A stretch of DNA of 64,000 nt from a virus: positions 17,119 through 81,118 of IMG/VR virus record IMGVR_UViG_3300010399_000036; one strand, given 5' to 3'. Of the stretch, positions 1 through 64,000 are shown piece by piece (positions within the stretch are counted from its first letter, which is position 1; each line of letters starts with the position of its first letter). A program made the translations under genes and the position numbers. Under the pieces are notes generated by a model. The model saw only the letters and a program-made list of their open reading frames with translations, was not told the origin of the DNA and searched no databases.

Positions 1-2
1 AC

Positions 3-443
3 GTTCTGTACGTGCGCGCGTGGGACGCGGCGGGTAACGCAGGAGATTCAGCAAAGGTGAAGTTCACGGTGAAGAACGTTGCGCCTGCACCAACACCGAC
101 CCCTGAGCCAGTGCCAACACCCACGCCTACTCCCACTCCAACCCCAACTCCGACTCCAACACCTGTGCCGCCTGCTCCATGTGCAATGACGATCAATGCG
201 CCAACGATTCCAGCATGGGGCACGGGCAAGTTGGTGGTTACGCTTACTGGATTGACTGGGCCGGGAGTGGTGAAAGTTGTTTCCAACTCAGGCCAAATTA
301 CTGTTAGCCCTGCGTCTAAGTCAGTGAGCCCTGGTGCTACAAGCGTAATTGCAGAGTTTCAGTTGCAGGCAAAGAAGAAGTCAGGAAGCATTACTGTGAG
401 TGGACCATGTGGGGTGCAAACTGTGCCGGTGAATGTGCGGTGA
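3..443 (+). CDS. C-terminal part of an Ig-like domain protein with Pro-Thr linker (5' end outside window)
   Basis: Frame is open from position 3 (VLYVRAWDAAGN, a typical Ig-like domain ending), followed by a PT repeat and a beta-rich C-terminal domain. Confidence 0.6.
   Translation, partial: VLYVRAWDAAGNAGDSAKVKFTVKNVAPAPTPTPEPVPTPTPTPTPTPTPTPTPVPPAPCAMTINAPTIPAWGTGKLVVTLTGLTGPGVVKVVSNSGQITVSPASKSVSPGATSVIAEFQLQAKKKSGSITVSGPCGVQTVPVNVR
85..175 (+). repeat. Pro-Thr coding tandem repeat (linker)
   Basis: PAPTPTPEPVPTPTPTPTPTPTPTPTPVPP. Confidence 0.9.
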
Positions 444-520
444 GGACCGTTCGCAAATAAAGAAGACTTCTATGGCAGGATATTAGACAAGCATCGTGAA
501 CAGGGCAACGGAGGAAGGCT

Positions 521-796
521 ATGAAAATTGTTCCAAATCAAAGATTCATACATGACAAACAGGCATACGAACAGGGTCAGGAGTACGACGTGTCCGACGA
601 GTTAGGCCAATACTTCGATAATGTGGGATGGGTTGGTGACGATGAGGAAAAGGCGCACCGAAACCACAATATGAGGGCTGTTGACCTTGGGTTGCCGGTC
701 ACTGAGCCTGACGAAGCGGAAGTGGTGGTGTCGGAATTGGAAAAAGCCATCAGAAACATTAGATCGCGCAAAGAAACGGGAGTAAAGCTTGGCTAA
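521..796 (+). CDS. hypothetical protein
   Basis: 91-aa ORF with GGAGG RBS upstream. Confidence 0.7.
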   Translation: MKIVPNQRFIHDKQAYEQGQEYDVSDELGQYFDNVGWVGDDEEKAHRNHNMRAVDLGLPVTEPDEAEVVVSELEKAIRNIRSRKETGVKLG

Positions 797-841
797 CATT
801 GTTCTGACTAATCGACGCTGGAATAATCGGGAGGTGTAATT

Positions 842-1210
842 TTGGCGAAAATCGTACATGATGATGTCTTAGATGGCGCGTGGGATGTGCTGGACCAAGC
901 GGACTTGATGACCGTTTGCGCCGGGCAGCCAACCACACGCACGGAGGCGGTGACGACTTTTAAGCTTGCAGACACCGCTATGACGCCAAACACGGACTAT
1001 ACCAAAGCAAACGGGACTACCTCGGGGCGTAAGGTGACAACGGCGGCAAAGAGCGCTGTACCTGTTGACACGTCAGGCACGGCTGATCACGTTGCTTGGG
1101 TTGACGCTACCCGGTTGCTCTATGTGACGACTTGTACTTCACAAGTACTCACGGCGGGAAATAACGTGAACATTCCGGCCGTCTCGATGGAAATAGCAGA
1201 TCCGACCTAA
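842..1210 (+). CDS. putative virion structural protein (fibre-associated)
   Basis: GGAGG RBS, TTG start, Thr/Ala/Val-rich beta protein, directly upstream of the fibre genes. Confidence 0.6.
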   Translation: MAKIVHDDVLDGAWDVLDQADLMTVCAGQPTTRTEAVTTFKLADTAMTPNTDYTKANGTTSGRKVTTAAKSAVPVDTSGTADHVAWVDATRLLYVTTCTSQVLTAGNNVNIPAVSMEIADPT

Positions 1211-1227
1211 AAAGCGGCTGCCGAGAG

Positions 1228-1278
1228 TGCGATAATCACAACCTCGAATTAAGGCTCGGCGCACAGTCGAGCCTTTTG
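1228..1278 (+). promoter_or_regulatory. extended -10 element, ACAAC and leader hairpin/terminator before fibre gene
   Basis: TGcGATAAT at 1228-1236; AAGGCTCGGC/GTCGAGCCTT stem followed by T run. Confidence 0.5.
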
Positions 1279-1288
1279 TGTACACATC

Positions 1289-4228
1289 ATGGCAGTCTCA
1301 TTTCGTGTTACAGGTACATGGGCAGAGCTAATCGCCGATGGCTCTGTTGCGATTCCCGCGACTCCACAAGCAGGCGATCGGATGTACCTGTTTGCGCGCT
1401 GGAAAGATTTCTCGATTACTGCGCAAGTTACCTCACCAGCAGGCTGGACTGAATTAGTAGAGTTTGCTGACGGCTCAACCAGTTCTGGCAATGGGACGGG
1501 CTCTGTGAAAGTTGCTTGTTGGTATCGAGACTGGCAATCCGGAGACACAGACCCGACCATCGACTTTTCTGCAAGCCCAACTACAGCAAGCGCCGTAATC
1601 ATGGTAATGGCGAAAGCTGCGTCTGATTCGTGGCTAACTCCTGTCGCCGTTACTGCGGCAATGACGAATTGGACCACCTCTTCACAAACTGTTTCAGCAA
1701 GTTCTACGGCTAACGTTCTTGGCGGCGGAGTCGTCATGGGGCTGATCGGCATCCGTGATGACACTGCGACGATGACGCGGCCCACTAACGGGATTGACGA
1801 TTCAGCCGGGGCTATTACATGGAATGGAAACTATGTCGAATCTCCTGCAACACATCACTCGACTACTACGGGTGATGATGGCGCGGCAGACCTCGGTTAT
1901 CGGTTGGTAAGCGCGGGAGCAACCGCAACCCTACGCATGACAGGAACGATCTCCGCGGCAGAAACAGGAGCAGCGTTGTGGGTAGTTCAGGGTGTGGAAG
2001 CGAATCTCACTGTTCAGAATTCCAGTCACGCACATGCCGCAGCCAATGTCTCACTGACTCAGGTTCATTCGCTTGTGGTTGCTAATGCTAGTCATGCGCA
2101 GGCTGTCGGCAACATAACTCTCACGCAGGTCCATGGCATTGTTGTGCAAAACGCTTCTCACGCACATACCGCAGGCAGTCCCACGTTGACAGAGGTTTCT
2201 AATCTGACAGTTCAAAACAGTAGTCATGCTCACTCTGTTGAATCACTCACGCTTACTCAAGTTCATGCCCTGACAGTAGCGAACGCGACACATTCACACA
2301 TAGCGCAAAGTCCGAATGCGCGTACATTCCAAATCACCTGGCTCGACCCCGGTGGTGATGCGGTACAAGCAACAGGGTACTTCAACAATGTGATTACCGG
2401 GGCGGTGAGCTACGACGCCACGCACCAAGTTGCTGGAGTTGGTTCGTGGAAGTTTGACTCCGACACTGGGGCAGCGGCTTATGTCGAAGTGCTGGGAGTG
2501 CTGGACGCTAACCGTCGCATTAGCTTCTACTGGCGCTATGACTCGGTGCCGGATCATACGGAGACGAAGACGGAGTTTGCGGACACTAGCACCGTACAGG
2601 ACTATTCGGGTGGTGGGTTTAGTCTCCCCGGCGGTAGTAATAGCTGGAATGTTGATAACGGGGTGTATCACACTGCAACCCCAGCGAAGAACTCCGGTCA
2701 GGGAAATATTTGTACGTTTGCTGCTCTTGATGGCGGTGTCCCACTCTCCGCCGTCATCGACTCGGTAAAGATCATCTATGAGCGCAAGTTCGATGTGAAC
2801 ACCTCTATCGGCATCTCGCGTGTAAAGACGCGCATTGATGGCGTGGAAGGCCCGAACTATGACAACACCGACATGCCGCTGGTGGATACAGTCGTCACCG
2901 TTGACATCACCGCTGAACGGGCGTGGACGCCGCCAGACTTTGCCGCTGACGTGTTTGAAGTGATCGCCGAAGCTCGCCGTGGTGACACTGACACCGCCCA
3001 CACACAAAGTTGGGACTACGTGAAAGTGGAGGTTGTGTATCACTTGCCAGTGGGAATCATCACAGCAAATGATGGTCTAAGCGGCGACGAAGGGTGGCGT
3101 ATTGCAGTCACTCCAAAGGGCGATGGCGTAGTGTTGAGACTTGTCGAAGGTGACTTTAACGCTGGACAGGGAGCGGGCTATGACGGAATTACTGAACTAC
3201 TTGCAAATACACCTTATAGAATCGGCATCGGCTATGTAGTCCACGGTGCTGATGACCTAGAAGTAAAGCTATACATCAACAGTGTTGAGGAACTCTCAAT
3301 TGAGGGGGCTGCTACTGCTAGTAGTGACGGCACTCAGTTAACAGCTCTCCGCTACGGCTGGCTCGGCAACCCCGGTGCCGACCACCTCACATGGTTCACC
3401 CACCTGTACGTTGACGACGGCGACGACCTCACTGACCCCGGCAACAAGCTGACCACGGCTAAACTTCCTGCCTCTGTCAACCAGAACAACTGGACCACGA
3501 CAGGTGGGACTGGCGCGGTGGATGAGCGCCCGCTGAGTGAGACGAACTACAAGCGGCACTCAACCGCCATTGGCACCGTGCGTCAGACCTACACGCTACA
3601 GGATGCCGCTACTGGGGATGTGGACATCAGTGGCGAGACGATTGTCGGCTACATGGCATGGGCATGGGTTGAGGCTGACATCGGAGCGGACAGCGGCTAC
3701 GTCTACTTAGTTGTTAACGGGGAGGACTATGGTAACGAACTTCTGGACAGTCAGTTTGACGAGGTAGTTTCACTGGTCCGTCGCGCTGTCACAACAACCG
3801 CGTATCCATCCGATGCCGACGGTATTGGGGCGGCCTTGATCGACGTGGAAGATTTCACTGTTGTCATCCTCTACGAATGCGGCATCGTCGTCTGCTACGA
3901 AGGCCCTGACACTGACGACCCGCTGTTCCCGTTGCAACTGCTTGCCTCATCGGCCAGCACCAGCGACGATATGGGTGGAACGCCCCCTGCTGAATACGAG
4001 TTGAAGAACACAGTGCTGCCAGCCGCTGGCGCGGTGATGACGACGACGATTAGTTCCCGGACCGCTGAAGGTGAGGTGCCGCAACAGCAGGCTATCATCG
4101 AGACGCAGGGCGGTGACGAGACAGGGATAGTTGTCATCAGTCCCGGCGTGGAGGTAAGCGTAGACATCGACGTATCCGGCACCAACACCAGTGTGGAGTT
4201 GCGACGAGTGGACCAGACGGTAATCTAG
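1289..4228 (+). CDS. large fibre-like virion protein with about 5 HxH repeats of 22 aa and lectin/LamG-like domains
   Basis: 979 aa; N-terminal 'AGD...PAGWT' beta domain, repeats such as LTVQNSSHAHAAANVSLTQVHS, beta-sandwich C-terminal half. Confidence 0.65.
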   Translation: MAVSFRVTGTWAELIADGSVAIPATPQAGDRMYLFARWKDFSITAQVTSPAGWTELVEFADGSTSSGNGTGSVKVACWYRDWQSGDTDPTIDFSASPTTASAVIMVMAKAASDSWLTPVAVTAAMTNWTTSSQTVSASSTANVLGGGVVMGLIGIRDDTATMTRPTNGIDDSAGAITWNGNYVESPATHHSTTTGDDGAADLGYRLVSAGATATLRMTGTISAAETGAALWVVQGVEANLTVQNSSHAHAAANVSLTQVHSLVVANASHAQAVGNITLTQVHGIVVQNASHAHTAGSPTLTEVSNLTVQNSSHAHSVESLTLTQVHALTVANATHSHIAQSPNARTFQITWLDPGGDAVQATGYFNNVITGAVSYDATHQVAGVGSWKFDSDTGAAAYVEVLGVLDANRRISFYWRYDSVPDHTETKTEFADTSTVQDYSGGGFSLPGGSNSWNVDNGVYHTATPAKNSGQGNICTFAALDGGVPLSAVIDSVKIIYERKFDVNTSIGISRVKTRIDGVEGPNYDNTDMPLVDTVVTVDITAERAWTPPDFAADVFEVIAEARRGDTDTAHTQSWDYVKVEVVYHLPVGIITANDGLSGDEGWRIAVTPKGDGVVLRLVEGDFNAGQGAGYDGITELLANTPYRIGIGYVVHGADDLEVKLYINSVEELSIEGAATASSDGTQLTALRYGWLGNPGADHLTWFTHLYVDDGDDLTDPGNKLTTAKLPASVNQNNWTTTGGTGAVDERPLSETNYKRHSTAIGTVRQTYTLQDAATGDVDISGETIVGYMAWAWVEADIGADSGYVYLVVNGEDYGNELLDSQFDEVVSLVRRAVTTTAYPSDADGIGAALIDVEDFTVVILYECGIVVCYEGPDTDDPLFPLQLLASSASTSDDMGGTPPAEYELKNTVLPAAGAVMTTTISSRTAEGEVPQQQAIIETQGGDETGIVVISPGVEVSVDIDVSGTNTSVELRRVDQTVI

Positions 4229-4238
4229 GAGAGTAACG

Positions 4239-4514
4239 ATGAGTACTTGGGAACAACGCATGGGCGGTAAAGTGAAGCAGAGGAAGCGTCAACGCGATAG
4301 GGCAAAGCGGTATCGATACGCCTTTGGGCTAGCCCGAATCTACGAACTCGGACCACCACCCCTACCGCCTGAATGTCCACCTTGTTGCTGGGGTTATCAG
4401 TGGTATCAGAATCACTGGGTACTGTTTACCACCTGCGGCTACGACTGGACTGATGACTATTGCTCTCACGAGCATCACCGGAGTGACTTGCCGCCTTTAG
4501 CAATGACGGCTTAG
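4239..4514 (+). CDS. hypothetical Cys/His-rich protein
   Basis: AGGAG RBS; fills the gap between the two fibre genes. Confidence 0.5.
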   Translation: MSTWEQRMGGKVKQRKRQRDRAKRYRYAFGLARIYELGPPPLPPECPPCCWGYQWYQNHWVLFTTCGYDWTDDYCSHEHHRSDLPPLAMTA

Positions 4515-4521
4515 CACGAAT

Positions 4522-7332
4522 GTGGCAAACCCAACCGTCTTCAACGCCATAGCAACCAACCCCGGCGGTACGGGTTCCACTATCACTGTCACGCTCTCCA
4601 CCCACGCGGTCGGCGACCTGCTCATCATCTATGTCGCCAACACCGGCAACGTGCTGTGGACTGGCAACCCCACCGGCTGGTCCCGCATCGACCAGCGCAC
4701 TGTCGGCACCTCCACCAACGGCATCGTCGGCACCTGGCTGTGGCGTAAGGTGGTGTCAGGCGACACTCTGCCACTCACCAACCCACAGTGCACCCTCGGT
4801 GCCACCGTCACGCGCCTCGCTACTTGTCGCACCATTCGCGGCGCAGACCTCGAATCACCGTTCGTCACCCCCAACTACGGCCAGCGCGGCTTCAGCACCG
4901 GGACATCGAACCCTGCTCGTCCACCGACGGTGGTTACTTCAGCGCCAGAGATGCTCGCCCTGCACTGCTACGGCTCACGTGCAGCCACCAACGCGCCTGA
5001 CCCGTCTGGCTACACCGCAGACGCAGAGGCGATAGCCAGCGGAACATTAGTAATTAACGCCGCCAGTCAGGTAATCGCCGACCAGAACACCAGTCTCAGT
5101 AATCAGGATGCGTCACCCACCAGCGGCGCACGCTGGGCCTCAGGCATCATCTGCATTCCAAGCAAGGATTACCCCTACTCTCGTGCCGGGTCACAAGGCA
5201 GCCAGCTCAACGGCACCAGCGTGAACGTCACCTTGCCCACTGGAACCACCAGCAGCGATGTCAACGGCAATAAAGACTTGATTATCGCCACAGTCGAGGC
5301 AGTCGGTACAGCCCCGTCACCCAACAGCCCCGGCGACTGGACTGAAGTTGGCGGCGCGTGGTCAGGAACCACCTCCGGCGGTGCAACCACCATCCGCAAA
5401 TACTGGGCACTGTACGATGGCTCAATAGACGCTCGGTTCAACCGCACTGGGTCAGGGGAAATCAGCGCCTGCCTCACGACCTACTACAACTGCCATCAGA
5501 CTGCGCCGGTGGGATTGTCTGACGCCGATGCTCGCGCTTCATCAACCACTTCGACCTGGGACGCGGTATCACGGAGTTTTACGCACAGTCTTGTGCAAGC
5601 CACTTGTGTTGCCGATGCTGTCCCAACCTTCACTGCCCCTGCTGGATGGACCGAGCGCATGGATGGATTAGGCATTGCCTGCGCTGATCAAACCTTCAAC
5701 GCCACGGGTTCCACGGCGAGCGCGTCGTTCACGCTCTCGACTGCCAGTCCGACGCTGGTGGGTCTGGTGGAGATTAAGAGTCCAACCGGGGTTGGGTCGA
5801 TCGATCTGATAATACAGAACGCGGCGCACTCACACACGGCTGCTAATGCAGTGCTCACCCAAGTCCATGCTTTAGTAATCGCTAACGCTGCTCACAGTCA
5901 CTCAGCGGGGAATATCGCCTTAACTCAAGTTCACGAGCTCGCGGTTCAGAATAGTCTCCACTCGCACTCAGCAACCAGCCCAGTAGTCACACAAGTCCAC
6001 GCACTTACGGTTCAAGGCGGCCCACATGCTCACACCGCTGAAAGTCCAACACTGACTCAAATCCATGTGTTGAGCGTGGCGAGCGGTGTTCATTCGCACT
6101 CCAGTGAGAATGCGGTGCTGGTGCAGGCTCATCAATTGACAGTGAGTAGCGCGACTCACGATCACACCGCTGAGAGCATCGCGCTTACGCAGACTTACAA
6201 CTTAACTATCGCATCGGGAACTCATGCACACTCCAGCGAGAACGTAAGCATAGTCATTGTGTTGGGTGTAGACGCAGCGACTCACGGCCATCTTGCGCAG
6301 AATGTTGACCTAACGCAGGTCCACGAACTTGTCGTCGCAAACGGTGCCCATGCGCATATCGCCGAATCGCCTGCCTTAACACAAACCCACGCGATACAGG
6401 TTGACGATACAAGTCATGCCCATGTGGCAGATTCCACGACCCTGACCCAGGTTCATATCCTGACGGTTGCGGACGCGGTTAACGGTCACACGGCAGCCAG
6501 TTTAAGCCTTATCCAGGTCCACGAGCTCGCCGTCGCCGACAGTGCGCACAGTCACGCAGCCCAGTCGGTCGCGCTCGTTCAGGAACACGCGCTGCAACCT
6601 GCCGACGCGAGCCACGCGCAGACTGCGGACTCGCCAACACTCACACAGGTTCACGCCCTGTCAGTTGCCGATGCTACTCACGGACACTCTGCTGCGTCTC
6701 CATCTCTAACCCAGTCCCACGAACTGGTTGTCGCTTCGACTTTGCATGGACATAGCGCAGAGAATGCCGACGTGAATCAGGCTGCCGTTTTGGTTCTCCA
6801 GAATGCGACCCATGAGCATTCGGCTGAAACGGTAGGGTTAACACAGGCGCATCTGATCGCCATTGATGACGGAGCCCACGCCCACACAGCCGAACACCAG
6901 GTGCTCACTCAGATCCATAACCTTACGATACATAACAGTGCTCACGAGCATTTAACTTCGAGTGTTGTTCTTAGTGCTGCGACTGACCTGATAGTAAGCG
7001 ACGGTGCGCATAGTCATACGGCGGACGGTTTGTCGTTGACACAAACTCAGAACCTAAGCCTCCAATCAGCGGTACACTCACATTCGGCTGATGATCTTGC
7101 TATTTCTCAGGCCCATGGCTTAGCTATTGAGAGCGCAAGCCACGGTCACGTAGCACAAAACGTAGTTTTAGGTTTAGCAAACGCTCTTGTTATTTCCAAT
7201 TCAGTTCATGGACACACGACAAGTGGTGTCTTATTGGTGTGGCCGATACCGATCGATATGTACGTGATACCCGAGAGTTCGCAGTTCATGACGATACCGA
7301 CTTCAAGCCAGATTTTTCAGATTGATCGGTAG
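4522..7332 (+). CDS. large fibre-like virion protein with about 22 HxH repeats of 22 aa
   Basis: 936 aa; two N-terminal 'DL...PxxW' domains, then a continuous LxVxxxxHxHxAxxxxLTQxHx array. Confidence 0.7.
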   Translation: MANPTVFNAIATNPGGTGSTITVTLSTHAVGDLLIIYVANTGNVLWTGNPTGWSRIDQRTVGTSTNGIVGTWLWRKVVSGDTLPLTNPQCTLGATVTRLATCRTIRGADLESPFVTPNYGQRGFSTGTSNPARPPTVVTSAPEMLALHCYGSRAATNAPDPSGYTADAEAIASGTLVINAASQVIADQNTSLSNQDASPTSGARWASGIICIPSKDYPYSRAGSQGSQLNGTSVNVTLPTGTTSSDVNGNKDLIIATVEAVGTAPSPNSPGDWTEVGGAWSGTTSGGATTIRKYWALYDGSIDARFNRTGSGEISACLTTYYNCHQTAPVGLSDADARASSTTSTWDAVSRSFTHSLVQATCVADAVPTFTAPAGWTERMDGLGIACADQTFNATGSTASASFTLSTASPTLVGLVEIKSPTGVGSIDLIIQNAAHSHTAANAVLTQVHALVIANAAHSHSAGNIALTQVHELAVQNSLHSHSATSPVVTQVHALTVQGGPHAHTAESPTLTQIHVLSVASGVHSHSSENAVLVQAHQLTVSSATHDHTAESIALTQTYNLTIASGTHAHSSENVSIVIVLGVDAATHGHLAQNVDLTQVHELVVANGAHAHIAESPALTQTHAIQVDDTSHAHVADSTTLTQVHILTVADAVNGHTAASLSLIQVHELAVADSAHSHAAQSVALVQEHALQPADASHAQTADSPTLTQVHALSVADATHGHSAASPSLTQSHELVVASTLHGHSAENADVNQAAVLVLQNATHEHSAETVGLTQAHLIAIDDGAHAHTAEHQVLTQIHNLTIHNSAHEHLTSSVVLSAATDLIVSDGAHSHTADGLSLTQTQNLSLQSAVHSHSADDLAISQAHGLAIESASHGHVAQNVVLGLANALVISNSVHGHTTSGVLLVWPIPIDMYVIPESSQFMTIPTSSQIFQIDR
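5806..7240 (+). repeat. degenerate 66-bp (22-aa) coding tandem repeat, about 22 copies
   Basis: Counted directly in the translation. Confidence 0.85.
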
Positions 7333-7338
7333 ATTTAT

Positions 7339-7626
7339 ATGGCAGAAGGAACGAGAGTTGATCCCTATATTAAAGACCCGGATTCAATACGGACTTTCGG
7401 CATAGATTGGGCGGCGTTTCTGGGTACGCTAACTTTCAACACTTCCCTATGGACGGTCACGACAGGGTCGGTGGCGATTGACTCAAACACAACCAATACA
7501 ACGTTTTCACTGGTGAAATTAAGTGGGGGCACGGTTGGTGAAAAGTGCGCACTACGAAATCGCGTAACCAGGTCAGACGGAGAGAGAGACGATCAAACCA
7601 TCTACGTGAAGATAAAGGAAAAGTGA
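7339..7626 (+). CDS. phage fibre adaptor-like protein (Gp77-like)
   Basis: KDPD...GIDW...LSGG...RVT..GERDDQTI pattern of small Ig-fold adaptor proteins found near terminase genes. Confidence 0.55.
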   Translation: MAEGTRVDPYIKDPDSIRTFGIDWAAFLGTLTFNTSLWTVTTGSVAIDSNTTNTTFSLVKLSGGTVGEKCALRNRVTRSDGERDDQTIYVKIKEK

Positions 7627-7786
7627 GCGAGTGAATTGGGCTGGTTTCATACTAGGTTTTACGATTGGGAGCCTGGCAACGCTCTTAGTGGTCCGTGTAG
7701 TCGTCTTGTGGAAAGCATATATGAAGATAATGCGCGACACGATACTAAATTTAAGGAAAGCAGTGAGCGACCTTGAGAGCTAGGAA

Positions 7787-8287
7787 GTGAAAAAGGCCAG
7801 CAAAAATGACAGGTCCGCACAGGCGGGAGACAGCAATAAGCGGACATCCCGCGTACAGCTTAAAAAGGCTGAAGAGTTTCTTGATGTGTTGCGTCAAACC
7901 GGGGGAAACGTAAGTCGGGCATGTGCTGCTATTTCGCTAACTCGCTCGCGGGCTTATGAATGGCGCACTGCTGACCCTCTATTTGCGGCCGCGTGGGACG
8001 AAGCGGTGGAGTTGGGAACGGACGAACTCGAAGAAGAGGCCAGGCGACGAGCATTTAGTGGCGTTGATGAGCCCGTATTCTATCAAGGTGAAGTTTGCGG
8101 CGAGGTTCGGAAATACTCAGACACGCTTCTAATCTTCTTGCTTAAGGGACGTCGGCCCGACAAGTACCGTGAGAGAGTTACGATAGATGTCAACCAACTT
8201 GACTCCGATATTGAGCGGGAACTGGCGCTCATTGCCGCCGGAAGCAAAGCAGATCCTTCTGGAGAAGCTGAAGAAGCGATCCACTAA
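7787..8287 (+). CDS. terS: terminase small subunit
   Basis: N-terminal HTH and LEEEARRRA..GVDEPVFYQGE..GEVRKYSDTLLIFLLKG motif; directly upstream of TerL. Confidence 0.85.
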   Translation: MKKASKNDRSAQAGDSNKRTSRVQLKKAEEFLDVLRQTGGNVSRACAAISLTRSRAYEWRTADPLFAAAWDEAVELGTDELEEEARRRAFSGVDEPVFYQGEVCGEVRKYSDTLLIFLLKGRRPDKYRERVTIDVNQLDSDIERELALIAAGSKADPSGEAEEAIH

Positions 8288-9605
8288 TTCCCTATCGCTC
8301 AGTGCTCCAGAGTTCCGTGGAGCAAACCTTGAAATACAGTCATACACCGGCACGGAGTACATGCTTGCCGGCCCTGCCGAAACCGGAAAGACGTGGGCAA
8401 CCTTATGGCGTCTTAATGGCCTGCTGAGCGCAACTCCCCACGCTTCCGGTGCTCTTGTTCGCAAGGTCGCCGCCGACATTAACCCCACGGTCCTCGTCAC
8501 ATACAAAAAACTCGTTGTGGCAAGCGCTAGCCGATCCATTCCATACGGAGGCGAGAAGCCGGAATGGTTCGACTACCCGAACGGGGCACGTCTTTACATT
8601 GGCGGCATGGACAGGCCCGGAAAAGTGCTATCTGGTGAGCGTGATTTTATATATGTCAATCAAGCGGAGGAGTTAACGCTTGACGATTGGGAAGTTCTAT
8701 CTACACGGTGTACAGGGCGAGGGGCCGTCACGTCTACACCAATGCTTTTCGGAGATTGTAACCCTGGTCCGGAGGATCACTGGATTTTAAAGCGTGTGCC
8801 GCTCAAGGTGTTCCATTCGAGGCACGAAGACAACCCGTCACTTTATGATAGTGAGGGTAATCTTACGGAGCAGGGCAAGCGCTCAATGAGCAAGCTCGAC
8901 GCGCTCACTGGGGTCCGCCGCAGTCGCCTTCGGTTAGGGCTGTGGGTCGGCGCGGAAGGACTGTTTTTTGAGGAATGGGACGAGGACTTGCACGTCTGCG
9001 AGCCGTTCAGTATTCCGGGTGACTGGCCCGTCTGGGGATCGTTGGATTACGGTTTTGCGCATCCCACGGCATTCGGTCTATTCACCGAAGATAATGACGG
9101 TCGTATCTACTTAATCGGTGAACACGTTAGATCTGGATGGTTGCCGCCAGCGCATTGTAAGGCGATCCGGCGCTTAGCCGAGCGTTGCGGTATTGAGTGG
9201 CGGAGAGTAAGACAGATCGTAGCTGGGCACGATTGCTTTCAGCAACGCGGAGACCGCGAGGCTAAAACAATTGCCGACCAATACGCAGAGGCGCGCGATC
9301 CCGACACGGGAGAGGCAATCGGCCTAAGACTCGAAAAGGCTACTATTGATCGGATAACCGGCGCACAAGAACTATTAAGCCGGTTAGGTAACGCGGCCGT
9401 CGGAATTGCGTCGCGGCTAAAACTGTTCTCAACTTGCACACGTACCAGAGCGGCGATACCCCGCATGGTAAAAGATCCGCGTGACCCTGAAGATATTCGG
9501 AAAGTAAACGCCGACGCTAACGGAGAAGGCGGCGACGATGAAATCGACATGTTGAGGTACGGCGTAATGGTCACGAAACCCAACGACCGCATCTTGTACG
9601 CCTAA
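8187..9605 (+). CDS. terL: terminase large subunit
   Basis: Walker A GPAETGKT, Walker B-like YVNQAEE, DCNP motif, nuclease LDYGFAHPTA, C-terminal DDEIDMLRYG. Confidence 0.95.
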   Translation: MSTNLTPILSGNWRSLPPEAKQILLEKLKKRSTNSLSLSAPEFRGANLEIQSYTGTEYMLAGPAETGKTWATLWRLNGLLSATPHASGALVRKVAADINPTVLVTYKKLVVASASRSIPYGGEKPEWFDYPNGARLYIGGMDRPGKVLSGERDFIYVNQAEELTLDDWEVLSTRCTGRGAVTSTPMLFGDCNPGPEDHWILKRVPLKVFHSRHEDNPSLYDSEGNLTEQGKRSMSKLDALTGVRRSRLRLGLWVGAEGLFFEEWDEDLHVCEPFSIPGDWPVWGSLDYGFAHPTAFGLFTEDNDGRIYLIGEHVRSGWLPPAHCKAIRRLAERCGIEWRRVRQIVAGHDCFQQRGDREAKTIADQYAEARDPDTGEAIGLRLEKATIDRITGAQELLSRLGNAAVGIASRLKLFSTCTRTRAAIPRMVKDPRDPEDIRKVNADANGEGGDDEIDMLRYGVMVTKPNDRILYA

Positions 9606-9655
9606 AGTGTAGGATTCTAGTAGCGTAACCTCTACAGGTATCCTATAATCTCTAC

Positions 9656-9913
9656 ATGCCAAAACGGGTTCCCGAAGAGGCGAAGCGAGTCGCGCTGAAC
9701 TGCCTGGTGCTTCCAGAGACAAAGCGGTTTCTTGCAGAACAGGAGTGTTCGCAGGGCGAGGCCGTAGATCGCGCCGTTGCCGCACTGCGAACGCTGCCCA
9801 AGCCCTTTGTTGATGGAATGCTTAATCAGGGGCGCGGAAATCAAGATCCGAAAGTGCCAATGTGGAGACAGATCAAGCCTCCGATACTAAAGCCGAGCGA
9901 GAAGAAGAGATGA
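9656..9913 (+). CDS. small putative DNA-binding (RHH-like) protein
   Basis: RVALNCLVLPETKRFL...SQGEAVDRAV pattern; TATAAT 6 nt before the ATG. Confidence 0.5.
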   Translation: MPKRVPEEAKRVALNCLVLPETKRFLAEQECSQGEAVDRAVAALRTLPKPFVDGMLNQGRGNQDPKVPMWRQIKPPILKPSEKKR

Positions 9914-10422
9914 AAACACAACACGATTATCCACGCGACGAGCAAATCAAGGGTCTAAAGGCGATCATTGCCTTTCTCGAAGCCAACCCCGAGTTTGATA
10001 TACCCGAAGGTATGGGCGAGTGCCTAGTGCGAACGCTACCGCGTCAGAATCGCGGCGAACTGAAGGACAAGCAGAGCATTGCTGAGTGGTTTCGGAAGCA
10101 AGTTGAAATCTTACAGCCAGACCAGATTTTCTCAGGAACGGACTTCGATGCCATTAAAGACTTTGGCGCTGGCACAAGGATCGTTGTCCATGTCAGCGCG
10201 TCTGCGGTTTGCGAGAAGACGGTGGAGACAAAAACAATCAATCAACCCGTGACTGTTGAGGAAGCCACATGGCACACTCCGGCGACATTGATCGAAATTG
10301 GGTTCGTTGCTGATCAAGAAGAGCTGCGCGAGCGAGAAGTCTCGTACAAACAGTTTATGTCTGGCACCGGGTATTCACCAATCCGACCACCGAAGTCGGA
10401 TAGACCAAATCCGGCAACCTAG
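9910..10422 (+). CDS. hypothetical protein
   Basis: ATGA overlap with the previous ORF favours a start at 9910 over 9862. Confidence 0.65.
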   Translation: MKTQHDYPRDEQIKGLKAIIAFLEANPEFDIPEGMGECLVRTLPRQNRGELKDKQSIAEWFRKQVEILQPDQIFSGTDFDAIKDFGAGTRIVVHVSASAVCEKTVETKTINQPVTVEEATWHTPATLIEIGFVADQEELREREVSYKQFMSGTGYSPIRPPKSDRPNPAT

Positions 10423-10448
10423 TAGCGTAAGGGGTTATAATTCAGGGT

Positions 10449-10619
10449 ATGGAAACTATAGGCGCACTGGTTGGGTTGTTGATAGTCGCATTTAACCTCG
10501 TAGATGCTCTGGTCTATCGACGGCGATTCTTGGGCGTGAGCATGCTACTCGCGGTCGGCTATCTATTAGCCAGTGCTGTTTATGGTGCTTGGTGGATTAA
10601 GAACCACCTTTGTTATTAG
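10449..10619 (+). CDS. small two-TM membrane protein (56 aa, absent from ORF track)
   Basis: METIGALVGLLIVAFNLVDALVYRRRFLGVSMLLAVGYLLASAVYGAWWIKNHLCY; TATAAT at 10436-10441. Confidence 0.6.
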   Translation: METIGALVGLLIVAFNLVDALVYRRRFLGVSMLLAVGYLLASAVYGAWWIKNHLCY

Positions 10620-10660
10620 CCTACAAACGTAAACCTCACAAATAATCTAAATTCTCTTGC

Positions 10661-12160
10661 GTGACTCTTCGCGAGAGACTCAAATCAACATCTAGCGACG
10701 GCTATCTTTATAACGGCGAGCAGCGCGATCTACCTGATGAAGTGGTCCGGCGCGCGAACGATCGATCGGCGGCACCGGGGTTTCTGACTCGCATTAAAGC
10801 AGCCATCACCGCGTTTAAGTCCCTGCCTTTCCCTCAATATACCGGGAATGTGCCATCCTGGAATTCATGGCCGCAGTGGAGTCCAACGTTCACACAGAAG
10901 AATCCTGATCCCTCAACATCGTCTCTCGTAATGGCCGGCGTTCGCTGGCTTGGAAATCGATTGCCGGAAGCGCCGTTAACAGTTCAGCAGCCACTCAAAG
11001 ATGACGATGAATCGGAATCGGTTCCGAATCACTCGCTATTAAAGTTATTCAAGCGCCCTAACCCTTTCATGTCCGCATCGACCCTATGGAAGGCTTTTGG
11101 TTTCTCATGGATTCTTAAGGGCGATGTCTACTTCATTAAGTTTAGAAACGATCTTAATCAGGTAGGCCAAATCTGGTATGAACCACACTGGAATGTCAAA
11201 CCCCGCTGGGTAAATGACAATCAAGGGTCATACATTCGTGGTGCGAATGATGATCCGAACACGTTCATAACCTACTACGAAGTGATGCGCGAAGGGCAAC
11301 CCGTGCGAGTTGAAGTGGAGGACGTAATCCATTTCCGCGACGGGATTGATCCGCGCAACACGCGATGCGGCCTTTCGGGGATCGCTACGATACTCCGCGA
11401 GATCTTGAGCGATAGCCAAGTTGTAGATTTCTCCAGTAAGTTGTTGGGCAATAGTGGCGTGCCTCCGTATGTCCTCTCGATTGACAACAAGATCGGGAAT
11501 CTGAAACAGGAAGACATCGCGGGGGTGAAGGCTTCACTGATTCAGCAAACCTCGGGGAGTAATTCAGGCAAGCCGCTTGTGGTTGCTTATGCCTCAGTCC
11601 ACAAGCTCGGGTTCACCCCAGAAGAATTGGATCTCAGAGTCTCGCGATACTTAGGTGAGGAACGATTCTGCGCCGTGACCGGCATTCCTGCCGTGTGTCT
11701 GGAGTTAGGGTCAGGAGCAGAGCACGCGATCTACAACAACGTGCAGCAAGCAGAGCAGCGAGCTGCAAAAGGTTATCTTGTACCTCTTTGGTGGCACATT
11801 GATGAAGAGTTAACGGTTCAACTTCTACGAGACTTTGACACTGATGAGTCACGGTTTGTCGAGCACGATCTTTCTGAGGTTGCTGCGCTTCAGGAAGATG
11901 AAACCGCCAAGCATGGTCGCGTAGTTTTGGATTTTCAAGGTGGATTGATTACCAGAGCGCAAGGGTTGGCACAATTAGATCTCCCGGCAGATACGAAGCC
12001 GGACAAGACGGGCCTTGACGATGTTTACTGCCTGAAGTCAGGATCGGCGTTCATTCCAGCGAACCTTCCAGCGAGCGTCCCTGCTCCTGCGCCGGAACCG
12101 GGACTTGATATGCCGTTAGATGATGTGCCAACGAACGGCGGAAAGGAATTGCCGGCGTGA
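10661..12160 (+). CDS. portal protein (HK97 family)
   Basis: LFKRPNPFMS, EDVIHFR, GLSGI motifs; position after TerL. Confidence 0.92.
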   Translation: MTLRERLKSTSSDGYLYNGEQRDLPDEVVRRANDRSAAPGFLTRIKAAITAFKSLPFPQYTGNVPSWNSWPQWSPTFTQKNPDPSTSSLVMAGVRWLGNRLPEAPLTVQQPLKDDDESESVPNHSLLKLFKRPNPFMSASTLWKAFGFSWILKGDVYFIKFRNDLNQVGQIWYEPHWNVKPRWVNDNQGSYIRGANDDPNTFITYYEVMREGQPVRVEVEDVIHFRDGIDPRNTRCGLSGIATILREILSDSQVVDFSSKLLGNSGVPPYVLSIDNKIGNLKQEDIAGVKASLIQQTSGSNSGKPLVVAYASVHKLGFTPEELDLRVSRYLGEERFCAVTGIPAVCLELGSGAEHAIYNNVQQAEQRAAKGYLVPLWWHIDEELTVQLLRDFDTDESRFVEHDLSEVAALQEDETAKHGRVVLDFQGGLITRAQGLAQLDLPADTKPDKTGLDDVYCLKSGSAFIPANLPASVPAPAPEPGLDMPLDDVPTNGGKELPA

Positions 12161-12324
12161 GACAGCTAACGGTATTTGATGAAGTTGAAATCATCATGCG
12201 CGAACGACAGTGGTTGCCTTGGTATGAACGGTACGGCCCAGATTTCCGCTCAATCATGTTTCACTACCCGATTGATCGTGCTCTTCCGCCGGATAGTAAC
12301 GAAGAACGCACTGAAACTAAATGA
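12157..12324 (+). CDS. hypothetical protein (55 aa)
   Basis: GTGA overlap with the portal stop and ATGA overlap with the next ORF. Confidence 0.45.
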   Translation: MRQLTVFDEVEIIMRERQWLPWYERYGPDFRSIMFHYPIDRALPPDSNEERTETK

Positions 12325-12482
12325 GCACAACGTCTCAACAAGTAGAGCGTAAACCGCCCGCGCAACCTAAAGAAAAGGAGCGTGCTACAATCCCGCACGG
12401 ATCGAAAGACCAAGAGATTGAAAACCTCAAACGCCTGCTGGCAAATGTTAGCCAACGGCTTGATGCTTTGAAGACGCGGTGA
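12321..12482 (+). CDS. hypothetical coiled-coil protein (53 aa)
   Basis: Translationally coupled; KDQEIENLKRLLANVSQRLDALK. Confidence 0.5.
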   Translation: MSTTSQQVERKPPAQPKEKERATIPHGSKDQEIENLKRLLANVSQRLDALKTR

Positions 12483-12497
12483 GAAGATGGGATTGAA

Positions 12498-12625
12498 GCA
12501 AAGTGGACCTGCGCATTTCCAGCGCCATGTGGCTCAGGCGTTAGGATGGTTTCGCACGAGGGACTGAGCGACAAACAATGCCCTGAGCAGTGCGGTTAGC
12601 GGGTGCGACTCCCGCCCTACTTTGT
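12498..12625 (+). ncRNA. tRNA-like structured RNA 1
   Basis: Closing stem GCAAAGTGG/CTACTTTGT, T-arm GCGGG-TGCGACT-CCCGC, internal long stem GCTCAGG/CCTGAGC. Confidence 0.55.
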
Positions 12626-12646
12626 TTATAAGTGAAGTCTTGAGAA

Positions 12647-12766
12647 GCGTGTGATTGCAAAGAGGCAGACATAGCCCGACTTGATGCCCGCAAGGGAACT
12701 GTACGGGGCAGGAGGTAATAAGCCGAAAGGGAATATCTCTACTGTAGGTTCGAGTCCTACCACGCA
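12647..12766 (+). ncRNA. tRNA-like structured RNA 2 (expanded anticodon and variable arms)
   Basis: Acceptor GCGTG/CACGC, T8-G9, D-loop-like GAGGCAGAC, perfect T-arm GTAGG-TTCGAGT-CCTAC, GCAA and GAAA tetraloop insertions. Confidence 0.6.
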
Positions 12767-12839
12767 GATCAAGGTACAGTAAAGGTCTTTAGCAACTAGA
12801 TAGCGAGTTAAGCACGGCGCACAACAACGACCGTGACCT

Positions 12840-12878
12840 GCCCGCCCGATTCCTTAACCGGAGTCGGCGGGCTTTTTG
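12840..12878 (+). terminator. rho-independent terminator-like hairpin
   Basis: GCCCGC(C)CGATTCC/GGAGTCGGCGGGC followed by TTTTT. Confidence 0.75.
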
Positions 12879-12924
12879 TTTCTCAAAAACGTAAGTCTCG
12901 CAACCGTGATACAGAGATAAGCGC

Positions 12925-14340
12925 ATGACAGACACCCTCCTATGGTTTGGCGGCGAAGTCAAAGCCCTTGACGATAACGGCAAGGTGGGCGGCTACTTGG
13001 TTCGTTTCTCTGACTCGGATCACAAAGATCTCGTCGGCGACTACTTCACAAAAGACACTTACTACGGTCCAAGGTTCGGTGATGGGTCCGAGACTCTGTT
13101 CGAGCACGGCTTTCCGCTCTACGATGGCGCTGATCTACCGGATGCCGTTAAGTCGGCGTTTGAAGAGTTGGCCGATCACACCTTCGCTCCGATTAAGACC
13201 AAGAAAGACACGATCGGTATTTGGGCAGAAACGGTTCTTAACATGGCCGACGAATACGAAAAGGCTGTCTTTGGGATCGTCAAGAAGGGAAAGTTAGGCT
13301 GGAGTTCTGGGGCGCCCGGCCATAGAGTAAAGCGCCAGAATGATGGACGGATCACAAGTTGGCCCATTGCAGAAGGATCTCTCACCCCGCGTCCCGCTGA
13401 ACCGCTGAATCGCGCAATAGCATTTAAGTCGCTCGCGTCAGTCAAGTTCATTCCGATTGAGTGTGAGGACGTTACCGATACCACTCCCGCAAGCCCCTCG
13501 TTGTTGGCGATCAATCTCAACCAGCACATTGATGATCTGGCTGATGACGGATTGACCCGCGAGCACTTGATCGAGCGCATGGCAAAAGAAGCGGGCGTGA
13601 AGGTTGATGAGATCACTAACACACTCGAGGGGAAGACAACCCCTACCAAAGCGCGATTGAAGGCGTATTCCCGTGCTCTGAATATCTCTTACGATGTTTT
13701 GAAAGCTTCTGCTCGTCGTGATTACTCACAAACAGTCAAGGGAATGTATGAGGACGCGTTATCGGAACGTACCCCGTCACGTTGGGAAATGGAGTCAGCC
13801 TATTGCGACATCGTCACCAAGATGCTGGCGGCGGCATTAGCCGCGCGTATCGCCGGCATTGACTTTGACTGGGAAGCAAAAGTTAAGGAAGCAACCCGAG
13901 AGTACGCTGCGATGCTTGAGGATCACGCTTTGTCGCAGGGCCGCGCGTATCTCGACTCTGGTTCTGACGAACCTTTCTACCTAAAAGCAATTATCGATCT
14001 GCAAAACGATCTGCCGGTGTCCGGCAGTCTCGACCTAGACGATCACTCCCAATTGGTGGTGTCCGCCCTGCGGGAAGTAGCGAAGCGGTTTCGTAGCAAT
14101 CACGAAGCCCGCGTGAAATCTGGCCGCATTCTCTCTGAAAAGAATCGGCGACGAATCAGCGAAGGCCTCAAGGATATTCAATCAGTAGTTGAAGACCTTA
14201 CAGCCTTGCTCGATGAGTCTCAGCCGATGGCGACTGACACGGAGAAGCGCGCCGCGCAAACCACCTTCCTGCGTCTTCAAACACGCATTAAACCGTTAGG
14301 AGTGACTGATGGCAAAGAAACTGCAAGAGCTGGCAACTGA
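12925..14340 (+). CDS. prohead protease/scaffold with internal XRE-like HTH
   Basis: GYLVRF..DLVGDYF..FEHG..GIW..LGWSSG..EGSLTPRPAEP protease domain; C-terminal KSGRILSEKN motif. Confidence 0.85.
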   Translation: MTDTLLWFGGEVKALDDNGKVGGYLVRFSDSDHKDLVGDYFTKDTYYGPRFGDGSETLFEHGFPLYDGADLPDAVKSAFEELADHTFAPIKTKKDTIGIWAETVLNMADEYEKAVFGIVKKGKLGWSSGAPGHRVKRQNDGRITSWPIAEGSLTPRPAEPLNRAIAFKSLASVKFIPIECEDVTDTTPASPSLLAINLNQHIDDLADDGLTREHLIERMAKEAGVKVDEITNTLEGKTTPTKARLKAYSRALNISYDVLKASARRDYSQTVKGMYEDALSERTPSRWEMESAYCDIVTKMLAAALAARIAGIDFDWEAKVKEATREYAAMLEDHALSQGRAYLDSGSDEPFYLKAIIDLQNDLPVSGSLDLDDHSQLVVSALREVAKRFRSNHEARVKSGRILSEKNRRRISEGLKDIQSVVEDLTALLDESQPMATDTEKRAAQTTFLRLQTRIKPLGVTDGKETARAGN

Positions 14341-15625
14341 AATTGCCACCAAGACCAACCAGGTAAACGAACTGTTTGATCTAGCTGACAAGAGAACAGG
14401 AGATCAGCAGGGCGTTAATACCAAAGAAGAGATCAAGCAGATAGTAGATCTGAATAAAGAACTCGAAGAACTCGAGGCTGCGGCGGCTGAGATCAAGACC
14501 GTTGAAGATATTCGCAGGGGCAACGGCGACCGTCTTACTAATCTTAACAATGTCAATCCGACGGTTCCGCATCCGAGGGGCGGTGATGGCGCACAACTGA
14601 AACCATTCAAATCGCTAGGCGAACTGATCGTCGGCGATGAGAACTTTAGCCAGTGGCTGAAACAGTGGGAGGGTGGCAGATTTCCGTCTGGCAAGTCGCA
14701 GATTCAATCGCCGCGCGTGGACATCGGGGCGTGTCTGCCTCCGCGTATGGAAGACGCATTGAAAACCCTCATAACCGGGGCGGGATCTACCAGTGCGGGA
14801 CCGTTGGTTTTCCCGGACTTCAAGCCTCTTCAGGATGTTTTCTACGCTCGCCCGTTGACCGTGAGAGACATTATCACGGTTGGCGAGACGGGCAGCGACA
14901 CGGTTGAATACGTGCGAATCACCGGTGTAACCAACGCCGCAGCCCCGACCGCGGAAGCGACCGCAACGACAGGCGCTTCGGGTGAAAAGCCCGAATCCGC
15001 GATGGCAATGGCGAGGATTACAGAATCCGTTAAAACCATCCCACATTGGATTCCTGCTACCAACCGCGCCTTGGCCGATGCTCCACAGCTCCGCACGATC
15101 ATCGATAACTTTCTTCGTTATGGTATTGAGGAAGAGTTGGAAGATCAAATTCTGACGGGCAACGCAGCCGGCGAGAACTTTGATGGCGTACTGCACGTCG
15201 CCGGAACTACCCCGCAAGCATTCGATACCAACATTTTCACTACCACTCGTAAGGGAAGAACCAAGGTTCGAACCGTGGGACGCGCTCGGCCGACAGCTTA
15301 CGTGATGAATCCACTTGATTGGGAGAAAGTGGATCTCGCACAGGACAACGAGGCTCGTTACTACTACGGCGGCCCGATGAATCCTGGTAATCCCAGGCTG
15401 TGGGGTCTTCCTGTAGTCGAGTCCGAGGGGATGACCGAGGGAACCTGCGTCGTTGCTGATTGGAAGTTGGCAATTCTTTGGGATCGGATGCAGACCGCGA
15501 TCTCGATGAGCAACTCGCACGCCGACTTTTTCATTCGCAACCTGATTGCCATTCTTGCTGAAATGCGTGCCGCGTTTGGCGTCATTCGCCCGGCCGCATT
15601 CGTTATTTGTGACTTGACCGCGTAA
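14309..15625 (+). CDS. major capsid protein (HK97 fold)
   Basis: Coiled-coil delta domain; EKPES, KTIPHWIPAT, LWGLPVV, FIRNLIAILAEMR..FGVIRPAAF. Confidence 0.95.
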   Translation: MAKKLQELATEIATKTNQVNELFDLADKRTGDQQGVNTKEEIKQIVDLNKELEELEAAAAEIKTVEDIRRGNGDRLTNLNNVNPTVPHPRGGDGAQLKPFKSLGELIVGDENFSQWLKQWEGGRFPSGKSQIQSPRVDIGACLPPRMEDALKTLITGAGSTSAGPLVFPDFKPLQDVFYARPLTVRDIITVGETGSDTVEYVRITGVTNAAAPTAEATATTGASGEKPESAMAMARITESVKTIPHWIPATNRALADAPQLRTIIDNFLRYGIEEELEDQILTGNAAGENFDGVLHVAGTTPQAFDTNIFTTTRKGRTKVRTVGRARPTAYVMNPLDWEKVDLAQDNEARYYYGGPMNPGNPRLWGLPVVESEGMTEGTCVVADWKLAILWDRMQTAISMSNSHADFFIRNLIAILAEMRAAFGVIRPAAFVICDLTA

Positions 15626-15634
15626 GGAGGTCCA

Positions 15635-16174
15635 ATGGCTTATCTTAATCCAAGGGCAGGGCTGGCTAGGGAGTCAGCCTATGGCCCACTAACAAATGCC
15701 GGAGCGCCGGGCGCGGGAACAGACGAGGTCCAGACCATAACGTTCGGCGGGACGCCTACCGGCGGGACATTCAAGTTAAAGTTTGGCCCATTTAAGACCG
15801 CGGCAATCTCATGGTCCGCAACCAACAACACGCTCAGAGATAATGTTGATGCGGCTTTGGAAGCGTTGCCAAACGTCGGGACCGGAAACGTCACGGTCGC
15901 GGTAGGAACCATGACCGCCGGGGTTGGAACATTAACTGTCACAGGTGCGGGAACACTAGCGAAGAAGGCGTTAGCTCTGATCACGGTTGCTAGCAACAAT
16001 CTTACGGGTACAGCGCCAACGATCGAGATCGAAGAAACGACTCCGGGCGTGAGCGCGACTCATCGCGGAGCTCCTAAAGGCGCAAAGCTGGTTGATACCG
16101 ACAACGGTGTTGACTACATCAACACCGGCACGGCAAGCGCGCCAACATGGACCAAGACAGGAACTCAGACGTAA
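15635..16174 (+). CDS. capsid decoration/head fibre-like protein
   Basis: Follows the capsid gene; EVQTITFGGTPTGGTF domain inserted into a GAP...DT.NG..YINTGT..PTW module. Confidence 0.55.
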   Translation: MAYLNPRAGLARESAYGPLTNAGAPGAGTDEVQTITFGGTPTGGTFKLKFGPFKTAAISWSATNNTLRDNVDAALEALPNVGTGNVTVAVGTMTAGVGTLTVTGAGTLAKKALALITVASNNLTGTAPTIEIEETTPGVSATHRGAPKGAKLVDTDNGVDYINTGTASAPTWTKTGTQT

Positions 16175-16575
16175 AGTGTCCGGTCTGCGGGGCTGCTCAC
16201 ACAGCTTGTGGTGGTCCCGCCAAATTGAGATACCCGCCTGTCGGGTGGGAAGGCGAGTGGATCGCTACAGAGGAACCAGTGCTAGTAACGTCCTTAAGGA
16301 GAACAAACGTGAGCGCAGGAGACTTTATTGCCGAAGAAGACATCTTCATCGACCGCGATGGCAAGGTTGTCGAAAAGAAGGACGCGCAAACGAAGCTGGC
16401 AAGTAAAGGTGCCCGCGTGTCCCCTGAAGATGTTGAGAAATATGGCCTTCGTTCTTCTGCCGCGGTATTGGAGACCAAGCCAAGTGAAGAGGCTGAAGCG
16501 GCGCCGCTCGTTAGAGACACACCACCACCCGCAGAGAAGAAACCCAGCGCAAAGAAGGGCAAAGAAACAGCGTGA
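16147..16575 (+). CDS. hypothetical head-region protein (start uncertain)
   Basis: Lies between decoration and adaptor genes; acidic/basic tail; GTGA overlap with next gene. Confidence 0.55.
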   Translation: MDQDRNSDVKCPVCGAAHTACGGPAKLRYPPVGWEGEWIATEEPVLVTSLRRTNVSAGDFIAEEDIFIDRDGKVVEKKDAQTKLASKGARVSPEDVEKYGLRSSAAVLETKPSEEAEAAPLVRDTPPPAEKKPSAKKGKETA

Positions 16576-17036
16576 GCGACGTAACTGACAGAGAAGCCGC
16601 CTTTGAAGAGTTGGTTCGATTGGCCCAACCGGATGCCCTGCCGAAGCTGTCAGAGGATGAACTTGAGGCGATTCTTGATCGCAACCAGCGGGCTCAGAGA
16701 TGGACCGCGATGACGGCATTAACAGTTGGCCAAACGCTAATGCCAACTGTTCGCATGGGTCGGGTCTTCCGAGTCACGCAGGAAGGAATTACCGGAAGCG
16801 CGGAGCCAACATGGCCTACCGGGAGCGAAGAAGCGGTTGTTGACGGGACCGCAATCCTCATTAATTCAGGAGTGGATTTTGAGAACGTTTATGACGTTAG
16901 AAGCGCAGCGGAAGACTGCTGGGCCTTGAAAGAGCGTAAGGCTGTCCAGCTTTCAGTGGCGGGCGAGAGCCTAGACCACGTGGCCCAACAATGCCGGGAG
17001 CAAAGAAAGTCTTTCGCGTCAGTGTTGATAGCATAG
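16572..17036 (+). CDS. head-tail adaptor with inserted CBM-like module
   Basis: PKLSEDELEAIL...YDVRSAAEDCWALK adaptor pattern flanking W.A.T...G....PT..G..F...G.TG..EPTWPT. Confidence 0.6.
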   Translation: MSDVTDREAAFEELVRLAQPDALPKLSEDELEAILDRNQRAQRWTAMTALTVGQTLMPTVRMGRVFRVTQEGITGSAEPTWPTGSEEAVVDGTAILINSGVDFENVYDVRSAAEDCWALKERKAVQLSVAGESLDHVAQQCREQRKSFASVLIA

Positions 17037-17042
17037 GAGACC

Positions 17043-17399
17043 GTGTTAATGAGAAGCGAAGTTGGTCAGGCATATGACGAAGTACGAACAGCGGTGGCGG
17101 AAATCGCCACAGATATTCTTGCCGACAACTGCCGTCTCATCGTTGGTGAAACGCAATATCGAAACGTGCCGTGTCAGTTCGGAGGAGGCTCTGGAAACAT
17201 GGATGGAGCGCCTTATCGAATCAAGTTTGCATGGGGAAGTCCCGCAGTAATTGGCGCAACGGCGATAGTTGACGCAATACCAGGGCGCTCTCATCTTACG
17301 TTGCAGTTAGTCGAGCCAATTGATTCGTCTACGGGTATTTGGCAGGAGTGGCGTGCTACCTCTGGACCAGCTTTTGGAAGAGTAGATGTCGGGCTTTAA
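17043..17399 (+). CDS. putative head closure protein
   Basis: Size and position after the adaptor. Confidence 0.45.
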   Translation: MLMRSEVGQAYDEVRTAVAEIATDILADNCRLIVGETQYRNVPCQFGGGSGNMDGAPYRIKFAWGSPAVIGATAIVDAIPGRSHLTLQLVEPIDSSTGIWQEWRATSGPAFGRVDVGL

Positions 17400-17859
17400 C
17401 GTCAAGGGTGAGAGAAGGCTCTTTGAAGCAATTGACCGACTCATTGAGGTCGTAAGCGATCAGCGAAAGCGGGGCTGGCAAAAGAACGTAGACGTCAGGC
17501 TCGACTTTCAGCGCCGCCACATGGATACGGAAGCGGCCGGCGGCTGGACACCTCTCAATGATGAGTATCGATTGCAAAAGGTTGAAGACGTTGGCGCGAT
17601 TCCGATCCTTCAGTACACGACGCACATGTATCGCTCTTTGACTGAGGAACGAGCGCCAGATTACGTCCGTGAAGAAAGTGCAGATAGTTTGAAAGTCGGC
17701 ACAAGTGATTTCAAGGCGCGACTGCACCATGAAGGGCGAGGACGGCTGCCGAGACGCGAAGTGATAGTAATAACCGACGCAGAAGGACGCCGGCACCTTG
17801 AGGTAATCGAAGAGAATTATGCAGGCATCGCGCGCAATCTTGGTTTCAGGGTGATTTGA
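17386..17859 (+). CDS. virion morphogenesis (Mu gpG-like neck) protein
   Basis: GWTPL....Y...K, ILQ.T..MYRSL, VGTS..ARLHHEG.GRLPRR motifs. Confidence 0.75.
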   Translation: MSGFNVKGERRLFEAIDRLIEVVSDQRKRGWQKNVDVRLDFQRRHMDTEAAGGWTPLNDEYRLQKVEDVGAIPILQYTTHMYRSLTEERAPDYVREESADSLKVGTSDFKARLHHEGRGRLPRREVIVITDAEGRRHLEVIEENYAGIARNLGFRVI

Positions 17860-18212
17860 TGAACGACGCTGTTAACAGATTCATTCATGAGATGGGCGCA
17901 ACCTACGCCGAAGAAGGCGACCGTGACGTATCTCCTATTCTGTTTAAGGCTGATGACGATCCTGCGGGAATGCTCTTTGAGCTGACGCTGCCGAAAGGTG
18001 AGCCACATCCTTACTGGCGCGTCCGTGAGCGCGAGATGACAGCGGCAGAAATTAACGGGCTGGCGCAGATGAAGACAGAGCAATCTCTAAGAGTTGAGCT
18101 CTTGTCGTTGAGCGCTGTTAAAAATGTGGGCTCGTTATTCAGCTTTAGGGGTTACGTTTACAACGCGCGGCTGCGCGATAGGTGGAATTTCAGCTTTGAC
18201 AGGGTGGCCTGA
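17856..18212 (+). CDS. hypothetical protein (paralog of 28546-28851)
   Basis: Shares ELxLPxxExHPxWRVxERxxT with the 28546 ORF. Confidence 0.65.
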   Translation: MMNDAVNRFIHEMGATYAEEGDRDVSPILFKADDDPAGMLFELTLPKGEPHPYWRVREREMTAAEINGLAQMKTEQSLRVELLSLSAVKNVGSLFSFRGYVYNARLRDRWNFSFDRVA

Positions 18213-18745
18213 TGGCAGAGAACGGGCCTTGGGATTCAGAGATCACACAGCAGTTCATTGAGCCATTACTTGACAACTTAATAGCAGTCCTACAAGCGGG
18301 TGAAGCGGCGGTCCATACGGAAGTAAACGGTGGTGAGCCAATGCCCGCATATAAGCGCTGGCCCATTAGCCGCTGGGTACCGTTGGTGCTTCCGGGAGTT
18401 TCCCCGTATCCGTCCTGTAGCGTGATTCCGGGACGGACGCGAACACACAAGGACGAAGACGGTAAAAGCATCGATGAGGGACACGGAGTTGAAATTTTTA
18501 TTGAAGACGTGGGCGGGAATCCAGATGTTCTGGCCCGCTCAGTGATAAGGCGAGTGCGAGCAGCGCACATAATCATTGAACGCGCGCCGTTATCGGCCCT
18601 ATTCAATGGCTTTTCGAGGGACCTGAGTCAACTACCCTATTGGGATATTGATCACGATTACGCTCAGTTCATCATTGACAAGTCAATTTACAAGCAGAAC
18701 GGAAGTTTAATCATTACGTTCACCGGACTGATGGAGAAAACCTAA
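18212..18745 (+). CDS. putative tail terminator
   Basis: Position upstream of the tail tube; YPSCSVIP motif. Confidence 0.5.
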   Translation: MAENGPWDSEITQQFIEPLLDNLIAVLQAGEAAVHTEVNGGEPMPAYKRWPISRWVPLVLPGVSPYPSCSVIPGRTRTHKDEDGKSIDEGHGVEIFIEDVGGNPDVLARSVIRRVRAAHIIIERAPLSALFNGFSRDLSQLPYWDIDHDYAQFIIDKSIYKQNGSLIITFTGLMEKT

Positions 18746-19183
18746 ATGGCTACAGAAGAAAAGGCGATCACAGCAGCAGGCATCACTGGCGCAAATCGCG
18801 CGGGTGAGGCCATGCTCAGGCGACACGGCGTTGATCCGGCGAAAGTGGGCGAGGAAGAGATCGAAAAACTTCGCAAGCTTGGAATTGACGCCGACACTTA
18901 CGAGCGCAAAGCCCTGACGTGGGCTGGGGCTATTCAGGAGTTTGGCAAACCGATTGGCCCACGTTTGTATAACGAGGTTCATGTCGCTGCCTTTGGCCCT
19001 GTTCCTCCCGGTAAGAATGACATCAACCTTATGTCCCTCGAAGACAAGTGGATGAGTCCGCGTAAGGATGACGAGACGGACGAGGACTTTGAGGCTCGAA
19101 AAAAGAAATTCAGCGCGCGCCGAAAGCGCGTTCATGATTTGATAGCTGCCGCAGAGCAAGAAGTCGCGAAGGGAGTCAAATAA
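18746..19183 (+). CDS. hypothetical protein
   Basis: Coupled to both neighbours (TAAATG junctions). Confidence 0.6.
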   Translation: MATEEKAITAAGITGANRAGEAMLRRHGVDPAKVGEEEIEKLRKLGIDADTYERKALTWAGAIQEFGKPIGPRLYNEVHVAAFGPVPPGKNDINLMSLEDKWMSPRKDDETDEDFEARKKKFSARRKRVHDLIAAAEQEVAKGVK

Positions 19184-19804
19184 ATGGCAGGACTAGCTGA
19201 CGGCTGGGCAACCAGCGAACTTCATCGAGGGTTCGGTCAACTGTGGATCAATCTCGCCACGCTGGCCACAGACGCGGTGTTAACGATTGATTTTGCGACT
19301 GGAAACCCGGACGCGACTGCCAACCCGAATGGCATAAGCGCGGGCTACACAAACGAGGGCTGGGAGTTTGCGACTTCGCCGACATTCGATGAGATTCGCG
19401 TTGACGAAGAGGAAGACCCGGTGTCTGACTTCATCACGGCCAATGAGACAACTATCACTGGTCAGATGCGGCAGATCTTAAATCTCTCACGTCTTCAAAA
19501 ATTCCTCCCCGGTTCGGTGTATACAGCGCCTACGGGTACGCCGACGCAGATCACAAAGCTTACGGGCGGTGGACTCGCAACCTTCTCTTACTATACAGCA
19601 GCGCTTATATGGCCCGACCCCAACGATCCAGATGTGTTCTGGGCTGTGACTTTGTATCGCGTCCTCAACCGTGGCGGTTTGACTTTTGGAGTAGGCCGCA
19701 CAAAGGACTCCGCTGCCGGCGTTACCTTGACGGGACGCGCTGTTTCAGGCCGTACCGCAGGCGATCGCGTATACGCAATTGTGCGCTACGAGGATCTAAG
19801 CTAA
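19184..19804 (+). CDS. major tail tube protein
   Basis: GYTNEGWEF..SPTFDEIRVDEEEDPV pattern of siphophage tube proteins; upstream of chaperone and tape measure. Confidence 0.8.
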   Translation: MAGLADGWATSELHRGFGQLWINLATLATDAVLTIDFATGNPDATANPNGISAGYTNEGWEFATSPTFDEIRVDEEEDPVSDFITANETTITGQMRQILNLSRLQKFLPGSVYTAPTGTPTQITKLTGGGLATFSYYTAALIWPDPNDPDVFWAVTLYRVLNRGGLTFGVGRTKDSAAGVTLTGRAVSGRTAGDRVYAIVRYEDLS

Positions 19805-19820
19805 GCCCAACTACTTTTTA

Positions 19821-19874
19821 ACAACCCGTGCCGTCGGCGTCCTGAAAAGGATTAGCTTGGCGGCACTTCTTTTT
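19821..19874 (+). promoter_or_regulatory. leader hairpin/terminator before tail chaperone
   Basis: ACAAC, then GTGCCGTCGG/TTGGCGGCAC stem and T-rich tail. Confidence 0.6.
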
Positions 19875-19888
19875 AGGAGAGAGAAGAA

Positions 19889-20434
19889 ATGACAGAACAA
19901 TTGAAAGTGACCCCAATCGAAGAGATCGCAGAGAAGACAAAGGCGGTCGCTGAGGCAGAAGCTACAGATCCGGGCGAGTTGGTGGAACTTCCGAAGACTA
20001 AAATTGTGGTCCGTCTGAGACGCACGGACATCCAAGGCGATGCACTCACCGGCGGCTTGCCGCTGTCCTTAGTTGCCGCTGCGATGGGCGATCAATCTGA
20101 GACTGAGGAGATGACGCCCGAACTAATCAAAGAAGCAACGCGCGGCATGGTCTTCATGCGGCAGACGGTTGTTGAGAACTGTCTTGAGCCTCGCATTGGA
20201 TTCGACCTGGCCGGCCGTGTTTCGTTTCTTAACAACTCGGGGCACGCAATCGCTCGTGTCCACAAGGAAGACTTTCAGTTCATGTTCGCGTTCATCACGG
20301 GGCAGGAGGCTCGAGCCGCGCTGAATAAATTTCGTAACCGAAAAGAAAGACGAACTGCTGCTGCTGGCGCAAACAGCAAGAAGCGGCGGAGTTCGCACCA
20401 GTCTCCTCTTGAGCGAGTTATCGCCAAGCCTTAG
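19889..20434 (+). CDS. tail assembly chaperone (gpG-like)
   Basis: Between tube and tape measure; AGGAG RBS; LNKFR at the putative shift site. Confidence 0.75.
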   Translation: MTEQLKVTPIEEIAEKTKAVAEAEATDPGELVELPKTKIVVRLRRTDIQGDALTGGLPLSLVAAAMGDQSETEEMTPELIKEATRGMVFMRQTVVENCLEPRIGFDLAGRVSFLNNSGHAIARVHKEDFQFMFAFITGQEARAALNKFRNRKERRTAAAGANSKKRRSSHQSPLERVIAKP

Positions 20435-20666
20435 TTCTAACCTAGTCAAGAACAAAGCGTTGGCGGTTGAGCTCGATCTGGCTTGTCAGTTCCTGCTGAA
20501 CCGTCACGACATGGAGATCGAAAAGATGCGCTTGTCTATATGGGGAGACCCTAAGAACGCTGAACCAGAAACCCAGAATGGCGGTAAGCCAGCGACGAAT
20601 CCGAAATTGGCCCATGCACAACAGCAAAAGCTGACCGCTAAAGAAATTATGAAGCGATATAAGTAA
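20331..20666 (+). CDS. tail assembly chaperone gpGT extension (+1 frame)
   Basis: +1 frame is open from 20325 to the tape measure start (FVTEKKDELLLLAQTARSGGVRTSLLL...ELDLAC). Confidence 0.65.
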   Translation, partial: FVTEKKDELLLLAQTARSGGVRTSLLLSELSPSLSSNLVKNKALAVELDLACQFLLNRHDMEIEKMRLSIWGDPKNAEPETQNGGKPATNPKLAHAQQQKLTAKEIMKRYK

Positions 20667-23600
20667 TGGCTGATCCGCTTAGATTATTGTTCGAGCTTGA
20701 TGCCGAGGGAGAACCGGCTGTCAAAGAGTTCAAACGCGTCCGCGCAGCCTTTGCCTCGGAGATTGAAAGCTTTAGGAAACTCACCGCCTCGGCTGTGAAA
20801 ACAAGCGTCGAAGGACCAGGCCAAAAAACCAGACCTAACGAGGGCGCCGCGCAAGCGGCAATCGCTACCAGCAAAACGATTATCGATTCGCAACGCGAAG
20901 TTAATCGCCAAATCGAGGCGATGTGGGCCAATCGTGAGAAGGAACAAGCAGCGTCGTTAAAGCGACAGTCGGATCTATGGACCAAGCATGAAGCCGCAAA
21001 GCTCGCTACTACTCGCCAAGCAGAGAAGCAAAGCGAGGCAGTTGTAGCAGCGTCGCAGGCAGCAAAGGACAAGGCCGCGAAAGCGTCCGCCGATAACTTT
21101 CTCAGGATTCAGAAACAGATCAACGCAGATGTCGCGAAAGCTAACGCTCAGGTTGCTGCCGATCAGATCCGCGCAGCACTTACTGCCGCAAAGGGCACAG
21201 CCGACATCAGCGGCGTCGCATCGAAAGGAATTCGGGATCTCGCAGACAACGTCAACGTATTTATAGGCCAGCGCATTCCGTTATTCGGAGGCGCCTTTCT
21301 TCGCGTCACTGATAACCTCAGAAACTTCAACGTTCAAACCGGCAATGTAGAGGCATCGACACTAAGGTTAGGCAGGGCAATAAATACGCTCGCGGTTGGA
21401 AGCGGCAAAAGCGCCGATGAGATCAAAAAGTTTCTGTCTGGCTTCAAGGATCTTGGAACGCAAACAGAAAAGGATGCTGCGGCCATTGAGTTCTTCGGAG
21501 CCGCCACGGCTCAGAAACTGCTCCCCGCGCTCGGTACGGCTGAAGCAGAAATGGCTGGGCTGACAGCGGCAACCGCAGAGGCCGGCGCCGGGTTGGGTGG
21601 TCTCATTGCCGCCACGGGGCCAGTCGGCTTCGCGGTCGCGGCGGTTGCGTTCCAGGTAGCCACGCTTGTCGTCGGAATCAAACTGCTGTCCGACGTCGGT
21701 ATAGACATTACTAAGCGGTTTTTTGATCTGGCGAAGTCGGCGGCAGGATTTCGTGGCGAGATGGTTGACCTAAGTCAGCAATTAGGTATTTCAACCGAGA
21801 CACTCAGCGCATTCGAGATATTCGCAAAAACCACTGGCGGCAACATTGGCAGTATCACCGCGGCGTTGGGAATCTTTCAACGAAAATTGGAAGAGGCGCA
21901 AGATCCTACAACTAAAGCCGGCCAAACCTTCTCCGAGTTGTCAGTTGATATTGGAGATACCGAAACCGCACTAAGACAAACTCTCACCGCTCTTGAGGCG
22001 ATGCCAGAAGGGTTTCATCAGACCGCGACGGCGTTGGAGCTTTTTGGACGCGGAGGAAAGTCAATCCTTGCCGTTTTGAAAGAAATGGGCGGCAACCTCG
22101 ACGCCGCAATCGAGCGCTTCCGCAAGATGGGGTTGATCATCTCGAGAGAGGACGCAGAAGCAGCCGACAAATTTAATGATCAACTCACAATCTTGGAGCT
22201 GAAATTCCGGTCACTGTTGGGCCGCGACGTGATTCCCGCCGCCACCGAAGCCGTAGAAGAGTTCTCAAAATTCATTGATGAAAACCGCGAAGAGATCCGC
22301 CTACTCAATGAGATTCTCGGCACACTCGCGGGCGCTGTTGGTAGCTTATTCAAGGTGCTGCTGAACGAATTTCGATTCTTTCAGCCTGGCTTAGAATTCC
22401 ACATTGACCTGTGGCACAAACTCGCCGACGCCATGAAGGCCGTCGCTAATGTCACTCCTGTACTGCCAGCGCCTACAATTCCCGAAACATTTACCGGACT
22501 AACACCTACTCCTTTGCCGGGTACTTCAGACTTAGCCAAGGCAAAAGAAGAAGCGCGATTAATACGCGCAGAAATCGATGAAGCGGTCAGGTTTGCGAAC
22601 GAACAGGTTGACGCCATCGATCGCCAGTTAAAAGCCCGTGAAATAGCTCCCGCCGCAGCACTTGAGGCCGTTATAGCCACGGAGAAGGAAAAGACGCGCC
22701 TCGTAGTCGAGGGTTTAAGGAAACAAGCTGAAGCGCTCGATAAAGAGTTTGCGCTCGAGGCAGAGAAACGAGCAAAGCAGCTTCCTGTTGATGAAGAGGC
22801 CCAACGAAAGCGATTTGAGGGTGTGCAGGAGATCAATAACAAGATCCGCACGGCTGAAGATGCCTTTAGAAAACTGGAGGCAGATAAACGAACTGAGTTC
22901 CAGGCGCAAGAGTTACAACGTGAGCAAGCGCATCGCCGGGCGCAATTGGAAATCTTCAATAGCGCCCTAACTGATCAAATCGCCTCACTTAACCGATCAG
23001 CGCAGTTAGGTCGGATACCGAAGTTGGCGGCTGTTGATGCGACTATCGGAATTATCGAACAGCAATTCAAAGCGCGTCGGGAACTACTGGAACGCGAACA
23101 AAGAGAAGCTGGCGCAGATGTCCCGTTGCGCCAGCGCATTGCTGATCAACTGAAGGATCTGGAGCAGCAGAAAACTATCGTTCTAAGAGAACAGAGCAAT
23201 CGACGGGAAGACATTCTCCGGGAAGAGGCTCAAAACTCAATTGACATTCAATTGGCAACAGCAGACCGCATTTTGCGAATCGGGCAGATAGTTGACTCCT
23301 CACGCATAGCGTCGCTCAGGTTTTTCGCCGATCAGAGGATAAAATCTGAGGAGTCAGTGGCCCGCGCAATTCTTAAGATCCAACTTGATGCACTTGAGCG
23401 AGAGGACGACGCAATAAGAGCGCGACTCACAGCGGCCACAACTGTTACTGACCCGCAGCAAAGAGCGAAGACAGAGGCCGATCTTAATAACCAGTTAAAG
23501 ATCAGTCAGGCTGAGCGAGAAGCGATTCAAAACGAAGGTAATCGCAGGATCGATGAGGCGAGACAAAAAGATCTTTCGAATGTTCGCAAGTATGCAGATG

Positions 23601-24853
23601 AACTGAAACGGATCGGAGAGCAAATAGCGGGCATAGAGCGGGATATTGCTGAAGAAGTCATCGAGTTGATGCGGCTGCACTTCGCACGCGGCAAAGACAT
23701 CATCCGAGCACAGCGCGATCTCGAGCTAGCTGATGAAGCCGCGCGACATCAAAGAGTTACTGACTCGATTAAGGCCCAACAATCAGAAGTAGATGAACAG
23801 ATTCGGATTCTTGAGCAGCATCTGAAGGCTTTACGGATTGGAACTGACATAGAAATTGCTGAATTCGAAAGGCTAAAAGCAGCGCTCGAATCGCTGAAAC
23901 AAAAACGAGCACAGTTGAACGCGCAACAAGAGGCTGAAGATAAAAAAACCAAAACTAAGACTGAGGTAATAACAACTGGCGCCGATGCTGACTTGGAACG
24001 TGAAGATCCCTCGAGTGGACGTAGTTTGTTCGGCGATGTATTTGCCAGCACCGTAAAGGATACCGGCTCTACCTTGGCCGGCTTTTCTGCTATGGCTGGC
24101 AGTATTTTTGACAACCTTAGCAAGCAAGCGGGTAACTTCGGAACGATACTCACAAGTGTCTTCTCTCAGTTAGGTGATGCTGTAGGAACAGTCGTTGAGA
24201 ATTTCGTTAAGTTTGGAACAGCTGGAATTAGTTTTAAAAAGTTTGCCGTCGAAGTGATAGCGTCCGTTGCCAAGATGGCGCTTGTCAAATCATTTTTTGA
24301 AATTGCAGAAGCCGCTGCTATGTATGCGCTCTTTTGGTTTACTGGCAACCCAAAATTTGCTAAGTCAGCCACTGAGCATTTAATAGCGGCGGCGGCGTAC
24401 GCGCTAGTCGGTGGTGCCGCCGCTGGGATTGGAAGAGTTGCCGCCGGCCGATCTTTCCGCGATAACCAAGGAACGGCCGCTGCGGCGGTGAGTGGCGGCC
24501 AAGCGGACCCTCGCAATAGAGAGTTTCAGAATACAGGAGCAGTGGTCGAGTCTTCAAGCTCTGCGGTGCGTGAAGGATCGAGCGGCGGAATCCTCGGGCG
24601 TGTCTTCGAGGAAATAAACCAAGTTCGGCGGGAGGTGGCGGAGCGAGATGGTCAGAGAGAACGCATACTCGTCGCCGCCTTGGAGCGCAATACGCAAACC
24701 TTCTCGCAGTTCGGAGTAGAGGGTCACGGCGTTGTCGTTAAAAAGGGCGCAGGCGAAGCGTCGGCAGAAATTGCGGGCGCGGTTGTGACGCATTCAAATT
24801 CGAGCGGAGACTTCAACGAGACATTGCAAAGGAACCTGGGATTTGCTCGTTAG
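20666..24853 (+). CDS. tail tape measure protein
   Basis: 1395 aa, Ala/Glu/Gln-rich helical; DLSQQLGISTETLS and ELFGRGG..IL motifs; hydrophobic segments. Confidence 0.92.
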   Translation: MADPLRLLFELDAEGEPAVKEFKRVRAAFASEIESFRKLTASAVKTSVEGPGQKTRPNEGAAQAAIATSKTIIDSQREVNRQIEAMWANREKEQAASLKRQSDLWTKHEAAKLATTRQAEKQSEAVVAASQAAKDKAAKASADNFLRIQKQINADVAKANAQVAADQIRAALTAAKGTADISGVASKGIRDLADNVNVFIGQRIPLFGGAFLRVTDNLRNFNVQTGNVEASTLRLGRAINTLAVGSGKSADEIKKFLSGFKDLGTQTEKDAAAIEFFGAATAQKLLPALGTAEAEMAGLTAATAEAGAGLGGLIAATGPVGFAVAAVAFQVATLVVGIKLLSDVGIDITKRFFDLAKSAAGFRGEMVDLSQQLGISTETLSAFEIFAKTTGGNIGSITAALGIFQRKLEEAQDPTTKAGQTFSELSVDIGDTETALRQTLTALEAMPEGFHQTATALELFGRGGKSILAVLKEMGGNLDAAIERFRKMGLIISREDAEAADKFNDQLTILELKFRSLLGRDVIPAATEAVEEFSKFIDENREEIRLLNEILGTLAGAVGSLFKVLLNEFRFFQPGLEFHIDLWHKLADAMKAVANVTPVLPAPTIPETFTGLTPTPLPGTSDLAKAKEEARLIRAEIDEAVRFANEQVDAIDRQLKAREIAPAAALEAVIATEKEKTRLVVEGLRKQAEALDKEFALEAEKRAKQLPVDEEAQRKRFEGVQEINNKIRTAEDAFRKLEADKRTEFQAQELQREQAHRRAQLEIFNSALTDQIASLNRSAQLGRIPKLAAVDATIGIIEQQFKARRELLEREQREAGADVPLRQRIADQLKDLEQQKTIVLREQSNRREDILREEAQNSIDIQLATADRILRIGQIVDSSRIASLRFFADQRIKSEESVARAILKIQLDALEREDDAIRARLTAATTVTDPQQRAKTEADLNNQLKISQAEREAIQNEGNRRIDEARQKDLSNVRKYADELKRIGEQIAGIERDIAEEVIELMRLHFARGKDIIRAQRDLELADEAARHQRVTDSIKAQQSEVDEQIRILEQHLKALRIGTDIEIAEFERLKAALESLKQKRAQLNAQQEAEDKKTKTKTEVITTGADADLEREDPSSGRSLFGDVFASTVKDTGSTLAGFSAMAGSIFDNLSKQAGNFGTILTSVFSQLGDAVGTVVENFVKFGTAGISFKKFAVEVIASVAKMALVKSFFEIAEAAAMYALFWFTGNPKFAKSATEHLIAAAAYALVGGAAAGIGRVAAGRSFRDNQGTAAAAVSGGQADPRNREFQNTGAVVESSSSAVREGSSGGILGRVFEEINQVRREVAERDGQRERILVAALERNTQTFSQFGVEGHGVVVKKGAGEASAEIAGAVVTHSNSSGDFNETLQRNLGFAR

Positions 24854-25071
24854 GGCTTCTCCCGCTTGAAATAAAAGCCGGTGAGATTGCTCGTACTGGC
24901 TTCCGGAGATGCGCCGACTAGCTCCCAACCTTCCGCGCCGAGTTGATTTAACTTTTTCTCGCTCGCGTTGTACTCAATCTTATATTCCCACTTCTGAATC
25001 GAACGGACTTGAAAGCCCGTACTGACTACAGAAACGAGCAGTAACGCGGCGATTAGGATTTTCTTTTTCAT
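24850..25071 (-). CDS. secreted DUF4177-like protein
   Basis: Signal peptide, then WEYK...LNQLGAEGWELV. Confidence 0.75.
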   Translation of the reverse strand: MKKKILIAALLLVSVVSTGFQVRSIQKWEYKIEYNASEKKLNQLGAEGWELVGASPEASTSNLTGFYFKREKP

Positions 25072-25074
25072 AAT

Positions 25075-25518
25075 CTAATTCCCCACTCGATTAAGATCGC
25101 AATCTTTAAGAAGCACGTTTCCAAACTTTCCATCACACCGACAGGTAATGACAACCGATCGTCCTTTTTGCAGACTCGACAAATATGATTCCGCCGAGTT
25201 GTCGAAATAACACTGGACGTGTGTTATTCCGAACTCCTGGCCACTGTCTAAGGTGACATACATCGTATCGAGAATATCTTTGCCAATAGATTCGACAATT
25301 CCTGAGACTTGGACCATCTTACCTTTATATTTACGATCAGCCGCAATTTCATTGGCCTCATACTCAGCAACTAACATTGGCGCACTTATGGGAATCGCAG
25401 ATTCGTTTGTGGGAGTTGGTGGCTTAACGGATCTGCCTCCGCCACAACAGAACAAAGCTAAGGTGAGCCAAAGCCCAATAACCATGAAGAGAGAGATGAT
25501 CGATGAAGACATGATCAA
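25075..25518 (-). CDS. tRNA_anti-like OB-fold membrane/lipoprotein
   Basis: TM/lipobox, then ISA..L..EYEANEIAAD.KYKGK.VQVSG.V.SI. Confidence 0.8.
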   Translation of the reverse strand: MIMSSSIISLFMVIGLWLTLALFCCGGGRSVKPPTPTNESAIPISAPMLVAEYEANEIAADRKYKGKMVQVSGIVESIGKDILDTMYVTLDSGQEFGITHVQCYFDNSAESYLSSLQKGRSVVITCRCDGKFGNVLLKDCDLNRVGN

Positions 25519-25724
25519 ACTGGTGGGATAGACGGCACTTGAACGCCGCTTGTTAAAAACAGAAATGCAAAGATAGCGGCAATAATAAACCCCGAGGCAA
25601 GAGATATTACGCCAACGATAATCGCGGAGGAGCGGGCTTCGGGGTTGGAATGGGCTATTTGAAAGATCTCGATACCTTTAAAGGCGAGATAAACGCAAAG
25701 CAAAAGTCCGATGAGAGGAATCAT
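25515..25724 (-). CDS. two-TM membrane protein
   Basis: Two hydrophobic helices; coupled to the next gene. Confidence 0.7.
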   Translation of the reverse strand: MIPLIGLLLCVYLAFKGIEIFQIAHSNPEARSSAIIVGVISLASGFIIAAIFAFLFLTSGVQVPSIPPV

Positions 25725-25943
25725 GGCATCTTATTTGGAGGCAATGAACGTGCCGTGCAAGGTACTAAGGAAATGTCATCGATTCTGAAATATAAAGACT
25801 GGATGACTGTGCGCTGGCGAGCAGTTGAGGCAAAATGAAGCGGCCACCCGAAAGAGTAGCCGTCCACATTGCGCGTGATTGTTTGCCGAATGCGACCGCC
25901 CCTCGGCAGCTATACAGGGTGTTCGGATTTGATCTTTCTGACC

Positions 25944-26267
25944 TTAATCTCCTTCACTTGGCATCACCTCCTTTCCGTTTGGCGCAGCCTTAAACCCGAA
26001 AGCCTCACACACGGCCTCCATCTTTGTCTCGAAGTCATGATCCCGACCCTCTCGGCGCGTTGACCAACGATAGCGAAAAAGAGGATGCGCTTCCACCCTC
26101 TCGACTAATCGGCGTTTGTAAAGATCCAACATGATCAGACGAATGGTAGTTGGCGCGACACCTGACACCATTTCGTACAAATCGGGGTTTGTTACCCAAC
26201 GTCCATTTGTTCCCTTTACAGCAAGATAGACCTTCGCATGATGCACAGAAATCTCTTTACCTGTCAT
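25944..26267 (-). CDS. winged-helix-like DNA-binding protein
   Basis: WVTNPDL...SGVAPTTIR..MLDLYKRRLVER..HP.FRYRW; GAGG RBS. Confidence 0.6.
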   Translation of the reverse strand: MTGKEISVHHAKVYLAVKGTNGRWVTNPDLYEMVSGVAPTTIRLIMLDLYKRRLVERVEAHPLFRYRWSTRREGRDHDFETKMEAVCEAFGFKAAPNGKEVMPSEGD

Positions 26268-26805
26268 ATATCACCTCGATAGCTTAACGTATCTCATCGT
26301 GTCACTGATGGGAGGACGCTCTCCCTTCTCGAAATGCTGGTTTCAAGTGGTTAAGCCTTGGGATACGCTTACTGACCGGCTTTGCTGCTGGATTGCTCCA
26401 GTTCGAGAATTAGGACCAGGACGCGGCGTCTATCAGACAGATCCACTACTGTCTCGTTGCCTGGGAAAGACCTCATAAAGAGTAGAAAGCCGTTTGACGC
26501 ACTTGCAGCTTGCCGCACACACGAAGCCTTTGATTTTAAGATTGCGGGAGTTCTAAGGCTGGAGAAACCCATAAGAAAAATTGCGGCGCAGCCGATGTTG
26601 TGAATTGGGAAGCTGTGGAACGGTAGGTTCATCACTTCTCAACTCGCTTCGAACAAAACTAGATTACATAAAAAGCCGCATTTATTTTTTGCGGCGTGGT
26701 ACAATGCGTTCAATCGCTTCGCTAGCTGCTAGTCAACTCGATTCGAACGCACGGCGCCCCGGCAAGTTTGGAGAAACCCACCGGGGCGTTGGTGTCTTGG
26801 CTGTC

Positions 26806-26967
26806 TCACCGATTCATTACCAGATCATCAAGAGCGAGCCGAAGCTCGCCAAAAAATTGAGCGATCGCGTTCTCGAGATCGGCGCCGGCTTTAAGCCGTT
26901 TGTACAGACGCACCTTGCAATCCCGGATCGCGTCTCCGATTCGGTTGTGTAAGTGAGGCTCGCTCAT
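26806..26967 (-). CDS. hypothetical protein (53 aa, absent from ORF track)
   Basis: MSEPHLHNRIGDAIRDCKVRLYKRLKAGADLENAIAQFFGELRLALDDLVMNR; ATGA overlap with the 26964 ORF. Confidence 0.5.
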   Translation of the reverse strand: MSEPHLHNRIGDAIRDCKVRLYKRLKAGADLENAIAQFFGELRLALDDLVMNR

Positions 26968-27275
26968 GCGGACCTCCGTTTCTGGACGCGGCCGGGATTG
27001 ATCTCGTTTAGATAATCCTCAAGTGCTGTCTCGAAGCGTGGCGAGTGCGCGAAGGCGAGTTTTTGAACAGTCCATGTAGCGCCATCGCGATCAACGCGGT
27101 CAATGTTTTCGTTCGTGAGAATGTCGACCAAAAACATAAGACTTCTTACAGTCTCATCGTTGTATTGCCCGAGAATCTCACTAACACAATCTTTGATTGT
27201 TTGATCCATTTCTCGCCAAGTCTGCTGGTCACTAGCGAGTCTGAGTGTGGTTGGTTTAGAATTAACAGAAGGCAT
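26964..27275 (-). CDS. hypothetical protein
   Basis: AAGGAG RBS; first gene after the leftward promoter. Confidence 0.65.
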   Translation of the reverse strand: MPSVNSKPTTLRLASDQQTWREMDQTIKDCVSEILGQYNDETVRSLMFLVDILTNENIDRVDRDGATWTVQKLAFAHSPRFETALEDYLNEINPGRVQKRRSA

Positions 27276-27367
27276 CGCTTATCTCCTTTAACCGGGACTA
27301 AGTTGATGTTTAAGGCTCGTCCGATGGCGGAACCCATTTGGCGAGCCGCTTCTTCGTAATAGAATAA

Positions 27368-27450
27368 ATCATAAGCGTAGGACTTACGATTTGTCAAGCC
27401 CTTCCGTGTTGGTTATAAACCTTGATTATAAGCCTGAGGGTTAGTACTAT
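27368..27450. promoter_or_regulatory. divergent sigma70-like promoters
   Basis: Leftward TTGACA(27397-27392)-N18-TATGAT; rightward TTGATT(27422)-N17-TACTAT(27445). Confidence 0.6.
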
Positions 27451-27456
27451 TCGCGG

Positions 27457-27741
27457 TTGGTGAGAGGCAAAGTTAAAGCGTTAAAGGAGCGTCGAGAGGC
27501 ACTGGGCCTCGCTCAGCCGGAGATGGCTGAACGGCTTGGCGTTCATCCAATGACGTTATCAAAGTGGGAGCGTGGTGTCTTATCAGTCCCTCCGTACGTA
27601 CTTCTTGCCGTAGAAGCTCTTGAATATCGGCAAGCTAATGGAATAGATGCGCGGCCCGAACACATGCCCAAGCCAGGGCGACCCAAGAAGGTTGCGACGA
27701 AGAAGAAAAGTAACCGGAGGTTGCGGCATGACGTTTCATGA
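27457..27741 (+). CDS. XRE-family HTH regulator
   Basis: LKERREALGLAQPEMAERLGVHPMTLSKWERG. Confidence 0.9.
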   Translation: MVRGKVKALKERREALGLAQPEMAERLGVHPMTLSKWERGVLSVPPYVLLAVEALEYRQANGIDARPEHMPKPGRPKKVATKKKSNRRLRHDVS

Positions 27742-27985
27742 AGCCGTGCTATGGTGCGCCAAGCATTCAGCCGTCATCAGGTTTACTTGGAATGAAAGTG
27801 GATCGTATGGGAAATTCACGCTTACACTGCCGAGCGGCGAGTGTTGGAGCGGCACCTACCACCCAAATAGCTTTGATTCCATGTTTCCATACCAAGTCGA
27901 ATGTTTTGTCGCCTATCTCGCAAAGGGAAGCTCCCTGGAAGTCTCGCTAAAATACATCGATCGCGCCCGCCGATTAGAAATGTAA
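27728..27985 (+). CDS. hypothetical protein
   Basis: GGAGG RBS before ATG 27728 (shorter than the track ORF starting 27647). Confidence 0.5.
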   Translation: MTFHEAVLWCAKHSAVIRFTWNESGSYGKFTLTLPSGECWSGTYHPNSFDSMFPYQVECFVAYLAKGSSLEVSLKYIDRARRLEM

Positions 27986-27997
27986 CTCAAGCGGGTT

Positions 27998-28079
27998 TGC
28001 TATAATCCGCTCCGTTCGAACAACAGGTGCCGTCGGCGAGTCTCACAAAAGACTTTTGCTGGCGGCATTTTTTCTTTTT
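27998..28079 (+). promoter_or_regulatory. extended -10 promoter and leader hairpin restarting tail gene transcription
   Basis: TGcTATAAT 27998-28006, ACAAC, GTGCCGTCGGCG/TGCTGGCGGCAT stem, T run. Confidence 0.65.
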
Positions 28080-28091
28080 AGAGAACAACTA

Positions 28092-28541
28092 ATGTCCTTA
28101 CCTACTGATGACTTCGAGACCCTGCTTTATAGAGGTCACTTCCACGTAACAGAAGAACTTGATTACTCCGAAGCGATTCTGTCGGCAGGATACGGCGGCG
28201 GTTATCGTGTGGATGAGATCGTGTTTCCTGCTCTGCGCGCTTGTGCGCTGTCATATCCCACACTACACAAGGACGCACTGATCGAAGTGGCTGAGGATGT
28301 CTTTGTCTCGCGCCACGATTATCTATGGGACTTCTACAAGGGGCGTAAAGACGCGGGCAATCAACCATTCCTAATGAAATCAGTTAAAGATGCTAAGTGG
28401 TTTTTATGGGTCTTCGCGGACAACAAACTCAGCTATCAGCTTTTGGATCTGTACATGGCGAGTTCGGGAGTGAAACTGCAACAGGTAAACGTAAAAGGCG
28501 TAACCGCTGATAACGCAGATGGAAGCTTTGATGAGGAGTAA
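28092..28541 (+). CDS. distal tail protein (lambda gpM-like)
   Basis: A.YGGGY, YLWDFY..RK..GNQPF pattern; first tail gene after the tape measure and moron. Confidence 0.6.
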   Translation: MSLPTDDFETLLYRGHFHVTEELDYSEAILSAGYGGGYRVDEIVFPALRACALSYPTLHKDALIEVAEDVFVSRHDYLWDFYKGRKDAGNQPFLMKSVKDAKWFLWVFADNKLSYQLLDLYMASSGVKLQQVNVKGVTADNADGSFDEE

Positions 28542-28545
28542 AACA

Positions 28546-28851
28546 ATGGAGCCAATAACGAATGAAACAGTCAAAACGCTAATTGAAGAATCTGGCGAGA
28601 TGTGGGAAGCGGTGCGAGATAGGGTAAATTCGCCCGTGTTGCTACAAGTTCCTAATCAGTGGGCAGGTTCTGTCTATGAGCTATCACTTCCTGACAGAGA
28701 AAAGCATCCTTTCTGGCGCGTATCAGAGCGGGATTTGACGCCCGAAGAGGATGCGTCTTTGAGAGCATTCTTAAACCACGGCCCTTACATGGGAGATCTT
28801 ACCTCAACGGATAGCGGTTCTTATTTTGCGTGTGCGTGCTTACGTATTTAA
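28546..28851 (+). CDS. hypothetical protein (paralog of 17856-18212)
   Basis: GAGGAG RBS; YELSLPDREKHPFWRVSERDLT. Confidence 0.6.
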   Translation: MEPITNETVKTLIEESGEMWEAVRDRVNSPVLLQVPNQWAGSVYELSLPDREKHPFWRVSERDLTPEEDASLRAFLNHGPYMGDLTSTDSGSYFACACLRI

Positions 28852-28922
28852 CGGCAGAAGAGAAGGCGGTTGGGACATCAGCGTTGATAGGGTGAATATA
28901 GAAATCATCAATTCCGAGCCGC

Positions 28923-29237
28923 TTAGTTCAGCGTCATAGCGGGGTAAATGATTTCGTCTTGACTTGTTAGGCTGCGAATAACGAAATCCTTAGAGCACTG
29001 TGGACACGTCGCAGGGGATAGACCCCGTGAAAAGAAATAGTCAAACCATCCGCAAGTGCATCGACAGACTACGATGGAGATGTCTTCTACGATTACGCCA
29101 TCAGGACTCAGGCATTTGGGACATCCAACTTCGGTACTGACCTTATCGCCAATGCGAGGTACTCCGTTGACAAGGATCGGATCGGAAAGTGAATAGATCG
29201 TATCGCACGAGTCGCAGCAAATTTGAGGGGTGTTCAT
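28923..29237 (-). CDS. double zinc-ribbon protein
   Basis: CDSC, CPKC, CTCG, CPQC. Confidence 0.6.
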   Translation of the reverse strand: MNTPQICCDSCDTIYSLSDPILVNGVPRIGDKVSTEVGCPKCLSPDGVIVEDISIVVCRCTCGWFDYFFSRGLSPATCPQCSKDFVIRSLTSQDEIIYPAMTLN

Positions 29238-29241
29238 AGAG

Positions 29242-29439
29242 TTAATTCTTGTTTATTGGAGGGGAAATGAACGGTCCGTACGTCAAAGGCAAGTCAGGTG
29301 GTCCAATAGCAGCGTTGAGCCACGTTCTCAGGGCGTTCATTGATTCTTCGTCAATCTCTGCGTTGATTGGAATACCGCAAGCGCGTCGTATGGTCGGATC
29401 ATTTAGCCAGTTGCGGAGAACTTCTACTAGATCAGCCAT
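29242..29439 (-). CDS. hypothetical protein
   Basis: Tandem with the 28923 ORF; TATAAT on the minus strand just upstream. Confidence 0.5.
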   Translation of the reverse strand: MADLVEVLRNWLNDPTIRRACGIPINAEIDEESMNALRTWLNAAIGPPDLPLTYGPFISPPINKN

Positions 29440-29455
29440 AGAACAATTATAGCAG

Positions 29456-32400
29456 ATGCCAACCTATCCCGGTGACATTCAAGACAAGCTAGATGCCTTA
29501 CAGGCACTAACTGGTAAAGACCGGAAACCTGCGGAGCTCTGCGCGATATACTGGCCTTCCCCGACTGGCACGAAAGTCTATTCATCTGCGATGTACACAG
29601 AACTCCCTTTCTGGCCTGACCTCGCAGCCGCGATCGAAACGTACTTTGGCGATCCAATTCCGATTACACTCACACTCATACCAGACGGAACCCCCTTCAT
29701 TGACCTACCCCGCGCCGCATCTATCTCCGACGATTCAATAAACCTTACCTTCTCAGACTTTGACGACCAGTTCTCCGATCTCCTCATGGCCTACGGTGAA
29801 GGGTTGAGAGCCGAAGTCTTCTGTTATTGGCCCGCCGTAGACCTTCTGCTTTCGATGTGGCGCGGGATGCTCCATCAGCCCAAGGAAATGAACCGGGATC
29901 AGGTCAAGATTACGGCTACATCGGGCTGGAGAGCGCCTCAGATGCTCGTTCCAAAGCGCCCCTTTGCCACGTCCTGCCCTTTCATCTTTGGCGCGTTCTA
30001 CGCCACGCAGGCAGCAATAGACCAGGCTAAAGGATGTCCCTACAACGCTCATTTGACCGAACTGGAGCGCGGTGGTGCCCCGCTGATCGGCGTTCCCGGG
30101 TTCACTGACTGCCCGCGCCGGGTAAAAGCAGACTGCTCCGAACGCCTCACGGAGCCTGATACCGCAACCCCAACTGAAAAGTTTTGGCCTGGCTTTGAGA
30201 CGCGCGCCGATCCGATCCCTAACAACCAGACCAAAGGACCAAACCTATTAGCGAAGGCAATCGGAAACGAATCCGCTCTATCAGATCCTATTCGCGTTAT
30301 CTTCGGCGAACGCTATGTAAAAGCGCTTTACCTGCTCGCTTTCCGCAATGAACTCGACACGAACCATCCCGAAGACGGCTTTGGGGCGGCACTGTTTGCC
30401 GGGTCAGAAGGTCCAAATCAGGCCATCTGGGAGTTTCGGATCAACGATCAAATCGTCGGCACAGAACACTTTCAACTGCGACTTGGGGAGTTAGGGCAGG
30501 AGCCGACAGACTGGTCTCCTGATGTCAATAGTTACTCTGGAACGGCAGTCGGTTACGGGCGCATTCAGGGAGACTTTACGAATGCTACTGCGTCTGACTA
30601 CTCGGGTTCGTGGCGCACGTTGGGGCTGAATGATGTACGAGTCTTTTCAGATCCGAATACGTACATCCAAGGCTACACGACTAATCGCGTGTGGTGCCTC
30701 TTGCACGTCTTAGCACATCTGCGTTGGGGCTACGGTCAAGACTATCCACGATTCAACATTCAAAGCTTTATTGATGCCGCTCAGTGGTGCGATGAATTCG
30801 TTACCTTGACGGATTCAAACGGCAACACATTCTCAGGTGTACGATCCACATTTAATGCCGAAGTAACAGCTCGAGCCATTCAGCAACAAGTAAAAGATAT
30901 TTGCACTGCCGGCCGTTTAGGTATTCCATTCGAGTTCGAAGGCAAAGATGTTGTTGTGCCGCTGAAAGCAGAAGACCTTGACGATCCCACTATCCCAAAT
31001 TTCACCGACGAAGGTGCGAACCGAAATATCGTTTACGATGGCGCCAAGTCATCTCTCTCATGGTCCGTGATCAGCGACGAGGAGATGACAAACCAATGGA
31101 CCGTGAACTTCGATGATGCATCTAATGCAGGAGTCGACACACAGTTCATCTTCGGGGATCAGGCCCAACAGTTAAGAGCCGGCAGGGCGTGGGGCGATCG
31201 TAGCAAGCGCGTTGTTAACAAAAGTCAGGCCGGCTATGGAATCAACTCCGCACAAGAGGCAGCGCGATTCGGCAATTCCCTTCTCTATCTTGGGCCACTC
31301 GATTCTGGCGGAATACTCAACCCCTTTTCAGTGAAGTTCACAACCTGGTACTCAGAAGCATTCAACGTTCAGAACTACAAACTAATCCGAGTGACCAACG
31401 CGAAGCTGCAAAGTCGAATGAGCGCTTACTTCGCCGCTCGAGGTTTGGAGCCTTATCCCGATGCGGACTTCACCTATTTTCGCGTAATGAAGTACACCCG
31501 CAAAGGCGACTTGAAAGTCGAGATCGAAGCGCAGCAATACGCAACGCTGGACATTGTTCAATCTGAGCCTCCCGTTGAAGTGACTGGTTATATCTATCTC
31601 GGAAACTTCTCCCCACCTTGGGTCACTCGCCTCGCTAAAGACTTCTCATCTCTTGAAACCATCGAGTTCACAAACGATGAAGATAACTTTGGCGCAATGG
31701 CGAGCGATGATGACTACGTTTACATCGTCTCCGGGCATCCATCCGACATTACCCGATTCAGTAAAGCCGCTTGGGGCACATTTGACTCTATGCAAGTAGG
31801 CTCCCATGCCGAAGAAACCACAGACCCGAATCCTAATCATGGTGAGTCGGCATTAGTTGTTGATGACAATTACATATTTGTCGGATTCAATTGCGTTGGT
31901 TCAAGCCACTCGACAGTGCGCATTCACCGTGTACATAAGAGCGACTTTTCAACCAATGACGTACTTGAGATCCCCGGCATCAGCGATGGATGCTTTTCGA
32001 TCGCACAAGACGATACTCACATTTACGCACTTACTGCGGGCAATTTTAGTCCAGCTACTACTGACAAGGTTTGGAAAATCAACAAATCAACTTTCGCTAT
32101 CGAAGGCTCTGCAATTGACCTGGGAGGACGGAATACAGCCGTCAACGCCCAAGCGTTGTGTGCAGATGAAACGACGGTTTATTTATCGTTTGGCTTTAAC
32201 CTCATCAAGATCGATACAGCAGCATGGACCAGCACATCTACTGCAATAGGAATCTTCTGTCGCTGCCTTATTTCTGATGGAGCATTCTTGTGGGCAGGAA
32301 GATCCACAACTCACTACATAACGAAGTTCAATAAGAGCGATTTATCTGTAATAGCGAATATAGATTTAACTGGGGCCGCGGTAAACCGCTTAGGCCAAGA

Positions 32401-32923
32401 TGATGGCTTTGTTTACGCTCTACAATCGGAAAGCACTCCAGAGCCAGAAGTAACCAAAATAGACAAAACGGATCTCTCGATTACGGACTGGCGGGAAGAG
32501 GTTAATCCAGATGATCCGCTTATCTATTCAATGTTCGTGGATGGCGGATCGCTCAGCCTTGATACCTTCTCGGCGCCGCGCGACCTAACCGCTGTTGTAA
32601 ACGCGGTAACAGGCGTGGTCCACTTCCACTGGTCTCCGCCATTAAGGCATCCCGAGCTCGTCACTGGCTACACACTCTATGAATCAGATGGAGTGACAGT
32701 CGCCATGCCCACCGCGCTTGTTTACGACTTTGAACTAACGCTGGCGCCGGGAACTTATACTTACCGATTGAATGCTACTGATGGCGTAACTGTATCAGCG
32801 TTTGTTTCAGTAACTTTCACTGTTGATGCACCACCGATCACTGGCGCGGACCTGTTTGTGATTGATGATTTAACCCTTGAAAACGTCTTTGATGACCTGA
32901 CCATTGAGCAGGTAACGGTATAA
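29456..32923 (+). CDS. tail tip/hub protein with C-terminal beta-propeller and FN3-like domain
   Basis: 1155 aa; Cys cluster in gpL-like N-terminus, PIRVIFGER, TTNRVWCLL..L...RWG, DIC..GR; repeated 'DD.YIY' blades; APRDL...HWSPP....TGY.LY. Confidence 0.8.
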   Translation: MPTYPGDIQDKLDALQALTGKDRKPAELCAIYWPSPTGTKVYSSAMYTELPFWPDLAAAIETYFGDPIPITLTLIPDGTPFIDLPRAASISDDSINLTFSDFDDQFSDLLMAYGEGLRAEVFCYWPAVDLLLSMWRGMLHQPKEMNRDQVKITATSGWRAPQMLVPKRPFATSCPFIFGAFYATQAAIDQAKGCPYNAHLTELERGGAPLIGVPGFTDCPRRVKADCSERLTEPDTATPTEKFWPGFETRADPIPNNQTKGPNLLAKAIGNESALSDPIRVIFGERYVKALYLLAFRNELDTNHPEDGFGAALFAGSEGPNQAIWEFRINDQIVGTEHFQLRLGELGQEPTDWSPDVNSYSGTAVGYGRIQGDFTNATASDYSGSWRTLGLNDVRVFSDPNTYIQGYTTNRVWCLLHVLAHLRWGYGQDYPRFNIQSFIDAAQWCDEFVTLTDSNGNTFSGVRSTFNAEVTARAIQQQVKDICTAGRLGIPFEFEGKDVVVPLKAEDLDDPTIPNFTDEGANRNIVYDGAKSSLSWSVISDEEMTNQWTVNFDDASNAGVDTQFIFGDQAQQLRAGRAWGDRSKRVVNKSQAGYGINSAQEAARFGNSLLYLGPLDSGGILNPFSVKFTTWYSEAFNVQNYKLIRVTNAKLQSRMSAYFAARGLEPYPDADFTYFRVMKYTRKGDLKVEIEAQQYATLDIVQSEPPVEVTGYIYLGNFSPPWVTRLAKDFSSLETIEFTNDEDNFGAMASDDDYVYIVSGHPSDITRFSKAAWGTFDSMQVGSHAEETTDPNPNHGESALVVDDNYIFVGFNCVGSSHSTVRIHRVHKSDFSTNDVLEIPGISDGCFSIAQDDTHIYALTAGNFSPATTDKVWKINKSTFAIEGSAIDLGGRNTAVNAQALCADETTVYLSFGFNLIKIDTAAWTSTSTAIGIFCRCLISDGAFLWAGRSTTHYITKFNKSDLSVIANIDLTGAAVNRLGQDDGFVYALQSESTPEPEVTKIDKTDLSITDWREEVNPDDPLIYSMFVDGGSLSLDTFSAPRDLTAVVNAVTGVVHFHWSPPLRHPELVTGYTLYESDGVTVAMPTALVYDFELTLAPGTYTYRLNATDGVTVSAFVSVTFTVDAPPITGADLFVIDDLTLENVFDDLTIEQVTV

Positions 32924-32927
32924 GCCT

Positions 32928-33653
32928 ATGTCACAACTACACTCATTACTAACAGCCAACCACAGGCCATACGCGGGCGTGTACGCGGACTCTACGGAGC
33001 GGCTCGCGGCGACTGGCTTCGTGCGGGCACTCGGAGGCGGCACGGTTCCTTTCGCAACGGAGGATCTATACAAGAAAGTCCTCCAACTTAACGACGCCTC
33101 AGAATGGATACTTACCGCAATTACGCCAACCTGGGTTCAGGTGTCTGGGGCAGGCTCACTCGCCAACGACAGCATCACAAACGCTAAGATGGCAAACATG
33201 GCAAACGCCACCGTCAAAGGGCGCACGACTGCGGGCACGGGAGACCCTGAAGACCTCACGATGGCCCAACTCTATGCGTTAGTGAAGGGCCAAATTCCCG
33301 TGGCTGTTTCTGTGGCTGCGTCAGATGAATCGACCGCTCTTACCACAGGAACCGCGAAGCTCACGTTTCACATGCCTTATGCCATGACGCTCACGGAAGT
33401 CATAGGCGAGTTGGTAACTCCACAGACTTCCGGGTCTATTTTCACAATCGATGTTAATGAGGCAGGGACAACAATTCTTTCAACAAAAGTCACAATCGAT
33501 AATGGAGAGGAAACAAGTCTGGGCGGTGCCACGCCTCCAGTAATCAGCGATCCGAATCTCGCAAAGGGAGCGAAGATAACTGTGGACATTGATCAGATCG
33601 GAGACGGAACGGCGAAAGGGTTGAAGGTCCATTTGGTAGGTACACTTGCATGA
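32928..33653 (+). CDS. tail fibre/connector protein
   Basis: ITNAKMANMA..TVKGR..AGTGDPEDLT; SDESTALTTGTAK.TF.MPYAMTL...IDQIGDGTAKGLKV. Confidence 0.7.
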   Translation: MSQLHSLLTANHRPYAGVYADSTERLAATGFVRALGGGTVPFATEDLYKKVLQLNDASEWILTAITPTWVQVSGAGSLANDSITNAKMANMANATVKGRTTAGTGDPEDLTMAQLYALVKGQIPVAVSVAASDESTALTTGTAKLTFHMPYAMTLTEVIGELVTPQTSGSIFTIDVNEAGTTILSTKVTIDNGEETSLGGATPPVISDPNLAKGAKITVDIDQIGDGTAKGLKVHLVGTLA

Positions 33654-34351
33654 GCTTCTTGATTAATCCTTATGTGTTTGCGGCAGCAGGCGGAGCCGTA
33701 CTGCCAACGGATGATCTAATCCTACGCCTGGAAGCTGACTCGCTTTCACAATCAGATAACACCGATGCAGATCCGTGGACTGACATCTCACCATCAGCAA
33801 ATCACGCGCTGAAAGGTTCAGGTAGCAATGCTAAGTATCGATCCTCCGTTGATGGCTTACCCGCAATTGAACTGGACGGTACGGATGACTATTTCGATCT
33901 AACATCCAGCATCACCGATGGTCTGTGGACCTTCTTCGCGGTTTATAAACCAACTGGAACGGGAATACGCAGCTTCTTTGGAGGTTCTGTTACCGCTGCC
34001 GCTCAAATGAGAATCGACAGCACCCCGAATGTGAGTTTCGTGAAATCAGGCGTGTCAATCATCGACTCCACTAGTACACCGATCGCTAACAACGCATGGA
34101 ATATTCTTGTTGTTAGTCGCTCCACATCGGTTGCGGGAGTCTTTTACACTAATGGCGTGGTCAACAACGGATTCGCGGCTCAGCCTGCGATGAACGCAAT
34201 CACGCGTATTGGCTCGTCGTTTCAAGGCGCAATCAATAGTGAGTTCTGGAAAACCTATTTCCGTGCTATAGGGTTCTATAGTGTTTTTAAGGATGCTACC
34301 GAGTGCGCGGCAGTAACAAACGCTCTGAATGCAAAGTATGGGGTGTTTTAA
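33650..34351 (+). CDS. LamG/ConA-like receptor-binding protein
   Basis: MSFLINPY start, L.LRLEAD, W.DIS, PAI.LDG.DDY, ending L.AKYG. Confidence 0.7.
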   Translation: MSFLINPYVFAAAGGAVLPTDDLILRLEADSLSQSDNTDADPWTDISPSANHALKGSGSNAKYRSSVDGLPAIELDGTDDYFDLTSSITDGLWTFFAVYKPTGTGIRSFFGGSVTAAAQMRIDSTPNVSFVKSGVSIIDSTSTPIANNAWNILVVSRSTSVAGVFYTNGVVNNGFAAQPAMNAITRIGSSFQGAINSEFWKTYFRAIGFYSVFKDATECAAVTNALNAKYGVF

Positions 34352-34637
34352 GGCGTAACTAATGTATACTGCGCCACTGCTGTGCTCACCTTGATTAAGC
34401 CCATGCAACCAATCCTGTGGGTAGAGAGACACAGAAGAAGCGTAGTGAGCAGTGGAAGTAGCTTCGGGTTGGGCGGCGGGGTTGTTGGTCGTCGTCATCG
34501 CAGTAATCCTCTGTAGATACCAATCAGCCAGGACACATGAGCCAGTAAGCCGCCAGCCAGCACGCCGATAATGAACCATGCGAACCGTGCCTGATTGCAA
34601 TCATGCCCGCTCATCGTTGTCTCCGTCGTTCAGTCGT

Positions 34638-35039
34638 TCACACGGTGTCCTTCACTAGAAAGTACATGAAAACAGGACCGCCTCTTATATTGTTAGAGTC
34701 GGCAGAGCCGGAAAACGGGTCATGCAGCACGTTTGCTTGCATCCCTTGGTACGCCATAACAACCGCATGATTCCAGCCGAGTCCGGTATCGCACGACGCT
34801 ATAAACGGCACGCCATCAGGAAACCAGACTTTACTCGCATAAGCGTCCGCCTGAATCATTAGCAGGACCATGCCGTGACTCTTGCGGAGCCATACGTTTA
34901 GCGGATAGAACCAATCATCGCCCTCTATGTCGTGGATGTTTGGTACTTGATCAATCTCGACTTCGAGTAACGATGCAAGACACGCGGCAAAACAGTCACC
35001 GCGCGACGTGTTAAGAACTTTCTGCCTGATCGGTTTCAT
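34638..35039 (-). CDS. papain-fold (C39-like) cysteine peptidase-like protein
   Basis: Q......GDCFAACLASLL...HAVV...LHDP (Cys-His-Asp order). Confidence 0.55.
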   Translation of the reverse strand: MKPIRQKVLNTSRGDCFAACLASLLEVEIDQVPNIHDIEGDDWFYPLNVWLRKSHGMVLLMIQADAYASKVWFPDGVPFIASCDTGLGWNHAVVMAYQGMQANVLHDPFSGSADSNNIRGGPVFMYFLVKDTV

Positions 35040-35087
35040 TTAGATTCAAAAGACTGTCCACCAATGATAGCGGTGTCTGTCTGCGGC

Positions 35088-35483
35088 TCAGCCATCCCCC
35101 TCACCTCCGTCCGGTTGCTGCGTGGTCCGCTGCTCGCTAGCCGCAGCATTCCACGCTACTCGTAGAATTCCGACTGCGCGCGGCAGTGCCTCAAGTGCTT
35201 CATCCATTTGAATGCTGTAAACTTGGAGTTCCACCCATCTATCGTGAACCTCTCCGGTTACAGTGAACTGCACTGAACGGAACCGATGATCGCCACTGGT
35301 GACGTCCCAAGGAATGAACGCAACGTGTGGAGGTTTTTCATTGCTCGTGCAATCAGGAAACCCATCGAAAACCTTCCACGCCCACCAGCTAACACCTGTA
35401 CGCTTCCATTCGTAGCCGTGTGTTTCAATGTGCCAGCCGTCTACCTTCAGCGTTTCGCGCAAACTGTCTGGCGTTATGCTCAT
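35088..35483 (-). CDS. hypothetical protein
   Basis: Coupled ORF in early operon. Confidence 0.65.
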   Translation of the reverse strand: MSITPDSLRETLKVDGWHIETHGYEWKRTGVSWWAWKVFDGFPDCTSNEKPPHVAFIPWDVTSGDHRFRSVQFTVTGEVHDRWVELQVYSIQMDEALEALPRAVGILRVAWNAAASEQRTTQQPDGGEGDG

Positions 35484-35782
35484 CGTTTCGTCTCCACGTC
35501 CACACCTTCAGCGATGAAGAGACGCATAACTGCTTGTCGAATCTCTGATTTCACGGCCCATCCCTTACGGTGTGACACGTCTCCTCGACTGTTATGTCGG
35601 ACGGTTGTTGGCTCATCAATCGCAGCCAGCACCTTCTGCGCAAGGTCGCGCTTGGCGGCGATAATTGGATCCGTCTCGTTGCGGTCATAGCAAATATAGT
35701 CCAGTGTCACGCCTTCAGGCAGTCGATACGGCCCACACTGCGGACCGTTGAAATAGCTACCCCGTTTCTGTGTCTCGTCCAT
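35480..35782 (-). CDS. hypothetical protein
   Basis: Strong RBS; coupled. Confidence 0.6.
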   Translation of the reverse strand: MDETQKRGSYFNGPQCGPYRLPEGVTLDYICYDRNETDPIIAAKRDLAQKVLAAIDEPTTVRHNSRGDVSHRKGWAVKSEIRQAVMRLFIAEGVDVETKR

Positions 35783-35806
35783 CCCCTCCCTCTCCTTTCA
35801 CTACTA

Positions 35807-35941
35807 TCAGCCTTTCTTGCGATTACGTTTACGTCCATGTCGCTCCTCGGGAGGGGTCAGTCTCCACCACACCCACCCGACGCCGACGACCCAAACCGCC
35901 ATTAGGCAAACCAGTACCAGTATCTCTCGGTAGGGAATCAT
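35807..35941 (-). CDS. single-TM peptide (44 aa)
   Basis: MIPYREILVLVCLMAVWVVGVGWVWWRL plus basic tail; ATGA overlap. Confidence 0.5.
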   Translation of the reverse strand: MIPYREILVLVCLMAVWVVGVGWVWWRLTPPEERHGRKRNRKKG

Positions 35942-36057
35942 TTTCGATTCTCCCGTTTAAGGTCACGGGTGCAGTACATAATCCCCGCAGCCACCTCGAT
36001 CGTAAACGCCGTAACCACAACGGTGGCGAACAACGTTAAGAATCGCAGAAGGTTCAT
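35938..36057 (-). CDS. single-TM peptide (39 aa)
   Basis: MNLLRFLTLFATVVVTAFTIEVAAGIMYC; overlaps both neighbours. Confidence 0.5.
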   Translation of the reverse strand: MNLLRFLTLFATVVVTAFTIEVAAGIMYCTRDLKRENRK

Positions 36058-37775
36058 TTAATCCTTCCTTCTTCACCTTTCACCAACCCTTCCAACTTCT
36101 CCAGCACTTCATCTCTACTGATATAAGGAACTCCATCAAAAGGAAGTACTGAAGCGGCGTTTACGATGTCTACGCAGGATTGGATGGCGGTGGAGTTGGC
36201 TTGCACCGCCCCTGATTCAGCAACGATCTCTATATCGTTGAGTATGTTTTCAAGTACGCCTAAAACACCATCAAGCCGGAGAGCGTCGCGATCAAAACCC
36301 GCCTTTTCTGCGCTCTCTTTCTCAGTTCGGGCAATCGTTATACGTTCTGTGATGTCCTTTTTCGCGGCTTCGACGCACTCCGCGATGGCGTCGGCACGGG
36401 CAGTGGTGAGTTCGGCGCGGAGCTGCGAGACAAGTAGATCCACGCAGTTCCGTCCGGCGTTTTCTGCCACGAGCTGCTGCAAGTCAATACCGCATTCTGT
36501 AGCCCATTTGAAGCACGGCAGAATATAGTTGCGTTCATATTCTTGCCACTTCTTCACGGCATGGGTCAACTCACGTTGAAGTCGGTCTGACCGGCTCGCG
36601 TCGGCAGGGGCGGCGCAATGTTTGGCGATAATCGCAGAGACGAGTTTTACAAGATCGTGGAATTCATCCGGCGCTGTGCCATAAACACGCTGCACAACTT
36701 CCGTCGCCGCCGCTTCTACTGCTACTTGCGTGGCCTCAGATCTAAGCGAGTGCTCAGCGCAACGAATGACTATCCCGCCGTCAATATCCATCTCCCATGT
36801 TGTGCCGACGTTCCCACATTTATCGCACGGGAGATCTGCTCCCTGTTTGTGGAAGATGACCGTTCGCGGATCTAGCTGCATCTCCGCAGTGGCGGGACCG
36901 TCAACTAATTCCCCACGCAACATCTTGGCGTAAAGCGTTCCCAGTTCCTCTCGAAGTCTTTGGTTTTCATCGCACAGTAGTTCGTTGTCTTCTTCGGTGG
37001 CTGGTAGCGTAGGCTCAGTGGGTGGGAAGTGGCGGGAAAGAATTTCGACAACTCTTGCTCTCTCCTTTTTCGAGTCGTCACAGCCCCAACAGCTGTCGCG
37101 ACTACAATCCTTGATGAAGCACGTTCGCGATAAACAATCGGGAACAATCTCCTGAGCCGCACTCGTTGCCCCTTCACCGGGAGCGATAGTGCTCGGCTTG
37201 TCTGCGTCTGGTCCAACGTTTACGCCTGTACCGCACCATGTGCAAAAATGCTTTGTTCCTTCTTGCTTCCATTTGTGGCCGTGAACTAAACAATCAAGCC
37301 CCGGCGATCCATCCTGTGCAGTTCCTCCTGCCGTTGCTGCGGTGGAAGCAGGTAACAACTTGCACGGATGTTCATTGCAGGCCAGGCAAAACGCATCGGG
37401 ATTAGCGGCGTGTAATCCCCCTTCGGCTGCTGCTGCGGGTGGAGTGGTGGGTAGGTGGTCTTCGCACAAGTCACACTTCTCACATTCATTAACTTCCCGC
37501 AGTGCCGCTTCGTAGCCCATTAGGACAGATACGCTCGCACTCGTGTCTCGCTGCCCTCCAGTGCTTGCGCCAGTGGTTGCATCTAATCGCATGTTCATTA
37601 GGTCGCCAATTTCTTCGCCTTGTTTCTCTCTGTTCACGATTGGCTTAACCGTCCGCTGGGCCTTTTCCAGCAAGAGGCAGATGTTCTCTGCTTTTACTTG
37701 GGCTAGTTCGACTTCAACTTCATCGAGTCGTGATGACCTCTGACGCAACCATTCAAACGTCTCAGCTTGGTCCAT
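36054..37775 (-). CDS. large mosaic hypothetical protein with several Cys clusters
   Basis: 573 aa; several CxxC/CxxH modules separated by Ala/Pro/Thr linkers. Confidence 0.75.
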   Translation of the reverse strand: MDQAETFEWLRQRSSRLDEVEVELAQVKAENICLLLEKAQRTVKPIVNREKQGEEIGDLMNMRLDATTGASTGGQRDTSASVSVLMGYEAALREVNECEKCDLCEDHLPTTPPAAAAEGGLHAANPDAFCLACNEHPCKLLPASTAATAGGTAQDGSPGLDCLVHGHKWKQEGTKHFCTWCGTGVNVGPDADKPSTIAPGEGATSAAQEIVPDCLSRTCFIKDCSRDSCWGCDDSKKERARVVEILSRHFPPTEPTLPATEEDNELLCDENQRLREELGTLYAKMLRGELVDGPATAEMQLDPRTVIFHKQGADLPCDKCGNVGTTWEMDIDGGIVIRCAEHSLRSEATQVAVEAAATEVVQRVYGTAPDEFHDLVKLVSAIIAKHCAAPADASRSDRLQRELTHAVKKWQEYERNYILPCFKWATECGIDLQQLVAENAGRNCVDLLVSQLRAELTTARADAIAECVEAAKKDITERITIARTEKESAEKAGFDRDALRLDGVLGVLENILNDIEIVAESGAVQANSTAIQSCVDIVNAASVLPFDGVPYISRDEVLEKLEGLVKGEEGRIK

Positions 37776-37777
37776 AC

Positions 37778-38398
37778 CTACTTCCTTTCAAGTTCTTGGA
37801 TTAGGGCTGACAGCGCCCCGTCGTAGCCATCTGCGTTCCAAAGCGAACTCCGCCTCAGTGCTTTCAGCCGCTCGACATACTCCCCGCACCGCTCACTCAC
37901 CACTGCCTGCTGGAGCAGTGACGCAAAGGTATCTTTAGCCTCTTCATGGTTCTGATAACCTTCGTAGCAGCGTTCAAGGTGGCTTACCGCATGGACCACC
38001 AGGATTGTCTCCCCACAGTTGATGCAGTTAGTTGACAGAGTTCGGCTCTCTGTCAGTTGCTGCTCGCTTACCACGGGTGGCTGGTGGACCAGAGCGGCGC
38101 GGATGTATTCGATCATGTCTCGCTCATTTCGCTCAAGATGATAAACGCCGCCCATGACATCGCTCGCGTAACGAGATCGAATATACAGCCGCTCGGGAAT
38201 ATCATTAGGGATGACAGCGGGTGGGCCTTTACGTAACAAATCAGCCCGCACGTATTCGGTGGTCCCGATGGCGTCTCCCGTATCGTTCCAAAAGGACCGG
38301 TCCCTACCATCTGAATCGATCCAGATCCGCTCCGGTGCCACTCTCCGCCCCACTGGTTGATTGTCGTTAGTCATGGTCGTTGCTTTTCCTCTTCCCAC
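37778..38398 (-). CDS. hypothetical protein with duplicated PER...EY.RA module
   Basis: PERIWI...TEYVRADL and PERLYI...IEYIRAAL. Confidence 0.65.
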   Translation of the reverse strand: MGRGKATTMTNDNQPVGRRVAPERIWIDSDGRDRSFWNDTGDAIGTTEYVRADLLRKGPPAVIPNDIPERLYIRSRYASDVMGGVYHLERNERDMIEYIRAALVHQPPVVSEQQLTESRTLSTNCINCGETILVVHAVSHLERCYEGYQNHEEAKDTFASLLQQAVVSERCGEYVERLKALRRSSLWNADGYDGALSALIQELERK

Positions 38399-38571
38399 TC
38401 CGCAACCTCTTGCTCTGTCGCCACACGAAACGCTCCGTTGCCATACTCAATTATATGTTGCTGACAGGTAACACACTGGAAGATGTCGCCTACAGCAATA
38501 CCGCGCAGTCGCTCAGCCGCTCTCATGCAGCAAATGTAAAGGCCGGGTCTGTCTGGTTGATTGTTGCTCAC
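38371..38571 (-). CDS. small zinc-ribbon protein
   Basis: CC...CVTC; similar to the 51381 ORF. Confidence 0.55.
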   Translation of the reverse strand: MSNNQPDRPGLYICCMRAAERLRGIAVGDIFQCVTCQQHIIEYGNGAFRVATEQEVAEWEEEKQRP

Positions 38572-38738
38572 TGGTCGTTGCCTTCCCGTTCCTCACGAAT
38601 CGCCTGTTGAACATCCTCACGGCGATAAACCTTTCCACAGCACGGACAGCGCAGCGAATCTCCCATGTCGATAACTTCGTAATCCGCTAGTACGTCAATA
38701 CCGCAACACTGCTGCTCACCCTTTTCACCCATCACCCT

Positions 38739-38990
38739 TCACCGCCTTTCCAGCTTCGCGCTCGCTGCCCACTTGCGCACTTGGGCCATGCAATCGTCAA
38801 GTGATCTAAAACTCCTGAACTTCGGTTCTGACTCCAAGTAGCCAACCTTGATTGTCGTGACTGAGTTCACTTCTGGCCCATCTTGGCAGTCGGCAGGATA
38901 GAAAGAGTCCTCGCGACGAATCGTAATGGCCTTACCGGGAAACGCTTGTCGTAGTTCGGTTAGCGCGGATTTAATCTCACTGTTACTCAT
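38739..38990 (-). CDS. hypothetical protein
   Basis: ORF in coupled chain. Confidence 0.55.
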   Translation of the reverse strand: MSNSEIKSALTELRQAFPGKAITIRREDSFYPADCQDGPEVNSVTTIKVGYLESEPKFRSFRSLDDCMAQVRKWAASAKLERR

Positions 38991-39413
38991 AATCGCACAT
39001 TATTTCGGCGCTCATACCGACTATGTTTTCCAAGCACGGCGGACAGTACCGCTTGCCACAGCAGTTACCATCTGAGCAGTTGAACGTAATCCAACATCTC
39101 TCACTACGGAGACAACTGTCAGTCTTCGTTGATAGTTCACAGACATGTTTATGTGTCCCACTCATTCCCCTACTCCTCCCGTTTCTTGCCGGTGTGCTGG
39201 CCCAAGGTCTATTCTGGCCCCATCGCCTCATACATCGCCGCTCTATAACGCGCCTCCTGTTCTTCTTTGCTTATCAGGTTAACTGGCCCACACAGCACAG
39301 GAATTGGGCAGTTAGGCGAGCAGGTATAGCCATCGCAGTTCGGATGATGTTCTGAGCGCGTATGCCCGTCTGGTGGTACGTCAATCTCAACTATCTGATC
39401 ACAGTGTTGACAT

Positions 39414-39779
39414 TTACCTTTCGCCATGATGTTCGTCACATTCCTTCAGCGCGGATTCAAAGTCGTGGTTCACGTCTACCACGTGCTGTTTCAACTCAGC
39501 AATCTCCCGCCCCTGTTGTTCAACGAGCGCGATAAGCGTGTCGATGTCGTCAGGCGCGTTGGTAATGAAGTCGATATTTGCGGCGGCTTGCTCTACGCTG
39601 ATTCCGCGTCCTTTTGCTGCCTCTAGTGGCTGCGCGTACGCACGACACACTGCTACGTGCTTGTCATTGACTGCCCCGGCAACGTCGGAACCGTTGAACT
39701 GAGTCCACGGTAGACCCGTCACTTTTGAGCGCCGCTCTTTAATCACCTTCATTCGTTCTGCAAGGTCGTGGTTGATCAT
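39414..39779 (-). CDS. Ead/Ea22-like hypothetical protein
   Basis: IKERR.KVT..PW...ANIDFITNAPDDI.TLIALVE. Confidence 0.55.
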   Translation of the reverse strand: MINHDLAERMKVIKERRSKVTGLPWTQFNGSDVAGAVNDKHVAVCRAYAQPLEAAKGRGISVEQAAANIDFITNAPDDIDTLIALVEQQGREIAELKQHVVDVNHDFESALKECDEHHGER

Positions 39780-40018
39780 GGTTGCAGCCTTTCGTAGAGT
39801 GCGCGGGCGCGTTGACAGCGTTCGCCGTGGTTAACATCGTCACAACTACCACCGAACACCCCGAAACATAACCCTTTGGAGCCCGAGAGCACCTCACAGC
39901 CGAATGACTCCAGCACTTCACGGACTTCTGCAAGCGCGTTGTCAACTACGTCTGGTACGTCTTCGTCACCGTCCAACCCAACCAGCCTTGCGATATGCTC
40001 TGCTATTTCACTTGCCAT
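39776..40018 (-). CDS. hypothetical protein
   Basis: Coupled ORF. Confidence 0.55.
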   Translation of the reverse strand: MASEIAEHIARLVGLDGDEDVPDVVDNALAEVREVLESFGCEVLSGSKGLCFGVFGGSCDDVNHGERCQRARALYERLQP

Positions 40019-40233
40019 CAGTTACCTTCCTCTTCCTGCGTCTCAAGACTCCGCTGCACTTCTCGTACAGACTTAAACAACTCAGGCGCGAATCCCTTGC
40101 GACTCCCGTTTGGAAAGTAAGCAAACCCGCCTTCCGTGATCTTAATCGCGCCAACTACCTTGCCATCAAGCTTAACTTTTACTTGCCACGATCCGCGCCG
40201 ACCTTTTACGTGTTCGTATTCAATCATCGTCAC
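40018..40233 (-). CDS. hypothetical protein
   Basis: Coupled ORF. Confidence 0.6.
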   Translation of the reverse strand: MTMIEYEHVKGRRGSWQVKVKLDGKVVGAIKITEGGFAYFPNGSRKGFAPELFKSVREVQRSLETQEEEGN

Positions 40234-40580
40234 TCCTCTTCCTGCGCTGCGGAGTCGCGGCGAATGGCGGCTGCAATTTCCGTGCAGGCTCTCCGATGAA
40301 TGGTTGAGCCGATTCTCCGTCGGTATTCAGTATCCGCGATCTTCGCCGCCCGCTCCCGTTCCTCAGCCCGCACTTCCTCTTCCCGCTGGCGGAGCGCGTC
40401 AAGTAGAATGTCGCGCACCGGCAATCGACTGTAGCCGCCAAGATAGCGAGCATTGGTAACTTGCGCTGCCCCGTTGTGATGTTCCTGAATTAGAAGCAAG
40501 CGATCTGCCTTTTGCTTAGCACTGCCTGTAAACAACTGGTCCAAGATTGTGTTAACTGTTTCGTCAATCGTGCTGTTCAT
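40230..40580 (-). CDS. hypothetical protein
   Basis: Coupled ORF; EERERAAKIAD...C.EIAAAIR motif. Confidence 0.6.
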   Translation of the reverse strand: MNSTIDETVNTILDQLFTGSAKQKADRLLLIQEHHNGAAQVTNARYLGGYSRLPVRDILLDALRQREEEVRAEERERAAKIADTEYRRRIGSTIHRRACTEIAAAIRRDSAAQEEE

Positions 40581-40921
40581 TTGCTTTCTCCCAGTGCTGC
40601 TAGTGCGCGGCGCTTAATCTCCTGTCCGTGCGGCGAATCATCTAACTGCCAGTCGAAGCCCTGGATAAGTTGCAGCGCTTCTCTCAGCGCATCTCTTTCC
40701 GCTTCCAGTGCGCGAACCGTGTCGAAGGAATCTACGGCGGCTGAGATGGCGACCGTCAACCTCTTCACTTCGGGAAAATACGTGTCGTCTTCGTCGCAGT
40801 AGTGATTAGCGATCCGTTCTGCCGATTCACAGATAGCTTCATGTGCTTTATCCGAACGCCACGACGGCTCCAGTTCCCGCCTCTCTGTTGCTGCTGTGTC
40901 AGGTTTAGATTGGGTGGTCAT
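40577..40921 (-). CDS. hypothetical protein
   Basis: Coupled ORF. Confidence 0.6.
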   Translation of the reverse strand: MTTQSKPDTAATERRELEPSWRSDKAHEAICESAERIANHYCDEDDTYFPEVKRLTVAISAAVDSFDTVRALEAERDALREALQLIQGFDWQLDDSPHGQEIKRRALAALGESK

Positions 40922-41139
40922 AACTTGATGTCTCCGCGCTTTACTTCTTCACGAATAAGATTCGCCCCACTCACCGCTGATTCCACCGGACGCGGCCAGT
41001 CTCTAACGTCTTCTCTGGCCCATTTAATTGCCTGCTCGACCTCCCACGCAACGCGCTTTGTTAGGTTGTCAGTGTCAGGAGAGTTAATAAGCCTTCGGAG
41101 TGCCCGTAATTCCTTTTTAACTGTTGATTCAGCTTTCAT
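40918..41139 (-). CDS. hypothetical protein
   Basis: Coupled ORF. Confidence 0.6.
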   Translation of the reverse strand: MKAESTVKKELRALRRLINSPDTDNLTKRVAWEVEQAIKWAREDVRDWPRPVESAVSGANLIREEVKRGDIKL

Positions 41140-41164
41140 CCTTTCCCCTCTGCTTCAGTGTGGA

Positions 41165-41368
41165 TCATTTGGCCGCGCCGTCTTTTAATCCCTGCGCATA
41201 GGCATTTCGCAGCTCGTCAGCAACCCATGACCAATCACGAATGAAACTATTATCCTCCGGTTCGCCGCCATCCCAGTGATCGCGCTCACCTGAATCGTCA
41301 ACAATCACGAGACGATTGCGATAGTTGTAATCGTTTTCGATTGGTTCAACTTTAACGCTGTAGCTCAT
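41165..41368 (-). CDS. hypothetical protein
   Basis: DGGEPEDNSFIRDWSWV motif; RBS. Confidence 0.65.
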   Translation of the reverse strand: MSYSVKVEPIENDYNYRNRLVIVDDSGERDHWDGGEPEDNSFIRDWSWVADELRNAYAQGLKDGAAK

Positions 41369-41404
41369 CCTGCTTCTCCTCTGGTAGCAATAGCAGCGTC
41401 TGCG

Positions 41405-41719
41405 TCACGCTGCTTTCTTGAACGGATCGGGAACGTAAAGCCTGTCGGTCCAGTCCATCTTCTTGAAGTTGGCGCGACAAGTCTTGCAGTTGTGCCCGAT
41501 GACCACGCGTTGCTCTGCGATGGCATCACTGCCCATCAACTTGTCGGCTACCTGATCGCCACAACGTCCGCAGTACACGTAACCAAAACACATGGTTGCG
41601 ATACGACTATGACCGATAAGGGCGCAGACGATCTTGTTTCGCTGCTCTTTATCCTGTGGCTTCGCCGCCCGCACTTGGGCCAACAATGCAGACCGCGTTA
41701 TCTTCACTTCGTCAGCCAT
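41405..41719 (-). CDS. zinc-binding hypothetical protein
   Basis: CALIGHS...CGRCG...HNCKTC. Confidence 0.65.
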   Translation of the reverse strand: MADEVKITRSALLAQVRAAKPQDKEQRNKIVCALIGHSRIATMCFGYVYCGRCGDQVADKLMGSDAIAEQRVVIGHNCKTCRANFKKMDWTDRLYVPDPFKKAA

Positions 41720-41740
41720 TGCCTTATGCCGCCGCCTTTC

Positions 41741-41980
41741 TCAACACCAATGTTTCTTTAACGGCGCTTCGTCTTGAATTGCTATTCCATCTTTGAACGT
41801 ACAGCCATACAACACGTAAGCGCGATCACCCCACATCCGATATGCCTCACGCTTCGCCTTGCCGTCGCTTGGCGCATCAAAGGTTTCGTAAACTGCGGCG
41901 TCGTCTGTGTCGCCATTGGCAGCACGTGGATCAAAGACAATGTAGACTCGCTTGCCGTCAGGTTCTTTCGATCTCTTCAT
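41741..41980 (-). CDS. hypothetical protein
   Basis: YIVFDPRA..GDTDDAAV. Confidence 0.6.
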   Translation of the reverse strand: MKRSKEPDGKRVYIVFDPRAANGDTDDAAVYETFDAPSDGKAKREAYRMWGDRAYVLYGCTFKDGIAIQDEAPLKKHWC

Positions 41981-42342
41981 GCCGCTTCTCTTTCCTCTGG
42001 TAGTATCGGACCACCGGCCCGCCTGATCGCTTTTAATACCGCTTTCTCCATCTGATCGTGCGACATCTTTTCATCTAGAATTGTATGAACCGTCAGACAG
42101 GCCCAAGCGACCATATAAATGTCATTGCCGTGCATCAGTCTTCGCTTCTTCGAATGTGCGGGCGTTCGTGACTTGTCACAGTCATGCGGTATAAATCCAA
42201 ACTCGCATTTCTTTCTGCCGGCCGCTTCCATGCGTGGTCTTAACCAGGCCCATACATCACGCCATTGCTTTGTGCGTGGGCCAACCTTGTTCATTGGCTT
42301 GCGGCCTACTTTGAAGGTGCTGTTGTGGCGGTATTCGTTCAT
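41977..42342 (-). CDS. HNH-like zinc-binding nuclease-like protein
   Basis: CE......C....TPAHSKKRR......AC..VH..LD; likely start 42342. Confidence 0.5.
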   Translation of the reverse strand: MNEYRHNSTFKVGRKPMNKVGPRTKQWRDVWAWLRPRMEAAGRKKCEFGFIPHDCDKSRTPAHSKKRRLMHGNDIYMVAWACLTVHTILDEKMSHDQMEKAVLKAIRRAGGPILPEEREAA

Positions 42343-42343
42343 G

Positions 42344-42673
42344 TTACTTCTGCACAAATCCGTCGCAGTTCTCCAGCCACACCGGATCGAAGTTCCAAGG
42401 CCAGTTGAACCAACCGCGTCGTATCCCCGTAGGGTTGCCGCGCACATTCAACTTCTCAGCCTTCTGGCTGATCATCGGCGGGACGCGCCCGACAGACGCG
42501 AATGTCGCCATTATGTTGCCGAACGGATCATCATTCGCGCCGACGACCGGATGCGCACAGAAACTATGAGCACTGCCCGGCACTTCACGCCGAAACTTGC
42601 AGCCGTAGCAGTTTGGTTTCTTCGTTTCCCCTGCTCCGCTTATTGGTGTTTCAACTTCTGTCTCTGGTTTCAT
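42344..42673 (-). CDS. Cys-rich hypothetical protein
   Basis: CYGCKFR..VPGSAHS.C.HP...GIRRGWFNWPWNFDPVWLENCDGF; AAGGAGG RBS before 42673. Confidence 0.7.
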   Translation of the reverse strand: MKPETEVETPISGAGETKKPNCYGCKFRREVPGSAHSFCAHPVVGANDDPFGNIMATFASVGRVPPMISQKAEKLNVRGNPTGIRRGWFNWPWNFDPVWLENCDGFVQK

Positions 42674-43453
42674 GCCGTCTAAAGGCGATCCTCCTTTTGT
42701 GTTAAGTGGCCGTCTCTCCGGCCCGTCACGCCTAACATGTTTACCCGTTGGCTCAGCGGCGTTCCCGATACCGCGAGTCAATAATGCGCCGAAATCAAAG
42801 CGACCATCTCACGCGCCTTCGTCTCAGAGTTTTCCTGCCCGATGATTGAATCCTTCGGATCAAGAATTCCTTTGCATTGAACGTAAGTGATAAACCCGCG
42901 ATGGTCTGCCACTATGTAATAAGTCTTCCGCTTGGCGTCTTTGTCTTTTCCGCAAAGTGTGCATATGTTCATGGTTTCAATCCTCCACTATCTAATGTGA
43001 TAACAGAGGCCGTTTGTTCACTCTGATTCGAGCGGCGTATAACAGTCAGGTGGCAATCCGGCGCACTTACACTTACTTGCCTGATTACACGCGCCATCGC
43101 ATCCGTGATAGCCCTCATGGTGCCCGCAGGGGCACATCTTTGGCCCGTTCTTGTAGGCCCAGGTCGGACAGTATGGGGAACTATCAGTTGGTCCGGGATT
43201 GCTGTCGCTAACAGGTCCGGGCATCTCAATACCTCCAGTACTTTTGAAATGAAGCGTCAATAATTTTCCAGTCCACCTTTTTGCTGCCCTTCCGCATCAC
43301 CTTGAGAAAATCCGCAGCGGCATCAACCGAAGCGAACGACATGGACTCGTTAACTCTAATACCCCTCAGCACGCCGCTTATGAACTGTTTTGTGAAATAA
43401 AGTGTGGTCATCTTGCCCTCCTGCTGCTTAGTGTGATTCAGGAAGCGATTTGT

Positions 43454-43687
43454 TCACTTGCTTTCCAGAACGATTCGTGTTCGCGCCCTCTCTTCGTATT
43501 CCAGCGTCTTCCCGCTTTCAAGCCAGTCTGCTGCTGCTCTTAAATCAGCGATCGCAATGTCTTTAGTTGAAAAGCAGATCAGGTACTCCGATTCGAATCC
43601 AGTTAACCCGATCTCTACTTCACGGAAATGCTGGTCAGTGATAGCGGCTGAGATTTCGTTAAAGGCTGTGTTACTAAGAATCGCCAT
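43454..43687 (-). CDS. hypothetical protein
   Basis: GGAGG RBS. Confidence 0.55.
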   Translation of the reverse strand: MAILSNTAFNEISAAITDQHFREVEIGLTGFESEYLICFSTKDIAIADLRAAADWLESGKTLEYEERARTRIVLESK

Positions 43688-44051
43688 GAAGCCTCCCCGC
43701 TGATATTTCTTCGTCGGCCGTGATTACGTCTGGCCATTCGCGATGATCGTCGCCAGTTATCTTTTCCAGTTCTTGATCGACCAGCTCCTGGATCTCGTCA
43801 TAACTGCGACAGCGAATGTATAGGTGCCACGTCCACCAGAGACGGTTACGCACGGTGCTCCACACGTCTGAAATTAGTTGACGCAAAACGTAGCGGAGAA
43901 TGCCGCCGTAACCGCCCAACGCTCGAAACATCACTGAGAAGCACATGTAAGTGACGAGGAAGGGCGGCATGATGTCGGCGTGCTCAAAACAATCCCGAGC
44001 AGCCTTACAGCGCTCCTTGTACAGCGTTTCATCCGGTGGTTTAATCAACAT
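43674..44051 (-). CDS. hypothetical protein
   Basis: ORF in chain. Confidence 0.55.
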   Translation of the reverse strand: MLIKPPDETLYKERCKAARDCFEHADIMPPFLVTYMCFSVMFRALGGYGGILRYVLRQLISDVWSTVRNRLWWTWHLYIRCRSYDEIQELVDQELEKITGDDHREWPDVITADEEISAGRLHGDS

Positions 44052-44300
44052 CCCATTGCTATCAATTCCCTCCTACTACTAAGGGCGCAGAAAGTGATCG
44101 ATTACCGCCATACCTCTGAGACATTTTCTGCGTCCTGTTCCATCTCACTCGGCGCCAGCTTGCTAATGTTCTCTTCTGTATCCGTAATTGTTCCTGCCGT
44201 TGCCGCTTCGGGACATTGAAAGCGCCCTTGTGCGCAAGGCTCCGTTAGGCACTTATCGCAAACTGTTACTATCTTTTGTGATGGAAACATTTGATTTCTC

Positions 44301-44753
44301 CTACTCCAGCACCTTGCCTGTTTCGATTATTCTGTCGAGATAAGCAACCGCAATGCGGGCCTGTTCCTTAAGTTGTGTGATTTCAGGCAGAGTCTTGGAA
44401 GCGGACCAGTCTGAGGCATAAGGTTCGGGCCACGCTCTTACGTCGGTTTCTGCGCCATCGTCCCAATCGGGATTACCCGAAAACAAAATGTCCGCCTCGT
44501 CAACGGTTAGGTTGAGCGCCTCGGCTGCAAGAAAAGGAATGTCGAGGTTTGATATATACCGCTGCCGCTGGAGGGTCAGCAGCGGCACCCGATCCGACAG
44601 AACGCAGGCCCAACCCGCGATACAGGCGGCAGTCCCACACGGCGCTTCTTCTTCGCGTCGCCCGTAGGTTTCCTGATCGTACGCTTCCGGGGTGGCCGCG
44701 ATCTTCTCCCGAATCTTCTTGAACAATTCGATATTCAATCTTTCTTTGCTCAT
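44301..44753 (-). CDS. hypothetical protein with CGTAACIAGWA motif
   Basis: YDQ..Y.....CGTAACIAGWA...AAEALNL. Confidence 0.7.
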   Translation of the reverse strand: MSKERLNIELFKKIREKIAATPEAYDQETYGRREEEAPCGTAACIAGWACVLSDRVPLLTLQRQRYISNLDIPFLAAEALNLTVDEADILFSGNPDWDDGAETDVRAWPEPYASDWSASKTLPEITQLKEQARIAVAYLDRIIETGKVLE

Positions 44754-45175
44754 GCCGCTGATTCCTCTCTATCAATTTCACATTCAACTAAACTGCGAAT
44801 TCCAGGATGCTCTGCTCTGAATTGAACCGCTGAATGGTGATTGCATTGACACCAGAGATAGTTGCAATCTTCGCAGCCTCCGTTTGTGCATTCATCGGAG
44901 ATCGCGCTACCTACTGGAATGCAATCGACTACCTGAAACTCCCTTTCGTCATACGGCCAGCCTCTTGATGGAACATTACTAAGCGCAAGAGATACCGCTT
45001 CATCTCTTGATGGAGCACAAAGTTTGAATTCGTGACGTATGCGCTTAGATCCGAATATCCCAAGATTCTGCTTGAGCGTTACCTTGATGCTGAATTCAAA
45101 CCAGGGAGCTTGGCGGATTCGAGTGTCTGAGTGATCGAACTTGGCGTACGGTAACTTTGTTTCTTGATTGATCAT
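44750..45175 (-). CDS. hypothetical protein with C-terminal Cys cluster
   Basis: C..GGCEDC...WCQC.HH. Confidence 0.6.
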   Translation of the reverse strand: MINQETKLPYAKFDHSDTRIRQAPWFEFSIKVTLKQNLGIFGSKRIRHEFKLCAPSRDEAVSLALSNVPSRGWPYDEREFQVVDCIPVGSAISDECTNGGCEDCNYLWCQCNHHSAVQFRAEHPGIRSLVECEIDREESAA

Positions 45176-45417
45176 GACTTACCTCTAATAGCCGACGCGG
45201 ATTCTGTGTGTAGCTTGGTGATCTGCTTTGCGAATTCATCTCCCGCCGTGGCCTCGTACTTCAACACCTAACTCCCCGGGCAACCCGGTTTGCGAAAGAA
45301 TAAATACGCTTCCCAGTCGCCGATGCGATAGTGAGACAACAGCCCACGAACCTCATTCATCAAGCCATTGAGATCGTGATCGAACATTGCCATTGCTTGC
45401 TCTTTGCTGACCGTCAT
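45172..45417 (-). pseudogene. 81-codon ORF interrupted by one in-frame TAG
   Basis: MTVSKEQ...GCPGS*VLKYEA...GKS; the distal stop overlaps the next ATG (ATGA). Confidence 0.5.
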
Positions 45418-45444
45418 CACTCATTCCCTTCCTGTGGTGAAAAA

Positions 45445-45858
45445 CTAAATGTCAGTTCGCCCTACGTCCTCCAGAGCGGCCTTGCATTCCGCTTTGAGAT
45501 CAAACAGGTCCCGGTCAGCGGGTATCTTGGCTTGACGTAGCGCCGCGAAGACGCAAACCGGACAACCATCTGCTTGCTTGCGCAGCACTGGCATAGCTTC
45601 CGTGAGCGCCGTGTACAGTGGCGACGGCTTGCCGTGCCACATCTCATCATTTGTGCGCGTGTCTGGCATGTTCGGATCGGGCAATAACGCTATCAACCGC
45701 TCAAGTGGCGTGTGGCGCGTTTCCAAGACCTCGCACATGCGACAGACGCGTCCGGGGTTATTCGTGCAGTGCTCCTCATGCTCCCTCATTGCCGCAGCGT
45801 GACAATTCGCCTTCTTGCAGAAATCGCAGTAGTAGCGCCAGACCCTCCGCTTTCTCAT
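45445..45858 (-). CDS. zinc-finger protein
   Basis: YYCDFCKK...HEEHCT.NP.RVCRMC...CPVC. Confidence 0.7.
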   Translation of the reverse strand: MRKRRVWRYYCDFCKKANCHAAAMREHEEHCTNNPGRVCRMCEVLETRHTPLERLIALLPDPNMPDTRTNDEMWHGKPSPLYTALTEAMPVLRKQADGCPVCVFAALRQAKIPADRDLFDLKAECKAALEDVGRTDI

Positions 45859-46207
45859 TGCTTTTCCGCTTTTCGATTACGCCTTATTTGTTGCCTGCAT
45901 GCGTGCGATTCATCGCGTCTAATCCACGCAAAGCAATCAGCACATTGGACTTTCGTTTCCGGGACTTTCTCTTCTTCGCTCATTGTTTTGTTGTGTGCGG
46001 CACTCATAACGGCATGTCTCTTTCGTTGATTCGCTCAATCAGCCGTAGCAGACCCGAGCAGACGTCGAGTACATCATCGAAAGTTCCGAAGTCACGTGCG
46101 GCGGCAATCTCCAACTCCAGCATAGCTATTGAACCAGCAATGCTCTCCGCGTCGTTCGGCGGGACAACGCTAACGCCACCGTCATCAATTGGTTCGTATC
46201 GCATCGT

Positions 46208-46519
46208 TCAGATCCTCTCTGCATCGGGCGCTTCAAAGAATCCGTACACACATCGCGCAGCCGTGCGCTGAACGCCGCCCTCGGTGTAGATCGTCCACCA
46301 CTGAGGATCGCCGGTGTCGTGGATTGCTCGTGCGGACGACTTGCCGCGCTTACGAGTTCCCGTGCGTTCCGATTGCGCCAACGCATTGATCGCGTCATAA
46401 ACTTCTTGATACGGCTTGCCAGTGGCGATAGCGATAGATCGCACCACGCAATCGCCTGCCTGGCCCTTGTAACCAGCGGCGGCACGTCCGCCATCGTCTC
46501 TTTGGAATTCCATTTTCAT
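46208..46519 (-). CDS. phage hypothetical protein (DDGGR..GDCVVR type), possibly internally deleted
   Basis: DDGGRAAAGYKG.AGDCVVRSIAIATG.PY...HDT.D...RCVYG. Confidence 0.6.
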   Translation of the reverse strand: MKMEFQRDDGGRAAAGYKGQAGDCVVRSIAIATGKPYQEVYDAINALAQSERTGTRKRGKSSARAIHDTGDPQWWTIYTEGGVQRTAARCVYGFFEAPDAERI

Positions 46520-46659
46520 ATCTTCACCGCCTGTACCACGCTAATCTTGTCAGCCGTCTTAGAAAACGACTCCGCAATAACTGGAATAATCGCGTTCTTG
46601 AACACCATCAGCACCACGATCAAGATCAAAGCTATAGCTATTAGTTCAAAACGTTTCAT
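46516..46659 (-). CDS. Flp pilin-like membrane peptide (47 aa, absent from ORF track)
   Basis: MKRFELIAIALILIVVLMVFKNAIIPVIAESFSKTADKISVVQAVKI; ATGA overlaps on both sides. Confidence 0.5.
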   Translation of the reverse strand: MKRFELIAIALILIVVLMVFKNAIIPVIAESFSKTADKISVVQAVKI

Positions 46660-46895
46660 GAGTCTTTATTCTCCGTGTCGGGATTCGCCTTCGCTCCGCA
46701 GAACGGGCAGAAGGTGACAACGATTGTCGGCGGCTTCTTTCCGCGAATCTTCTTATCGGAATCTTTCCAGTGTGTACCGATGCTCAAAGTCACTGCCGTC
46801 AAGCTGAGGTTCTCGCCAAGCAGGAAGGATGTATCAAGCGCGAAGTTCTGCTCCGCAAGCTTCTCATCGATGCGTGTTATGCAATCGCAGTTCAT
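46656..46895 (-). CDS. small zinc-binding protein
   Basis: N-terminal CDC and C-terminal FCPFCG. Confidence 0.7.
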   Translation of the reverse strand: MNCDCITRIDEKLAEQNFALDTSFLLGENLSLTAVTLSIGTHWKDSDKKIRGKKPPTIVVTFCPFCGAKANPDTENKDS

Positions 46896-47236
46896 TGCCG
46901 TACTCCATTGCCTTCCAGCTTTATCAACTCCCTAAGCACGGCCGGCTTGATGAATCGCCCCTTGCCATCGCAGTAACGACAGTCCCGTTCGATCTGCGGA
47001 AAAACGCCATGCTCGTTCGGCTCTGCGAAGTAGCCGTTTTCCTTAACCTTCCCGGTCCCGCCACACTTGCGGCACTCGGCGGAAGGCGAATGAGGATCGT
47101 CAATAGGTAGTCCGCTAATCTTCCCACGCGCAGCGCCGTGCATCTTGCCGCCGCATCTACATTTGCATGTCGGATGTTTAGCGTTCTCACATTCCGAAGC
47201 CGCTGATGCTGATAGCGCTCTTTGTCGTGTTGCCAT
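46892..47236 (-). CDS. zinc-finger protein with DnaJ-type CxxCxGxG repeats
   Basis: CENA...CKCRCGG..HG; CRKCGGTG; CRYCDGKG. Confidence 0.7.
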   Translation of the reverse strand: MATRQRALSASAASECENAKHPTCKCRCGGKMHGAARGKISGLPIDDPHSPSAECRKCGGTGKVKENGYFAEPNEHGVFPQIERDCRYCDGKGRFIKPAVLRELIKLEGNGVRQ

Positions 47237-47241
47237 ATTCC

Positions 47242-47592
47242 TTACGCAGCCTTTCTTAGTTGCTTGCTGGTTCTCACGCCGAGGCGCGACAGCACACTCC
47301 AGACATGGGCGCACATATGTGACTCTTTTGGTTTGCCGGTTGCTAAAATATATTCAGCATTGGCCTGGCACGGTCGGCCTGTGTACCAGTCGCGGCAGTC
47401 CGCTGTCTCATTCATCAGGTCAATCGTTACGCGCCTCTTGGTTTTATCTTTGTGGTTGAACTTCGATCCAAATGGCGTCACGCGATAGGCAAACTTCCAA
47501 CCGAGACCCTTAACCTTTCGAATCCACATTGACGCAGCTCGCGCTTGGATCAACTCGCTTGGTGTCTCTGTGATTAAAGTTAAGCTGAGCAT
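47242..47592 (-). CDS. SWIM-like zinc-finger protein
   Basis: DC......C...MCAHVWSV. Confidence 0.55.
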   Translation of the reverse strand: MLSLTLITETPSELIQARAASMWIRKVKGLGWKFAYRVTPFGSKFNHKDKTKRRVTIDLMNETADCRDWYTGRPCQANAEYILATGKPKESHMCAHVWSVLSRLGVRTSKQLRKAA

Positions 47593-47779
47593 CTTTTTCC
47601 CCTGGCATTAATAGCGAGCGAAACCGTCTTCAATAGCATCAAGGAATCGCTCGTCTTGTGCGGCTTGCTGTTCTTTTTGTAGCTCGCGATTGCATTCCGA
47701 CTTATTACAGACCCAAAGCCGAGCGTTGCCGACATAATCCCAATCGCTTAAATGATGTCGTCATGGATCGCTCCCTCCA

Positions 47780-48055
47780 TCAATCACAATTCAACGTCGC
47801 CAACCGACTCGCATATTCATTAGGACTCGCGCCCTGAACGGCGGCGGCTTTGCACGAATCGCAAACCCGTCCAGCATTAAGAAACGCATTCAGCGCCTTG
47901 TGCCCCGTAAACCAAACGCCCGCATTGCAACGCGAACAGCGGGAACCTAAAGCGTTCTTGCGTCGGCGATCTTCTTTAGTGCGGAGCACCCGCATCAACG
48001 GCGTGGTATCGAGTTTCAGTTTGTTTGCCATCTTCGTCTCCCTCGCCTCTACCAA
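47780..48055 (-). CDS. zinc-ribbon protein, first gene of the left operon
   Basis: CSRC...CDSC. Confidence 0.55.
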   Translation of the reverse strand: MVEARETKMANKLKLDTTPLMRVLRTKEDRRRKNALGSRCSRCNAGVWFTGHKALNAFLNAGRVCDSCKAAAVQGASPNEYASRLATLNCD

Positions 48056-48079
48056 TGATTAACTCTCTCAACAAAATGA

Positions 48080-48202
48080 ATTATAGACACGCGTAGAGAA
48101 ATTGTCAACCGTTATTTTGCCTTTTCTTGCTGTAATCGCAACTTGTGAGAAATAAGCGGGTTACAGTAAGTTGTTGACTTTCTCTACCGCTGTCTATAAA
48201 AT
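48080..48202. promoter_or_regulatory. twin divergent sigma70-like promoters with shared spacer sequence
   Basis: Left TTGACA-N17-TATAAT; right TTGACT-N17-TAAAAT; both contain TTTCTCTAC..TGTCTATAA. Confidence 0.75.
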
Positions 48203-48208
48203 CCAGTT

Positions 48209-48487
48209 ATGAACAGCGACGAGATGACGGTGCCCGAAGCGGCTGAACTGAAGGGTTGCCATCGTACCTGGATCAATTATTTGATCAGAGAAGGGCGGCT
48301 AAAGGCTAGGCGTGTAGGTCCAGTCTACTTAATACGTTTGAAGGATTTAGAGGCGTGCAAAGTCCGCCATCGGGAAAAGCCTGATAGCAACGGACACACA
48401 AAAACCTTGCCGCAACGGCGGACTCACGGTAAAAAGGTTCGCGCGAAAACTACCGCAAAGTTATCAGCATCAAGGCAAGGTCGATAA
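48209..48487 (+). CDS. excisionase/MerR-type HTH (HTH_17) DNA-binding protein
   Basis: MTVPEAAELKGCHRTWINYLIREGRLKARRVG..YLI. Confidence 0.85.
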   Translation: MNSDEMTVPEAAELKGCHRTWINYLIREGRLKARRVGPVYLIRLKDLEACKVRHREKPDSNGHTKTLPQRRTHGKKVRAKTTAKLSASRQGR

Positions 48488-48632
48488 CGATGATCGGGAT
48501 TTCGATTGTCGGGGCCGTGCAATTTTCAGTGCAGGGTGGCGGATCTTGTTTACCGGGAAACGGAATGTCGCCAGCACGGGCAGGGGCTGACAGAGAAACG
48601 GCCAGCAGGGAGAGCGCGAGCAGTCTTTTCAT
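48450..48632 (-). CDS. small secreted pro-peptide
   Basis: Signal peptide MKRLLALSLLAVSLSAPARA, then GDIPFPGKQDPPPC...C and a hydrophobic C-terminus; GGAG RBS; extended -10 TGcTATACT. Confidence 0.7.
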   Translation of the reverse strand: MKRLLALSLLAVSLSAPARAGDIPFPGKQDPPPCTENCTAPTIEIPIIVIDLALMLITLR

Positions 48633-48698
48633 GATTACACTCCGGGTTGTAAATAGTTGAAGCGCGCGAAGTATAGCACTTTAGCAGCAAGCTGCACT

Positions 48699-49577
48699 AT
48701 GAAGCTTCAGGAATACACAAGGGTCGATCAGGCGCGGTCTTTGTACTTCGACGGACGCCATGACGAAGCGCTGATAGAGGCTGAGGTGTTGTGTCTGTCT
48801 CCCGAGCCCCTAGAAAGGCTTTCGGGTTTACTTCTTAAAGCCTGCATTCAGGCAGAGCGTAATGAGTTTTCAGAATCCCTTGATACGCTTAAGATCGCCG
48901 GGCCGCTAATTGACGCTGCGCCGGCCAGGTCGAAGGCAGCGTTCCACGGACAGCGGGCATTTAACCGCGTTAAGATTGGGCGGAAGAATCCGGCGCTTGT
49001 CGATTACGAGGCGGCGCGATTTTGGGCGTCAGAAGCAAATGACGAGCTGAGTCAGGTCTCGATTAGCAATAACCTGGCGAAAGTTTACAGCGACGTTGGT
49101 CGGTACGAAAACGCCATCAGTGAATCGGATCGGGCTATTCAACTTGCGCGGAAATTGAACGAGCGTATTTACCTGGGGCGCTGTTATGATCAAAGGGCGC
49201 AGATCTTAAACGATCACAAGCTATACGTTGAGGCGGTTAGGTGGAGTGAGAAAGCCCTCGCTCTTTTAGGCGCACATCCAGCCTCGGCAGAAGCTCGACT
49301 CACACATGGTAGGGCTCTAATCGGTGTTGGCGAATCGTATCTGGATAGTCCCGATCCTGTTGAGGACTTCCGTGTCCGTCGCGAGATTGTTAATTCGATT
49401 CACGTCTCTCTTAGCCCTGAGCTAATCAATCTGGCGCTTGAACGTTGCGAGGGCAACATTAAACGCACCGCGCAGTTTCTGCGTGTTAAGCACCAATCCT
49501 TGCAGGGTTCAATAAATCGTTTTGAATTACGACCTCATCAAAAGCGGCACGTCAAACGCTCAATCATCGCAAAATAA
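48699..49577 (+). CDS. TPR-repeat regulator with C-terminal Fis-type HTH
   Basis: TPRs (NNLAKVYSDVGRYENAI, RAQIL...EAV.WSEKAL) and LINLALERCEGNIKRTAQFL; start 48699 or 48657. Confidence 0.8.
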   Translation: MKLQEYTRVDQARSLYFDGRHDEALIEAEVLCLSPEPLERLSGLLLKACIQAERNEFSESLDTLKIAGPLIDAAPARSKAAFHGQRAFNRVKIGRKNPALVDYEAARFWASEANDELSQVSISNNLAKVYSDVGRYENAISESDRAIQLARKLNERIYLGRCYDQRAQILNDHKLYVEAVRWSEKALALLGAHPASAEARLTHGRALIGVGESYLDSPDPVEDFRVRREIVNSIHVSLSPELINLALERCEGNIKRTAQFLRVKHQSLQGSINRFELRPHQKRHVKRSIIAK

Positions 49578-49714
49578 ATCCTGAACTTGTGTTGAAATCC
49601 TTGTACGCAGCGAAAACTTTTATGTTATTCTGCGCGGACCCGTAAACATGGGGTTTACCTCCCACACTCATCGCTCATAATTTCTCGCGCTGTCGGAAAG
49701 GAAACGCCCTCTGC

Positions 49715-49933
49715 ATGACCTCAACTCGCGCCGTCCAATTAGCTGAACAGATCCTAGAAAATCAAATGGAAAAGGCGGAACCATTGGTGAGGTTGTTGTA
49801 CGCCTTCAAAATCGCACGGGGCGATCCCGAAGCGGAGGTAATGATGGATGCGGTCATTCAATACTGCTACAACAAAACCGAGCACTGCTATGAAGGAATA
49901 GAAGCGTTCGTTTCCGGTTCAATCGCGGCTTAG
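49715..49933 (+). CDS. hypothetical protein
   Basis: AAGGA RBS; own putative promoter TTGTAC..TATTCT. Confidence 0.55.
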   Translation: MTSTRAVQLAEQILENQMEKAEPLVRLLYAFKIARGDPEAEVMMDAVIQYCYNKTEHCYEGIEAFVSGSIAA

Positions 49934-50308
49934 GCTGCGTCGAACCTCGCGCTCGAGCATCTGAACATAACGCTTAAACACCCTCTGCTCGCCAAGCGGC
50001 AAGTCTTTGGCCATCTCCCACACATTTGCCCACTCGCTCTTCAGAAAGCCTGTGTTTTCTACGGCTGTTTGGCCCAACGCATTAGCAATTACTTCATCCA
50101 GCGGACGCATGAGTCCCCAAGCCAGATCGCGCAAAGTAAGAATGCCCGGATTTGGCGTTTTGCCTTGCACGATCATCTGCACGGTCGATCGCGCTATGTC
50201 GCCTCCCCGACGCTTGGAATTCTTATGCACATCCAGAGCCGTGAGATTGTTTTCCCGCATTACGCGCAAAACGTAATCACGGAGTGACTCTGCTACTGAA
50301 TTAACCAT
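49919..50308 (-). CDS. CI-like XRE repressor
   Basis: LRDYVLRVMRENNLT..DV...IARSTV..IVQG.TPNPGI.TL.DLA.GL; divergent from the cro-like gene. Confidence 0.75.
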   Translation of the reverse strand: MVNSVAESLRDYVLRVMRENNLTALDVHKNSKRRGGDIARSTVQMIVQGKTPNPGILTLRDLAWGLMRPLDEVIANALGQTAVENTGFLKSEWANVWEMAKDLPLGEQRVFKRYVQMLEREVRRSLSRD

Positions 50309-50339
50309 CTCTAAGTCGGAGGTTTCCGACGTAGGGCGG

Positions 50340-50419
50340 ACTATAGCAAAGCCGTCTGACGGGATTGCGTCTTTCTGTGCCGAAAAAACAGTTGACACGG
50401 AATTTCGAATGTGCATAAT
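50340..50419. promoter_or_regulatory. cI/cro divergent promoters
   Basis: Rightward TTGACA-N16-CATAAT; leftward extended -10 TGcTATAGT. Confidence 0.6.
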
Positions 50420-50427
50420 CAGCATCC

Positions 50428-50661
50428 GTGAAGAGACAAAATCACAGCAGACGAAGACGCGATCCCGTCTTTTATAATTTCGAACTGCTTAGAGAGCGCC
50501 TTAAAGACGCGGGGTTTAACAGCCCTTATGCGTTAGCCAAACATTTAGATCTCAACGAAGAAACAACCTACAAAGTGTTCAATGGCAAGGGAACCTACAA
50601 ACACGTTCGTCCGATTGCGGACTTCTTTAAGGTCAACTGGGTCGAGCTCCACGATGTTTAA
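50428..50661 (+). CDS. Cro-like HTH protein
   Basis: SPYALAKHLDLNEETTYKVFNG...VRPIADFF. Confidence 0.75.
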   Translation: MKRQNHSRRRRDPVFYNFELLRERLKDAGFNSPYALAKHLDLNEETTYKVFNGKGTYKHVRPIADFFKVNWVELHDV

Positions 50662-50932
50662 CCTCTCCGACCAGATTCATCGTGCGCTCCTGACACGTGC
50701 GAGAGTGCGCGGTGATGAGGCCGGGACGAGTGGGAGCGTCCCGGCCAGCCCGTTAACGCGAGGCCGAACTTATACCGCAAGCGGGGGATAAAGGCAATAG
50801 CAGCCAACTGCATAAAACGCGATGACGGTTCTTTGTAACAGGCGCTGACGCGAGATCGGACGAAGAGAGCGGAGAGCTTCTCCGGGGGTGGCGTTCAAAA
50901 AAGGAGAGCCTCTTTCCAGAAGGGGAAAGTAG

Positions 50933-51145
50933 ATGCCTTTATTTCACGTTCAAGATTCAGACAGGCCGCTCTTTGTTGTCGCAAAAGATTGGCACGACGC
51001 ATATGAGCAATGGCGCGAGCAAATCATACATGAGAATGATGGCGACGTGTCTGATCCGCAAGGGATTCAGCACATCTGCGACAACGACGAACTCTTGATT
51101 TACGGAGTCTTGCATGGTTCAAGCAGCAATGAGCAGGAGACCTAA
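50933..51145 (+). CDS. hypothetical protein
   Basis: RBS; ORF in right operon. Confidence 0.65.
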   Translation: MPLFHVQDSDRPLFVVAKDWHDAYEQWREQIIHENDGDVSDPQGIQHICDNDELLIYGVLHGSSSNEQET

Positions 51146-51147
51146 TC

Positions 51148-51393
51148 ATGCCCGATCTAGTTTGCACAGAATGTCCGCACGTCTTTACTGAGGCTGAATT
51201 AGCCGCAGAGAACAAATCAGTGTGGGGCCATTCGTGCCACGCAAACGTAACGGATAGATTTGGGCCAGTGCCAACAGTCTGCGAGTCGCACAGGAAACCG
51301 CTCGAAGAGGAAACCGAACAAGAGAAACACTTAAGAAGGCGTCGCGCCTTCATGCCTGACTATGACAAAGCGCTGGAGGAGTGGCTCTCTTGA
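51148..51393 (+). CDS. zinc-binding hypothetical protein
   Basis: CTEC...WGHSC...CES. Confidence 0.6.
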   Translation: MPDLVCTECPHVFTEAELAAENKSVWGHSCHANVTDRFGPVPTVCESHRKPLEEETEQEKHLRRRRAFMPDYDKALEEWLS

Positions 51394-51608
51394 TGTCAGA
51401 TCCTAACACTCAATGGCGAGTAAACAGATCCGGTATGGAGAACTGCTGCTATAGAGCGCTCCAAGTAGAAATGTATCGGAGAAAGAATCAGAGCGAAGAA
51501 CTAATGGTGATGGGCCACACGATCAGGTGTCCAAACTGCAATGCAGAATTAATCTGTGACAACGGAGTTAGTGGAAGGCTGAGATGGAGGTGGAATGGCG
51601 CTAAGTGA
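51381..51608 (+). CDS. small zinc-ribbon protein
   Basis: CC...CPNC. Confidence 0.55.
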   Translation: MALLMSDPNTQWRVNRSGMENCCYRALQVEMYRRKNQSEELMVMGHTIRCPNCNAELICDNGVSGRLRWRWNGAK

Positions 51609-51629
51609 GCGGCAACCAGTAGAAAGTCT

Positions 51630-52109
51630 TTGATTATGCCTCGCACTGTTCCAAACATTATTCACTATGCCTTGCTCAATCAGCACGGCGAAGCAGGGGC
51701 GTTTTGCTGCGATCCTCCGCGTGTCTTAGACCGCGACGACAACGAGCACTGGATTCTCTCCAAGTGGCTGTACGACGAAGTCACATGCGGTCCCTGTCGC
51801 GCCAAGCTCGGGCTACCCGAGGAGCCTTCACGCGGGAGTCTGTTGCGCGACAACCTAGAAATCAGGCTGAACATCGCTTTTCAATTTGTAGACGCGAACT
51901 ACTGGAATCGCAATGTTCGCAAGTCTGGCGAGCAAAAGTTAAATCCCGATCCGGATGGCTGGTTGGCATCGCAATTCCTACGACTCACCAATGAGTTTGA
52001 AGAAATGATGAAGCCGTTTGTGCAGATGATGGAAAAACACGAAGGTCAATTCGGCTGGCCTGAAATCGTAAACGATTCACCTTTACCTGATCCACCGGAA
52101 AGACCCTGA
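51630..52109 (+). CDS. hypothetical protein
   Basis: H...CC...VTCGPC; DANYWNR..NPDPDG. Confidence 0.65.
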   Translation: MIMPRTVPNIIHYALLNQHGEAGAFCCDPPRVLDRDDNEHWILSKWLYDEVTCGPCRAKLGLPEEPSRGSLLRDNLEIRLNIAFQFVDANYWNRNVRKSGEQKLNPDPDGWLASQFLRLTNEFEEMMKPFVQMMEKHEGQFGWPEIVNDSPLPDPPERP

Positions 52110-52124
52110 AAGGAGAAAGCAATC

Positions 52125-52391
52125 ATGGGCGTAGTTCTTGGCGACGATCAACCCACTAGCACGCGGACCGTCGCAACAGATACGGCGGCTTCATATTTGT
52201 ATGTGGCCCAAAAAGCCGCAGAACGCGGAGACGTTAGAGACGCTTTGTATCACATTGATCGCGCGACCGAGCTGCTACTTAGACCAGAAGTTGGCTTAGA
52301 AGCGCCGGGGATAGTTAGGGGCGAGCACATGAATTACTCGCTACTTGGAAAAGTCTTGGCAGCTAAAGCCGAACGGGCAGCAAGAGGTTAG
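52125..52391 (+). CDS. hypothetical protein
   Basis: AAGGAG RBS. Confidence 0.65.
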   Translation: MGVVLGDDQPTSTRTVATDTAASYLYVAQKAAERGDVRDALYHIDRATELLLRPEVGLEAPGIVRGEHMNYSLLGKVLAAKAERAARG

Positions 52392-52582
52392 AACTCGGTG
52401 TTTCCATCTACGCAGATTGTGAAGTGAGGGCGTCATGCTAGATTCAGAAGATGTCGCCACGGTCTTGAGTTGTTTAGGTTGCGTTGGCGTGATCCTGTTA
52501 AAGCTCGCCCTCATTGTTGGGGTCGTATGGATCGTTCTTCATTTCGCGTTCAAGTATTGGTAATTCAAAACGGAGGCTATGT

Positions 52583-52936
52583 ATGCCTAGAAGCACGTTA
52601 ACGGAGACGGTCGATCGATTAAATTCACTTGTCAATCAAATCCTTGGGTTGAACGAAGAAGAGCGTGGTTACGTGCTGGATCAGATACTACCCGAACCAG
52701 AAGAGCAGCCTAAGCAGAAGAAGACACGGAAGAAGAGAGCCGCGTCGGCGACTAACCAACGTCGCGGAATGCCGACGCCGCGCGAAGGCAATGGAAACTG
52801 TGTTGCGCTGGTCAATGACACGCCCTGCGACGAACCGCAATCAAGCCCTATCCACGATCCTAAAGGAGGCTATGCGGGCTATCACGAGTTTCAACCAGGG
52901 AAGAAAGAAAAGGTATCTGCCGCATCGGGTGACTAA
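52583..52936 (+). CDS. hypothetical protein
   Basis: GGAGG RBS before ATG 52583; C...C...IH...YHEF. Confidence 0.6.
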   Translation: MPRSTLTETVDRLNSLVNQILGLNEEERGYVLDQILPEPEEQPKQKKTRKKRAASATNQRRGMPTPREGNGNCVALVNDTPCDEPQSSPIHDPKGGYAGYHEFQPGKKEKVSAASGD

Positions 52937-52938
52937 GA

Positions 52939-53639
52939 ATGAGCGAAGTTCATAGATGCTTAATTCTGGATACTGAGACCTCGGGGCTCGAAGATGATGC
53001 GCCCGTGATTGAGGTCGGCGCGATTCTGTATTCCGTCGACAATCAGTGCTCACTCCAAGAATTGTCTACCCTTTTGCCAGCACCCGAAAATGGCGCCGAG
53101 CAAATCAACCGAATAAAGAGTGCGGCACTAAATGAGATCGGCCTAATCGGTTCGAGTTCAATAGAGTGGAGTTGTTGTTTGCTATGAGCAAGTCAGCCGA
53201 TGTGTTCGTGGCCCACAACGCGGAGTTTGACAGCAAGCGGATCTTTGGGCAACCGGACTTTTTACCACTCGCCTCTCTCCCCTGGCTCTGCACGATGTCA
53301 GACTTCAAGTGGCCGCTTGCCACACGCGAACAGGGTTCTTTAATCAACATCGCGTTAGACCACGGAATCGGCGTCGCGAGTGCGCACCGGGCGTTAACAG
53401 ACTGTCGACTTATTGCGGCGCTCTTTGACCGCATGGCTGACTTGCACTCCATGTTTCAGGTTGCCATGCGGCCGAAGGGATTTTTTCAGGCAATTGTGCC
53501 TTTCGAACGGAAAGACGAAGCGAAGGCGGCGGGCTTTAAGTGGAACGGCGCCGACAAAACGTGGACGCGCCAGATGGCAATCGAAGATGCGTCTCAATTG
53601 AAATTTCCCGTTAGACAACTTCAAACATTGGAAAGGTAG
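52939..53639 (+). pseudogene. DEDDh 3'-5' exonuclease (DnaQ-like) split across two frames
   Basis: Exo I LDTETSG in 52939-53187; Exo II VAHNAEFD and Exo III AHRALTD in 53166-53639 (-1 frame). Confidence 0.8.
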
Positions 53640-53653
53640 AGAAATACACAACC

Positions 53654-54787
53654 ATGACATTAAGGATTACACGAGCAACCGACCCAATTACCGTGGAGCG
53701 ATTGGTGCAGTGTATCTACGCCCCTCCGGGGATAGGTAAGACATCGATCGCTTTCACTTCACATAAACCTCTTTTGCTTGACTTCGATGGCGGTGTTCAT
53801 CGTGCGGTATTCAGGCTCGATACTGTCAAAGTCGAAACCTGGGATGACGTTGCGGAGATAAGCGATGACGATCTGCGTCAATACCGAACCTTGATATTTG
53901 ATACAGCCGGTCGCGCTCTGGATGTTCTTTCAACTGACATCATCAAAAAGAACCCAAAGATGGGCCGATCAGGCGGTGCGTTGACTCTACAAGGCTTTGG
54001 CGAACTCAAGGCGCGGTTTATCGCGTTCACACGGATGATCCGATCTTTTGGTCTTGACATAGTATTACTGGCCCACAGTGACGAGCAGAAGAACGGAGAT
54101 GATCTAATCGAACGGATCGATGTTCAGGGCGGATCGAAGAATGAGATTTACAAGGTCGCCGACATGATGGGCCGCCTGTACATTCGGAACGGTAAACGAT
54201 ACCTAAACTTTAATCCCTCTGAAACAGCTTACGGTAAGAACCCCGGACGACTCGGTGAGGTTGAAATCCCTGATCTCCAAAGGGTGGATAACCGCGGTTT
54301 TCTTGGCGAGTTGTCGGACAGGGTTAAGGCCGAGCTGAACAAGTTAACAGCGGAGCAGCAAGAAACCGCAACCGTTCTCGCCGAGTGGCAAATTAAATTC
54401 GATTCGGCCAACACGCCCGATGAATACAACGGGTTTATTCCTGAATTTGGGCAACTACCTGAGGCCGTCAAGCTGAACGTTGGCCGTCTATGGCTCAAGA
54501 TCGGAAAGGGCAAGGGATGGGAGCAGGACAAGGAAACAAAACAGTTCCGGGGCGAACCCGTCGAACCATTCACCCCTATATCGGTTAACGGGAAAGACGG
54601 GATGACCAAGAAGCAGCAGAAGGAGATTGAAGAACTTGCCGAAGAGTTGGAACTTGAAGACGTAGACGCGGAGGCCTCAAAGGTCTTCAGCATGGATCTA
54701 AAAGTTAAGAATCTATCGAAAGAGGGCGCCGAGCGCCTGATCGTAGACCTCAAGACAAAAGCCGATAGCGTGGGGGCGCGATTCTAA
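53654..54787 (+). CDS. AAA_24/Sak4-like recombination ATPase
   Basis: IYAPPGIGKTS, LLLDFDGG, TLIFDTAG, VLLAH, ADMMG. Confidence 0.85.
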   Translation: MTLRITRATDPITVERLVQCIYAPPGIGKTSIAFTSHKPLLLDFDGGVHRAVFRLDTVKVETWDDVAEISDDDLRQYRTLIFDTAGRALDVLSTDIIKKNPKMGRSGGALTLQGFGELKARFIAFTRMIRSFGLDIVLLAHSDEQKNGDDLIERIDVQGGSKNEIYKVADMMGRLYIRNGKRYLNFNPSETAYGKNPGRLGEVEIPDLQRVDNRGFLGELSDRVKAELNKLTAEQQETATVLAEWQIKFDSANTPDEYNGFIPEFGQLPEAVKLNVGRLWLKIGKGKGWEQDKETKQFRGEPVEPFTPISVNGKDGMTKKQQKEIEELAEELELEDVDAEASKVFSMDLKVKNLSKEGAERLIVDLKTKADSVGARF

Positions 54788-55399
54788 ATGCGGCTGAGCG
54801 TTTCCGACCTCCAGTGCTGGCAGCGTTATCGCAAGAATCAAGAGGTAACGCTTGAAGACTGTCTTAGACAGCTTCGCCGTGAAGAGCTGCCGAGTCCGGC
54901 TTTATTGGCCGGCAGAAAACTTCACAAGGCACTGGAGTCGGCACAGTACGATCAGGATGATGTAAGTCCTTTCGGTCAATCAGTCCTTAAGTACAAAGAC
55001 TACGTGTTCATTTTTCAATGTGACGTTGAAATCTCAATTCCGCAGGTGCGTGAGCTCAAAGGGGAAATGCTCGTTGAGACTAGCACTGGTCCTGTAACGC
55101 TAGTTGGTGTCGTGGATTCTGTCGACGTGTCGGTTTCTGATTACAAGTTAACCGGCCACTTCGATTCTGAGCGACTGATCGCTTCTTATCAGTGGCGTTG
55201 CTACCTGCAAATGTTTCAGCGACATCGGTTTGATTACAAAGTATTCGTTGGCGAAGAAATCAAACCAAAAGAGTGGGCCATTAAGGATTATCACGAACTC
55301 TCTGTGTATGGCTATCCAGGTATGGAGCAGGATATTCAACGAGAAGTCGGAGAGTGCGCGAGATTTATGCGTGAGCATGTATGGCCCAAGGCGGCGTGA
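54788..55399 (+). CDS. PD-(D/E)XK exonuclease-like protein
   Basis: G..LHKALE, LVGVVD...DYK, SYQWRCYL. Confidence 0.75.
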   Translation: MRLSVSDLQCWQRYRKNQEVTLEDCLRQLRREELPSPALLAGRKLHKALESAQYDQDDVSPFGQSVLKYKDYVFIFQCDVEISIPQVRELKGEMLVETSTGPVTLVGVVDSVDVSVSDYKLTGHFDSERLIASYQWRCYLQMFQRHRFDYKVFVGEEIKPKEWAIKDYHELSVYGYPGMEQDIQREVGECARFMREHVWPKAA

Positions 55400-55404
55400 C
55401 GATC

Positions 55405-55599
55405 TTTGCGCGGATCAGGGTTTTTCGCTGGATCAAACCAGCAAAGGGTACTTAGGTATCCTCTGGCCAAAAACTTCAGGTTCGCGCAAAACTAAAGATT
55501 CCTTTGGCGACTCCATGATCTTAGTGCTGGTCCACCGGAAAGCCACGGCCGCCATATGTTGCGTCAGGCTTGACTTTGGCGGTAGGAGAGAAACCGCCA
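55405..55599 (+). ncRNA. structured RNA modules, proximal part of the array
   Basis: TTTGCGCGGATC/GGTTCGCGCAAA multibranch unit (55405-55490); TGGCGGT-AGGAGAGAA-ACCGCCA hairpin. Confidence 0.5.
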
Positions 55600-55621
55600 C
55601 TTCTGGAAACGAGAGACTGCA

Positions 55622-55777
55622 ATGATCTGCACAGAATGTAAAGACGTGATTCCTTTTTACGAAGAGGATCACAACCCGTTTGACGAGAACGACGCCAACA
55701 TAACGGCCATACTCGGATCGGTTGACTGTTTTGAACGCTATCTGCAACGACAATCGCAGAACAGTTATTTGAATTGA
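55622..55777 (+). CDS. small hypothetical protein (51 aa, CxxC)
   Basis: MICTECKDVIPF...GSVDCFERYL. Confidence 0.45.
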   Translation: MICTECKDVIPFYEEDHNPFDENDANITAILGSVDCFERYLQRQSQNSYLN

Positions 55778-55788
55778 GTTTCCACAAA

Positions 55789-57020
55789 GGGCTGAGTAGC
55801 GCGCGGAGACTGAGGCCGAAACGCGTGAAGCCCAAAACACTTGCTGAGCGATGAACGTGATCGATACTGCTGAGCCTCAGACAGACGGCAAGTGCTTCGA
55901 GAGTATAGAGACTCGACGGCCTGAATAGTTACAAGATCGGGACTGTTGGAACCGTGAGGGCTAACGCAGGGTAATCGGCATTACGAAGTGGCCGAGGAAA
56001 CGGGACGCCTAACCCGTCAAAACCTCAACGTCGGGGAAGTCGGAGCACCGACACGGAAAGACGTGACTTACGCCGGATGGAGAGAATCCGGCACTGGTAT
56101 TTGAAGTTCGGTGAACCCTGATGCGGGGCGCCGCAAGGAAGGCTCAAGGGCTGGAGCGGGTCGTACTCGGCAGGGATTCAGGGGCTGGATTCCTTAGTCC
56201 GGAGTTTTCGGCCCCTGTCTAAATCTTTGAAAAGTTTGCGCGGCTGATTAGAGGCATCTGGAAACCACGCGGTTGTGGGACATGGCCGTAAGAGCGTCGC
56301 TAAAAAGGTGGGTTAAGCGCTACGCTCCCTCAAAACCAGATGACCGATTGTTTCGTGGGTTGATACATGGTCCATCGGCCTGTTAGCCGCGCAAAAGAAA
56401 TCTTGAGTCGCCCGTGTTGATTTGTTGAGATGGCCTCAACCAGCACGGACGTTAGACCACCAGCGCCTAGCACTAAGACGCTGATAATCCTGTAAGGGTT
56501 TTGTGCTTACCGATAAGGGGCGTGGTTCGGGGTGATCGGACAGAAGCGTAGGCGTTGTCCGGCGACTCAGGGTTCTTTGAAGATTCTCCGTTTCGTGCTT
56601 GTGCTGGCCGAGTAGTAGTCGCGAGAGCTCGTCGTACCGAATGAAACGAAGTCGGCGCTAGACGGGAAGATGTTACGAACCAAGCGCAAGGGGGCACACG
56701 GCGACGGTTCCGCTCTGCGACGCGTTAACGCTCGATGAGCCGCTAAATAGCGCAGAGACTCTTGCGGCGAGACGGAGAAGTTTTATGGGCGGCGATTTGA
56801 ACACACAAGCCGAACGTCAGAAATGTTCTTCTGAAAAGTGGTCGGAAGTGGGTCCAACCTCGTAGCAACAAGGTCGCCGCCCGCCCAAGTTAGCGGCGCA
56901 TTGATTCGCGTTTGCTGTTGTAAATCCAGAAGGGAGCAGTAAACGCGATCATAAAGAGAGAAGCTGGCGAATTTCTTTTCTTGCGGGGGGTTGTGAGCGG
57001 AGGAGTTCGCTGGCTCTCTT
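55789..57020 (+). ncRNA. tandem array of structured non-coding RNA modules
   Basis: No credible ORF over 1.2 kb; successive units closed by GC-rich stems with G-U pairs and GNRA loops on the + strand. Confidence 0.7.
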
Positions 57021-57145
57021 GAAAACACCTAACCGAACCAGGGGAAATCAAAATCAAGGGGAAAAAAGTGCATCGTGGGATCTCAATTAGTGTGCTCAAA
57101 AATAAACTTTCACTTCATGCTTTCATGTTCTCAGTTCTTAAAAAC

Positions 57146-57281
57146 GCTCGTTGGCGACCGAGCAATAGAATCAAGTGTCGAGCCTCTTTTGTGTAGAGGC
57201 GCCTTCTGGACATGTCGTTACTTGATTCCGGCGTGAACACCAGGTCGCCAGGCGTCTCTACAAAGAAGAGGCTTTTCTCTT
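57146..57281 (+). promoter_or_regulatory. attenuator/antisense-type RNA switch before the initiator gene
   Basis: 24-bp hairpin plus T-rich tail; its loop is complementary to two upstream boxes. Confidence 0.55.
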
Positions 57282-57629
57282 TTGAAGGAAAAATTACCCG
57301 CTGTTCTTTGGTACGCGAGCGATTGGCTGGGCAGTAACACGCGAGCGCGAATGACCTACCAGCAAAGGGACGTTTATCTCACGCTTTTATTTCGCTCCTG
57401 GTACGAAGAACCTGCGGGCACCTTACCAAACATTCCTGAAGAGTTAGCAATGATGGGCGGTATCGACCTTGAAACATGGGAACGAATCAACGGTCCAATT
57501 ATAGCGAAGTTTCAGAGCGACGGGAATGGCCGTATCTTCAATCCTCGCATGTTGAAAGAGGCGCGGAAGGCTCGCGGCAGACGGGTTGCCGGGGCGACTG
57601 GCGGCAAGCAAAAGGCTAGCAAACAGTGA
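57282..57629 (+). CDS. YdaU/DUF1376-like replication initiator N-terminal domain
   Basis: PA..WYASDWL......MT..QR.VY..LL..SW....GTLP...EELA...IFNPRM..E. Confidence 0.8.
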   Translation: MKEKLPAVLWYASDWLGSNTRARMTYQQRDVYLTLLFRSWYEEPAGTLPNIPEELAMMGGIDLETWERINGPIIAKFQSDGNGRIFNPRMLKEARKARGRRVAGATGGKQKASKQ

Positions 57630-57697
57630 AGCAAAACTCTAGCAAAAGTGTTAGCAAAATCGTAGCAAACCGCTTAGCAAAACTCCGACTTTTGCTA
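57607..57697. repeat. iterons, putative replication origin
   Basis: AGCAAA at 57607, 57618, 57630, 57641, 57653, 57664, 57676 (11/12 bp period) and inverted TTTTGCTA at 57690. Confidence 0.8.
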
Positions 57698-57762
57698 GCC
57701 GTTTTTTCGCTTCACTTAGCTTTGGTTTGGATTAGTTTAAAGATCTCCAAGGGAAATTCTTA

Positions 57763-58668
57763 ATGGGTATTACTTCATACAAAGATCACCCCTTGTCTGA
57801 GCTTCTCCCTTTGATGGAAGACGATCAGATTGAGGATCTAGCAACGGATATTCGACAAAACGGATTACGAGCCCCAATAACTCTCTACGAAAATAAGATC
57901 CTCGATGGGCGCAATCGTTATCGCGCGTGCAAAATCGCGAACGTTGAGCCTAAGGTCCGCCACTTCACCGCTGGCGATGCGGTTGCGTTTATTGTTTCCG
58001 CCAACGTCTTTCGGCGCCACTTGACCTCAAGCCAGCGGGCAATAGTCGCCGCGAAACTCGCCAATCTTTCAAACGGGCAGCACAAAACAAGCTCGGCAAT
58101 ATTGCCGAGCTCAAAACCCATCACACAGATAGAGGCGGCGAAAGAATTAAAAGTTAGCGAAAGATCCGTCAGGACCGCCAGGGAGGTGCTACGCGACGCG
58201 CCGACGAAAGAGGTAGAAGCAATTGAGCGCGGAGAAAAAACAATAGCAACGGTGGCGAGAGAAACCAAAGCCAAGACAACTAAACCACGGGTCGAGGTTG
58301 AGCAGGAAAAGCATCTCGACAAGACCGGCTACGTTATTCCCGACTCAATCCTCGAAGACTGGCAAACCGCTGAATCCTTTCGATCAACGCTCTCCGAGCT
58401 GCAACGAATCAAGCTCCTGGTTGAGAAGGCAATTGATAATCGCGAATTGATCTATCGGGAGGTAGGGCAGGACACAGTTGCGGATCTTAAGAACGCATGG
58501 ACTGCCTTGAAACAGGTATTGCCCTATGCGGTCTGTCCGACGTGTCAGGGCCGTACCCGTTCAAAGTGTTCCGTTTGTAAGCAACGAGGGTTTGTTAGCG
58601 AGTTTGGATACACACACTGGTTTGCAAAAGAAGTTATTGAGTTGAGGGAAAAGGCGATTAAGAGATGA
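57763..58668 (+). CDS. ParB/Srx-like N-terminal domain protein with HTH and C-terminal Zn finger
   Basis: HPL..LLPLM...DI..NGL..PI.LY..KILDGRNRYRAC; N..RRHLT.SQRA; CPTC..CSVC. Confidence 0.85.
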   Translation: MGITSYKDHPLSELLPLMEDDQIEDLATDIRQNGLRAPITLYENKILDGRNRYRACKIANVEPKVRHFTAGDAVAFIVSANVFRRHLTSSQRAIVAAKLANLSNGQHKTSSAILPSSKPITQIEAAKELKVSERSVRTAREVLRDAPTKEVEAIERGEKTIATVARETKAKTTKPRVEVEQEKHLDKTGYVIPDSILEDWQTAESFRSTLSELQRIKLLVEKAIDNRELIYREVGQDTVADLKNAWTALKQVLPYAVCPTCQGRTRSKCSVCKQRGFVSEFGYTHWFAKEVIELREKAIKR

Positions 58669-60320
58669 GCACGCTTCGCGATTATCAGCAAGAGGCGGTG
58701 ACAGCCGTTTTCTCGGAATGGCAGGAGCGAAATAGCACTTTAGTTGTGTGCCCAACCGGAACAGGTAAAACGCAAATCTTTTGTGACGTGATCCGAAAAA
58801 TGCAACCAAAACGTGCGATGGTTCTAGCCCACCGGGGAGAACTAATTACACAGGCGGTTAATCGGCTGGCTAATGATTTTAGTATACGCGCCGACATAGA
58901 AATGGCCGATTTCACAGCCGACGAGTTTTATCACAATCGAGCTCCTGTAGTTGTATCAACAATTCAAACTCAATGCGCCGGGAATGGCGGTCACGGACGA
59001 ATGAAGATTTTCGATCCGCAAGACTTTGGGTTAGTAATTTGCGACGAGGCCCACCATTACACAAGCCCTTCATTTCGGAGAGTGCTCGACTACTACAAAC
59101 AGAATCCTGAATTGAAAATCCTCGGAGTAACCGCAACCCCTGATCGCGCAGACGAGCAAGCCCTGGGCCAAGTCTTCGAGAGCGTTGCTTATGACTATGA
59201 AATTCTCGACGCAATACACGATGGCTGGCTTGTTCCGGTAGATCAGAAGATGGTCCATATCGAGGGACTGGACTTTTCCCAAATCCGAACTACGGCAGGC
59301 GATCTGAACGGAGCCGATCTGGCGGCTGTTATGGAGGCCGAAAAGAATCTACAGGGGATCGCGGCGGCGTCTATCGACATTATCGGGGAAGACAAACGAA
59401 CCCTTGTTTTCACCGTCACCGTAAAGCAGGCAGAGATGCTTGCGGAGATCTTTAACCGCCATCGCCCGGGCATGGCGGATTGGATCTGTGGTAAGACGCC
59501 AAAACCCGAGCGTCATCGAATCTTTAAAGACTTCGATACGGGACGGATTCAGGTGTTAGTGAACGTCGGTGTTGCGACGGAAGGGTATGACAATCCAAGG
59601 GTTGAAGTAATTGTCCAGGGTAGACCAACAAAATCCCGCTGTCTCTACGCGCAGATTATCGGCCGCTCATTACGCCCATTGAAAGGAGTTGTTGACGGAA
59701 TCGATGAGGCAGAAGGACGGAAAGAAGCTATTGCTCTCAGTGCCAAACCATCAGCCTTAGTGCTGGACTTCGTAGGCAACGCAGGCAGACACAAATTAAT
59801 GACGACCGCCGACATTCTCGGGGGCAAAGTCAGCGAGCAGGCCATTGCGCGAGCCACTGAAGAGGCAAAGAAATCTGGCAAAGCAATCCGTATGGACCAG
59901 GCGCTTGACGAGGCCGAGCGAGACATTCAGCGGGAAATTGAAGAACGCAGAAGGCGAGAAGCCGCTCGTAAGGCCCATCTAGTCGCGACCGCCCGGTTCA
60001 GCACAAAGACGATCAGCCCGTTCGATGTATTCGAGCTGAAGCCAGCGAAAGAGCGCGGGTGGGATTCTGGAAAACACCTTTCTGAGAAGCAAAGAGCTTG
60101 TCTCATTAAACAGGGAATAGATCCTAGCAAGGTCGGCTACGCACAGGGAAAACAATTGTTAGGGGAGATTTTCAAGCGATGGTCCAATGATCGATGCAGC
60201 TTCAAACAGGCAAAGATCTTGAAGACCAGGGGCTACTCGATAGATGTGTCGAGAGATGAGGCGAAGAAGATTATTGATGAGATAGCGCTGAAAGAGCGCT
60301 GGTCAAGGAGATACGCATGA
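58665..60320 (+). CDS. superfamily 2 DEAH helicase
   Basis: LRDYQ, PTGTGKT, DEAHH, TATP, TEGYDNP, QIIGR. Confidence 0.93.
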   Translation: MSTLRDYQQEAVTAVFSEWQERNSTLVVCPTGTGKTQIFCDVIRKMQPKRAMVLAHRGELITQAVNRLANDFSIRADIEMADFTADEFYHNRAPVVVSTIQTQCAGNGGHGRMKIFDPQDFGLVICDEAHHYTSPSFRRVLDYYKQNPELKILGVTATPDRADEQALGQVFESVAYDYEILDAIHDGWLVPVDQKMVHIEGLDFSQIRTTAGDLNGADLAAVMEAEKNLQGIAAASIDIIGEDKRTLVFTVTVKQAEMLAEIFNRHRPGMADWICGKTPKPERHRIFKDFDTGRIQVLVNVGVATEGYDNPRVEVIVQGRPTKSRCLYAQIIGRSLRPLKGVVDGIDEAEGRKEAIALSAKPSALVLDFVGNAGRHKLMTTADILGGKVSEQAIARATEEAKKSGKAIRMDQALDEAERDIQREIEERRRREAARKAHLVATARFSTKTISPFDVFELKPAKERGWDSGKHLSEKQRACLIKQGIDPSKVGYAQGKQLLGEIFKRWSNDRCSFKQAKILKTRGYSIDVSRDEAKKIIDEIALKERWSRRYA

Positions 60321-61126
60321 GCGACCGCTGGTATCGAGTCAACAAGAAACGCCCTTGTGCGATCTGCCGCCGCCCTGATTGGTGTACCTATACAGAAAAC
60401 GCCGCGTGTTGTATGCGCGTTAAGTCTGAGAAAGAACTACGAAACGGGGGATGGCTGCACCGAACATCAGAACCACTACCGAGAGTCGCTCCGATAAGAA
60501 AGGCTATTGATGTACCGGCTTTGGACGCTGATCGGTTGTGGCGCCGATGGTTTGAACTAACCGACACCAAGGCGCTTGACGAGTTTGGAATGTCGTTAGG
60601 TGTTGACACTGACTGCTTAAAAGCAATTGGCTGCGCGTGGTCTAGTTTCAGCGCTTGGGCGTTTCCCATGTCGGATGCAAACGGAAAAGTAATTGGCATC
60701 AGACTCAGGAATAACGCTGGCGACAAATGGGCTGTCAGGGGTTCAAAGTCAGGGCTATTTATTCCTGCGGATTATTCGCACATGCAAGATGGGGTTTGTT
60801 ACTTGGTGGAAGGGCCAACAGACTTAGCGGCGGCAATGACAATCGGATTAAAAGCAATCGGTAGAGCTGCCTGCTTGGGCCAAGAGCCGATGATCCTTGA
60901 TTACGTGAGACGAAACAGAGTCGAGCGGCTAGTTATCGTAACGGACAACGACGATCCGGGATTACGAGGAGCGGAAAAACTGCAATCAATGCTGCCGATT
61001 CTTAGTTGCGTGTGGGTTCCACCAACAAAGGACATCAGAGAGTTTGTGAATCTTGGAGGGCGATACGCGGCAATGCAGGCATGTTTAAAGGATTTAGTTT
61101 GGACCAGGGCGAGGAGAGCGGCATGA
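60317..61126 (+). CDS. DNA primase (Zn-binding + TOPRIM)
   Basis: PCAIC..PDWC, LVEGPTD, VTDNDDPG, KDIRE. Confidence 0.88.
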   Translation: MSDRWYRVNKKRPCAICRRPDWCTYTENAACCMRVKSEKELRNGGWLHRTSEPLPRVAPIRKAIDVPALDADRLWRRWFELTDTKALDEFGMSLGVDTDCLKAIGCAWSSFSAWAFPMSDANGKVIGIRLRNNAGDKWAVRGSKSGLFIPADYSHMQDGVCYLVEGPTDLAAAMTIGLKAIGRAACLGQEPMILDYVRRNRVERLVIVTDNDDPGLRGAEKLQSMLPILSCVWVPPTKDIREFVNLGGRYAAMQACLKDLVWTRARRAA

Positions 61127-61269
61127 GCACTAAACCAGTACCACAGACAGAAGGGCAATCTAATCCGTGGGCCAAGTATGAACAACGTAAAGCAGAACTG
61201 CCAGAAGATCTGTCGGCGGAAGAATATCAAACTGAATGTAAGCGTATAGGGCAAGACAACTGTTACTAA
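61123..61269 (+). CDS. small hypothetical protein
   Basis: ATGA overlap; WAKYEQRKAEL...SAEEYQ. Confidence 0.5.
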   Translation: MSTKPVPQTEGQSNPWAKYEQRKAELPEDLSAEEYQTECKRIGQDNCY

Positions 61270-61404
61270 CTTTTGAGGATTCATCTGATGCTGCTCGGGT
61301 AGTAGGGCTCCCGCAAATGACAGTTTGGAGAATTAGAAACGGAGCGGTGAAGAAGATCAGGAAGGTCACGGAACAGAAGATTTTGAAGTACGCCGTCTAA
61401 TCCT

Positions 61405-62631
61405 ATGAGTGCTGTAGTTGAACAATCTGAGGCCTCAACCGTTCCATTGAAAGCGCCGTTTCCGTGGTTTGGTGGGAAGTCTCGCGTTGCTGGTTTGGTA
61501 TGGCAGAGGTTCGGAAATGTCCCCAACTACGTTGAACCGTTCGCCGGGTCTCTTGCCGTGCTACTTGGGCGAGAATCTGCGCCTCGAGTGGAAACCGTTA
61601 ACGATATTGATTGCTGGATAGCAAACTTTTGGCGAGCACTGCAATCCGATCCCGAGGGTGTGGCCACATACGCAGACTGGCCCGTCAACGAAGCGGACCT
61701 ACACGCACGGCATTTGTGGCTTGTGAATCAGATCGAATTCCGCGAACGAATGAAAACCGATCCTGATTTCTTCGACGTCAAGATCGCGGGCTGGTGGTGT
61801 TGGGGTATTTGTCAATGGATTGGATCGGGCTGGTGTGCGCAACCGGGATGGCGCGGCCGCACGAATGCGGGGAGAGCAGCTCGAGGGATCCTTTCGGACA
61901 CACCAACAAGAAAGCGGCCGCTACTCGGCGGCCATTCTGGTTTTCACGGGGTTCACAACACAAGCGTATTTGAGGCGAGGCTTCACCGCAAAATGCCTGA
62001 CATGAAAAGTGACAGAGGGCTTATCTCGAGCGTAAACGCAAAGAGGCCTCGCCTTGGACGCGGACAAGGGCGCGGCGTCTCGAGACAGATACCACAGCTA
62101 AAAGGGCATGTCAGCAATCCGGGCAGCGGCGTTCATCAGGTCCTCCCAAACGAGGGATTGCTTGATTGGCTTTCAGCTCTTGCCGAAAGACTGCGGCGCG
62201 TTCGTGTTTGCTGTGGCGACTGGTCTCGAGTGCTTGGCCCGAGCGTAACGCACAAGATCGCTCTGACTGGAGTATTCCTTGATCCACCTTATGACATGCG
62301 CGTCGTTAGCGACAAAGCAGAGACAGGCAGGGACGGCGCCGCACCAAGCGATAAGCTTTACGAAAATCACGACAACGAAATCTCCGCAGCCGTGCGGAAT
62401 TGGGCCATAGAGAACGGGGATAATCCACTGCTCAGAATCGCCGTGTGTGGTTACGAAGGCGAGCATGAATTTCCGTCGACGTGGCAAAAGGTAGCGTGGA
62501 AAGCAAACGGCGGATTCGGCAATCAAAACCGCAACACGAACGGAGCAATTAATGCCACTCGAGAGCGGATCTGGTTTAGCCCACATTGTCTGCGCACTCA
62601 AACACTTTTCGACGGGACAGAGTTCGCATGA
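61405..62631 (+). CDS. DNA adenine methyltransferase (Dam/D12 class)
   Basis: PFPWFGGKS, YVEPFAGS, VNDID, FLDPPY. Confidence 0.9.
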   Translation: MSAVVEQSEASTVPLKAPFPWFGGKSRVAGLVWQRFGNVPNYVEPFAGSLAVLLGRESAPRVETVNDIDCWIANFWRALQSDPEGVATYADWPVNEADLHARHLWLVNQIEFRERMKTDPDFFDVKIAGWWCWGICQWIGSGWCAQPGWRGRTNAGRAARGILSDTPTRKRPLLGGHSGFHGVHNTSVFEARLHRKMPDMKSDRGLISSVNAKRPRLGRGQGRGVSRQIPQLKGHVSNPGSGVHQVLPNEGLLDWLSALAERLRRVRVCCGDWSRVLGPSVTHKIALTGVFLDPPYDMRVVSDKAETGRDGAAPSDKLYENHDNEISAAVRNWAIENGDNPLLRIAVCGYEGEHEFPSTWQKVAWKANGGFGNQNRNTNGAINATRERIWFSPHCLRTQTLFDGTEFA

Positions 62632-62824
62632 ACACACCAGATCTACATCTCGACTCCTACTCTAAAAGAAGAGAGATCAGAGAAGAGCTTCAACGGAAGG
62701 ACGCTCAGGGGGAGAGTTTAGATCCGGCAGTTAAGTGCCGCTGTGATCTCTGCGGAAAATGTTCATTATCGCAAGCGCGAACAACAAGGTAACGATCAGG
62801 GAAATGGAGTGAGGTACAAAAGCG

Positions 62825-63052
62825 ATGGTGAATGAAGAGAATTTTGAGGATCGGCTGAGAGACGCAGAGAGCATCCTGGGATACGTCCGCGACACACACA
62901 AACTTGTATTCAGAATTTATAACCTCGTGCAATCAAATCAAGATTGTTTCCACGCTACGCCGGGCTCGGACAAGTTAGAACTTGCGGTTCTAAAACTAGA
63001 AACCATGGTCGATCAATGGAGGCATGAGAATCCTGAAAGCGAAGTGAGATAG
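62825..63052 (+). CDS. hypothetical protein
   Basis: GAGG RBS; ORF in chain. Confidence 0.55.
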   Translation: MVNEENFEDRLRDAESILGYVRDTHKLVFRIYNLVQSNQDCFHATPGSDKLELAVLKLETMVDQWRHENPESEVR

Positions 63053-63055
63053 AGA

Positions 63056-64000
63056 ATGGGAACCGGAATTCAATGGACTGATGAAGTGTGGAATTGCGTG
63101 CGCGGCTGTTCGCGCGTGTCTGCCGGATGCGGCGATTCGACTGGCGGCGGATGCTATGCAGAGCGCCAAGCGTATCGATTCAGCGGGCCGGGAATGCCAT
63201 ACGAGGGCTTGGTGAGAATGACATCAAAAGGCCCACGATGGACCGGCAAGGTTGTTCTTGTCGAAGAAAAGCTTAACGATCCGCTGCATTGGAAAAAGCC
63301 GCGCCGCATCTTCGTCAACTCGATGTCGGATCTGTTCCACGAGTCACTTAGCTTCGGTCAAATCTTCCGCGTGTTGATGGTTATGCAGCAGTGCCCGCAG
63401 CATGAGTTCCAAGTGCTCACAAAACGACCCGCTCGTATGAAAGAATTCTTCGAGTGGTTAACTATCTGGGGCATTCCAACCGCGTTGGCAATGGGCTTTT
63501 CTGAGTATTACGAGTGGCCGTATCCAAACGTCTGGCTCGGCATCAGTTGCGAAGATCAAAACTCATTTGACGAACGCTGGCCGTACCTCCGCGACACTCC
63601 CACATGGACACGCTGGCTCAGCCTGGAACCGCTATTAGGACCAATCAACGCGCGTTCGGCTCTAATTGAAGATCACTACTACTGCGACGTGAGTGTTGAC
63701 CCTGATGATCCAACACCAGCGCATCGCTGTTCGCCGCCTGCTAATTGGGTTGTCGTTGGCGGTGAGAGCGGCCCAAACGCAAGACCGATGCATCCTGATT
63801 GGGCGCGTTCACTTCGGGATCAGTGTGTAAGTGCGGGCGTTCCGTTCTTCTTCAAACAATGGGGAGAGTGGGCGCCTGTGATTCGAAACGGAGTGACGTA
63901 CTCGGAAGGGGCCGGTACACACGGCGCGTACTTTGAGGACGGTAAATGGGTGACATTCAGACGCGGTGCCGCGCACGGAGAAGTATTCAGGCTTGGCAAG
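63056..64000 (+). CDS. phage Gp37/Gp68 (DUF5131) protein, 3' end outside window (absent from ORF track)
   Basis: IQWTD..WN...GC..VS.GC...CYAE, IFVNSMSDLFH, LTKRP, WVVVGGESG..ARPM...W...LRDQC...VPFFFKQWG in one frame. Confidence 0.92.
   Translation, partial: MGTGIQWTDEVWNCVRGCSRVSAGCGDSTGGGCYAERQAYRFSGPGMPYEGLVRMTSKGPRWTGKVVLVEEKLNDPLHWKKPRRIFVNSMSDLFHESLSFGQIFRVLMVMQQCPQHEFQVLTKRPARMKEFFEWLTIWGIPTALAMGFSEYYEWPYPNVWLGISCEDQNSFDERWPYLRDTPTWTRWLSLEPLLGPINARSALIEDHYYCDVSVDPDDPTPAHRCSPPANWVVVGGESGPNARPMHPDWARSLRDQCVSAGVPFFFKQWGEWAPVIRNGVTYSEGAGTHGAYFEDGKWVTFRRGAAHGEVFRLGK

What the first reader, a model, noticed from the sequence alone, without database searches (positions are those of the whole stretch)
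48450..49577. Secreted peptide divergent from a TPR + Fis-HTH regulator beside the lysis-lysogeny switch
Seen in sequence: a 60-aa ORF with a clear Sec signal peptide (AxA cleavage, ARA|GDIPFPG), a short Pro-rich segment with two Cys and a hydrophobic tail. It sits head-to-head, about 65 bp away, with a protein made of TPR repeats and a C-terminal Fis-type HTH. The pair lies between the early left promoter and the cI/cro pair. Established knowledge: a small secreted pro-peptide next to an intracellular TPR receptor is the RRNPP architecture, including phage arbitrium AimP/AimR. Those receptors are described mainly from Firmicutes and have an N-terminal DNA-binding domain. Inference: an independently built peptide-sensing decision system with the DNA-binding domain at the C-terminus. 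The 72-aa ORF at 49715, convergent on cI and with its own promoter, could be the output. From memory, similar 'AG(D/E)I..PG' peptides occur beside TPR regulators in Blastocatellia (Acidobacteriota), which would hint at the host; this is unverified.
Basis: partly seen in the sequence, partly recalled or inferred. Interest (0 to 1): 0.85.

Follow-up and report, generated by a model that had tools for sequence, protein, structure and literature searches.

The report
Phage secreted-peptide and TPR-regulator pair
Next to its repressor genes, this soil phage carries a small exported peptide gene back-to-back with a cytoplasmic TPR DNA-binding regulator. The same pair occurs many times per genome in Blastocatellia (Acidobacteriota), so it looks like Gram-positive-style peptide signalling in a Gram-negative-type phylum, but signalling has not been shown.

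Summary
ORF 48450-48632(-) encodes a 60-aa protein. It has a Sec signal peptide with an A|G cleavage site, the motif GDIPFPGK, a PPPCTENC segment and a hydrophobic C-terminal helix. It lies 66 bp head-to-head with a 292-aa regulator (48699-49577,+) made of TPR repeats and a C-terminal Fis-type HTH.

The pair sits between a consensus leftward promoter and an XRE-type cI/cro-like pair. The 81-kb record also carries an integrase, so the phage is temperate.

The peptide is a real gene. Differences from a relative fall mainly on third codon positions, and an exhaustive search found 244 related clusters. In Blastocatellia-type genomes the peptide family sits head-to-head with TPR proteins homologous to the phage regulator in 27 of 30 fetched loci and at 26 of 29 hits in five genomes. 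Each of those genomes has 6-12 regulator paralogs.

Chromosomal partners are TPR + HTH_8, and some are full sigma-54 enhancer-binding proteins with TPR as the sensor domain. Many precursors repeat a precursor-specific G(D/E)Ixxx(G/D) motif.

This is not an RRNPP or AimR homolog, because the domain order is inverted and the only likeness is generic TPR. Complex prediction gave weak support. Peptide sensing and a role in lysogeny are inferred, not shown. This scan noted the same cassette before on other DNA. I found no published description.

The parts
48450..48632 (-). Gene for the 60-aa exported peptide precursor. Signal peptide aa 1-20 (48573-48632). GDIPFPG motif aa 21-27 (48552-48572). CTENC aa 34-38 (48519-48533). 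Hydrophobic/amphipathic C-terminal helix aa 44-60 (48453-48503).
48410..48429 (-). Terminator-like hairpin plus T-run, 20 nt downstream of the peptide stop codon, inside the 3' part of the convergent HTH_17 gene.
48633..48698 (.). 66-bp divergent control region. The conserved core (48649-48680) is shared with L001. It contains the extended -10 of the peptide gene (TGCTATACT on the - strand, 48670-48678) and a TTGTAA-N4-TTGAAG element. That element resembles the TTGCAA-N6-8-TTGCA pairs in chromosomal cassettes.
48699..49577 (+). 292-aa cytoplasmic regulator. TPR superhelix aa ~8-215 (48720-49343). Flexible linker. Fis-type HTH aa ~240-274 (49416-49520).
48209..48487 (+). 92-aa HTH_17 (excisionase/MerR-like) gene, convergent on the peptide gene and overlapping it by 38 nt. 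The same overlap is kept in L001.
48080..48202 (.). Back-to-back twin promoters. TTGACA-17-TATAAT faces left (48108-48080) and TTGACT-17-TAAAAT faces right (48174-48202). Both carry the same 21-nt spacer element (48081-48101 and 48179-48199).
49715..49933 (+). 72-aa ORF downstream of the regulator, convergent on the cI-like gene, with a weak promoter-like site at 49654-49681. Conserved at 85% and 70% identity in two relatives.
49919..50661 (.). Divergent cI-like (49919-50425, -) and cro-like (50428-50661, +) XRE-type HTH genes, with an 11/12 promoter at 50392-50419.

Best explanation
This is a phage-borne copy of an undescribed signal/receptor-type cassette of Blastocatellia (Acidobacteriota). 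Shown: a small Sec-type precursor gene lies divergent from a cytoplasmic TPR regulator with a C-terminal Fis-type HTH. Proposed mechanism (inferred): the precursor is exported by Sec and cut after Ala20, which exposes GDIPFPG... at the new N-terminus. A short peptide containing this motif is released and accumulates outside the cells. It re-enters through an oligopeptide permease and binds the concave face of the TPR domain. The TPR domain occupies the N-terminal sensor position of the enhancer-binding-protein relatives. Binding would change how the HTH binds the conserved element in the 66-bp divergent control region, and possibly other sites. In the phage, the module would bias the neighbouring cI/cro switch according to the density of infected or lysogenic cells, or let the phage listen to host signals. 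Phage-level output: inferred only from position.
For: 1. The pair is conserved. L001 (regulator 50% identical) keeps the HTH_17 / peptide / regulator order, the 38-nt overlap, the 66-bp gap and a conserved intergenic core.
2. The peptide family is large. An exhaustive search found 244 clusters at E<=1e-3, almost all 53-85 aa and matching over their full length. In the 150 members of the best-150 list (plus the first-search relatives) where the G(D/E) site was recognised, all keep K/R in residues 2-6, 137 have Ala at -1, and 138 have V/A/T/S/G at -3.
3. A search for the PPPCTENC coding pattern in 185,579 species genomes hit small secreted proteins almost only in Pyrinomonadaceae, Chloracidobacterium and 'Blastocatellia' MAGs. 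In 14 of 16 such loci, a TPR protein matching the phage regulator profile (E 1e-13 to 4e-23) lies head-to-head.
4. In the class of the 'Blastocatellia bacterium' genome, 49 of 401 genomes have matches, up to 7 per genome. 27 of 30 fetched loci have the divergent TPR partner, or 24 of 27 without the three unpublished genomes. In five genomes, 26 of 29 peptide hits adjoin one of 6-12 TPR paralogs.
5. 15 of 16 full-length chromosomal partners are TPR + C-terminal HTH_8. Three are TPR + Sigma54_activat + HTH_8, so TPR sits where enhancer-binding proteins carry their signal-sensing domain.
6. 20 of 169 precursors carry 2-4 copies of G(D/E)Ixxx(G/D). Copies within a precursor are more alike than copies between precursors (1.61 against 0.76 of 4 variable positions; 0 of 5000 permutations). 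Multi-copy pheromone propeptides are known in RRNPPA systems (PMC9765709).
7. Complex prediction of the regulator with the mature peptide gave weak support: score 0.34, best of 3 controls 0.00. The mark was reached by 58 of 80 solved complexes and 2 of 110 mismatched pairs. At 0.60 or under it was reached by only 7 of those 80, and by both mismatches that passed. The runs agree in at least 40% of contacts, and partner pLDDT is at least 39.
8. Candidate host genomes each have 3-5 OppA-type binding proteins. This is permissive evidence only.
Against: There is no direct evidence of processing, export, re-import or binding. The complex prediction is only a weak pass. By its own calibration, such a pass is more often wrong than right unless the prior was already high.

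The regulator's fold is a generic TPR superhelix. Best Foldseek hits are LGN/Pins and bacterial kinesin-light-chain-like proteins. RapH is rank 33, and no AimR, PlcR or NprR appears in the top 50.

Within the phage-type clade the GDIPFPGK and PPPCTxNC parts are almost invariant. That is not what a strain-private arbitrium code would predict.

The conserved hydrophobic C-terminal helix and the CxxxC pair (108 of 150 relatives) have no role in a simple pheromone model. They fit a membrane-associated small protein at least as well.

Linked genes can be co-conserved because one regulates the other, without any binding. Internal repeats could reflect recent duplication. The peptide would also have to cross an outer membrane twice.
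Confidence: 0.5

Rival explanations
1. Regulated cargo. The small protein is an exported, membrane-associated effector, for example a lysogenic-conversion or superinfection-exclusion factor, or a membrane-active peptide. The adjacent TPR-HTH protein only controls its transcription. The TPR domain senses something else, such as a host protein or another ligand.
For: Small exported or membrane proteins next to repressor genes are common prophage morons (established knowledge). A hydrophobic C-terminal helix is conserved across the whole family, and a CxxxC pair occurs in 108 of 150 relatives. The N-terminal motif is nearly invariant in the phage clade. Divergent regulator/target pairs are the commonest reason for this kind of synteny. 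Nothing has been shown about binding beyond a weak prediction.
Against: This does not explain 6-12 diversified paralogous pairs per genome. It does not explain why the motif next to the signal-peptidase site is repeated in precursor-specific form. It does not explain why the same peptide family is paired with three different TPR architectures (HTH_8; AAA+ with HTH_8; and an apparent S24-like C-terminal domain, read by eye) that share only the TPR part. The C-terminal helix is only about 11-16 residues long and usually contains an acidic residue, so it is short for a stable membrane anchor.
Confidence: 0.3
2. Intracellular or membrane-proximal sensing of the precursor. The TPR domain binds the unexported or membrane-retained precursor, for example its amphipathic C-terminal helix. 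The regulator would then report export or processing capacity rather than cell density. This is analogous to TPR chaperone/co-activator circuits of type III secretion (IpgC-MxiE, SicA-InvF).
For: TPR domains of the LGN and kinesin-light-chain type, the best structural matches, bind extended or helical segments of proteins. The C-terminal helix is the feature kept across all subfamilies. The weak complex signal was obtained with the whole 40-aa mature part, not with a short peptide.
Against: After export, at most one or two residues of the tail would face the cytoplasm (sequence). A canonical Sec signal peptide is strictly conserved, which argues that the periplasm or the outside is the site of action. 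The repeated N-terminal motifs have no role in this model.
Confidence: 0.12
3. The 60-aa ORF is a chance antisense ORF in the spacer between the HTH_17 gene and the regulator, and only the regulator is real.
For: The ORF is short. It overlaps the 3' end of a convergent gene, and it matches no Pfam, PHROG or NCBIfam model.
Against: Substitutions against L001 follow a codon-position pattern (23/18/38). There are 244 related clusters with the same domain plan. The gene has its own RBS, a conserved extended -10 and a terminator-like hairpin.
Confidence: 0.01

Closest known systems
RRNPP(A) peptide quorum-sensing systems of Bacillota and their phages and plasmids (Rap-Phr, NprR-NprX, PlcR-PapR, PrgX, Rgg-SHP, AimR-AimP)
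   Same: A small Sec-type propeptide gene lies directly beside a cytoplasmic receptor built on TPR repeats and a DNA-binding domain. There are many diversified paralogous pairs per genome. Some precursors carry several copies of the candidate signal. Copies occur on mobile elements, including a temperate phage.
   Different: The domain order is inverted: TPR is N-terminal and the HTH is C-terminal. The HTH is of Fis/NtrC type, not XRE type. RNPP_C scores below its cut-off (19.8 against 26.5 bits), and fold matches are generic TPR. The host phylum is a diderm (Acidobacteriota). The conserved candidate signal lies directly after the signal-peptidase site, not at the C-terminus. The precursor has an extra hydrophobic C-terminal helix. 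No function has been tested.
Arbitrium (aimR-aimP-aimX) of SPbeta-like Bacillus phages
   Same: A phage-encoded secreted peptide plus TPR regulator, placed in the lysogeny-control region, with a small downstream ORF that could serve as an output.
   Different: The genes are divergent, not a co-directional operon. There is no AimR homology. The peptide motif is nearly invariant among related phages instead of phage-specific. Nothing links the 72-aa ORF to the regulator.
PrgX / prgQ control region of Enterococcus faecalis plasmid pCF10
   Same: The regulator and peptide genes are divergently transcribed from a short shared control region. Antisense or convergent transcription across the peptide gene is possible, because the rightward promoter at 48174-48202 reads through it.
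   Different: There is no homology, the peptide type is different, and no second competing peptide is known.
Bacterial sigma-54 enhancer-binding proteins (NtrC family)
   Same: The C-terminal Fis-type HTH is shared. Chromosomal relatives (L077, L078, L085) are true enhancer-binding proteins, with TPR in the N-terminal sensor position, a central AAA+ domain and HTH_8.
   Different: The phage protein and most chromosomal relatives lack the AAA+ sigma-54 interaction domain, so they cannot act as enhancer-binding proteins. To my knowledge and in the papers searched, no TPR-sensor enhancer-binding protein with a peptide partner has been characterised.

Membership tests
RRNPP(A) receptors | Cytoplasmic receptor with a TPR or TPR-like peptide-binding domain | tested here: met
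   TPR_12 E=2.9e-9, above its cut-off. AF2 TPR superhelix, pLDDT 86. No hydrophobic segment.
RRNPP(A) receptors | Effector domain (XRE-type HTH or three-helix bundle) at the N-terminus, TPR at the C-terminus (PMC9765709) | tested here: not met
   TPR starts at about residue 8. The only DNA-binding domain is a Fis-type HTH at residues ~240-274.
RRNPP(A) receptors | Sequence or fold homology to known members (Pfam RNPP_C; structures of Rap, PlcR, NprR, AimR) | tested here: not met
   RNPP_C 19.8 bits against a cut-off of 26.5. PDB profile search: PlcR E=7e-4, Rap105 E=7e-4, behind LGN and kinesin light chain. Foldseek: LGN/Pins first, RapH rank 33, no AimR/PlcR/NprR in the top 50.
RRNPP(A) receptors | Adjacent gene for a small exported propeptide | tested here: met
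   60-aa ORF with a Sec signal peptide 66 bp away. Conserved in L001 and across the family.
RRNPP(A) receptors | Mature peptide is re-imported (Opp) and binds the receptor, changing its activity | not testable with these tools
   Indirect only: weak complex prediction, 0.34 against a best control of 0.00. OppA-type proteins are present in candidate host genomes.
RRNPP(A) receptors | Occurrence in Bacillota and their mobile elements | tested here: not met
   Relatives of both genes were found in Blastocatellia-type Acidobacteriota MAGs and soil metagenomes.
Arbitrium (AimR-AimP-AimX) | Co-directional aimR-aimP-aimX operon with an AimR-family receptor | tested here: not met
   The genes are divergent. 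No AimR family hit in Pfam or PHROGs at E<=1.
Arbitrium (AimR-AimP-AimX) | Phage-specific hexapeptide at the C-terminus of the propeptide | tested here: inconclusive
   The C-terminus is a conserved hydrophobic helix (…LITLRP). The N-terminal motif is nearly invariant among six phage-type relatives. The mature product is unknown.
Sigma-54 enhancer-binding proteins (NtrC family) | Central AAA+ sigma-54 interaction domain (PF00158) | tested here: not met
   Absent from the phage protein. Present in chromosomal relatives L077 and L085 (E about 1e-57).
Sigma-54 enhancer-binding proteins (NtrC family) | C-terminal Fis-type HTH (PF02954) | tested here: inconclusive
   19.2 bits against a cut-off of 22 in the phage protein. 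The homologous segment passes the cut-off in P0003, P0009 and P0011 and in most chromosomal relatives. FleQ HTH match E=0.018.
Unnamed Blastocatellia peptide / TPR-HTH_8 cassette | Small gene with the plan signal peptide - AG|(D/E)(I/V)..(G) - Pro-rich - (CxxxC) - S/T-rich linker - hydrophobic C-terminal helix, head-to-head with the regulator | tested here: met
Unnamed Blastocatellia peptide / TPR-HTH_8 cassette | Regulator with a homologous TPR domain plus a C-terminal HTH_8 | tested here: met
   The phage-regulator (A1) profile matches chromosomal partners over positions ~6-214 and ~240-294 (E down to 1e-32). Pfam.
Unnamed Blastocatellia peptide / TPR-HTH_8 cassette | About 110-aa N-terminal extension (additional TPRs) of the chromosomal regulators | tested here: not met
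   The 13 short regulators (292-309 aa) lack it and form their own clade (support 0.999).

The most novel reading that the evidence does not exclude
A temperate phage of an Acidobacteriota (diderm) host uses a secreted-peptide / cytoplasmic TPR-receptor circuit to inform its lysis-lysogeny decision. The circuit evolved independently of RRNPP/arbitrium, from TPR-sensor relatives of sigma-54 enhancer-binding proteins. It belongs to a multi-paralog peptide signalling network of the host class, so the phage might communicate with its kin or eavesdrop on host signals.
Probability: 0.35. Interest if true: 0.9.

Novelty: new variant of a known kind. Interest (0 to 1): 0.78.

Why it matters
Peptide signals read by cytoplasmic TPR receptors, and phage decisions based on such peptides (arbitrium), are described only for Bacillota (PMC10075063, PMC9765709). 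If this cassette is a signal/receptor pair, three things follow. Genetically encoded peptide quorum sensing would have arisen a second time. It would be abundant in a major but poorly studied soil phylum. Phages of diderm bacteria would have recruited it too.

The phage copy is the smallest version: a 292-aa regulator, a 60-aa precursor and a 66-bp control region. That makes it a convenient in-vitro test case that needs no cultured host.

Tried and rejected
The long contigs that carry P0005 (69.6 kb), P0012 (58 kb), P0013 and P0008 could not be read. Whether those regulators have a peptide neighbour is unknown.
- The regulator profile found no relative in IMG/VR contigs, in the species-genome collection (with the two peptide patterns used) or in INPHARED phages. 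The peptide profile found none in IMG/VR. One metagenome locus was obtained (L001).
A degenerate DNA pattern was used instead. That pattern samples only the PPPCTENC subfamily.
- Lipoprotein reading: rejected. D/E stands where a lipobox Cys would be.
- PEP-CTERM or another C-terminal sorting tag: considered because some tails follow a PEP-like tripeptide. Rejected because the helix is only about 11-16 residues, often contains an acidic residue, often lacks the basic cluster, and NCBIfam is silent.
- A canonical sigma-54 -24/-12 promoter upstream of the small genes next to the enhancer-binding-protein-type regulators: none found with a strict pattern.
- Further copies in the window of the conserved intergenic element: 2 matches at up to 3 mismatches, against 2.5 expected by chance. 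No regulon could be inferred.
- No RNA holder is listed for this stretch. The laid runs are DNA contigs only. Nothing can be said about expression.
- The portal protein has 35-46% identical relatives in 4 of 401 genomes of the class. No other class was searched as a control, so this is only permissive for the host assignment.
- PDB sequence search with the cI-like protein: no match.
Full report
**What is in the window.** The window is bases 17119-81118 of an 81,118-bp IMG/VR virus record that CheckV rates as complete. It encodes a portal and an HK97-type capsid, and a tyrosine integrase lies at record positions 1683-2855. It is therefore a temperate tailed phage.

The region around the finding reads as follows:
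- A perfect sigma-70 consensus promoter faces left (48108-48080).
- A twin promoter faces right (48174-48202) and drives a 92-aa HTH_17 excisionase/MerR-like gene (48209-48487).
- The 60-aa ORF lies on the opposite strand (48450-48632).
- The regulator follows (48699-49577, +).
- A 72-aa ORF follows (49715-49933, +).
- A divergent cI-like / cro-like pair follows (49919-50425, - ; 50428-50661, +) with an 11/12 promoter.

The cro-like protein hits PHROG repressor families and HTH_26 weakly. The cI-like protein is XRE-like only by language-model features and by a weak structural likeness. I treat both as leads.

**The two genes.** The 60-aa product has a positively charged start, a 13-residue hydrophobic core and an ARA|G site. 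Then come GDIPFPGK, a proline run, CTENC, and a C-terminal hydrophobic helix ending in R.

The regulator ORF can be read from TTG 48657. All 12 homologs are 292-309 aa and begin at the position of ATG 48699, which gives a 66-bp gap.

Pfam finds TPR_12 above its cut-off. HTH_8 (19.2 against 22 bits) and RNPP_C (19.8 against 26.5 bits) fall below theirs. The HTH_8 call is secured by homologs and chromosomal relatives that pass the cut-off and by a FleQ HTH match.

The AlphaFold2 model (pLDDT 86) is a TPR superhelix over residues ~8-215. A poorly predicted linker follows, then three short helices. The protein has no hydrophobic segment.

**The peptide ORF is a real gene.** In L001, a 1.4-kb soil-metagenome contig whose regulator is 50% identical, several features are kept. 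These are the HTH_17 / peptide / regulator order, the 38-nt convergent overlap and the 66-bp gap.

Codon-aligned differences between the two peptide genes are 23/18/38 at positions 1/2/3, with 17 synonymous codon changes.

The intergenic regions share a core that includes an extended -10 (TGnTATACT) for the peptide gene. A GGAG lies 9 nt before its ATG, and a hairpin plus T-run follows its stop codon.

A first search found six relatives. Two lie on contigs of the same length as those of the two closest regulator homologs: 6193 and 2667 bp. That link is an inference from contig length only.

**The family is much larger than the phage clade.** An exhaustive profile search of 1.84 billion representatives gave 244 clusters at E<=1e-3. 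Nearly all are 53-85 aa and match over their full length. They share one plan:
- a signal peptide ending (V/A/T)xA|G(D/E)(I/V);
- a glycine about six residues on;
- a proline run;
- usually CxxxC;
- an S/T-rich linker;
- a hydrophobic or amphipathic C-terminal helix.

In 150 listed relatives where the G(D/E) site was recognised, K/R occurs in residues 2-6 in all 150. Ala is at -1 in 137. A small or V/T residue is at -3 in 138.

**Where the family lives, and what lies next to it.** I searched a degenerate DNA pattern for PPPCTENC across one genome per species (185,579 species) and got 35 loci. About 17 are small secreted proteins. All of these come from Pyrinomonadaceae, Chloracidobacterium, 'Blastocatellia' or related Acidobacteriota MAGs.

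In 14 of 16 of those loci, the small gene is head-to-head with a ~490-aa cytoplasmic TPR protein. In most the gap is 64-85 bp. The TPR protein matches the phage regulator profile over positions ~13-212 (E 1e-13 to 4e-23).

In this subfamily the TPR protein ends in a domain that I read from the sequence as an inactive LexA/S24-like barrel. Pfam is silent on it. An XRE / Phage_CI_repr HTH gene is convergent on the small gene.

I then searched the class of the 'Blastocatellia bacterium' genome with the phage-type peptide profile. 49 of 401 genomes matched, with up to 7 matches per genome. Of the 30 loci fetched from that search, 27 have the divergent TPR partner (E 1e-11 to 8e-27). Three loci (L050, L064, L069) come from unpublished genomes G361, G300 and G135. 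Without them the count is 24 of 27. I quote no sequence from them.

In five genomes examined in full, 26 of 29 peptide hits lie next to one of 6-12 TPR paralogs. Chance adjacency in 5-Mb genomes is well below 1% per hit.

**Architecture of the chromosomal partners.** Sixteen loci were re-fetched with 5-kb flanks. In 15 of them the partner matches the phage profile in both the TPR part and the C-terminal HTH part.

Pfam confirms HTH_8 above its cut-off in seven of the ten partners scanned. L077 and L085 are TPR + Sigma54_activat + AAA_lid + HTH_8. L078, at 760 aa, has the same profile layout but was not scanned against Pfam.

The lineage is therefore related to NtrC-type enhancer-binding proteins in which TPR takes the place of the N-terminal signal-sensing domain. 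Most members, including the phage one, have no AAA+ module.

In a tree of the TPR domain, the 13 short regulators form one clade (support 0.999) beside the sampled chromosomal HTH_8 group. Rooting on the subfamily with the apparent S24-like domain is my choice. That group was not monophyletic in the tree, so I claim no direction of transfer.

**What points to a signal/receptor relationship.**
- The only part common to the three partner architectures is the TPR domain. This is the part expected to bind a peptide.
- Each genome holds many diversified pairs.
- 20 of 169 distinct precursors contain 2-4 copies of G(D/E)Ixxx(G/D). Copies within a precursor share more of the four variable positions than copies from different precursors (1.61 against 0.76; 0 of 5000 permutations; unpublished genomes left out). 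Multi-copy pheromone propeptides are described for RRNPPA systems (PMC9765709). Recent internal duplication could give the same pattern.
- Complex prediction of the regulator with the 40-aa mature part gave 'weak support'. The score was 0.34 against a best control of 0.00. The mark was reached by 58 of 80 solved complexes and 2 of 110 mismatched pairs, but at 0.60 or under by only 7 of those 80 and by both mismatches that passed. The runs agree in at least 40% of contacts. Partner pLDDT is at least 39.
- OppA-type binding proteins are present in the candidate host genomes, so an uptake route exists.
- The control regions of many chromosomal pairs contain paired TTGCAA-like hexamers. The phage and L001 share TTGTAA-N4-TTGAAG at the same place. 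This is a candidate operator, read by eye.

**What argues for caution.** The fold is a generic TPR. Foldseek puts LGN/Pins and BtubC first and RapH at rank 33. The PDB profile search puts PlcR and Rap far behind LGN. So there is no homology argument for peptide sensing.

In the phage-type clade the N-terminal motif and the CxxxC segment hardly vary, while the regulators drop to 50% identity. This is unlike arbitrium codes.

A simple pheromone model does not explain the conserved C-terminal helix or the cysteine pair.

Nothing ties the module to the cI/cro switch except its position. The 72-aa ORF is conserved in two close relatives (85% and 70% identity, on contigs of matching length), but nothing connects it to the regulator. 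No further copy of the intergenic element stands out in the window.

**Comparison with known systems.** Functionally, the closest analogues are RRNPP(A) systems and, for the phage setting, arbitrium. The divergent layout with possible antisense transcription recalls prgX/prgQ.

As a family member it fails the RRNPP tests. The domain order is inverted, the HTH type differs, there is no specific sequence or fold relationship, and the phylum differs.

It also fails the enhancer-binding-protein test, because it has no AAA+ domain, although it is related to true enhancer-binding proteins. It is a member of an unnamed Blastocatellia cassette family, in a short phage-type form.

Full-text searches returned no paper linking Acidobacteriota with RRNPP-like or peptide-pheromone signalling. 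The RRNPP_detector paper places peptide systems in Bacillota.

**Earlier notes of this scan.** After my own analysis, a word search of the scan's notes showed that the same kind of cassette had been noted and followed up before on other genomes: phages, chromosomes and mobile DNA of Acidobacteriota. Those notes agree with this reading. They are AI notes, and I did not use them as evidence.

**Habitat.** The stretch is held in full by one soil metagenome run, which may be its source. Near-identical short contigs covering parts of it occur in a rhizosphere run and in a second soil run. No RNA data are available.

**Verdict.** Conserved functional pairing of the two genes is very likely (about 0.9). 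I put a peptide-signal/receptor relationship at about 0.5, and control of the phage's lysis-lysogeny decision at about 0.35.

Noticed in passing
window 48080-48108 (-) and 48174-48202 (+): Two back-to-back near-consensus promoters share the same 21-nt spacer element (TTATAGACAsCGnTAGAGAAA). It occurs only at these two places in the window, against 0 expected. One factor probably controls the leftward early operon and the HTH_17 gene together.
   Followed up: partly
window 49919-50661: The start of the longest cI-like ORF (50425) is only 2 nt from the cro-like GTG (50428). The -10 of the 11/12 promoter ends 8 nt before that GTG. So cI probably starts at an internal ATG, and cro may be nearly leaderless. 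A 23-nt inverted repeat (50358-50380 / 50447-50469) brackets the promoter.
   Followed up: no
L005-L033 (e.g. L030:3668-5978): A second cassette architecture occurs in Chloracidobacterium and Pyrinomonadaceae MAGs. The small secreted protein is flanked by a convergent XRE/Phage_CI_repr HTH gene and a divergent ~490-aa TPR protein. The C-terminal ~110 aa of that TPR protein look like a catalytically inactive LexA/S24-like barrel. It resembles a CI-type repressor split into two genes with a TPR insert.
   Followed up: partly
L077:2673-4970, L078:2728-5010, L085:5463-7763: These are 760-766-aa proteins with the layout TPR + sigma-54 AAA+ + HTH_8, that is, enhancer-binding proteins with a TPR sensor domain. 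Pfam confirmed this for L077 and L085; L078 shows the same profile layout. Each is head-to-head with a repeat-peptide precursor gene. A strict pattern found no canonical -24/-12 promoter upstream of the small genes.
   Followed up: partly
G117:C17:46840-47356 and G117:C22:182059-182480: At each place, two tandem peptide-precursor genes lie beside a single TPR regulator.
   Followed up: no
window 46892-47314 (-): A 140-aa early-left gene product has CxxC motifs and a weak DnaJ-type zinc-finger match (E=9e-4, below the cut-off). Several neighbouring small early genes are also Cys-rich.
   Followed up: no
window 48513-48704, 49074-49224, 49738-49906, 50055-50403: Short contigs identical or nearly identical to this phage occur in a rhizosphere metagenome and in a second soil metagenome from other studies. 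The phage or a very close relative therefore recurs across samples.
   Followed up: partly

What the first reader, a model, noticed from the sequence alone, without database searches (positions are those of the whole stretch)
55405..57020. Tandem array of about ten self-closed structured ncRNA modules in the replication operon
Seen in sequence: an otherwise densely coding operon has about 1.6 kb with only one 51-aa ORF. It parses into back-to-back units, each closed by its own terminal stem: 55405-55490 (TTTGCGCGGA/TTCGCGCAAA), 55789-55833 (GGGCT/AGCCC), 55838-55894 (CACTTGCTG/CGGCAAGTG), a hairpin-dense block at 55940-56218, 56235-56395 (TTTGCGCGGCTGA/TTAGCCGCGCAAA), 56404-56569 (TGAGTCGCC/GGCGACTCA), 56584-56779 (TTCTCCGTTTCG/CGAGACGGAGAA), 56787-56882 (GGGCGGCGATTT/AGGTCGCCGCCC), 56902-56951 and 56954-57020. 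The larger units are multibranched, with GNRA tetraloops and G-U pairs that only work on the + strand. Short A/T-rich linkers separate them, and none is a tRNA. Inference: a polycistronic precursor processed into a panel of different 50-200 nt RNAs, laid out like a phage tRNA array. Possible roles are protein sponges, anti-defence decoys or antitoxin mimics, or ribozymes. This is the best candidate here for an undescribed system.
Basis: partly seen in the sequence, partly recalled or inferred. Interest (0 to 1): 0.9.

Follow-up and report, generated by a model that had tools for sequence, protein, structure and literature searches.

The report
Phage array of folded noncoding RNAs
A temperate phage of soil Acidobacteria has, between its recombination and replication genes, a nearly gene-free stretch of about 1.9 kb that folds into a string of separately closed RNA domains; related phages share some of them as shuffled cassettes, and one holds an exact 37-base copy of the host's cell-division (mraZ) control site, but nothing has been tested at the bench.

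Summary
Window 55400-57281 has no long ORF under any stop-codon recoding, no tRNA and no Rfam match. Its only gene is a real 51-aa small-protein gene (55622-55777).

The stretch folds far better than shuffles: local-fold sum z = -4.6, against -1.8 to +1.1 for nine coding controls. It has 12 uninterrupted helices of at least 12 bp, against 2.7 expected. The + strand is favoured.

No full homolog exists, so large-scale covariation could not be tested. Patchy homology to related phages does support real, modular elements:
- The boundary motifs are conserved.
- One closing helix differs at 5 of 11 pairs, all compensatory.
- A family of elements closed by UUUGCGCG...CGCGCAAA occurs in three phages, and module order is shuffled.
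- A relative carries a tRNA in the same slot.

New here: 56834-56870 is identical to the invariant mraZ operator/leader of the host family (Pyrinomonadaceae). It is not attP, which is a tRNA-Lys fragment beside the integrase.

Verdict: probably a genuine, undescribed, cassette-like array of structured RNAs that ends in an attenuator before the replication gene. Processing and function are unproven.

The scan had noted MraZ-operator look-alikes and RNA cassettes in other phages, but not this DNA.

The parts
55405..55490 (+). Module A. An 86-nt element closed by UUUGCGCGGAUC/GGUUCGCGCAAA, directly after the stop codon of the 203-aa gene. It belongs to the family closed by UUUGCGCG...CGCGCAAA.
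   Evidence: z = -5.6 and -5.4 on + against -3.3 on -. Helix listed. A roughly 90% identical copy in a soil run differs at two unpaired bases, by one G-U to A-U change, and by single- and 3-base deletions.
55622..55777 (+). Small protein gene of 51 aa with a CxxC motif. This copy has a 17-aa internal in-frame deletion relative to its homologs.
   Evidence: Three homologs at 49-63% identity. Alignment A1.
55782..55991 (+). It is preceded by the linker motif UAUUUGAAUUGAGUUUCC.
   Evidence: Parse. z = -2.2 on + against -0.2 on -. The linker matches L002 7212-7230.
56023..56229 (+). Hairpin-dense block of two local domains, 56023-56128 and 56134-56229.
   Evidence: z = -2.5 and -1.6 on +, which is weak for each alone.
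56235..56395 (+). Module B. A 161-nt multibranched domain closed by a 14-bp helix of the UUUGCGCG...CGCGCAAA family. It is preceded by the linker AUCUUUGAAAAG.
   Evidence: (z = -2.9). The 5' border is 91% identical to L002 7349-7371 (E = 5e-4).
56399..56574 (+). Module X. A 176-nt domain closed by the 14-bp helix AAUCUUGAGUCGCC/GGCGACUCAGGGUU.
   Evidence: MFE -79 kcal/mol, z = -5.8 on +. Helix.
56584..56779 (+). Module C. A 196-nt domain closed by a 13-bp helix. It is preceded by the linker UUCUUUGAAGA.
   Evidence: Helix. Its own z is only -0.6. L002 7226-7345 has the same border motif, the same conserved segment (90%) and a closing helix with 5 compensatory changes in 11 pairs and none broken.
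56786..56883 (+). Module closed by GGGCGGCGAUUU/AGGUCGCCGCCC. It carries the copy of the host mraZ operator/leader.
   Evidence: z = -2.3 on + against -5.1 on -.
56834..56870 (+). A 37-nt block identical to the host mraZ promoter-proximal operator/leader. It covers boxes 2 and 3 of the GTGGK-N5 repeats plus the 18 nt that follow.
   Evidence: 100% identity to host genomes, E about 5e-11 per genome. Its 25-nt core occurs in more than 120 Pyrinomonadaceae/Blastocatellia MAGs (two contig-end copies in G226), between a promoter and mraZ. Short contigs at depth 100-180 in soil runs. The core is absent from other IMG/VR contigs.
56902..57020 (+). Two strong, strand-specific hairpins, 56902-56951 and 56954-57020.
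   Evidence: z = -5.9 and -6.1 on + against -2.6 and -1.8 on -.
57021..57145 (+). A/T-rich spacer without structure; it may hold a promoter.
   Evidence: GC 0.45. Sliding-window z is positive here. No consensus promoter was found.
57146..57281 (+). Hairpin complex that ends in a terminator-like stem plus U-tract, which overlaps the TTG start of the DUF1376 gene. Read as an attenuator or translational gate.
   Evidence: 24-bp inverted repeat. Terminator-like site at 57254-57272. z = -4.9. A patch matches the equivalent large hairpin in L002.

Best explanation
What it is: a variable accessory slot of a temperate Pyrinomonadaceae phage, lying between the recombination genes (Sak4-like, 203-aa protein) and the replication genes (DUF1376, iterons, ParB-like, helicase, primase). 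In this phage the slot holds not small protein genes but a chain of independently folding RNA domains on the + strand.

How it most likely works (inferred):
1. The early/replication operon transcribes it into one long RNA.
2. Each domain folds as it is transcribed and is clamped by its own 12-17-bp terminal helix.
3. The helices and the A/U-rich linkers (consensus about UCUUUGAA) are the likely cutting sites for host RNase III and RNase E, which would release stable RNAs of 50-200 nt.
4. The last hairpin plus U-tract gates read-through and translation of the replication initiator gene.
5. The domains behave as exchangeable cassettes among related phages.

One cassette displays an exact copy of the host's invariant mraZ operator/leader. 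Most simply this docks or titrates host MraZ on the phage DNA. Alternatively it mimics the host leader as RNA. Either way it would tie the phage to the host's cell-division control.

Shown: lack of coding, excess structure, strand bias, patchy conservation with compensatory changes, and identity to the host site. Inferred: transcription, processing, and all functions.
For: - No ORF under any stop-codon recoding, no tRNA and no Rfam family.
- Region-level folding z = -4.6 against -1.8 to +1.1 for coding controls.
- 12 long helices against 2.7 expected, with G-U pairs that fit the + strand. 12 of 15 units fold better on +.
- Patchy homology to the same slot of L002 lies at module borders, and module order is different there.
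- Closing helix of module C against L002: 6 pairs the same, 5 compensatory, none broken.
- Four elements in three phages share the outer helix UUGCGCG/CGCGCAA, and the inner pairs vary but always pair.
- The slot in L004 is also highly structured on + (z = -8.3 from 15 shuffles against -3.5 on -) and holds a tRNA.
- The 37-nt block is identical to the host mraZ operator/leader.
- The true attP lies elsewhere.
- The phage encodes no MraZ- or AbrB-like protein of its own.
- Terminator-like hairpin at the DUF1376 start.
Against: - The compensatory evidence rests on two to four sequences and on registers that I chose.
- Three or four units are no better than shuffles.
- The region-level z is as strong on the minus strand, so part of the signal is strand-neutral inverted repeats.
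- Related phages L005 and L168 have ordinary genes or unstructured DNA at this place, so the array is not a conserved feature of the group.
- No promoter was found.
- The phage copy has only two of the host's three MraZ boxes. That module folds better on the minus strand.
Confidence: 0.5

Rival explanations
1. It is a DNA-level control region, not an RNA array. The stretch would be a docking platform for host and phage DNA-binding proteins (the MraZ operator copy, perhaps accessory origin functions next to the iterons). The inverted repeats would act as DNA, or as hairpins in single-stranded replication intermediates.
For: - The only part with an identified counterpart is a DNA operator of the host. 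MraZ boxes are described in PMC8475190.
- The region lies about 330 bp upstream of conserved iterons and beside the initiator, helicase and primase genes.
- The region-level z is equal on both strands.
- Earlier notes of this scan describe phage non-coding islands with host operator look-alikes (unchecked leads).
Against: - No DnaA boxes, and no second MraZ-type array beyond chance.
- Long helices extend through G-U pairs that work on the + strand only, and most units fold better on +.
- Stems whose arms lie 60-200 nt apart, with compensatory changes, are not how double-stranded operators are built.
- 1.5 kb is large for an accessory origin.
Confidence: 0.2
2. It is mosaic debris. The hypervariable slot would hold decayed remains of accessory genes and recombination joints, together with a few ordinary terminators and stabiliser hairpins, and would have no collective function.
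For: - Relatives carry different contents here: SSB plus small ORFs in L002, dense genes in L005.
- The one ORF left has an internal deletion.
- No homolog of most of the gap exists.
- Some units are no better than chance.
Against: - Decayed genes should fold like coding controls, with z near 0, not -4.6.
- There is no translated similarity to any neighbour's genes or to PHROGs.
- Borders and closing helices are conserved with compensatory changes.
- Phage genomes rarely keep 1.5 kb of useless DNA (general knowledge).
- In two soil runs the pieces of the gap are 99-100% identical while flanking gene pieces are 80-82%. Sampling there is sparse and biased.
Confidence: 0.15
3. It is one or two very large ornate RNAs of the GOLLD/ROOL kind, in which the 'modules' are subdomains of a single functional fold, not separately released RNAs.
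For: - It is phage-borne, several hundred to 1500 nt, multibranched and without an ORF, and a relative has a tRNA in the slot.
- Long-range complementarity exists, for example 55807-55821 with 56206-56220.
Against: - No match to GOLLD, ROOL or any Rfam model even at E = 10.
- Modules occur singly, in a different order and at other positions in relatives. That fits autonomous cassettes, not one fold.
Confidence: 0.1

Closest known systems
GOLLD and ROOL large ornate RNAs of phages and prophages (Rfam RF01998, RF03087; cryo-EM preprint 10.1101/2024.12.08.627333, found)
   Same: Carried by a phage, without an ORF, hundreds of nucleotides long and multibranched. Often found near tRNA genes, and relative L004 has a tRNA in the same slot.
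   Different: No similarity to either covariance model. Here the structure is a chain of separately closed domains that move as cassettes, not one conserved fold.
Small stable RNAs in the phage T4 tRNA gene cluster (RNA C and RNA D), cut from a polycistronic precursor (own knowledge)
   Same: A run of structured RNAs back to back in one transcription unit, with short linkers.
   Different: This array has no tRNAs. It has much larger domains (up to 200 nt), lies in the replication module, and its processing has not been shown.
RNase III processing hairpins between the early genes of phage T7, and the long-range stems that flank 16S and 23S rRNA in precursors (own knowledge)
   Same: Terminal double-stranded stems that enclose or separate functional units of a long transcript.
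   Different: T7 sites are single hairpins of about 60 nt between protein genes. Here the enclosed units are themselves non-coding. Cleavage has not been tested.
MraZ boxes at the mraZ (dcw operon) promoter: direct repeats bound by MraZ in E. coli, and AAAGTG[T/G] repeats in Mollicutes (PMC8475190, which cites Eraso 2014 and Fisunov 2016)
   Same: The block at 56834-56870 is letter for letter the host's own site. It contains AAAGTGG and GAAGTGG, that is GTGGT-N5-GTGGG, in the host's spacing.
   Different: Two boxes, not the host's three. No mraZ gene and no recognisable promoter nearby. It is embedded in a stem-closed module on a phage. Binding has not been tested.
Leader attenuators and terminators upstream of the replication initiator genes of plasmids and phages (own knowledge)
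   Same: A strong hairpin plus U-tract overlaps the start codon of the DUF1376 gene (57181-57281).
   Different: This accounts only for the last 130 nt of the region.

Membership tests
GOLLD / ROOL / other Rfam large RNAs | A match to the family's covariance model at its gathering score | tested here: not met
   cmscan of the whole window at gathering score gave 0 matches. 55300-57400 at E up to 10 gave only noise of 20 bits or less.
GOLLD / ROOL / other Rfam large RNAs | Carried by a phage or prophage, without an ORF, several hundred nt long, multibranched | tested here: met
Phage tRNA array | Units are tRNAs with a cloverleaf and an anticodon | tested here: not met
   ARAGORN found none in the window, and Rfam gave no tRNA match. 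Relative L004 does have one tRNA in the slot.
MraZ operator | Three or more direct GTGG-type repeats with 10-bp periodicity | tested here: not met
   The host has GTGGT-N5-GTGGT-N5-GTGGG. The phage has only the last two.
MraZ operator | The sequence is the site found at the host's mraZ promoter | tested here: met
   37 of 37 identical to host genomes. The site lies between a promoter and a gene that matches Pfam MraZ at 1.3e-21.
MraZ operator | It is bound by MraZ | not testable with these tools
   Needs a gel shift or ChIP.
attP of the phage integrase | It lies beside the integrase gene and is identical to the host attB | tested here: not met
   The integrase is at record 1683-2855. The tRNA-Lys 3' fragment at record 2968-3022 matches 276 of 301 host-family genomes. 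The mraZ block lies about 8-10 kb away.
MITE / repeat element | Many copies with shared terminal inverted repeats in host or phage genomes | tested here: not met
   Only the mraZ core matched in 5 + 301 host genomes. The terminal stems differ between modules. The motifs are confined to the gap.
RNase III / RNase E processed polycistronic RNA | Discrete RNA ends at the stems and linkers | not testable with these tools
   Needs RNA data from an infection or an induced lysogen (one search lists only DNA runs).
Intrinsic terminator / attenuator (57181-57281 only) | A G+C-rich stem followed by a U-tract | tested here: met

The most novel reading that the evidence does not exclude
The slot is a toolkit of exchangeable structured-RNA cassettes that this group of Acidobacteria phages swaps in and out as other phages swap small accessory genes. 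At least one cassette is a decoy or recruiter built from an exact copy of the host's MraZ operator/leader. That would let the phage sense or disable the master regulator of the host's division and cell-wall operon without encoding any protein for the purpose.
Probability: 0.2. Interest if true: 0.85.

Novelty: new variant of a known kind. Interest (0 to 1): 0.62.

Why it matters
Accessory functions of phages are almost always looked for among small proteins. A 1.5-kb slot filled with autonomous folded RNA domains, shuffled between relatives like gene cassettes, would point to an RNA-based accessory repertoire in soil phages that gene callers cannot see.

The exact copy of the host's mraZ control site is a concrete, testable link between a phage and the conserved but poorly understood MraZ regulator of bacterial cell division. 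A paper search for MraZ with prophage and operator found no paper on phage-borne MraZ sites.

The work also assigns a host (Pyrinomonadaceae, a family with few cultured members) and an attachment site to an uncultured 81-kb phage. It uncovers a conserved structured mraZ leader in that family that matched no Rfam family.

Tried and rejected
**Readings tested and rejected**
- Alternative genetic codes (TGA=W, TAG=Q, TAA=Q) give no long ORF.
- Pseudogenes: tblastx against the relatives' slots and a PHROG scan of the short ORFs gave nothing.
- attP reading of the mraZ block: a tRNA-Lys attP lies beside the integrase.
- CsrA-type sponge: GGA and ANGGA motifs are not enriched.
- DnaA boxes: none in the gap.
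- MraZ-type box pairs: the single exact pair, plus one-mismatch pairs of uncertain excess across the window (18 vs 9.2 expected).
- Phage-encoded MraZ/AbrB or Ro (TROVE) proteins: none found.
- Promoter upstream of the mraZ block or elsewhere in the gap: none found by the consensus scan.

**Homolog searches that found nothing**
- Phage GenBank collection.
- IMG/VR and JGI metagenomes through the flanking proteins and the 51-aa protein. These gave relatives that lack the gap.
- 301 host-family genomes with the gap DNA.
- 401 host-family genomes with the DUF1376 protein. No integrated relatives were found in those searched.
- The 25-nt core in IMG/VR.

**Tools and limits**
- Public runs: no RNA holder is listed. 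Only low-depth, near-identical DNA pieces turned up in soil and rhizosphere runs. Parts of the stretch without cover there say nothing.
- A covariance model of the UUUGCGCG-closed family was not built, because MAFFT misaligned the four members.
- The tallies include a few unpublished genomes: G178 and G237 in both, and G018, G022, G037, G148, G235 and G287. No conclusion depends on them.

Full report
**Context**

The window is bases 17119-81118 of an 81,118-bp virus record. The two ends of the record split one DUF5131 gene, so the genome is circular or circularly permuted.

The finding lies in a rightward replication and recombination module:
- exonuclease-like gene, 53166-53639
- Sak4-like AAA_24 gene, 53654-54787
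- 203-aa phrog_34697 gene, 54788-55399
- the gap
- DUF1376 'primosomal' gene, 57282-57629
- TAGCAAAA iterons, 57607-57685
- ParB-like gene, 57763-58668
- helicase, 58665-60320
- Toprim primase, 60317-61126
- methyltransferase

**The observation**

From 55400 to 57281 the only sizeable + strand ORF is 55622-55777. Reading TGA, TAG or TAA as sense opens nothing. The short ORFs of both strands have no PHROG match. There is no tRNA and no Rfam match.

The 51-aa ORF is real. It has three homologs at 49-63% identity, and the window copy lacks 17 internal residues.

The quoted terminal stems are all present.

**Is it more than chance?**

- The summed energy of the best non-overlapping local folds (span up to 230) gives z = -4.6 on + and -5.0 on -. 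Nine coding stretches of the same length give -1.8 to +1.1.
- Uninterrupted helices of at least 12 bp that allow G-U on the + strand number 12, against 2.7 +/- 1.8 in shuffles (0 of 300) and 1-4 in coding controls. Read for the minus strand there are 5, against 1.45.
- Three of the four perfect Watson-Crick cores lengthen by 3-5 pairs through + strand G-U, and none lengthens through the minus-strand equivalent.
- 12 of 15 units fold better on +.
- Units differ in strength. Five have z between -4.9 and -6.1, and three are no better than shuffles.

**Relatives**

Searches through the flanking proteins found five IMG/VR relatives and several metagenome relatives. The DUF1376 protein is 74-87% identical in the close ones. 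None has blastn or tblastx similarity across the gap at ordinary thresholds.

The slot varies between phages:
- L005 has dense genes there.
- L002 has an SSB gene followed by about 870 nt of small ORFs or hairpins.
- L004 has about 1.8 kb that is also strongly structured on the + strand (z = -8.3 from only 15 shuffles, against -3.5 on -). It begins with a tRNA.

**Patchy homology**

A more permissive comparison found short matches between the window gap and the L002 slot, all at module borders:

| Window | L002 | Identity | Note |
|---|---|---|---|
| 56223-56245 | 7349-7371 | 91% (E = 5e-4) | linker AUCUUUGA plus 5' arm UUUGCGCGGCU |
| 56594-56614 | 7234-7254 | 90% | inside module C |
| 55766-55784 | 7212-7230 | 84% | linker motif |
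| 57246-57258 | 7768-7780 | 12 of 13 (E 3.2, not significant alone) | inside the large terminator hairpins that precede DUF1376 in both phages |

The order of modules differs: C' then B' in L002, against B, X, C in the window.

- **Module C.** Anchored on the conserved segment, its closing helix and that of its L002 counterpart share 6 of 11 pairs. They differ on both sides at the other 5, and none is broken.
- **The UUGCGCG/CGCGCAA family.** Four elements share this outer helix: window A and B, L002 7362-7423, and L005 2999-3081 (the last is followed by a run of eight U). Their interiors differ in size, with spans of 62-159 nt. Their inner helix pairs vary but always pair.

This is small-sample covariation with registers that I chose, but it argues for selected structure and cassette-like behaviour.

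**The host link**

Laying soil and rhizosphere runs on the region showed low-depth, near-identical pieces of the phage. It also showed short contigs at depth 100-180 that cover only 56834-56870 and have variable flanks.

The 25-nt core occurs in more than 120 Pyrinomonadaceae/Blastocatellia MAGs, usually once per genome. In them it lies between a TTGACA-N17-TAGTAT promoter and a gene that starts MLRGNYTARID, which Pfam calls MraZ at 1.3e-21.

The host element reads GGGTGGTC AAAAGTGGTC GGAAGTGGGTC, that is GTGGK three times with 5-nt spacers. This is the layout of MraZ boxes, and it contains the Mollicutes motif AAAGTG[T/G] (PMC8475190).

The element is also enclosed by an RNA helix, GGGUGGUC/GGCCACCC. 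That helix is kept in 80 of 80 sequences, with only wobble-compatible one-sided changes. No Rfam family matches it.

The phage block is 37 of 37 identical to several host genomes. It holds boxes 2 and 3 plus the 18 nt that follow, in the sense orientation, inside the module closed by GGGCGGCGAUUU/AGGUCGCCGCCC.

It is not attP. The tyrosine integrase lies at record 1683-2855. Next to it, record 2968-3022 is the 3' part of tRNA-Lys(CTT), which matches 276 of 301 host-family genomes.

Nothing else in the gap matches host genomes. The core is in no other IMG/VR contig. The phage has no MraZ/AbrB-like gene.

**Interpretation**

The best reading is an accessory slot that holds autonomous structured RNA domains on the + strand. 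It would be transcribed with the operon, probably processed at the closing helices and A/U-rich linkers, and it ends in a terminator-like attenuator that overlaps the TTG start of the DUF1376 gene. One cassette brings in the host's MraZ site.

The data cannot decide whether that site acts as DNA (docking or titrating MraZ) or as RNA (mimicking the leader). Two boxes out of three, and a better fold on the minus strand for that module, are points against a simple operator or a simple mimic.

The rivals are a DNA-level control region, mosaic debris, or one giant ornate RNA. Each explains fewer of the observations, but none is excluded, because there is no expression data and no deep alignment.

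**Earlier notes of this scan**

Earlier notes, used as unchecked leads, list MraZ-operator look-alikes in the non-coding DNA of several unrelated phages, and swapped RNA cassettes beside phage tRNAs. They fit the reading given here but were not tested here, and none concerns this DNA. I confirmed the hairpin and its terminator-like tail, but not the proposed RNA switch.

**Limits**

- The tallies include a few unpublished genomes, on which no conclusion depends.

Noticed in passing
L154:1683-3022 (record coordinates, left of the window): A tyrosine integrase gene (minus strand, 390 aa) lies beside a fragment of about 50 nt identical to the 3' part of host tRNA-Lys(CTT). This is the phage attP. 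It places the host in the Pyrinomonadaceae; the best matches are G226, G121 and G002.
   Followed up: yes
window 57600-57690: Iterons (TAGCAAAA-type, four or more copies at 11-12-nt spacing) lie at the end of the DUF1376 gene. They are 82-92% conserved even in distant relatives (L006, L170-L172) whose DUF1376 proteins are only 25-30% identical. This is probably the replication origin.
   Followed up: partly
host loci L008-L127, e.g. L010:3072-3177 (minus strand): Pyrinomonadaceae and Blastocatellia have a nearly invariant mraZ leader of about 95 nt. It holds three MraZ-type boxes enclosed by an 8-bp RNA helix that is kept in 80 of 80 sequences. No Rfam family matches it. It may be an undescribed cis-regulatory RNA overlapping the operator.
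   Followed up: partly
L004:379-520: Relative phage L004 has a 75-nt tRNA (ARAGORN calls it Ser, anticodon ACU; Rfam tRNA 68 bits). About 60 nt downstream lies a perfect antisense copy of about 20 nt of its anticodon arm, so the two can form a long hairpin. There is a weak, sub-threshold YrlA-like match (27.6 bits, E = 0.0034).
   Followed up: no
window 55622-55777: The 51-aa CxxC protein belongs to a small family. Its three homologs (68-86 aa) carry an extra stretch, TVHVVFKDGHVE.RCHH, that the window copy has lost through an in-frame deletion.
   Followed up: partly
window 57145-57164 (minus strand): A terminator-like hairpin plus UUUUU lies on the minus strand, inside the leader of the DUF1376 gene. 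It could end a short antisense (countertranscript-like) RNA against the leader of the replication gene. No promoter for such an RNA was found.
   Followed up: no
window 63056-64000 and L154:1-75: The record's two ends cut one DUF5131 gene in two without any overlap, so the 'linear' record is really a circular or circularly permuted genome.
   Followed up: yes
L005:2999-3100: An 83-nt element closed by UUGCGCGAGUGU/GCACUCGCGCAA (z = -3.8) is followed by a run of eight U and then a TTGACA hexamer. It lies about 5 kb from the DUF1376 gene. The element family is therefore not tied to one position and may act as a terminator there.
   Followed up: partly
window 55390-55423: Contigs of 1.5 kb at depth 7-17 in three soil runs align here with 7 gaps. 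This is probably a chance or low-complexity resemblance to an unrelated abundant gene.
   Followed up: no
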